From: a virus
Lineage: Duplodnaviria > Heunggongvirae > Uroviricota > Caudoviricetes
IMG/VR virus record: IMGVR_UViG_2703718816_000004
Reading direction: 5' to 3' (one strand)
Length of the DNA stretch: 5,264 bases
Within the stretch, counting starts at the first letter, position 1, and each line of letters opens with the position of its first letter. Position numbers and translations under genes: made by a program. This document shows, piece by piece, positions 1 to 5,264 of the stretch. The notes under the pieces are model-generated. The model was not told the origin of the DNA. It saw nothing but the letters and a program-made list of their open reading frames with translations, and did not search any database.

Positions 1-355
1 CACCCGCCATCGCATACGCGCTGAACCATTCATTCACGCGCACAGACGGCCCCGCCATCACGCTGAACCAGCGGTTACGAATGGAATCTTCATGCCAGCG
101 GGTATCGCTGTAACGGGTCAGCTGGCGATTCTTGTCTCCTGCATAGCTGAATGACGTCACCAGCCCCAGCGTGTCCGTAAATTCATAGCGGTATTTCACG
201 TTGAATCCGGTTAAATCATCACTGCCGGACATATCAGAATGAGTATGAAGATACCCGGCACTCAGTGTGGAGGGATGTTCTGCTGCACCTGCGGGCGCAC
301 CCGCAGCAACCAGCCAGACGACTGCAGACAAAATAACAGCACATAATTTACGCAT
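1..355 (-). CDS. lom: Lom/Ail-family outer membrane protein, 5' partial (N-terminal about 118 codons; gene continues beyond window start)
   Basis: Hand translation of the minus strand from ATG at 355..353 gives MRKLCAVILSAVVWLVAAGAPAGAAEHPSTLSAGYLHTHSDMSGSDDLTGFNVKYRYEFTDTLGLVTSFSYAGDKNRQLTRYSDTRWHEDSIRNRWFSVMAGPSVRVNEWFSAYAMAG, open to the window edge. It has a signal-peptide-like N-terminus and closely matches my recollection of lambda Lom. SD GAGAGG lies about 6 nt upstream (plus 361..366 reverse complement). It is absent from the ORF track only because no stop codon falls inside the window. Position immediately downstream of J matches lambda gene order. Confidence 0.85.
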   Translation of the reverse strand, partial: MRKLCAVILSAVVWLVAAGAPAGAAEHPSTLSAGYLHTHSDMSGSDDLTGFNVKYRYEFTDTLGLVTSFSYAGDKNRQLTRYSDTRWHEDSIRNRWFSVMAGPSVRVNEWFSAYAMAG

Positions 356-376
356 AATTACCTCTCGCTTTTCTGC

Positions 377-404
377 AATAAAAAAGGCACCATTTCTGGT
401 GCCC
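377..404 (-). terminator. Intrinsic (rho-independent) terminator-like hairpin between J and lom
   Basis: On the minus strand: GGGCACC-agaaat-GGUGCC followed by UUUUUUAUU. The 6-7 bp GC-rich stem is plus 386..391 pairing with 398..403; the U-tract corresponds to the plus-strand A-run 377..385. It lies 19 nt after the J stop codon. Confidence 0.6.
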
Positions 405-422
405 TTATATGGGTTATAAAAT

Positions 423-3400
423 TCAGCTGATACTGATGCCTGCGGTGGCTTTCTTCATCACCACAACCAGCAAATCGCTGATACTTGCTGTGGGATACCA
501 GTTATTCACCAGCCATGCTGACACCGAAAACTCCAGTGTCATGTGACCGTGACCGGCAGGCATATCAATAACGCCACTGTAAATCAGCGTATTATCCAGC
601 GCGGTACGGTTATAAATTTCAGCACCGTTTTTCCGCACTATCAGACGGCATGAGGAGTAAATATCAGTATGCTCTCTCTCATGCTTAGCGCCACTGAATG
701 CCACCGCCGGAATAACAATCTGCCGGTCAAACGGCTGATCGTCATAAACCCTGACGGTAATGGTCCCTGATGGCCACCGCTCCGGTGCCCGGGAGTCCCG
801 CGGGAAAGCCTTACCCACTGTTTTGACAATATCGCCTTCAATCTGGTTGGCTGACAGTTTCCCCTTAATCTGACAGTTCTCATTAATCGTGACGTTGTTG
901 AGCGTCCCTGAGTTCGCATTCACACTGCCACTGATATCCGCATTTTTAGCGGTCAGCTTTCCGTCCGGTGTCAGGGAAAATGCCGGAGGATTACCGCCGC
1001 TGGTAATGGTGGGGGCCGTCAGGCGTTTCAGGAACACGTCGTTCATGAATATCTGGTTGCCCTGCGCCACAAACATCGGCGTTTCATTCCCGTTTGCCGG
1101 GTCAATAAACGCGATACGGTTAGCGGCAACCAGAAACTGGCTCAGTTTACCGTCCTCCGTGTCCTCCATGCTGAGGCCAAGCCCGGCAACATAATGCTTA
1201 CCGTCTTCGGTCTGCTCAATTCTGACGCCCCACATGGCATTCCATTTATCGTTAGCGTCTTTCCACTCTTTCGAAAACTCATCCAGTCTGCTGGCGTTAT
1301 CTTCCGTCAGTTCAGCGTTTTCCAGCAGCTCTTTACCGAGATGTGTTTTATTAATCAGCCCTTTGTAAAAATTCAGGTAGCCTTCGGCATCATCGCTGGC
1401 CCGGCCGACGGCCTCCACAAATGCCGATTTGCCCACCAGGTTGACGCTGCGGATATAAAAATAATAATCATGGCCCGGCCTGATATTACTGGCGGCTGTC
1501 CAGTACAGCGCCGTGCCAAGATAGCGGGCGGAGGTTTCAACCTGCCTGATATCCGCAATCTGCTGTTCCGAAAACCAGAATTCAAACTGCACCGTCGGGT
1601 CATATACAGCCAGTTTCGGGACCGCCGTTATCTGAAAATACCCCGGTATCAGTTCAATGGTGGCGGGCGCTGCCGGGGCGTCAATCCGGAACGTGGTGGT
1701 GGCAGGTTCGCCCTGCTGGCCATAGCTGTTAATCGCCCTGACCGTCAGGGTGTATTCCCCGGGCGGCAGACCACTGAAACGGTGCGCCGTGTCTGCGGTG
1801 ATGGCGGTGGTCACCAGGCGGCTGTCATCCCCCCTTCCGCTGGTCAGACGCAGACTGAAGCGCACACCTTTCACCACCCGCGGCGTGTCCCATTTCGCCT
1901 GCGCCAGATACTGGCCGTCTGAGGCACTCACCTCCACCGCGAGGTGCTGCACTGCCGGTGGAATAACGCTGTTCAGGGTGCCGGACAGCGGCTCAAAGCT
2001 GGCCCCGTTATCCACGATGGCTTCTTTTTCCGGTACGTGCTGCACTGCCGTGATGGCAAAGGTGCCATCCGTGTTTTCCCGGATGGCGACACAGCGGAAC
2101 AGGCGACGTCGAAGACCGGGAATTTTCAGTCCCCACACACCGTATGTCGCCACGCCATCAGGCAGGGCACTGACCTGTATCCGGGCAGGGGCCGGTTGTG
2201 CCGTGATGTCCACACTCACCGGCTTACCGCTGCCGTTAATCAGGTTCACCGTCGAAGTACCTGTCTCCGGCAGTGTCACCTCACGGTCCAGCGTCAGTGT
2301 GCGGCTGGCGGCATCAATGGACAGGACACGTCCGCCGGTCAGGGTCCCGGCGTAGTCGTTATCACAGATTTCAATGATGTCTCCGGGCGTGTGCCGCAGC
2401 CCCTGTGACCCGAGCGTGAAATCCACCGTCTGCGTTTCCAGCAGTCCGGTCTTTATCACCCACAGTCCGGCACGGTGGGCCTGACCGCGGCTGGTACAGC
2501 CGAACGCGTCCATCTTCAGCAGGTTGCGTCCGTAGCGCAGTATGGCTTCCGGGTCTTCCACCAGTTCCGTGGAGGTCTGCCAGCCGTTCTGCGGGTCGGT
2601 GTAATTCACCTCCACCGCCGTGTGCCGGTCCTTCAGGGCACTGAAGCTGTAGCGGAACCCCACGCCGTTATCATCCACCACCACATCGCTGTTGGTGTAC
2701 GGCCACACCACATCCGACGGGCGGTCCTGAACGAACGTCAGCGTCTGGCCGTTCCATACCGGCATACAGCGCATCGCCGAGCAGAAATCGCTGAGCACAT
2801 CCCACGCCTTACGCTGCTGTGACAGGTACGCATTAAACGTCATCCGCGGCTCTGTCCCTCCGAAGCCGTCCGGAACACGCTGGTCACAGTACTGCCCGAT
2901 GGCATACAGCGCCCATTTGTCCACGTCCGCGGCCCCCAGACGTTTTCCCATCCCGTAGCGCGGGTGGGTCAGCATGTCCCACAGACACCAGGCCGGATTG
3001 TTGCTGTATGCCGGTTTCAGACTGCCGTCCCAGATACCGCTGTAAGTGCGTTTTTCCGGGTCGTAGTTTGACGGCACCTGGATGATGCGACCGCGGATAT
3101 GGTAGTTCACCGTCATCTGCTGCCCACCAAACTGCTCCGCATCCACCTGCAGTCCCACAATGGCCGTGTTCGGGTAGCACTGTTTCACATCGATGATTTC
3201 GGTGTATGACGACCACAGCGTTCTGTTCTGCAGCTGGTCCGTGGTGCTGTCCGCCGTCTCCCGGACCATCCGGATGTTAAAGGGACGAGGAGGCAGATTA
3301 TCCAGAATCACCGACGCCAGAAACTGCGAGGTGGTCTTGCCGTGAATGGTGACATCCTTTTCCGTCACCCAGTTACCGTTACGCTGTAACTGAATCAGCA

Positions 3401-3809
3401 GCCGGACAGAAGCCGGATTACGGTCACCCTGTGAAGTTGTCTGCACCAGTGACTGCACCCCGAAGGTGACCCGCAGGCGGTCAATGTTCGCGGACGTAAT
3501 GGTGCGCGTCACCGGCTTTGCCTTCGTTACCTCCACGCCCAGTGCAGTTTCAGCCCCGGAGGACTCAAAGCCTTCCGGTGGTGTCTGCTCCTGCTCCCCG
3601 GCTCGCCAGACCGCGGTCACACCGTGTATCACGGGATTACCGTCCGTGTCCGTCAGCGGGGTTTTGTTCACCAGGATACTCTGCAGTCCCTTCACCGGGC
3701 CTTCCACCGGTCCCTCTCCAATCGCATCAATCACGCTCATCATCTGCGTGGATTTGAGATTATCCTTTGCCTCAACCGGCGTGTGCCCCTTGCCGCCACC
3801 TTTGCCCAT
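423..3809 (-). CDS. J: Tail tip host-specificity protein J (central tail fibre), about 1128 aa
   Basis: Long minus-strand ORF. Translation from ATG at 3809..3807 begins [22 protein letters not shown] and is collinear along its length with my recollection of lambda gpJ. SD-like AAGGGTGAG sits 7 nt upstream of this ATG (plus 3815..3823 reverse complement). The ORF-track start at 3851 is an in-frame TTG extension that would run through the upstream hairpin, so the ATG at 3809 is preferred. Stop TGA at 425..423. Confidence 0.93.
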
Positions 3810-3840
3810 TGTCTCACCCTTTACTGTGATAACTGTTACG

Positions 3841-3874
3841 CACAAAAACAACAGGCATCCCGGAGGATGCCTGT
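3841..3874 (-). terminator. Terminator-like hairpin immediately upstream of J (perfect 10-bp stem, 4-nt loop, U-rich tail on minus strand)
   Basis: Plus 3851..3860 ACAGGCATCC pairs perfectly with 3865..3874 GGATGCCTGT (loop CGGA). On the minus strand the hairpin is followed by UGUUUUUGUG (plus 3841..3850). It sits about 30 nt upstream of the J start codon on the same strand as J. Confidence 0.5.
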
Positions 3875-3891
3875 ATCATGACTGAATAAAA

Positions 3892-3916
3892 ATTCTGAAT
3901 TTCTTCACATTCTGAA
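3892..3916. repeat. Short direct repeats ATTCTGAA (x2) and CTGAA (x3) in the AT-rich I-J spacer
   Basis: ATTCTGAA at 3892..3899 and 3909..3916; CTGAA also at 3881..3885. They are flanked by an A8 run (3915..3922). Possible protein-binding or UP-element-like sequence; function unknown. Confidence 0.3.
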
Positions 3917-3927
3917 AAAAAAGACTG

Positions 3928-3956
3928 TTGCGCTGATAAATACGCTGCGTTACTTT
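3928..3956 (+). promoter_or_regulatory. Candidate sigma70-like promoter on plus strand (TTGCGC - 17 bp - TACTTT) in I-J spacer
   Basis: -35-like TTGCGC 3928..3933, 17-bp spacer, -10-like TACTTT 3951..3956 (T1, A2, T6 present), preceded by an A-tract at 3915..3922 resembling an UP element. It would initiate near 3963 and run into the plus-strand terminator at 4004..4045. Weak match; speculative. Confidence 0.2.
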
Positions 3957-4003
3957 TTAGTGCCTGAAAAATAACTCCATAACGTTAATCTTCATCGTTC
4001 TCT

Positions 4004-4045
4004 CCCGCAGCTCCGCGATCACTGCGGGATTTTTTTATTCTTTTT
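4004..4045 (+). terminator. Intrinsic terminator-like hairpin oriented for plus-strand transcripts, abutting the I stop codon
   Basis: Plus 4004..4010 CCCGCAG pairs with 4022..4028 CTGCGGG (11-nt loop), followed directly by ATTTTTTTATTCTTTTT (4029..4045). The T-tract is on the plus strand only; on the minus strand the hairpin is preceded by an A-tract and followed by non-U-rich sequence. Confidence 0.55.
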
Positions 4046-4724
4046 ACCCCTGCCGCCCGATAACCACGACCTTTCCGCCCCCGCCTTCATCACGGGTACT
4101 GATGTCCTGGGATATACGGCGGGAGCCAACCAGCATTTCCCCGTAAGGCACCGGCATCGGGTTCCCCTGGGCAATCATGTTATCCAGCGAGGAAAAGTAC
4201 GTGTTCTGTTTACCGTTATCCGTACTTTTGTACTCCGGCGTCTTTGCCTTCGGGGCCAGCATCTGGGCCACACCACCCAGTATCATGCTGGCCCCCAGTG
4301 AAAACAGCATCGTGGTGGCAGAAAAACCGCCGGCACTCAGGGCTGTACCCCATAACGCCATCGAGGCACCGGCAGTGAAGAAAGAGCCCACGATGGCTGC
4401 CGCCCCCAGCACAATCTGCAGTCCACCCTTTCCGGCCCCGGCCAGTCGCGGCACAATGTGGATGACCGTTCCCTCACCCAGCTGTTCGTGAAGACGGGCG
4501 TACACCGCCTCCGGTGCCGTGTCATAACCGGCAATACGTATCTGGTACCAGCCTTCGTTCATCTGACGGCGGAATCCGGGCACCTGTAACGACAGCGCCC
4601 GGATGGCTTCCGCTGCCGTGTTCACATACAGGCTGAGGCGGCGACCAAATCGTTGTAAATCCCCGTGAAGGCAGATGCGTGCCAGTGGCGGTGACGCCAG
4701 ACGGAATGCGTTCGTCGTTGCCAT
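4044..4724 (-). CDS. I: Tail tip assembly protein I (N-terminal ubiquitin-like domain, diglycine, Gly/Ala-rich hydrophobic C-terminal half), 226 aa
   Basis: Minus-strand ORF beginning MATTNAFRLASPPLARICLHGDLQRFGRRL, closely matching my recollection of lambda gpI. SD-like GGGAGAGG is upstream of the ATG at 4724..4722. Stop TAA at 4046..4044. Position between K and J matches lambda. Confidence 0.9.
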   Translation of the reverse strand: MATTNAFRLASPPLARICLHGDLQRFGRRLSLYVNTAAEAIRALSLQVPGFRRQMNEGWYQIRIAGYDTAPEAVYARLHEQLGEGTVIHIVPRLAGAGKGGLQIVLGAAAIVGSFFTAGASMALWGTALSAGGFSATTMLFSLGASMILGGVAQMLAPKAKTPEYKSTDNGKQNTYFSSLDNMIAQGNPMPVPYGEMLVGSRRISQDISTRDEGGGGKVVVIGRQG

Positions 4725-5264
4725 TTTTCAGAATACCTCTCCCGTTTACTCAGTTGCTCAGGTATATGATGAAGCAGTTCACCGTTGCCGCAGTAAATGG
4801 CAGCATGGTTGGGTACCGATGCGCCAAAGCAGCACAGCAGGATATCGCCTGCCTGTGCCGAGGACAGGGGCACCCGGTAAAAACCAGTGGCCTCCATATT
4901 GTCCAGATACAGGTTCTGGCCATTGCGCCACCACTCATCCTCGCGGTGAAAATCCGGCATCTCAATCCCCGCCAGATGGTATGCATCCCTGAACAGCGTG
5001 TAACAGTCCGTCACCCCGTGTTCAAAACGACGCCCGGTCAGGTGCGGCACACAGCGGAATTTATGAATGTCCCCCCGGCAGACCAGCCACCAGGGCAGGG
5101 CACTTTTTATCTGCAGCCGCCGGTCGGCCTCGCTCAGCCAGGGCAGGCCACCGGGATGGCTGTGGACCAGTGCCACAATCTCCCCCTGCATCTCTGCCCG
5201 CAGCCAGTCTTCCGGGGCAATACGAAAATACGCCTCCGGCTCTGCAGAGATATTCACGCACGGC
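4622..5264 (-). CDS. K: Tail tip assembly protein K (JAB/MPN metallopeptidase-like + NlpC/P60-like domains); start uncertain or 5' partial
   Basis: Minus-strand ORF open to the window edge. It contains the JAMM-type motif HSHPGGLPWLSEAD (HxHx7Sx2D, about 5164..5123) and an NlpC/P60-like Cys (GVTDCYTL, about 5005..5003) with downstream His residues (VPNHAAIY, LLHH). Stop TGA at 4624..4622. Candidate starts inside the window are GTG 5257 and ATG 5191; the frame remains open upstream to 5264, so the true start may lie outside the window. Confidence 0.88.
   Translation of the reverse strand, partial: PCVNISAEPEAYFRIAPEDWLRAEMQGEIVALVHSHPGGLPWLSEADRRLQIKSALPWWLVCRGDIHKFRCVPHLTGRRFEHGVTDCYTLFRDAYHLAGIEMPDFHREDEWWRNGQNLYLDNMEATGFYRVPLSSAQAGDILLCCFGASVPNHAAIYCGNGELLHHIPEQLSKRERYSEKWQRRTHSVWRHRHWHASAFTGIYNDLVAASACM

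Follow-up and report, generated by a model that had tools for sequence, protein, structure and literature searches.

The locus examined here raises the question of whether the C-terminal tip of a lambda-type gpJ protein has diverged from lambda gpJ more than the rest of the protein and, if so, which host receptor the tip is likely to recognize. The window (the whole stretch of DNA that was analyzed, 5,264 nucleotides) is the complete 5264-bp contig LOIQ01000026.1 of draft assembly GCA_001607765.1. It carries the tail-tip module K-I-J-lom of a lambdoid prophage of E. coli (Table 1). All of its genes are on the minus strand, and the order K-I-J-lom matches that in lambda, 434, Sakai, and SHP24. 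The best match among complete genomes was E. coli SHP24, which aligned at 98% over the full window in a single piece.

Table 1. Features of the window, with positions in the window and residue numbers of the window J.
Feature	Position	Strand	Details
K	4622..5264	-	NlpC/P60 + JAB peptidase; Pfam PF00877, PF14464; 5' end lost at contig end
I, tail tip assembly protein	4044..4724	-	PF06805 Lambda_tail_I, E 2.5e-16
I-J spacer	3810..4043	-	234 nt, AT-rich; terminator-like hairpin at 3851..3874
J, tail tip attachment protein / central tail fiber	423..3809	-	ATG, 1128 aa + stop, intact
Hub + FNIII/Ig domains, J 1-~790	1441..3809	-	VT1-Sakai-like; 86-99% nt identity to Sakai, 62-89% to lambda
Helical shaft + beta-prism, J ~790-970	900..1440 (approximate)	-	lambda/434 type; 0.84-0.98 versus 0.61-0.83 to Sakai and phage 21
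Linker between prism and receptor-binding domain, J ~971-997	819..899	-	where lambda identity drops; J 974-997 62% identical to lambda
Receptor-binding domain, J 998-1128	426..818	-	Ig-like, VT1-Sakai / gpJ-1A2 allele class; PF12421 Ig_GpJ_C 1-135/135, E 2e-37
Predicted bottom loop L1, J 1001-1014 (14 residues)	768..809	-	identical residues: lambda 7/14, Sakai 14/14
Predicted bottom loop L2, J 1040-1048, GAKHEREHT	666..692	-	identical residues: lambda 2/9, Sakai 8/9
Predicted bottom loop L3, J 1067-1074, NRTALDNT	588..611	-	identical residues: lambda 1/8, Sakai 8/8
Predicted bottom loop L4, J 1101-1112 (12 residues)	474..509	-	identical residues: lambda 3/12, Sakai 12/12
Terminator-like hairpin + T-run	383..406	-	consensus scan; 17 nt past the J stop codon
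lom 5' part (Ail/Lom outer-membrane protein)	1..355	-	truncated by contig end; sequence reading

K, which is incomplete here, has a full length of 744 nt in related records, and an Ail_Lom Pfam match was obtained on the lom gene called in L007. The 422-nt stretch at the lom end was 85% identical to Sakai and 88% identical to 434, and lambda aligned over a 51-nt piece only. The spacer between I and J is much longer than the 60-nt gap in lambda and shows conservation of about 80% across 138 phage records of the Stx/EHEC type. An Rfam scan of the entire window, including this spacer, gave no matches at E values up to 1. In 434 and phage 21, a terminator is annotated at the position corresponding to the hairpin downstream of J in the window.

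J is a full-length gpJ homolog. Internal stops are absent from its reading frame, whereas J of VT1-Sakai is frameshifted into two coding sequences. Six Pfam domains (FNIII-A_GpJ, Phage-tail_3, Ig_J, Ig_J_second, Phage_Tail_Tip, and Ig_GpJ_C) were found in the correct order, each with an E value of 1e-33 to 1e-42 and above the curated cutoffs. The length class, the six-domain architecture, and the gene synteny are all shared with lambda gpJ (NP_040600; PDB 8iyk, 8xck, 8xcj).

The earlier note had suggested that the C-terminal region of J is more diverged from lambda gpJ than the rest of the protein. Global alignment of the window J with the lambda J reference (NC_001416) bears this out. Overall identity was 73.6%, but residues 974 to 1128 were only 44.5% identical (69/155), compared with 78.2% (761/973) for residues 1 to 973 (Fisher p = 1.1e-16). 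No other 155-residue window in J was as dissimilar as this one at the C terminus, with the runner-up, residues 533 to 687, at 61% identity, and an identity as low was reached in 0 of 10,000 permutations. Fractional identity in 50-residue sliding windows was 0.96 to 1.00 at lambda residues 876 to 975 and then fell through 0.56, 0.48, 0.46, 0.40, and 0.32 to the C terminus, which excludes uniform identity along the protein. Position 900 was also correctly proposed as the right-hand limit of the diverged region: dense DNA mismatches with lambda begin at about nucleotides 2900 to 2912 of J, or about positions 898 to 910 of the window, and the first amino acid difference at this break is N971 (lambda S974). 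The suggestion that the first 975 or so residues are highly similar to lambda gpJ holds only in part. Near identity is confined to residues 876 to 973, at 97%, and residues 501 to 725 in the FNIII/Ig region are only 63% identical, with windows of 48 to 62% around residues 500 to 575 and 600 to 725. Across the hub and FNIII parts identity to lambda ranged from 63 to 79%. The step at the start of the tip is sharp because the segment immediately before it is so nearly identical to lambda.

Identity in sliding 150-nt windows against lambda, 434, phage 21, Sakai, and SHP24 demonstrated that J is a natural three-part mosaic, with a Sakai-type hub and FNIII region, a lambda/434-type shaft and prism, and a Sakai-type receptor-binding domain. 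The domains of lambda gpJ have been described as a hub, two FNIII domains, an alpha-helical shaft that covers residues 809 to 861, a beta-sheet prism, and a C-terminal Ig-like receptor-binding domain (Ge & Wang 2024). The lambda-like tract of the window J falls on the shaft and prism of this scheme. The same tract of phage 434 is 84 to 95% identical to the window at the nucleotide level, whereas the EHEC prophage VT1-Sakai (Sp15) has a shaft and prism of a different, longer type with 61 to 83% identity. The situation is reversed in the receptor-binding domain (residues 998 to 1128), where nucleotide identity was 96 to 99% to Sakai versus about 60% to lambda, and amino acid identity to lambda was 41%. 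Thus, the C terminus of J is diverged from lambda because the gene carries a VT1-Sakai/1A2 receptor-binding module. At the junction itself, residues 964 to 994 are identical to an A8-type allele at all 31 positions and to Sakai/1A2 at 27 of the 31.

Substitution rates relative to lambda, estimated by the Nei-Gojobori method, differed greatly among the parts of J. In the receptor-binding domain dN was 0.60 and dS was 1.65, compared with 0.014 and 0.20 for residues 876 to 973 and 0.14 and 0.91 for residues 1 to 500; dS across the hub and FNIII parts was 0.9 to 1.3. With dS at saturation in the receptor-binding domain and elevated in the hub but only 0.20 in residues 876 to 973, the step in identity shows where segments of different ancestry meet. 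A receptor-binding cassette of ancient divergence was probably recombined in at the conserved junction with the prism domain, beside a recently shared prism of lambda/434 type. Rapid evolution of a lambda-type domain was considered as another source of the divergence and was ruled out, given the saturated dS and the 96 to 99% nucleotide identity of the allele in Sakai-type prophages. It could also be imagined that the sharp step and the mosaic are an assembly chimera of collapsed J copies, as the window makes up one whole contig in a draft assembly and E. coli genomes have a median of 2 and a maximum of 15 J-like copies. However, the identical 1128-residue J is encoded in an unrelated assembly, GCA_020147785.1, the second of two NCBI assemblies with this protein. 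There it lies on a 98.8-kb contig within a prophage that has HK97-like head genes and adjoins aspS and ruvABC. The complete genome of SHP24, which matches the window in one piece, has the same mosaic. These two observations rule out an assembly chimera, which we consider next to impossible.

The tip belongs to a well-populated allele class. The Ig_GpJ_C domain, which Pfam describes as a C-terminal receptor binding domain, is identical to that of VT1-Sakai at 129 of 131 positions; the only two differences are R1045 in place of K in loop L2 and S1126 in place of T. Four more differences from Sakai are in the linker (QIK/I in the window versus RVL/L in Sakai). The last 157 residues of J were compared with 50,697 phage records in a translated search, and the matches fell into three groups. 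At least 95% identity was found in 53 records, including VT1-Sakai, many Stx1a- and Stx2a-converting phages, PhiR5_1, and JLK-2012, and 52 phage records were at 96 to 97%. A second class at 62 to 66% identity included phage 21 (65%), and lambda (45%) and 434 (43%) were more distant. A protein database search with the 157-residue tip returned only fragments of at most 275 residues, some of them labeled E. albertii, E. fergusonii, or Shigella; several were frameshifted and were removed before modeling.

An AlphaFold2 (AF2) monomer model of residues 964 to 1128, built from an alignment of 25 sequences, predicted a beta-sandwich with a mean pLDDT of 83. The best Foldseek matches in the PDB were the A8 gpJ structures 9wca (closed) and 9wcb (open, bound to OmpC G17 of EDL933), at 65% identity and a TM score of 0.83. 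The lambda gpJ structures 8xck (closed) and 8xcj (LamB bound) matched at 47% identity and a TM score of 0.84. Thus, the modeled fold is the Ig-like receptor-binding fold of lambda, whose domain binds LamB, and comparison of the model with the solved domains bound to OmpC (9wcb) and LamB (8xcj) gave TM scores of 0.77 to 0.84.

Four loops, L1 to L4, lie at one end of the sandwich according to the strand order in the AF2 model and are the most variable segments among 33 homologs. The loops at the opposite end (16 residues) are nearly invariant in homologs. L1, L2, L3, and L4 match the hotspots of natural indels and host-range changes in lambda J at residues 1012, 1048-1049, 1077-1078, and 1107 (PMC6646904), respectively. 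From the monomer model and this pattern of sequence variability, we infer that L1 to L4 are the putative receptor-contact loops. Of their 43 residues, 42 are identical in Sakai, compared with 20 in phage 21, 20 in A8, 13 in lambda, and 8 in 434. Outside the loops the framework is 99% identical to Sakai, 73% to phage 21, and 47% to lambda. The sole loop difference from Sakai/1A2 is R1045 (K in Sakai/1A2), encoded at positions 675..677 of the window. The surroundings of this residue are polymorphic in nature, with HERE, HEKE, HERN, HEQD, and HERK all found.

At 41% identity over the domain and 13 of 43 over the predicted loops, the tip is not the LamB-binding lambda allele. Nor does it belong to the A8/phage 21 class, with which it shares only the fold: it is 57 to 61% identical and has neither the L1 deletion nor the L2 insertion that typify the class. 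A8 gpJ, whose OmpC-binding tip has been solved, is the best structural match (65% identity over residues 964 to 1128), but its domain is only about 57% identical (78/136), and relative to the window its L2 is longer by an insertion of 6 residues and its L1 shorter by a deletion of 4. Phage 21 J has an L4 and a C-terminal strand that are nearly identical to those of the window but has indels in L1 and L2, a shaft and prism of another type, and LamB as its receptor (PMC11336670). The J proteins of 434 and of the phi330/WGPS6 type are OmpC users, but their receptor-binding domains are only 42 to 44% identical to that of the window, and these classes were ruled out. With this low identity and with loops identical at 8 of 43 positions, theirs is an independent OmpC-binding allele class.

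Functional information on the Sakai-type domain comes from a study in which the C termini of natural prophage gpJ proteins were fused to lambda gpJ (Brödel et al., Nature 2024, PMC11338833). One chimera, 1A2, delivered DNA into ΔlamB ΔompC MG1655 expressing EDL933 OmpC but not K-12 OmpC, and reached about 5% of the cells of LamB-positive wild-type MG1655 (PMC11338833). A8, in contrast, accepts K-12 OmpC. Of 23 natural OmpC variants, 20 supported delivery by 1A2 above 75%, and G1, G2, and G40 did not (PMC11338833 source data). A preprint also reports that gpJ-1A2 recognizes EDL933 OmpC rather than LamB (bioRxiv 10.1101/2025.02.28.640725). The 1A2 sequence was read by three-frame translation from a supplementary machine-read PDF that has indel errors and a recoded 3' part. 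This read leaves a few positions uncertain (e.g., YSG versus YTG), which makes an exact residue count against 1A2 impossible, but 1A2 equals Sakai at all readable sites that separate the window from Sakai (GNVNA, RVL, GDL, HEKEH, and ITIS). The 1A2 data describe a chimera on a lambda backbone rather than a natural phage, and a natural phage of this allele with a measured receptor was not found in the literature searched, in which the data on the allele are from chimeras. The window J differs from Sakai/1A2 at one contact-loop residue and four linker residues.

The receptor of this J is likely to be OmpC and not LamB, given the near-identical domain in Sakai and 1A2. This assignment follows from three observations: the domain matches Sakai at 129 of 131 residues, 1A2 equals Sakai at the discriminating sites, and 1A2 uses OmpC. 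The porin that receives the four distal loops of the trimeric domain would be OmpC instead of LamB, and OmpC binding would then trigger opening of the tail, as in lambda. The OmpC accepted would be that of most natural E. coli variants but not the K-12 variant. The earlier note had offered two readings of the diverged tip, a change of receptor or a changed allele of the same receptor. The function of the 1A2 domain in a ΔlamB strain via OmpC and the low loop identity to lambda favor the first option.

It might instead be argued that the domain is a diverged allele that still binds LamB, as does that of phage 21, with a tip 61 to 65% identical. Phage 21 uses LamB natively, although one mutation adds the use of OmpC (PMC11336670), and it represents the next-nearest allele class, with 65% identity over the last 157 residues, 73% in the framework, and 75% in L4. 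LamB and OmpC are both trimeric porins that are engaged alike. However, the much closer 1A2/Sakai domain functions in the ΔlamB background, where it needs OmpC, and 1A2 barely enters wild-type cells that have LamB. Furthermore, fewer than half of the loop residues are identical to those of phage 21. Continued binding of LamB is therefore very unlikely. Overall similarity must be read with caution here, as the domains of phage 21 and A8 are 81% identical (109/135) and yet natively use LamB and OmpC, respectively. Receptor choice in the gpJ family is labile, and a few substitutions can change the receptor. In keeping with this, OmpC might be bound, with R1045 in place of K or the linker differences shifting the range of OmpC variants accepted relative to 1A2, for example by gaining K-12 OmpC or losing some variants. 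Residue 1045 is in a predicted contact loop and is polymorphic in nature, and single substitutions alter receptor use in lambda and phage 21. However, R to K is a conservative change and the remaining 42 loop residues are identical, so that such a shift seems improbable. OmpC, with a variant range like that of 1A2, is the receptor assignment that we retain.

The engineered fusion in 1A2 was made after lambda G964, no more than about 10 residues from the natural breakpoint in the window J. It is conceivable that J is the natural counterpart of 1A2, in which a lambda/434 shaft and prism is joined to a Sakai-type OmpC-binding domain nearly at the site chosen by the engineers. This idea is speculative and we give it a minor chance of being correct. 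If it is, then the end of the prism (a stretch of 10 residues) would be a preferred natural site for cassette exchange, and the OmpC-variant range conferred by R1045 in L2 might be unlike that of 1A2.

Variation of this kind is already known. Among 1207 J homologs, variation was concentrated in a "specificity region" at residues 960 to 1132, with indels at four hotspots, and the authors concluded that this region evolves as a module, with recombination independent of the remaining J (Maddamsetti et al. 2018, PMC6646904). The tip of the window J is ordinary cassette variation and one instance of that modular pattern, and the receptor of the allele has been determined via chimeras. Among sequenced E. 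coli, this allele is also the most frequent J tip. Of 5426 complete E. coli genomes, about 3350 had a megablast match that covered 80% or more of the 471-nt tip of the window, and 1386 records matched at 95% identity or higher. The equivalent lambda segment was found in about 98 of the 5426 genomes, in every case at 99% identity or higher, and the five matches listed were laboratory strains, DE3 lysogens among them.

Because the tip of lambda is a rare allele in nature, divergence from lambda is to be expected for the J of a prophage. The receptor-binding module decides which cells are open to a lambdoid phage or to a lambda-based DNA delivery particle. Assignment of this J to the 1A2/Sakai class predicts entry via OmpC, which, unlike LamB, is reliably expressed by E. 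coli in the gut.

The gap between genes I and J is 234 nt in the window compared with 60 nt in lambda, and it differs in composition from its surroundings, with a GC content of ~43% against ~60% in the genes on either side. The spacer, which contains two terminator-like sites, is ~80% conserved across 138 records of Stx/EHEC-type long-tailed phages. Among the matches listed, none of 12 annotated it as a separate feature, and it had no match in Rfam. IS66-family transposase genes are annotated within the window-matching region of several close relatives (records H17 to H19, H36, and H44). The I-J spacer may be the insertion site in these relatives.

Features of the spacer between genes I and J
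Feature	Window position	Strand	Description
I-J spacer	3810..4043	minus	234 nt, AT-rich
Strong terminator-like hairpin with T-run	3851..3874		Inside the spacer, directly upstream of the J ribosome-binding site
Second terminator-like site	4012..4028	plus (strand scored)	Inside the spacer

In a draft assembly, the whole window makes up one full contig of 5264 bp, whose ends fall within K and within lom, probably because multiple lambdoid prophages broke the assembly there. E. coli genomes had a median of 2 places matching the window, with a maximum of 15.

J, the gene for the tail tip attachment protein, is intact in the window and in the complete genome of E. coli SHP24. The reference J of VT1-Sakai (L002 1802..5274) is annotated as two truncated coding sequences because of a frameshift. 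GC content is 0.59 to 0.66 in the central part of J (window 1500..3000) and falls to 0.46 to 0.51 in window 301..900, which takes in the receptor-binding domain as well as the junction of J with lom.

The earlier note had described the N-terminal part of J as uniformly similar to lambda, which was too generous because there is a second trough of divergence in the FNIII/Ig region. Amino acid identity to lambda is 63% over J residues 501 to 725 (window ~1635..2309), falling to 48% in 50-residue windows, and dN is 0.29.

The receptor-binding domain of phage 21 shares 81% identity (109/135) with that of the A8 type, yet the reported receptors are LamB for phage 21 and OmpC for the A8 type. Thus, inference of receptors from homology is limited among gpJ tips.

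The helical shaft and beta-prism of the window J (residues ~790 to 970; window ~900..1440) are of the lambda/434 type, with 84 to 98% nucleotide identity, whereas the remainder of J, on both sides of this segment, is of the VT1-Sakai type. Sakai and phage 21 have another version of the shaft and prism segment that is ~28 codons longer than that of the window. Every tested pairing of prism type with receptor-binding-domain type was found among lambda, 434, Sakai, and the window.

Follow-up and report, generated by a model that had tools for sequence, protein, structure and literature searches.

What occupies the 234 bp between the tail genes I and J of a lambdoid prophage, when the same gap measures 60 bp in phage lambda (lambda 15445-15504)? 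We analyzed this junction in a 5,264-nucleotide stretch of viral DNA (the window) that is, over its full length, up to 98% identical to lambdoid E. coli prophages and in which minus is the coding strand of every gene (Table 1). The spacer spans positions 3810-4043, between the I stop codon (4046..4044) and the J start (3809). Its GC content in 100-bp windows is 0.34-0.42 vs. 0.57-0.66 in the flanks, and the ORF list of the window contains no ORF of 30 aa or more inside it. The original prediction, made from the letters alone, had described an AT-rich gap of about 234 bp with no meaningful protein ORF, had put the lambda gap at about 60 bp and had read the difference as an insertion, all of which agreed with our measurements. 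It had further suggested that the cargo may be an RNA or a regulatory element and that the element is bounded by its own two signals, a 10-bp minus-strand hairpin with a U-tract and a 7-bp plus-strand hairpin with a T-tract reaching the I stop. An RNA gene was found and both hairpins folded as described, but only the plus-strand hairpin belongs to the insert. Our analyses indicate that the spacer is very probably made of two parts of different age, an ancestral hairpin in the sense of J and an inserted cassette carrying pasB, the gene of a trans base-pairing sRNA.

Table 1. Annotated features of the window, with the evidence on which each assignment rests.
Feature	Position	Strand	Evidence or remark
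K	5257..4622	-	NlpC/P60 plus JAB domains
I, tail assembly protein	4724..4044	-	Pfam PF06805 Lambda_tail_I, E 2.5e-16; ORF
PasB / EcOnc22-type sRNA	3961..4036	+	probe matches, alignment to E2348/69 PasB and Sakai Sp15, fold
Conserved single-stranded TTAATCTTC, putative seed	3985-3993	+	AATCTT invariant
A-rich ARN-like tract	3966-3975	+	within PasB
PasB promoter region, two candidate sigma-70-type promoters	3912..3960	+	read from sequence
Most conserved block of the spacer, CRP-like site	3884..3911	.	core 3894-3909, 22-mer 3891-3912, center 3901/3902
J-sense hairpin and U-rich tract	3841..3874	-	stem-loop 3874..3851, tract 3850..3841
J leader and ribosome-binding region (AAAGGGTGAGACA ahead of ATG)	3810..3840	-	26-spacer alignment
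J, tail tip / host specificity protein	423..3809	-	ORF; near-identical E. coli prophages annotate gpJ
Lom/Ail-family gene, start only	below 353	-	

We sampled 124 I-J junctions from viral contigs and species-representative genomes and found the spacers to fall into discrete length classes. The shortest, 60 bp, is that of lambda and its close relatives (also Shigella and E. ruysiae), with many of the 60-bp spacers being lambda contamination of unrelated assemblies, and spacers of 71-90 bp are found in Citrobacter, Enterobacter, Rahnella and Pantoea. The present window belongs to a class of 234-260 bp, while longer forms measure ~342 bp (PasB with a different J-proximal module), 662-714 bp (other cargo) and ~851 bp (sodC). 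Given the short spacer in lambda, Shigella, E. ruysiae, Citrobacter and Enterobacter, the extra ~170 bp behaves as a moron-like insertion, that is, as extra DNA between conserved genes without counterpart in relatives (60 vs. 234-260 bp). The window overall showed no enrichment of terminator-like sites (8 observed vs. 4.7 +/- 2.1 expected), and the strongest of them were the two I-J hairpins and the J-lom site.

The inserted DNA was identified with the help of two published northern probes. PasB was listed by Pearl Mizrahi et al. (2021, PMC8550237, Table S6) as an 83-nt sRNA from prophage PP6 of EPEC O127:H6 E2348/69, encoded on the minus strand of NC_011601 at 1466343..1466261. Its northern probe, AATCCCGCAGTGATCGCGGAGCT (PMC8550237), has an exact 23/23 match in the window at 4009-4031(-). 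A probe match on the minus strand means that the RNA itself is read from plus, with its end at the terminator of that strand. The E2348/69 gene lies within a 240-bp I-J spacer, antisense to I and J, and its U7 stops 5 nt from the I stop; in the window, the distance from the 3' end of PasB to the I stop codon is 7 nt. The RNA is here 76 nt long if its 5' end is homologous to the E2348/69 annotation and up to ~90 nt if it starts from the promoter candidate P1 described below.

The second probe comes from EcOnc22, 23 and 24, which Tree et al. (2014, PMC4104026) defined as Hfq-CRAC peaks in three prophages of EHEC O157:H7 Sakai (Sp15, Sp14 and Sp11, respectively) and characterized on northern blots as "~85nt" and "Destabilised" in delta-hfq (PMC4104026). 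The first 23 nt of this probe, GGGAGAGAACGATGAAGATTAACTGATGAGTTA (PMC4104026), match the window exactly at 3984-4006(-), and its last 10 nt differ; the same 23 nt also match the I-J spacers of Sp15, Sp14 and Sp11. The published EcOnc coordinates refer to an older Sakai record, and we applied a shift of +128, verified on HnrS/EcOnc12, where the terminator lies ~128 nt past the published peak. After the shift, all three peaks are on the antisense strand of the I-J spacers of Sp15, Sp14 and Sp11, and in Sp15 the probe site (2902874-2902896) is inside the shifted peak (2902842-2902902). The RNA body in the window is that of the Sp15 EcOnc22, apart from the terminator loop.

Because both published probes match and the locus is collinear, the cargo of the I-J spacer can be equated, at the level of sequence, with pasB, an sRNA gene already known from experiments and published under the names EcOnc22/23/24 as well. 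The window has in common with that family the probe-site identity, the antisense location between I and J and a 3' terminator with a U tail and a single-stranded stretch. PasB and EcOnc22-24 accordingly read as one family, an equivalence that we did not find stated in the literature on these RNAs, and the two literatures can be merged. Rfam gave no family for the spacer, the route to identification proposed with the original prediction: nothing in the whole window reached the gathering thresholds of Rfam 15, and the best subthreshold match, Arrc14, scored 22.8 bits against a threshold of 99 and was driven by the terminator. Weak matches to Arrc14, sR32 and snR67 were rejected as chance or terminator-driven.

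The published experiments on the homologues suggest how the RNA may act. In EPEC, PasB was detected by northern blotting and RNA-seq as an 83-nt RNA with log2 fold changes of -6.8 and -2.4 in delta-hfq, and it formed Hfq-dependent chimeras in 37 RIL-seq interactions, 30 of the 37 partners being CDS or 5'UTR (PMC8550237). With the homologues Hfq-bound, Hfq-stabilized and found in chimeras with 37 partners, PasB is expected to act as a trans base-pairing sRNA and, by analogy, the copy in the window would pair with host and island mRNAs. Transcription in the lysogen, binding by Hfq and Hfq-dependent stability are likewise carried over from Sakai and E2348/69. We found no validated PasB targets in the literature on PasB. 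The same experiments bear on the idea that the spacer is a long conserved leader or regulatory region of J without an independent gene. Such a role would agree with the position of the spacer directly upstream of J and its conservation in many prophages, but homologous spacers gave, in two independent studies, a distinct RNA of ~83-85 nt that is Hfq-dependent and encoded on the other strand (PMC4104026, PMC8550237), and a spacer of 60 bp suffices for J expression in lambda and many relatives. We consider a pure leader extremely improbable.

The anatomy of the RNA agrees with this identification. The plus-strand hairpin consists of arms at 4003-4010 and 4022-4029 forming 7-8 pairs around an 11-nt loop, followed by T7 at 4030-4036, and the T-rich tail extends to the I stop codon (4044-4046). 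It folds with -13.8 kcal/mol (z -3.4; none of 200 shuffles was as good) and, with its U7, is the terminator of PasB. We found this terminator in 81 of the 124 collected junctions, representing 33 unique alleles. Its stem and U tract do not vary across the 33 alleles, while the loop varies in both sequence and length (10-17 nt). The invariant stem (14 alleles) makes covariation uninformative. Just 5' of the stem, AATCTT is invariant (14-33 alleles) and the ARN-like A-rich tract is kept, with the rest of the 5' half falling into at least four divergent types. In an RNAalifold analysis of 14 alleles, the terminator was the sole consensus structure and the rest was unpaired. Base-pairing sRNAs that depend on Hfq are usually built in this way. 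The seed is probably the conserved stretch adjoining the terminator on its 5' side, and a preprint by Zhu, Shabalina and Storz (2026) also proposed a seed in this stretch.

A start codon on the strand opposite the seed allows another reading, a type I toxin-antitoxin-like pair of a minus-strand peptide (ATG at 4000, MKINVMELFFRH, 12 codons) and an antisense RNA. The ATG is accompanied by a Shine-Dalgarno-like GGGAGAG, placed opposite the PasB seed. The peptide has 12 codons here but another length in E2348/69, however, and its start codon is missing in the major alleles (ACGAAGATT, ACAAAGATT). The ATG is nothing more than the conserved seed read on the other strand, and we regard a toxin gene at this position as highly implausible.

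The divergence of the 5' half has consequences for counting the family. The Zhu, Shabalina and Storz 2026 preprint searched bacterial genomes at word size 28. In our local BLAST, the E2348/69 PasB query with a word size of 28 matched only 21 of the loci and missed the window allele; at word size 11, blastn aligned the two with 86% identity over 71 nt. Since a word-28 search misses divergent alleles, the PasB family is probably larger and more diverse than reported, and published censuses probably undercount it. We did not find the many 5'-divergent alleles missed at word size 28 described in the literature on this RNA. The spacer itself is present in 799 of 5426 complete E. coli genomes (~15%), at 2305 places and with a median of 3 per genome. 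Of the records, 47 have copies with an identity of at least 99%, and 740 have copies in the range of 80-90%. The spacer is further found in 147 phage records, mostly of Stx1a-, Stx2a- and Stx2c-converting phages.

The location of the gene raises the possibility that PasB works mainly in cis, pairing with or being titrated by the late I-J mRNA and thereby tuning J or being silenced at induction, with any trans targets secondary. The gene indeed lies wholly within the I-J intercistronic region on the opposite strand, and this antisense placement is kept in every class, even where sodC has been added. Against a mainly cis role, the Hfq-dependent chimeras that PasB forms in EPEC lysogens involve 37 other RNAs, of which 30 are CDS or 5'UTR (PMC8550237), and PasB is made while the late genes are silent. 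The best-conserved segment of the RNA is, moreover, a short seed-like stretch, and the antisense 5' half diverges freely. We judge a mainly cis function to be improbable. A cis-antisense role is nevertheless compatible with trans base pairing by PasB: in lytic growth, PasB could be bound by the late I-J mRNA, to which it is fully complementary, and a purely cis role is possible as a secondary one.

The second terminator-like structure of the spacer, next to J, has a different origin. On the minus strand, the DNA reads ACAGGCATCC-TCCG-GGATGCCTGT (3874..3851) followed by TGTTTTTGTG and, as J-sense RNA, ACAGGCAUCC-UCCG-GGAUGCCUGU followed by UGUUUUUGUG. The hairpin has 10 pairs (6 GC) and folds with -19.3 kcal/mol (z -4.3; 0/200 shuffles as good), and the GC-rich stem-loop directly 5' of a U-rich tract has the form of an intrinsic terminator. 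Among 10 variants of the stem, 98% of the cells are paired and one U-A to C-G change is compensatory. The variants include six G.U cells, which are A.C mismatches on the opposite strand; as the G.U cells pair solely in the J-sense RNA, the hairpin acts in that RNA.

Lambda has a hairpin just 5' of J as well (AACCGCC-TGCG-GGCGGTT-TTGTCATTT in DNA, with the U tract UUGUCAUUU in RNA). Citrobacter, Enterobacter, Rahnella and Pantoea also carry a GC-rich hairpin and a T tract at the I-J junction, each with a different stem, and the I proteins of these prophages are only 36-79% identical. In a simple scan, we found a J-sense terminator-like hairpin with a T tract in 99 of 121 spacers and in every length class but the E. 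coli sodC class, where it was present in 0/13; its absence there indicates that it is not indispensable. The loops are often of the UNCG type (UCCG, UGCG, UUCG). Because lambda and distant relatives have a positional equivalent, the hairpin is not part of the insertion; the comparison places it as ancestral to the junction and older than the PasB insertion, and not as a boundary signal of the insert. The original prediction was in this respect half right: the spacer is longer than that of lambda and its plus-strand hairpin is a signal of the element, but the hairpin before J is present in lambda too, with an unrelated stem.

Lambda-like late operons are transcribed by Q-antiterminated polymerase. 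A terminator-like hairpin before J is the normal state of these operons, and the suggestion that a dependence of J on antitermination sets the present prophage apart did not survive the comparison. From its shape and conservation, the hairpin may be an intrinsic terminator that Q-modified polymerase ignores, a 3' stabilizer of the upstream message, or both. We found nothing relevant in the literature on the lambda I-J hairpin or its function.

A strong hairpin with a U tract is also the usual 3' end of an Hfq-binding sRNA, and here it is preceded on the minus strand by 37 nt that show high conservation and are rich in AU. The minus-strand hairpin could then terminate a second, J-sense sRNA with its body at 3875-3911, forming a convergent or overlapping pair with PasB. 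None of the alleles showed a convincing minus-strand promoter, however, and a minus-strand Hfq peak is not listed at the Sakai I-J spacers (PMC4104026). The 342-bp class keeps the conserved block together with PasB and exchanges the hairpin module, and in the 60-bp spacer of lambda, too short for a gene, the hairpin stands alone. A second sRNA is hence quite unlikely, and we favor the ancestral J-sense hairpin next to a block associated with PasB.

That block is the most conserved part of the spacer and lies upstream of the PasB promoter, outside the RNA; at the other extreme, the J leader is the most variable part, with a mean majority fraction of 0.78 and 7 of 31 columns invariant among 26 unique spacers. 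Of the signals that a moron would carry for its own expression, the insert has a clear terminator, and two candidate promoters can be read from the sequence. P1 consists of CTGAAA (3912-3917), 17 bp and GATAAA (3935-3940) with a predicted start near 3947, and P2 of TTGCGC (3928-3933), 17 bp and TACTTT (3951-3956) with a predicted start near 3962. Neither P1 nor P2 is reported by a promoter consensus scan of the window. The equivalents in E2348/69 are TTCACA-16-TATAAT for P1, which looks the better promoter there and whose hexamers are weaker in the window, and TGGCGC-17-TAGTGT for P2, whose -10 GTTA...T is kept in all alleles including the sodC class. A sigma-S -10 element with C at -13 is absent from the promoter region.

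The conserved block contains a CRP-like site, TCTGA-ATTTCT-TCACA, with one mismatch to the core TGTGA-N6-TCACA and AT-rich flanks. Compared by hand with the 22-bp CRP consensus, AAATGTGATCTAGATCACATTT, the 22-mer agrees at 9/10 core and 14/16 specified positions. The single core match in the window is not significant as such (0.17 expected; 30 of 200 shuffles gave at least one). Among 26 unique spacers, only the central bases of the 16-mer, 3900 and 3901, vary while the half-sites are invariant, a pattern expected of a dimeric protein site. The 342-bp class, which has another module in place of the hairpin, also keeps this block together with PasB. An FNR site in place of CRP was rejected, as its half-sites match TTGAT/ATCAA at 3/5 each, vs. 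4/5 and 5/5 for CRP.

Class-I CRP sites are centered at -61.5, -71.5, -82.5 or -92.5 from the transcription start. Measured from the 5' end inferred by homology (3961), the CRP-like center is at -59.5, and the predicted P2 start puts it at -60.5 to -61.5, both near a class-I position; if P1 is used, with a start ~15-20 nt earlier, it is at about -45 (-45.5), which is no standard activating position. PasB was reported to be higher in overnight static LB than in DMEM, opposite to the CRP-repressed Spf, a difference that also fits stationary-phase or low-oxygen control. We tentatively propose that the block could be a class-I cAMP-CRP site driving PasB, although we hold the odds to be somewhat against it. 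A CRP-like site upstream of PasB was not found in the literature on this RNA, and the candidate is a testable idea for PasB regulation.

The same junction has received other genes. The 851-bp class of E. coli has, immediately upstream of the PasB 3' module, a gene for Cu,Zn superoxide dismutase (Pfam Sod_Cu, E 3.9e-32) in antisense orientation; in one Citrobacter prophage, sodC adjoins a lambda-type hairpin; and two Enterobacter prophages carry at I-J a sense-oriented putative lipoprotein gene of ~180 aa. The I-J junction is a general moron site, for an sRNA, sodC or a lipoprotein, and PasB is its sRNA version. The shared use of the site by sodC and other morons was not found in the literature on PasB.

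Bringing these lines together, we propose the following model. The part of the spacer beside J would be the old GC-rich hairpin and U tract in the sense of the late transcript. In lytic growth, Q-modified polymerase would read through it; otherwise, it may stop unmodified transcription, stabilize the upstream message or do both. The second part, from the hairpin to the I stop, would be an inserted cassette of ~160 bp that encodes PasB on the strand opposite the tail genes. Its components would be the upstream block, which is invariant, a sigma-70-type promoter of low strength, an RNA body largely without structure (the A-rich tract and the conserved AAUCUU-containing stretch) and the terminator stem with U7. 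The RNA would act in trans, and cAMP-CRP bound at the upstream block, ~60 bp before the RNA start, would tie it to the carbon state. A more far-reaching version makes the cassette a carbon-state sensor within the tail operon, with CRP-driven sRNAs that share seed and terminator and diverge in their 5' halves, a family (EcOnc22-24 and sodC-linked copies) far larger than catalogued and, possibly, a cis-antisense mutual switch-off with induction; we offer this as speculation that is unlikely to hold in full.

For the window, the practical result is one of annotation: the AT-rich gap is matched to a known sRNA gene. Prophages burden pathogenic E. coli with additional regulators, and PasB-type sRNAs contribute to this load. 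Beyond that, the locus retains interest for the link between PasB and EcOnc, the diversity of the alleles, a candidate control by CRP and the conserved J-proximal hairpin.

Among known systems, other lambdoid RNAs were considered and rejected by location: HnrS (EcOnc10-12), a multicopy late-gene sRNA, is located between Rz and the terminase genes, and lambda PreS/LPR1, LPR2 and 6S belong to the early-left operon or the start of the late operon and not to I-J. The closest counterpart is PasB of E2348/69, which shares with the window the I-J site, the antisense orientation and a similar distance to the I stop. The 3' 33 nt, including the terminator and its loop, are identical, and conservation extends to AATCTT, to the upstream block and to the arrangement of the promoters. 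It differs in the diverged 5' half of the RNA, and the RNA of the window is 7 nt shorter and gives no match at word size 28. The EcOnc22 of the Sakai Stx1 prophage Sp15 occupies the same site and strand and is identical in body from TGCCTG to the terminator stem, but its terminator loop is GCTAACT vs. GCGATCA in the window, and its promoter-proximal region and J leader differ. The lambda I-J hairpin resembles that of the window in its position just 5' of J, strand, GC-rich stem, UNCG-type loop and T tract, whereas its stem sequence is unrelated and the lambda spacer is too short for an sRNA gene. The prophage sodC moron lies, like PasB, between I and J and antisense to the tail genes but is protein-coding and ~850 bp long; in the E. 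coli class, sodC replaces the J-sense hairpin, the CRP-like block and P1. Finally, the anti-sRNAs AgvB/AsxR, HnrS and PasA/C/D are, like PasB, short Hfq-dependent sRNAs with an intrinsic terminator, placed at fixed lambdoid moron sites, often multicopy, with a conserved 3' and a variable 5' part. Unlike PasB, they are located downstream of PR'/Q or stx, or between Rz and terminase, and they have no sequence similarity to it.

Among the 124 I–J junctions that we collected from viral contigs and species-representative genomes (individual junctions are given L-numbers), several carry coding cargo. The gene sodC, for Cu,Zn superoxide dismutase, lies antisense to the tail genes in the 851-bp spacers (L046, L050, L058, L061 and others) and in the 714-bp junction of Citrobacter meridianamericanus (L106). 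In the Escherichia coli members of this class, sodC is placed immediately upstream of the 3' module of PasB, the plus-strand sRNA gene of the spacer, and stands in place of the J-sense hairpin (the J-proximal terminator-like hairpin), the conserved CRP-like block and candidate promoter P1. PasB in these loci might derive from the sodC transcript or be expressed from the second candidate promoter, P2, only. In Pseudocitrobacter faecalis (L118) and Enterobacter wuhouensis (L120), the spacers of 662–666 bp contain a sense-oriented ORF of 181–185 aa that shows a lipoprotein-like signal (LLISAC/LFISGC) and is followed by a hairpin and T tract ahead of the next gene.

In spacers of ~342 bp (L010–L045 and others), the J-proximal 150 bp form a different module that replaces the window-type hairpin. 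The module includes AAACCCCGGTATC-TGCT-GATACCGGGGTTT, with T tracts on both strands in the shape of a bidirectional terminator, as well as ~100 bp of unexplained leader ahead of J, and could contain another small RNA. The J leader also varies by repetition: the heptamer TGTCTGA occurs two to four times in L075 (repeat tract TGTCTGATGTCTGATGTCTGATGTCTGA) and in the class of L048, L053, L067 and L079, forming a tract of variable length immediately before the ribosome-binding site of J. The repeat-bearing alleles are those in which our extraction placed the J start at GTG.

One identical 60-bp spacer was found, as genome-contig matches, in 19 loci of unrelated organisms (L088–L101, L103, L112, L113, L116 and L123), among them Neobacillus, Pseudomonas, Shewanella, Bradyrhizobium, Enterococcus and Collinsella MAGs. 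Their I and J segments score exactly like those of lambda (78% identity to I of the window and 75% to its J), and several lie on contigs of ~48.4–48.5 kb. These loci look like lambda control-DNA contamination of species-representative assemblies. The E. coli-type PasB prophage fragment assigned to 'Streptomyces flavalbus' (L085) is probably contamination, too.

Relative to NC_002695.2, the RefSeq record of Sakai now in use, the EcOnc coordinates in Table S2 of PMC4104026 are shifted by about –128 nt, a difference that applies at least to positions from 1.78 Mb upward. Left uncorrected, EcOnc22, one of the names of PasB, appears to lie antisense of the J-proximal hairpin and not at PasB.

Features of the window outside PasB
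Feature	Position	Strand	Sequence or description
Third strong terminator-like hairpin, interval between J and lom-like gene	383-406	minus	AAGGGCACCA-GAAA-TGGTGCCTTT + TTTATTG
Equivalent of the J leader that holds the TGTCTGA tract in other alleles	3810-3840
K/I overlap	4622-4724		103 nt, different frames

The hairpin in the J–lom interval is located directly past the J stop, and J therefore has terminator-like hairpins at both ends. The J–lom spacer of lambda folds far more weakly, with a z of –0.5 against –3.2 in the window (–18.5 kcal/mol over 69 nt). The K/I overlap of lambda (14773-14875) is equal in length to that of the window.
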